A DNA stretch of 11,267 bases, taken from assembly GCA_038886535.1 (NCBI GenBank), contig JAVZXS010000016.1, forward strand, positions 1 through 11,267. The letters run 5' to 3'. Position 1 is the first letter of the stretch. Each line of letters opens with the position of its first letter. The stretch comes from Candidatus Micrarchaeia archaeon (GTDB lineage Archaea > Micrarchaeota > Micrarchaeia > CABMEP01). The position numbers and the translations under genes are program-made. Under the pieces are notes generated by a model. It ran no database searches and had not been told where the DNA came from. It was given only the letters and a program-made list of their open reading frames with translations. Below, piece by piece: positions 1 through 11,267 of this stretch.

Positions 1-1
1 A

Positions 2-952
2 GACTTAGATACAGAAGGAAGACCAAAGGTTCATTTGAATGGAGAAGAGATCGCAGAAATAGCTCTAGAAGCGGAGGCCTTGATAGGGCCTTCTCATGCA
101 TTTACGCCATGGACTTCTCTTTATAAGGAATTCAATTCATTCAAAGATTGCTATGGCAAGTATTCAGACAAAATCTATTTCCTTGAATTGGGTTTATCTG
201 CAGATACAGATATGGCAGATAGGATAGAGGAAATAAAAGATATAACATTCTTAAGTAACAGCGATGCACATAGCCCATGGCCTAATAAGATGGGAAGAGA
301 ATTCACTTCATTTGAGATGCAGGATATATCATTTGAAGAATTGAAGCTTGCTATAATGAGAAAAAAAGGAAGGAGACCGGTTCTTAATGTAAAATTCGAT
401 CCAAGAGAAGGAAAATATCATAGGACAAGATGCATGAATTGTCTGGTGTTCTATTCTCTTAAAGATGCAGAGTCTTTCAAATGGAGATGTCCAGTATGTC
501 ATAAGCCAATAAAAAAAGGAGTGGCAGAGAGGATAGAGGAATTAGCAAATGGGAGAGAAACTATTCACCCAGAGCATAGACCGAAATGTATCCATATCAT
601 CCCTCTGTCAGAAATAATTGCCATAGCCCATAATGTAAGAAGTCCGTATTCTCAAAAAGTACAGGAAATATGGCATAAGTATATTGAAAGCTTTGGAACT
701 GAAATAGACATCTTGATTAAAGCAGACATAAAGGATTTAGAAAGGATAGATAAAAATGTTTCAGAATTAATTTCTTCTTTCAGAGACAATAGATTCAAAT
801 ACATACCGGGGGGAGCAGGCCAATATGGAATTCCAGTTCCACCTGGAAAGAAAGCATCTTATAAAGTATGGAAGGGAAATAAGGTTGTCGAAGTAGATGT
901 CAATGATGAGGAAATATTTTCATCACAACCTTCAATAACTGATTTTATGTAG
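2..952 (+). CDS. Endonuclease Q / TIGR00375-family PHP-domain protein with C-terminal Zn finger (5'-truncated by window edge)
   Basis: Frame is open from base 2 (DLDTEGRPKVHLNGEE...), so the TTG at 35 is internal. Motifs GRP, HAFTPW, ELGLSAD, SNSDAHS..KMGRE, GKYH..RCxxC...CPxC, KGV..RI.EL and PGGAGQYG are characteristic of the EndoQ/TIGR00375 family. Confidence 0.9.
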   Translation, partial: DLDTEGRPKVHLNGEEIAEIALEAEALIGPSHAFTPWTSLYKEFNSFKDCYGKYSDKIYFLELGLSADTDMADRIEEIKDITFLSNSDAHSPWPNKMGREFTSFEMQDISFEELKLAIMRKKGRRPVLNVKFDPREGKYHRTRCMNCLVFYSLKDAESFKWRCPVCHKPIKKGVAERIEELANGRETIHPEHRPKCIHIIPLSEIIAIAHNVRSPYSQKVQEIWHKYIESFGTEIDILIKADIKDLERIDKNVSELISSFRDNRFKYIPGGAGQYGIPVPPGKKASYKVWKGNKVVEVDVNDEEIFSSQPSITDFM

Positions 953-1031
953 ATAAAAATAAGAATAAATACTTCAAAAACTACCCAAGTAATAAATTAA
1001 GTAACAAATAAAAGAGAATTAAAAAAGAAAA

Positions 1032-1286
1032 TTATGCAAAGCTCTTCTTGTCAACGATGACGTAGTCGGACGCTGCCAAGATTGCCGTGTATGGAATGTA
1101 TATCAAACCTTCTTCTTTCTTCATTCTTCTCATTGTTGGGTTGTCTGGGTTAGGTTCGACTACAAGCGTCTCGAGCTTGCCATTCTTCTCGTTGATCAAT
1201 ATGTCAACAAGTCTGCCTATCTCTTCACCGTCGTTTGTTATCAATTTTCTGCCTGCCAATTGGCGTGCTAATAGAAGCTTTACCAT
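1032..1286 (-). CDS. Small stand-alone PRC-barrel protein (CdpB-like archaeal cell-division accessory family)
   Basis: 84 aa with the PRC pattern L.G+.+.T.DG..IG.+.D+.I....G.+..LVV ... IPY..I....D.VIV. An SD (AGGTGG) lies just upstream of the ATG. Confidence 0.85.
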   Translation of the reverse strand: MVKLLLARQLAGRKLITNDGEEIGRLVDILINEKNGKLETLVVEPNPDNPTMRRMKKEEGLIYIPYTAILAASDYVIVDKKSFA

Positions 1287-1313
1287 GTGTCCACCTTTTA
1301 TTAGTATTTATAT

Positions 1314-1350
1314 GTGAGATTTAAAAATCTATCTAGATTTTTAATCTCAC
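1314..1350. repeat. Near-perfect inverted repeat upstream of the PRC-barrel gene
   Basis: GTGAGATTTAAAAATCTA-TC-TAGATTTTTAATCTCAC: 17 matched pairs, one bulged T, 2-nt centre. Confidence 0.9.
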
Positions 1351-1442
1351 TCGCCTCTAATTCTTATTTGCTGATATATATTTAAAATATTATCTTTTTT
1401 ATTTTATAAATCAATTAGTCAATAAAAATAAACTTAAAACAG

Positions 1443-1464
1443 AGAAAAGCAAATTTTTATATTA
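1443..1464 (+). promoter_or_regulatory. Probable BRE/TATA promoter of tRNA-Leu
   Basis: Purine-rich AGAAAAGCAAA followed by TTTTTATATTA, about 30-38 nt upstream of the mature tRNA 5' end. Confidence 0.5.
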
Positions 1465-1491
1465 TTTCAAATATATATTATGTTGTCCTGT

Positions 1492-1614
1492 GTGGGGATG
1501 GCAGAGCCTGGTCAAATGCGCAGGACTTAAGACCCTGGTACAGGCTTATTCCTTTATGGAAGTAGGAAATCCTGTGCCGTAGTGGCTACGTGGGTTCAAA
1601 TCCCACTCCCCACA
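1492..1614 (+). tRNA. tRNA-Leu(UAA) with a 37-nt intron at canonical position 37/38 (intron 1532-1568). CCA not encoded.
   Basis: Acceptor stem GTGGGGA/TCCCCAC, discriminator A1614, D arm GCAGAGCCTGGTCAAATGC, anticodon stem CAGGA/TCCTG with CT-TAA-G, long variable arm GCCG-TAG-TGGC, T arm GTGGG-TTCAAAT-CCCAC. BHB-like motif: central helix CTTA(1526-29)/TAGG(1563-66), bulges AG^A and AA^A. Confidence 0.95.
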
Positions 1615-1628
1615 TTCCACTCTCTACA

Positions 1629-1640
1629 TTTTTTTTCTTT
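1629..1640 (+). terminator. Oligo-T terminator after tRNA-Leu
   Basis: TTTTTTTTCTTT begins 15 nt after the discriminator base. Confidence 0.6.
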
Positions 1641-1683
1641 AGGATAACGTTAATTTTAAATATCTAGCAATTATATTAACTTT

Positions 1684-4600
1684 ATGAATCATTCGAATAG
1701 ATTTTCATTTTTTCCTTTATCATTCATCCTAATTATCTCGCTCATTCCATTAATATTTGCAGGTTATCCGATTATTTCACAAAGTCAAAGAGAGGCTGTC
1801 CCGATAAACGAGTCTTTAAGGAGCGTGGAAGGAGTTTATTCTGTTTTCCCATTTGTTGATTGTAGTTTAATACCTAATAGATATGGTGGATTTGGACATT
1901 GCAATGATTTTGTTGCTGATTTTTGTATAGATAAACAATTAGATCTTTCGCGGAGTATAATTCCACTTAATTCGGAAGAAAAAAACGAAATGAGATCAAT
2001 TCTAGCGAAATTAAAGTCTGCTGATGATTCTATAATAGCAATGAAGAATAAACTCTTCAGTTCTTTAGTGAAGAAGAATTGTACGTATGAAAATTTAATT
2101 TTATCCAGTCAATTAAAACATGTATTATCATTGAATGGAATTTCGTTAGTTTTTGATTATCTATTTTACAAGTATTTCAAAACTAATCCGATTAATTTTT
2201 ATGATTATTCTTTAAGAGTAACTTATTCTTGTGAAGGCATCGAAGTTCCAATTGTTTCTGATTTAATAGATATCTTAGTTGATTTTGTAATAAGTTTTGA
2301 TCGTTATCTGGAATACCAAACTTCAGCATATCAAAACGCAGCAGAGGCATTAAATAGTTTATTTGATTTAGTTATAAAACAAGCAGATTCTCTTTACTAT
2401 GAAGGCGCAGGATATTCGAATTACTCCACTTCAGCCTATAAATTCTATAATGAGAGGATAAAGTCATTCATCTATAAATCTAACCAAAACCAAATCGAAC
2501 CAACACAATCTGATTTGAATTCTCGAGATTTCTCCTCCTACTTTATATATGTTAGAAATATTAGTAAGAAAGTAAGCTCAGAACGAGTAAATAAACTTTC
2601 GAACTGTGAAATTGCAGTGATGTCATCTCCTCAATACATTATAGCGTTTAATTATTTGATAGATCTATATAGAGAGATTCAGGAAGCAAGGGCAACTTTG
2701 AGGTCGGATTATGATGTAGCAAAGTCTGAAGCAACACAGAAATTCATTGACGCACAGACAAGATACAATATTTTAATGAATGAGAAATATTGGCTTGTTA
2801 ATCAACCAATAGTGGCATATGCATTGAATTCATCCCAAGAAACAACAATGCAAGAAGGGTTGATCGTACCTTCAGATTCTTTAATGCAAATGAAAGAACT
2901 TTTGTATGGTTCGGGTTCATCTATAAGCGTGAAGAATCTTTTGGATGCAGCAAATAAGGATACAGATGATCAAGTAATATTCTATTATTCAAAGGGCATC
3001 GAAAAGTTTAGGAAAGCAACAGAACTATCGAAATTTGCAATCAATAACTCATACAAAATAGAGGTAGAATCTGATAACGTTCTAATTTCATTGAATGAAA
3101 AAGTAAGATACAAACTTGAATATGCACATAACAATCTAACTAAATATCCTGTTTATGATATAGCATCAGCTTCCGCTTATGAGTTATTGAATAATAAATA
3201 TCACGCAGCAGCTTCAATATATAATAATTACAATCCATCAAATACAACTAAAGGAGAGAGAATAGTTCAGCTATACAATGCAGCATTAATGCTTGATGAA
3301 GTAATCTCATTTGCTTCTATAAAGTCATCTGATATTATAGAATTAAAAAAGAAATCATTTAAAGAGGCATTAGATGAATTAAATGCAACAATAAAGAAAG
3401 CGCAAATGGATGAAATAGATATTACAGCTGAACTCCAATTATTAAATTCTAAGACTTTACTTTTAGGAATGAATGTTAATAACGTTTCATTCCTAGAAGA
3501 TTCGCTAAACGCTCTTATTCAGGCAAAAGAAGCTATATATTCAAAAGCAGAATTAATGTATTCAGATCTTCCATCCCTTAGGGCAAGAATTTATTCAATA
3601 ATTAATTCTATTTCACCTTACATGAACACAAACCAATACAGAACCACTATAGATCAAATAGATAGAATATACTTTATAGATGGAAGTTTTAATCCAAATA
3701 GATGCCTTGGAAACTATAAATCAATCAAAAACAATTATTCTGCTGTTTTAGAAGAGCTTAATAAAAATGCAGCATCGTTACTCTCAACATATCTATCAAA
3801 CAAATACAGCGCAAAGACATTATTTGATACAACACCACAAGTCGATTCCTATACAAATATAACAACATATTTAGAGATAAAGAATGATCTATCCTTAAGT
3901 ACTAATTCTCAAGTAGTTGTTCAGGTGAGAGGTATTCCATATGAAGTAAATAGTATTATTGAATCAGAAATTCCAGGTATATATGCAATAAAGAATAAAG
4001 ATTATGTTTCTATTTACTTCCCAACTATAAATAAAACTACAAACTATCTTTTAAAAATAAAATCCTATATTAAGCCATCTACTCTAGTTTCAAAGAAAAC
4101 TGAGAGATTAGTTCTTACAAATGAAAGATTGACAGAAAAAATTACATATGAAATTGATTCTATTTATGATATTGATTCATTAATTTTAACCGATAATTAT
4201 TGGGCTGATGAATGTTCTGTTTTTATGAATAATAGAATGCAAACTATAAGATCTTATTCTAATCTATCAATTTTACTTTCAAATGTAAAAACCGGTAAAC
4301 AATCAATTTATGCAACCTGTACTAAGAATAATCCGATTACATATTCTGCATCAGGATTTACAAGTTCTGATAATAAAATTTCATATACTTTACAAATAAA
4401 GAGTAATTATGAAGATTTGAATGACGTTGATTATGTATTAGAAATAATGGGTTCTGCAGACGAAATTCAATCTGATAGCATACGCGTTTATGATTCTAAA
4501 GGTCAAATAACAAAGAATTTCCAATTTTATAGAAGTGGTGATAAATATTATGCAAAATGGTTCATCCCAATACTTTCATCAGAATATCAGAATTATACCG

Positions 4601-5970
4601 TTTCATATGTGACTACAGATATTGTTTCTTACTATTCAAAATTAAAAAGCGAGATAGAGAATATATCTACATCCGAATCTATTGATGTTTCTTCTTACAT
4701 TAGAGATGCAACTTATCGTGCAAGTAGAGGAAAATATGACGAAGCAATAAATTCACTTGATAAGGCAAAGAAAGAAATATCACAAATTAGAACACAACGT
4801 TCAGAGAATTTATCACTTACAGAAAGACTCGATAAATTAAACAATAAAATTTTGCAACTTAAAAACAAATCAAATGAGATTTATTCGATAGCAATAAATC
4901 TTTCATTATCTGATATAAATGTAGAAGTTGCAAGGCAAATTGCAGAATTTGAGGCCGACTCACAATTGGCAAGAAATTATCTAGCGAAAGGAGACATTGC
5001 TAATGCAAAATCTTTAATCTCTAAGCTCGAAAAATTAGTTTCATCTACAAAAATTGATAACTCAATATATGCAAAAGAAAAGAAACTTTTAGATTCTTTA
5101 ATTCAAGCAGAAAGGAAAGTTGTAAGCATAGGTAAATTTACAGACATCTCTTCGCAGGTAGAAAGACTTAATAAGATAAAATCTTCTATTTCATTAGTAG
5201 AACCTGCAACAGCAGTCCAGGATTATTATACTGCATTAATAAATCTTAATAATGCATTTAATTTAATTAATGAAATAAATTCAGATATTGAAAACAGTTC
5301 AATTCAAATAAATGCACAACTTGAAGCTAAATTAAAAATTTCTAAAGAAGTTCTGAATAAATGGAAAAATAATAATAAAATTATTGTTAATGCATTTTCT
5401 ATAGATAAGAATTCACCTATAAAATCCATTCCAGAATCAATAGAGATATTAAATAAAATAAACATTACTGATTCGTTGGTAAATGAGCTTAATATATTAT
5501 ATTCAAAACTTAATGGATATAAATTAGATGAGAGAATAATTAATATCGCTGAATTTGAGGAATTAGATTCAAAGACAGATAAAATACAAAAAGATATTGA
5601 ATATTATGAGAAGCTAGTAGATCAATATAAGAGTGCATCAAATGAAATAATAAAAGATGCAGGTTTAATCTTCGAAGAAAAGCTAAATAAAGGTTCTGCG
5701 AATGAAAAGAAAAAAGTTGTAGATTTACAGCCAATTCTATCTTATGCGAAAGAATTGCATTCTGCAGGAATGTATCTAAATTCAATAATGTTAACCCAAT
5801 ATGCAAGAAACGAGCTAATTTCGATTCCATCAAATGAAGCAACTATAGATTTAACATTATTGGTGTACTTTGGAATAGTAATAATTGCGATAGCAATTAT
5901 ATTAAAAATAATATCAAGAAAAGAACCGCCAAAGATAGAGCGAAAGATAGAAAAAATTAAACTAGATTAA
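1684..5970 (+). CDS. Large (1428 aa) secreted, C-terminally anchored cell-surface protein of unknown function
   Basis: N-terminal signal peptide (..LSFILIISLIPLIFA^G), C-terminal TM helix (LTLLVYFGIVIIAIAIILKII) with a basic tail, about 20 N-x-S/T sequons, and helical regions flanking a beta-rich middle. TATA-like TTTTAAATA at about 1654-1662 with no SD suggests a leaderless transcript. Confidence 0.85.
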   Translation: MNHSNRFSFFPLSFILIISLIPLIFAGYPIISQSQREAVPINESLRSVEGVYSVFPFVDCSLIPNRYGGFGHCNDFVADFCIDKQLDLSRSIIPLNSEEKNEMRSILAKLKSADDSIIAMKNKLFSSLVKKNCTYENLILSSQLKHVLSLNGISLVFDYLFYKYFKTNPINFYDYSLRVTYSCEGIEVPIVSDLIDILVDFVISFDRYLEYQTSAYQNAAEALNSLFDLVIKQADSLYYEGAGYSNYSTSAYKFYNERIKSFIYKSNQNQIEPTQSDLNSRDFSSYFIYVRNISKKVSSERVNKLSNCEIAVMSSPQYIIAFNYLIDLYREIQEARATLRSDYDVAKSEATQKFIDAQTRYNILMNEKYWLVNQPIVAYALNSSQETTMQEGLIVPSDSLMQMKELLYGSGSSISVKNLLDAANKDTDDQVIFYYSKGIEKFRKATELSKFAINNSYKIEVESDNVLISLNEKVRYKLEYAHNNLTKYPVYDIASASAYELLNNKYHAAASIYNNYNPSNTTKGERIVQLYNAALMLDEVISFASIKSSDIIELKKKSFKEALDELNATIKKAQMDEIDITAELQLLNSKTLLLGMNVNNVSFLEDSLNALIQAKEAIYSKAELMYSDLPSLRARIYSIINSISPYMNTNQYRTTIDQIDRIYFIDGSFNPNRCLGNYKSIKNNYSAVLEELNKNAASLLSTYLSNKYSAKTLFDTTPQVDSYTNITTYLEIKNDLSLSTNSQVVVQVRGIPYEVNSIIESEIPGIYAIKNKDYVSIYFPTINKTTNYLLKIKSYIKPSTLVSKKTERLVLTNERLTEKITYEIDSIYDIDSLILTDNYWADECSVFMNNRMQTIRSYSNLSILLSNVKTGKQSIYATCTKNNPITYSASGFTSSDNKISYTLQIKSNYEDLNDVDYVLEIMGSADEIQSDSIRVYDSKGQITKNFQFYRSGDKYYAKWFIPILSSEYQNYTVSYVTTDIVSYYSKLKSEIENISTSESIDVSSYIRDATYRASRGKYDEAINSLDKAKKEISQIRTQRSENLSLTERLDKLNNKILQLKNKSNEIYSIAINLSLSDINVEVARQIAEFEADSQLARNYLAKGDIANAKSLISKLEKLVSSTKIDNSIYAKEKKLLDSLIQAERKVVSIGKFTDISSQVERLNKIKSSISLVEPATAVQDYYTALINLNNAFNLINEINSDIENSSIQINAQLEAKLKISKEVLNKWKNNNKIIVNAFSIDKNSPIKSIPESIEILNKINITDSLVNELNILYSKLNGYKLDERIINIAEFEELDSKTDKIQKDIEYYEKLVDQYKSASNEIIKDAGLIFEEKLNKGSANEKKKVVDLQPILSYAKELHSAGMYLNSIMLTQYARNELISIPSNEATIDLTLLVYFGIVIIAIAIILKIISRKEPPKIERKIEKIKLD

Positions 5971-6020
5971 AATCTGAATCCATATACAAAAATAAAAAAT
6001 AAGATTAAAAATTAAAAAGG

Positions 6021-6197
6021 TTAGTAGTCTTCGTCTTCGTATTCTTCTTCTTCGTCTATCCAATCGTCTTCAAATTCTTCCTCTTCATCTAGTTCTTCTT
6101 CCTCTTCTTCCTCTTCATCCTCATCTTCAAATTCTTCCTCTTCATCTAGTTCTTCTTCCTCTTCTTCCTCTAGTTTCTTAGGATTTCCTTTTGGCAT
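6021..6197 (-). CDS. 58-aa hyper-acidic microprotein (absent from ORF track): MPKGNPKKLEEEEEEELDEEEEFEDEDEEEEEEEELDEEEEFEDDWIDEEEEYEDEDY
   Basis: ATG at 6197 preceded by a strong SD (AAGGTGAGAAT-ATG), TAA at 6021-6023, synonymous variation in the Glu/Asp codons, an upstream BRE/TATA-like AAAAGATTTTTAATA and a downstream T-rich tract on the minus strand. Confidence 0.8.
   Translation of the reverse strand: MPKGNPKKLEEEEEEELDEEEEFEDEDEEEEEEEELDEEEEFEDDWIDEEEEYEDEDY
6067..6171. repeat. Perfect 48-nt direct repeat (6067-6114 and 6124-6171, period 57 nt = 19 codons) within the acidic microprotein gene
   Basis: TCTTCAAATTCTTCCTCTTCATCTAGTTCTTCTTCCTCTTCTTCCTCT occurs twice, in frame. Confidence 0.9.
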
Positions 6198-6307
6198 ATT
6201 CTCACCTTATAAGGTAAACTATCTGTGGTATATACATAATTAAGTATTAAAAATCTTTTTAATTTCACCAATTGGTTATATGTACTAACTAATCGATTTT
6301 ATATATT

Positions 6308-6817
6308 TTATAGTTTAATAGAATTTAATTTTATGTAGTCAACCTTTCTATTTTCTCTTACAATTGCAATAATAAGATTCTTTTTAGCAATTTGAGCAAC
6401 TCTTAGTAATCTATATATCTCCAATATAGTAATCTTTTCTCTCTCGGAAATCACTTCTATCAAGAAACTACTCTTTCCTTCGCCAGGTCTTATGCCTTTC
6501 TCATAAACCCTTAAAGGTGTTCCAAATCTATATCCAGATTTTAGTATATATCCTTTTTCTCTAAGATCTGAATAGACAATATATTTAATATCAATATCCT
6601 TTTCTTTCTTTATAAATTCTTTCATTAATTCTTTAAATTCAATTTTTTTATTCTTAGATTCTACCAATATTCTTTTGTTTTCTAACAAATACAATGCTTC
6701 ATATGGAGAAAGAATAAGTCTTTGTTCTTTGTCAAGAGTTCCATACCCTCTTTCCGTTAATACTTTAATTATTTTAGGATCTTCTTCAATAACAAAATTT
6801 TCCAGCAGATAAGCCAT
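6308..6817 (-). CDS. endA: tRNA-splicing endonuclease (EndA) family single-unit protein lacking the catalytic His, possibly a non-catalytic subunit or paralogue
   Basis: Motifs LSPYEALYL, VYSDLREKGY..KSG..FG..LRVY and RVA..AKK.LIIAIV. ATG 6817 preferred over GTG 6829 because the GGTGTGTGA SD-like sequence lies between them. Confidence 0.85.
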   Translation of the reverse strand: MAYLLENFVIEEDPKIIKVLTERGYGTLDKEQRLILSPYEALYLLENKRILVESKNKKIEFKELMKEFIKKEKDIDIKYIVYSDLREKGYILKSGYRFGTPLRVYEKGIRPGEGKSSFLIEVISEREKITILEIYRLLRVAQIAKKNLIIAIVRENRKVDYIKLNSIKL

Positions 6818-6873
6818 ACAATCACACACCTTATCTGAAAGTCAGTGAACATTATAATCATCGTATATTAAGC

Positions 6874-6881
6874 TTTATAAA
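6874..6881. promoter_or_regulatory. Palindromic TATA box (TTTATAAA) between the divergent endA-like and histone genes
   Basis: Self-complementary octamer in the 95-nt divergent intergenic region, about 30-40 nt upstream of the histone ATG. Confidence 0.55.
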
Positions 6882-6912
6882 TTTCTCTGATAAAATATAT
6901 TCGGTGATACTA

Positions 6913-7302
6913 ATGGCAGAAGAAGAAATGAAAGAGGAGATTAAAGAGCCAGTTGAAGGAGAGGCAGAAATTGCTCCAGAAGAAGATGAGAGGCTTCCTT
7001 TCCCAACTGCAAGAGTTGTAAGAATATTAAAAGAAAATATGACAAAACCACATCAAATAAAAGCAGAAGTAAAAATAGCAGCGAATGAATTTCTCGGTGA
7101 AATCCTAAAAGATATTGCAAAAGAAATGGATAAGGAAGAAGTTTTTACGCTTTCAACTGAGCACTTCAATAAAGCAATAAAGAAATATAAAATGATAGAG
7201 TACCAGCAAAAGAGGATTGAAAGAATAAAGAAGCTTCTTGAGAAACAGAAGGCAGAAGTAGAAGAAGTAATAATAGAGATTGATCTTTCAAGAGATCTCT
7301 AA
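6913..7302 (+). CDS. Histone-fold protein with acidic N-terminal tail and C-terminal coiled-coil helix (coiled-coil-type archaeal histone variant)
   Basis: LPFPTARVVRILKE matches the histone alpha1 pattern (LP.A.+.RI.K). It is followed by L1, a long alpha2, an L2 with T(L) and alpha3 (EHFNKAI), then a heptad helix (QQKRIERIKKLLEKQKAEVEEVIIEID). SD GGTGA at 6903-6907 favours ATG 6913. Confidence 0.8.
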   Translation: MAEEEMKEEIKEPVEGEAEIAPEEDERLPFPTARVVRILKENMTKPHQIKAEVKIAANEFLGEILKDIAKEMDKEEVFTLSTEHFNKAIKKYKMIEYQQKRIERIKKLLEKQKAEVEEVIIEIDLSRDL

Positions 7303-7333
7303 ATTTGTAATCCTTTTTTATTTTAGTGGTTAA

Positions 7334-8734
7334 ATGGCAGAAGAGAGAAAAAAGGACTACAGCTTTGAATTATTAGGCGCGTTAGTTCTTTTTCTTCTCT
7401 TAGCCTTACTCTGTTATTTTCATGTTATCTGCCCTCTTCCTTCTTGTCCTGATGGATTGGTTCAGTGTAATAACTGTCCTGGCAATTGTTGTTTGCCAGA
7501 TGGTAGCTGTCCATGTCCAGCCGGTTCAGTTCCATGCAGCACCTATTGTCCTCAAACACTAAATTGCCCTAGTGGGTGTTGCAATATCGATACATGTGCA
7601 TGCACTGCAACTCCACAATGCCCTCCTAATACAGTTTGGAGCGAATCAAGAGGATGTTGTCTGTTCACTTCAGGTCCAAACGCAGGGAAGTGCGCAGAAA
7701 TATGCAATGTTGATCTAAAAAGAGTGACATGTCCTATAAAGGGACTAGATGCATGTGATTCAAACAATTGCTGTCCATTAGGCTCATTGGGATGGGATGA
7801 TTCTCAAAAATGCTGTGTAGATTCATTAGGGACATGCATTCTAAGTTGCTTGATTGACAATACAAGAACCGGTTGTCCAACTCCTGGTGTAAAGGGATGT
7901 GATGCAACAGGCTGCTGTCCAAAGGATACATATTGGGACAGCAAGAAAGAATGTTGCGTTTATGAAAATGGTTTTTGCTATGGGGATCCCTGTGCAGATG
8001 TTCAATGCCCACCAGACCAAGTTTGTATCAATGGAAATTGCAAACTTCAAATCGATCTATGTGAAGGGGTTATTTGCGATGAAGGCCAAATTTGCGATCC
8101 TTTAACTAGGTTGTGCTCAGATCCATGTAAGAATGTGTTCTGTCCTGCAGGCCAAATATGCATTAACGGAAATTGTGAAACTGACCAATGTTACAATGTT
8201 CAGTGTCCAGCAGGCCAGATTTGTATAAATGGAAACTGTATAGATCAATGCGAAGGAAAGATATGTCCAGCAGGGCAGGAGTGTGATCCAGAGACTGGAA
8301 GTTGCAAAGATAAAAAGTGCAGTTCATCAACTCAATGCAGAATCTGTGATTTAGAACTTGGTGTTTGCGGGGGGATTCCAGGTTCAAGCCAATGCTCATC
8401 AGACGATGATTGTAAGAATGTCGAATGCCAGGCTTCAGGTACGTGTGGTATAAGTGGAGGGGTAGGTGGAAATGGAGGAGAAGGCTCTAATTTAGTGAGT
8501 TGCAATTATAAAGGGTCATTTACTCAGTGTCCTTCAGACATAATATGTTCAAATGGATGCGCTGAAGAGATAAAATGTGCAGATCTGCGTCTTCCTGAAG
8601 GTCAGTGCAAAGGAGTAGGAGAAACATGCAGCAGCTCAACAGAATGCTGCTGTGGAAACAGTTGTCAGATTGTAAACGGACAGGGATTCTGCTGTCCAGG
8701 TGGATTATGGCAATGCGGCTATCAATTCGAATAA
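7334..8734 (+). CDS. Membrane-anchored, extremely cysteine-rich repeat surface protein (466 aa)
   Basis: N-terminal hydrophobic helix (LLGALVLFLLLALLCYF), 78 Cys by manual count (about 17%), several repeat classes and a Gly-rich linker. Confidence 0.9.
   Translation: MAEERKKDYSFELLGALVLFLLLALLCYFHVICPLPSCPDGLVQCNNCPGNCCLPDGSCPCPAGSVPCSTYCPQTLNCPSGCCNIDTCACTATPQCPPNTVWSESRGCCLFTSGPNAGKCAEICNVDLKRVTCPIKGLDACDSNNCCPLGSLGWDDSQKCCVDSLGTCILSCLIDNTRTGCPTPGVKGCDATGCCPKDTYWDSKKECCVYENGFCYGDPCADVQCPPDQVCINGNCKLQIDLCEGVICDEGQICDPLTRLCSDPCKNVFCPAGQICINGNCETDQCYNVQCPAGQICINGNCIDQCEGKICPAGQECDPETGSCKDKKCSSSTQCRICDLELGVCGGIPGSSQCSSDDDCKNVECQASGTCGISGGVGGNGGEGSNLVSCNYKGSFTQCPSDIICSNGCAEEIKCADLRLPEGQCKGVGETCSSSTECCCGNSCQIVNGQGFCCPGGLWQCGYQFE
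7619..7978 (+). repeat. Three CP-x4/5-W-x5-CC-xn-G-x-C modules (the last two within about 48-aa units)
   Basis: CPPNTVWSESRGCC, CPLGSLGWDDSQKCC, CPKDTYWDSKKECC. Confidence 0.8.
7985..8305 (+). repeat. Five tandem D-x-C-x4-C-x5-C-x4/6-C modules (about 21 aa)
   Basis: DPCADVQCPPDQVCINGNC, DLCEGVICDEGQICDPLTRLC, DPCKNVFCPAGQICINGNC, DQCYNVQCPAGQICINGNC, DQCEGKICPAGQECDPETGSC. Confidence 0.9.
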
Positions 8735-8778
8735 AATAGATTTTTTAACAAAAACATTAGTAATTTATTTTATTATTT

Positions 8779-10089
8779 TTAGTTATTTTCTGACATTATT
8801 CTTTTAAGTATGTAGTCCTTATCAAATGGGATTAAATCTTCGTATTCTTGTCCTACACCTATAAATAATATCGGAACTCCGGTTGCTTTCTTTACAGATA
8901 TTATAGTTCCACCTTTTGCATCAACATCTAATTTTGTAAGTATAACTCCATCAATTTTTATTGCTTCATTAAACTCTGAAACCTGAATAAGCAATGCATT
9001 TCCCGCTATTCCTTCCCCTACAAAAACTTTCATATTAGGAGAAACCACTCTTTCTATTTTTTTAAGTTGCTCAATTAAATTTCTATTAGTTTCTTGTCTC
9101 CCTGCGCTATCTATTAAAACAATATCCAGGCCCTTTGCCTCAGCATACTTAACTGCATCAAATGCAACTGCAGCAGGGTCAGAGCCATAGTCATGCTTTA
9201 TATATGGGATTTCAAGCCTCTTTGCATGCTCAATGGTCTGCTCTATTGCTGCTGCCCTGAATGTATCTGAAGCAGCGATAACACATTTTAGACCGTTTTT
9301 CTTAAAGTAATGTGCCACTTTCGCTATAGTTGTAGTTTTTCCCGCTCCATTTGGCCCTATGAATAGTATTTTATATGGCCTTCCAGTTGTTTCTTTATAC
9401 TTTTTTACCTCATTTATGAGATCAATTCTTTCTTGTTCTATTACTTTTTCTATTGATTCGTAAATAGAATCTAGTATATATGATTCGATACTGCTTGATT
9501 TAACACTTTTTCCAACAAGTTTCTTCTTCAGGTCGCTTATTATTTCTTCCGCAACAGGAAGGGCTACGTCCGCTGTCAAAAGCTGCATTTCAAAATCCTC
9601 AAGCGCTGTTTTCACATCACTCTCTTTTATTGTAACTTCTGGAGTTATTATTGATTTTACTTTCGTTAGAAAACTAGTCTTAACCTTTATTTCCGCTTCT
9701 TTTAGCTCTGACTGGAGAGGTTTTTCTTTTTTCATTTCTTCTTTAATTTCTCCTTTCTCCAGACCAATGCTTTCTTTCTGGAGTTTTTCCACCTTCTTTT
9801 CGCCTTCTTCTTTTTTTATCTGTTTTTCAGTATGTATTGTAATTACATCTTCTTTTGATATATTTTTGTTTTCTATTTCAACACCTTGTTCTGGAATAGG
9901 AGCAGGTTTTTCCTGCTTAATTTCAATCGTCTTTTGAGTGGTTTCAAGAGTAGCTACTTCTTCAGTTTTCTTTGATTCGCTTATTTCTTCTTTTATTTCT
10001 TCTGATTTTTTCTCTTCTTTTTCACCAGAAATAGATTTTGTAATAGTATTAACTAAACCAGTGATTTTCTTTTTTAAAATTCCAAACAT
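8779..10089 (-). CDS. ftsY: Signal recognition particle receptor FtsY
   Basis: GPNGAGKTTTIAK, DTFRAAA, DPAAVAFDA, DSAGR, TKLDVDAKGG and GVGQ.Y.DL motifs, a charged N-terminal region, and position downstream of pfdA. Confidence 0.97.
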   Translation of the reverse strand: MFGILKKKITGLVNTITKSISGEKEEKKSEEIKEEISESKKTEEVATLETTQKTIEIKQEKPAPIPEQGVEIENKNISKEDVITIHTEKQIKKEEGEKKVEKLQKESIGLEKGEIKEEMKKEKPLQSELKEAEIKVKTSFLTKVKSIITPEVTIKESDVKTALEDFEMQLLTADVALPVAEEIISDLKKKLVGKSVKSSSIESYILDSIYESIEKVIEQERIDLINEVKKYKETTGRPYKILFIGPNGAGKTTTIAKVAHYFKKNGLKCVIAASDTFRAAAIEQTIEHAKRLEIPYIKHDYGSDPAAVAFDAVKYAEAKGLDIVLIDSAGRQETNRNLIEQLKKIERVVSPNMKVFVGEGIAGNALLIQVSEFNEAIKIDGVILTKLDVDAKGGTIISVKKATGVPILFIGVGQEYEDLIPFDKDYILKRIMSENN

Positions 10090-10135
10090 AAAATCACTGA
10101 CTTTAAAAATATCGATAATTAATTATAAATAGAGT

Positions 10136-10555
10136 TTATTCACTTTCCTTTTTTTCTGCCATTATTCTTCTTGCTTCTATGTCTATCTCTTTAAGTCTAT
10201 TTGATATTGCTTCCATACTCTTTATCAGATCATTCTTTGCTTCATCTAATTCTTTTTTCTTCCCTTCTAGGAATTTGATAGCATCTTCAACACTTGTTTC
10301 TGTAAATACATTTGCACCTACATTCATAAGTAATTTATTTGTATCTTTAAGCTCTCCTTTAATAAATATACCTGAACCTATGTTAAACAATGTAAGATTA
10401 TTCTCTCTAAGGGCTCTGAGCGCTTCTATTGTCTTATTTATTTCTGCTTCTACTTGCGCTATTGCCCTCATTTGATTTTCTATTTCACGGGCATAATGCT
10501 GATGATATGAAGCTTCAGCAGCGAGCTGTTCAAATTGTTCTTCTAAACTTACCAT
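10136..10555 (-). CDS. pfdA: Prefoldin alpha subunit
   Basis: Coiled coil, two beta-hairpins (LFNIGSGIFIKG, LLMNVGANVFTE), coiled coil. Lies in the conserved rpl18a-pfdA-ftsY order. Confidence 0.93.
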   Translation of the reverse strand: MVSLEEQFEQLAAEASYHQHYAREIENQMRAIAQVEAEINKTIEALRALRENNLTLFNIGSGIFIKGELKDTNKLLMNVGANVFTETSVEDAIKFLEGKKKELDEAKNDLIKSMEAISNRLKEIDIEARRIMAEKKESE

Positions 10556-10567
10556 AAAATCACTAGT

Positions 10568-10741
10568 TCACATCTTTTCTACTTTTTCTATTGTAATATC
10601 TTTTCTTCTTAAGCCATGGGCATTTCCCATAATTGAATACAATTTATGAGTTGCAAATTTCTCGTTTTCAGCTTCGATTATCTTACTAAATTTTTGTTCT
10701 TTATTTTTTATTTTCATCTTTCCGATTATTCTGAACTTCAT
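10568..10741 (-). CDS. rpl18a: 50S ribosomal protein eL20 (L18Ae/LX)
   Basis: F.I.G......KF.K.IEA.NE..A....YS..G..H...R..I.I..V pattern. SD GGTGA 5 nt before ATG 10741. Synteny with pfdA. Confidence 0.92.
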   Translation of the reverse strand: MKFRIIGKMKIKNKEQKFSKIIEAENEKFATHKLYSIMGNAHGLRRKDITIEKVEKM

Positions 10742-10759
10742 GTCATTCACCTTTTTTGC

Positions 10760-10788
10760 TATATTCGATAAATATATTCAATAAATAT
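10760..10788. repeat. 13-bp tandem repeat (2.2 copies, 1 mismatch) upstream of rpl18a
   Basis: TATATTCGATAAA TATATTCAATAAA TAT. Confidence 0.7.
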
Positions 10789-10789
10789 G

Positions 10790-11134
10790 TTAATGAACTT
10801 TCAATCCATTTTCAGTTTTCTCACTTGTGGTTATAAGTATTATCTTTCCTTCTGAATTTTCAACAGCTAAAAGCATTCCATTAGATTCAACACCCCTAAT
10901 CTTTCTAGGTTCTAAATTTGCCACAATAATTATTTGTTTTCCTATTATCTCTTCCGGCTTATACATTTGTGCTATTCCTGCAACGAGCTGTCTTTGTTCG
11001 TATCCTAAGTCTATTTTTAGTTTCAATAATTTGTCTGAGCCTTCTATTTTTTCAGCTTCTAATACTGTTGCAGTTCTTAGATCAATTTTTAAAAAAGTAT
11101 TATAATCAATTTTTTCTGAAACATTTTGTTCCAA
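10790..11134 (-). CDS. Stand-alone tRNA-binding OB-fold protein (Trbp111 / MetRS C-terminal domain / CsaA family)
   Basis: I.Y..F.KIDLR.A.V..AE....SDKLLKL.IDLG...RQLVAGI, ANL.PRK.RG..S.GMLLA motifs. TTG start 4 nt after a GGTGA SD. Confidence 0.92.
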   Translation of the reverse strand: MEQNVSEKIDYNTFLKIDLRTATVLEAEKIEGSDKLLKLKIDLGYEQRQLVAGIAQMYKPEEIIGKQIIIVANLEPRKIRGVESNGMLLAVENSEGKIILITTSEKTENGLKVH

Positions 11135-11151
11135 ACTATCACCATAAAAGT

Positions 11152-11267
11152 TTACATGAATCCTAATGAATCAATGATTCTTTGTTGCTCAAATGCAGTA
11201 GTAGATTCTCCAAAGATTACAGAATGATTATTTCCAACAAGGCATAGAGATACAAATGGAACACCAC
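11152..11267 (-). CDS. eif6: Translation initiation factor 6 (aIF6), C-terminal 37 aa (gene extends beyond the window, absent from ORF track)
   Basis: Minus-strand frame reads GVPFVSLCLVGNNHSVIFGESTTAFEQQRIIDSLGFM*, matching the aIF6 C-terminal pattern G.P.V....+.N.....+G..TT..E...I...LG. It occupies the expected place upstream of rpl18a-pfdA-ftsY. Confidence 0.85.
   Translation of the reverse strand, partial: GVPFVSLCLVGNNHSVIFGESTTAFEQQRIIDSLGFM

Follow-up and report, generated by a model that had tools for sequence, protein, structure and literature searches.

Features of the locus

The window (the whole stretch of 11,267 nucleotides that was analysed) belongs to a genome of 1.14 Mb, referred to here as G000. 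A preliminary description had pointed to a short, highly acidic reading frame in it, and the analysis below concerns this micro-ORF, its relatives and its possible partners. The features of interest are as follows, with residue numbers referring to the peptide:

1684-5970, plus strand: gene whose 1,428-aa product is hydrophobic at both termini; converges on the micro-ORF and serves as a positional marker only
5988-6020, minus strand: oligo-T tract 3' of the micro-ORF stop, a predicted archaeal terminator
6021-6197, minus strand: acidic microprotein gene (the micro-ORF), 58 aa, not in the ORF track
6043-6171, minus strand: in-frame 57-nt tandem duplication within the micro-ORF, about 2.2 copies, 91% match
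6060-6062, minus strand: codon of Trp46, the invariant aromatic of an F-[DE]-[DE]-[DE]-W core
6202-6206, minus strand: Shine-Dalgarno site GGTGA, 4 nt 5' of the ATG
6245-6260, minus strand: BRE/TATA-like element, a predicted promoter of the micro-ORF's own, near-identical across seven genus genomes
6308-6829, minus strand: endA-like tRNA splicing endonuclease gene, upstream of the micro-ORF; product basic (pI 9.3)
6904-7302, plus strand: gene for a histone-fold protein of 132 aa whose N-terminal tail is acidic; a neighbour within the order only
Peptide residues 1-8: basic leader, followed by the D/E tract
Peptide residues 9, 17, 23, 36, 42, 46, 47, 53 and 58: L/F/W/I/Y anchors in the D/E tract
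Peptide residues 17-26, 36-45 and 47-56: (L/I)DEEEE(F/Y)ED(E/D) motifs

The preliminary description had given an ORF missing from the track, 58 aa long, with 41 acidic residues and a basic leader; all of this was recomputed alike, and the Shine-Dalgarno site, promoter-like element and T-rich tract that it mentioned were located at the positions listed. The acidic residues comprise 32 Glu and 9 Asp (0.71 of the peptide). Among the 9,960 ORFs of at least 25 aa in G000, the micro-ORF ranks first for acidity, the next having a D/E content of 0.30, and several acidic-run patterns scanned on the genome gave it as their single match. There are five aromatics (F23, F42, W46, Y53 and Y58), including one Trp only. 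The three acidic motifs of the preliminary description are present, but the first two stem from the one 57-nt duplication (48 identical nucleotides) and are therefore not independent of each other. Its regularly spaced hydrophobic and aromatic anchors are also there; what it overlooked is that Trp46 is invariant in all nine family peptides, the sole such hydrophobic residue besides Met1. Trp is present in 10 of the 10 peptides of the order.

GGTGA precedes the start in all nine family genomes, the window's included, against a genome background of 267 in 40,343 ATGs (0.7%). Within 30 nt past the stop there are 21 T; this count is 16-22 in seven genus genomes and weaker in G007, G008 and G009. 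A sigma-70 scan was uninformative (six sites, 5.6 expected), the sigma-70 model being inapplicable to archaea. Across the class, an SD-like site lies before 77 of 85 micro-ORFs, a figure inflated by a script that favoured SD-bearing starts; a TATA-like site was found for 64 of the 85, with 25 expected from shuffles, and a downstream T5 run for 69, with 47 expected. The next gene is on the opposite strand in the window and, by rough ORF scoring, at 55 of 84 class loci. A perfect 12-bp palindrome (6204-6215) overlaps the Shine-Dalgarno site; it is almost intact in most genus relatives and has a partial duplicate in G006.

As for the neighbours, the 1,428-aa protein has no match in Pfam or NCBIfam; it is conserved across the order and remotely in six further families, and in G007 (L047) its frame continues through the antisense strand of the micro-ORF. 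The endA gene is directly upstream, on the same strand, in all nine family genomes. It is apart from the micro-ORF in G009, and two distant endA loci (L009 and L011) have no micro-ORF; the link to endA is local synteny. G000 has two EndA forms, the single-unit 173-aa gene of the window and a two-unit gene at G000:C1:41365-42189, in a 385-codon frame. The histone-fold protein is net acidic (pI 5.0; 32 D/E versus 24 K/R) and distinct from the HMf-type histone at G000:C5:12393-12587. Its homologues (49-98% identity) are present in 96 of the 401 class genomes, with none found in several large families; outside the order, none of 21 loci of its gene has an acidic micro-ORF within 1.5 kb. The preliminary description had pointed to the histone and EndA-like neighbours as proteins that the acidic peptide might bind, and these observations do not support either as a dedicated client.

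Two other genes of the window deserve mention. At 7334-8734 (plus strand) lies a gene of higher GC content (43-44%) for a cysteine-rich repeat protein of 466 aa whose N-terminus carries a hydrophobic segment; in the family this gene is conserved beside the histone-fold gene. A tRNA of 123 nt at 1492-1614 (plus strand; Rfam, 48.5 bits) was missed by ARAGORN; it is apparently a tRNA-Leu(UAA) in which extra sequence, perhaps a non-canonical intron, follows the anticodon arm.

Conservation and range of the micro-ORF

An acidic ORF occupies the same, syntenic position in each of the eight other family genomes. These ORFs encode 34-56 aa with 58-70% D/E, and each start is preceded by GGTGA. In G009, from the order's other family, a 45-aa version is flanked by the genes for the 1,428-aa and histone-fold proteins, and endA does not intervene. 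The tract varies in length among relatives, and D and E swap freely; the spacing of Phe/Tyr is conserved. In close pairs the ratios of synonymous to non-synonymous codon changes are 4:1, 10:1, 6:0 and 7:2, and in distant pairs many of the amino-acid replacements are exchanges between D and E. Nucleotide gaps are divisible by three in 24 of 36 cases in the coding sequence versus 25 of 74 upstream. Codon changes in close pairs are thus mostly synonymous and most gaps keep the frame: selection acts on the protein sequence, and the micro-ORF is a conserved, stand-alone, single-copy reading frame under purifying selection. At the level of sequence, the preliminary description had let its case depend on two points, a conserved acidic ORF in relatives and a tract clear of frame-breaking indels; the ORF is indeed kept in all eight, and the gaps are mostly frame-keeping. 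Elsewhere, a genome may have a pair of acidic micro-ORFs, in tandem or apart (L081, L084, L107, L108, L215; also L298 and L338 in G012, and L323 and L324 in G079).

At E values up to 10, none of nine family members matched any Pfam family, biased composition lowering HMMER scores; NCBIfam gave no match for the window peptide and nine relatives' peptides, and PDB sequences gave none for the window peptide. An alignment-based homologue search returned 0 of 7,988 candidates at E <= 0.01. The ESM Atlas contains the peptide sequence, with a best match of 0.85, which is at lead level only. In a collection of 15 billion proteins there was no exact match to the window peptide or to 10 relatives' peptides, one of these from a complete Pyrobaculum genome; two neighbouring proteins of the window are likewise missing from it. 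None of the contigs from one RNA run of the same study mapped to the region, which says nothing for or against expression. Among the titles and abstract openings searched, there was no description of this micro-gene family and no report of ABCE1 loss in Micrarchaeota.

A profile search of the 401 class genomes matched nine and missed two known family members, and is thus insensitive on this composition; codon patterns were used for the range because profile searches fail in this way. Loci were then called stand-alone by a definition independent of the search pattern (an ORF of at most 70 aa with at least 55% D/E, in a closed frame of at most 140 codons). A 12-codon acidic run occurs in 361 of the 401 class genomes. 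Stand-alone ORFs were seen at 25 of 30 loci examined from these matches (families f4 and f16 only), at 20 of 30 loci of a wider sample, in 19 of 20 fetched regions, and at 6 of 6 loci in each of f5 and f10. At eight loci in six further families, a homologue of the 1,428-aa gene (E values from 1e-18 to 7e-5) converges on an acidic micro-ORF, which supports orthology within the class. Positional orthology could be traced within Micrarchaeia only, in eight families; across phyla there is no common neighbour.

More broadly, stand-alone acidic micro-ORFs of 18-61 codons are found across Micrarchaeia and Thermoproteota and are rare in Thermoplasmatota and bacteria. Scanning all GTDB genomes for an exact motif yielded 89 matches; among the 80 listed, 58 are archaeal and 22 bacterial by title. 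Of these listed matches, 48 of the 58 archaeal loci are stand-alone and 2 of the 22 bacterial loci passed the filter, both as tails of 74-80-aa ORFs. In the phylum of Pyrobaculum, a W-centred pattern matched 97 of 151 genomes versus two for the reversed control, and 63 of 70 Thermoproteota loci examined are stand-alone. Among Thermoplasmatota, 24 of 91 genomes matched, with a stand-alone ORF at only one of 24 loci; in the phylum of G554 (17 genomes), two of six loci are stand-alone. Sampling by group covered Micrarchaeia, the phylum of Pyrobaculum, Thermoplasmatota and the phylum of G554, and did not extend to Halobacteriota, Methanobacteriota, Asgard archaea or the main Nanoarchaeota. Most Micrarchaeia and many Thermoproteota, genomes of less than 1 Mb included, keep the gene, which appears to be missing from annotation. 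The low complexity of the sequence means that homology between phyla cannot be demonstrated, and convergence of peptides with different jobs could give the same picture.

The window ORF has the features taken to define an archaeal acidic W/F micro-gene (at most 70 aa, at least 55% D/E, W or F, a Shine-Dalgarno site and a TATA-like element). In 158 distinct peptides, D/E make up 70% of residues, followed by W (6.6%, partly selected by the patterns) and F (4.2%). Trp is retained in 9 of 9 peptides of the window's family (f1), 4 of 6 of f10 and 1 of 6 of f5, whose peptides are almost pure D/E; the Trp anchor is not universal, f5 being mostly without it. Acidic-Trp sequences also turn up in other settings. 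At L121, L126, L153 and L155 (Thermoplasmatota, Euryarchaeota, Poseidoniales and Methanobacteriota records), the motif lies within a longer protein of at least about 210 aa, which looks like an extended eL32; a Chloroflexota 80-aa protein (L125, L147, L160, L166 and L189) combines a Cys-containing head with an acidic, Trp-studded tail.

Candidate partners and role

In Thermoproteota, an ABCE1 gene starts within 450 nt downstream, on the same strand, of 33 of 63 stand-alone micro-ORFs. Neither tblastn nor an exhaustive six-frame profile search nor family models gave ABCE1 in G000, and it was not found in the eight family relatives, which are 54-94% complete (0 of 9 genomes for f1 in total); it was likewise not found in any of 14 f5 and 13 f10 genomes. 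Three of the f5 and f10 genomes are single-contig, and every sampled f5 and f10 locus has a micro-ORF. In two overlapping samples of Micrarchaeia, 37 of 61 and 29 of 60 genomes gave ABCE1, and a micro-ORF lies within 1.5 kb at none of 12 Micrarchaeia ABCE1 loci. The distribution suggests that ABCE1 was repeatedly lost in Micrarchaeia families. ABCE1/RLI is described as essential for ribosome recycling (PMC6125642), and its apparent repeated loss is noteworthy in its own right. No ABCE1 was found in several genomes of f8, f12, f17 and f25 either, and certain copies in f3 and f8 have diverged strongly (about 430-480 bits versus 700-850). HflX was considered as a substitute and set aside, with no match above the cut-off in five of five genomes. 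So was the idea that Trp tracks ABCE1: f5 is mostly without Trp, yet f1 (9/9) and f10 (4/6) keep Trp without ABCE1.

Histones were found in all five Micrarchaeia genomes tested, including G000 (on C5). Three of five Thermoproteota genomes tested (G401, G404 and G414) gave no match to the histone family PF00808, and all three have the peptide; G401 is the complete Pyrobaculum genome. Since the micro-gene is kept in f1, f5 and f10, where ABCE1 was not found, and in these three genomes without a histone match, there is no single dedicated partner among these, and neither ABCE1 nor histones can be its sole partner.

Recurrent neighbours in Micrarchaeia include an AAA_18 kinase, presumably Fap7-like, at nine loci, CDC48 at four f5 loci and an HMf-type histone at three of five f7 loci. 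A highly conserved 90-aa protein lies near the micro-ORF at 17 loci (L098:1073-1342, minus strand, and 16 others). No copy of it was found in G000, and it matches nothing in Pfam or NCBIfam. Its predicted structure is confident (pLDDT 92) and combines a beta-sheet with a long helix, for which COMM, Whirly, Pur and PC4-type folds are only weak matches (E 0.05-0.45). The micro-ORF was also considered as a split-off aP1 tail and rejected as such, aP1 being intact in five of five genomes; in G000 it lies at G000:C2:33883-34131 with its own tail present.

We give even chances to the following explanation: the product is disordered, acts in trans and uses its negative charge and aromatic anchors to shield the basic surfaces with which several client proteins, probably involved in translation, bind nucleic acids. 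The D/E tract would lie along basic RNA- or DNA-binding surfaces, and Trp46 together with Phe/Tyr would fit into hydrophobic pockets, in the manner of the APLF acidic domain when it binds histones. Basic proteins would thereby stay in solution, protected from binding the wrong nucleic acid, until they are passed on. More weakly inferred is that the main clients are translation-related, namely ABCE1 where present and ribosomal proteins or factors, with histones as possible additional clients. Translating N-terminal acidic runs destabilises the ribosomes of E. coli, an effect that bulky residues oppose (bioRxiv 10.1101/2021.02.02.429294). In the micro-ORF, the basic or bulky leader and the bulky residues of the tract may similarly ease the ribosome's passage by countering such destabilisation. 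The preliminary description had suggested a polyanionic chaperone or decoy. A real, conserved and unannotated polyanion is what we find, and a similar role is the one we favour; the idea of its neighbours as dedicated clients is the part that finds no support.

Several observations bear on this shielding role. With a net charge of 0.655 per residue at a hydropathy of 0.227, the peptide falls far on the disordered side of the 0.649 boundary and is likely to be disordered. AlphaFold2 predicts a single long helix (residues 6-54, pLDDT 80.9, pTM 0.46) instead of a low-confidence coil; we read this helix as a poly-Glu artefact, but the model gives disorder no support. With the next gene on the opposite strand and no downstream target, a role in trans fits the layout. 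Neighbours that change by lineage, together with presence tests that fail for both ABCE1 and histones, favour several clients. Housekeeping genes in archaea, whatever their function, commonly have translation genes beside them, and a universal single partner, such as one ribosomal site, fits the same distribution. A precedent for one peptide serving several clients is given by aP1, which uses one hydrophobic motif for ABCE1, aEF1A and aEF2 (PMC6125642).

Other explanations tie the peptide to one client. A dedicated histone chaperone, which would bind the HMf-type histone dimer through acidic tract and aromatic anchors and control its loading onto DNA, is unlikely. The micro-ORF does lie directly upstream of the HMf-type gene, on the same strand, at the three f7 loci (L218, L219 and L221), histones occur in all the Micrarchaeia tested, the anatomy resembles the double-aromatic anchor of APLF (PMC6101569), and archaea are described as having no known histone-chaperone homologues (PMC7990501); but G401, G414 and G404 have the peptide with no histone match, and the window's histone-fold neighbour is acidic and unlinked outside the order (0/21). 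A dedicated cofactor or regulator of ABCE1, using the binding site of the eIF3j N-terminus or of the aP1 stalk tail, would account for the 33 of 63 Thermoproteota loci and has a plausible site in the multivalent ABCE1 patch that binds both of these ligands (PMC7780240). It is rendered decidedly unlikely by the micro-ORFs kept in f1, f5 and f10, where ABCE1 was not found (0/9, 0/14 and 0/13), and by the 12 Micrarchaeia ABCE1 loci with no micro-ORF nearby; ABCE1 may nonetheless be one client in Thermoproteota. Specificity for the upstream EndA, as an RNA-mimicking inhibitor or chaperone, draws on the basic character of that enzyme (pI 9.3) and its adjacency in all nine family genomes, and it is very improbable given the separation in G009 and at the endA loci of G054 and G019 and the micro-ORF's own TATA-like element.

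The remaining explanations dispense with a protein client. Translation of the acidic tract could itself be the function, destabilising the ribosome (intrinsic ribosome destabilisation, IRD) to regulate a downstream gene, with the aromatics tuning the effect and the peptide as a by-product. Destabilisation by N-terminal acidic runs, with bulky residues counteracting, is described for E. coli (bioRxiv 10.1101/2021.02.02.429294), and a position upstream of a ribosome-splitting factor would make sense; however, in the window a T-tract closes the ORF and the next gene runs towards it, leaving no downstream target; the next gene is on the opposite strand at 55 of 84 class loci too, and the word 'archaea' is absent from the text of that preprint. 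We regard such a sensor as improbable. A buffer for cations (Mg2+, Ca2+, K+ or polyamine) or a modifier of condensates is quite improbable: 41 carboxylates in 58 residues, free D/E exchange, variable tract length and the nearly pure D/E peptides of f5 are what it would predict, but buffering has no need of an invariant Trp and conserved Phe/Tyr spacing, and no metal-transport neighbours recur among the loci examined. That the ORF is a purine-rich repeat expansion or other non-coding element is hardly credible. The tandem duplication inside it and the lack of an exact match in the 15-billion-protein collection (where two neighbour proteins are missing too) can be cited in favour; changes nevertheless cluster at third codon positions, gaps preserve the frame, the frame survives across a locus GC of 32% to 59%, and SD-like sites precede 77 of 85 class micro-ORFs (SD-bearing starts being preferred by the script).

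What is new here is the range in Micrarchaeia, the evidence for selection and the exclusion of ABCE1 or histones as sole partner. If the product is a polyanionic chaperone, it would explain how free histones and other basic proteins are dealt with in archaea, where no chaperones for this are known (PMC7990501). A wider claim, which we offer tentatively and consider doubtful, is that Micrarchaeia, Thermoproteota and other archaea with small genomes inherited one ancient gene, overlooked in annotation, whose product is a free-standing polyanionic chaperone for basic nucleic-acid-binding proteins such as ribosomal proteins, translation factors and histones. It would be the first archaeal chaperone of its kind, a functional forerunner of Sem1/DSS1, eIF3j and the acidic-aromatic modules of histone chaperones, and would outlast ABCE1 in reduced genomes.

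Comparison with known systems

Leader peptides that act through IRD (MgtL-like) differ from the micro-ORF in layout: there is no co-directional downstream gene, and the arrangement is convergent in the window and nine relatives. Among peptides that act as ligands, the eIF3j/Hcr1 N-terminal region and the aP1 stalk tail bind NBD1 of ABCE1 flexibly (PMC7780240, PMC6125642), aP1 through hydrophobic residues (PMC6125642). The 58-aa peptide lacks the helical-bundle dimerisation domain of eIF3j/Hcr1, with no Pfam or PDB match, and both the N-terminal stalk domain (PF00428) and the terminal LxxLF helix of aP1; it occurs where ABCE1 was not found, in G000 and eight relatives.

Closer in design are the acidic tracts of APLF, YL1, Spt16, Pob3 and the Nap1 tails, which carry spaced aromatics as the micro-ORF peptide does; in APLF, a Tyr and a Trp anchor the acidic domain on the DNA-binding surface of H2A-H2B (PMC6101569). 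The window peptide has more than the two spaced aromatics in an acidic tract by which APLF/YL1-type domains are recognised (F23, F42, W46, Y53 and Y58), a likeness of composition only. Those domains are segments of large eukaryotic proteins, whereas the micro-ORF is a whole 58-aa gene and, unlike what is expected of a histone-chaperone domain, is present in genomes without a histone match.

Free-standing counterparts are DSS1/Sem1 and prothymosin alpha. DSS1/Sem1 is small, stand-alone, disordered, acidic and Trp/Phe-bearing, serves many clients and has been called a DNA mimic. The micro-ORF peptide is shorter, far more acidic, archaeal and without a separate C-terminal helix region; the Pfam DSS1_SEM1 model matched none of the nine members at E values up to 10, biased composition lowering the scores. 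Prothymosin alpha, at about 110 aa roughly twice as long as the micro-ORF peptide, is not known to carry aromatics. It differs in this from the micro-ORF peptides, which are marked by W/F (five aromatics in 58 aa in the window), and the Pfam prothymosin model does not match the family members. It is likewise free-standing, highly negative and disordered, and it chaperones a basic chromatin protein (PMC12139302, PMC10576128). By analogy, the micro-ORF peptide probably works like these eukaryotic acidic-aromatic chaperone modules, DSS1/Sem1 or prothymosin alpha.
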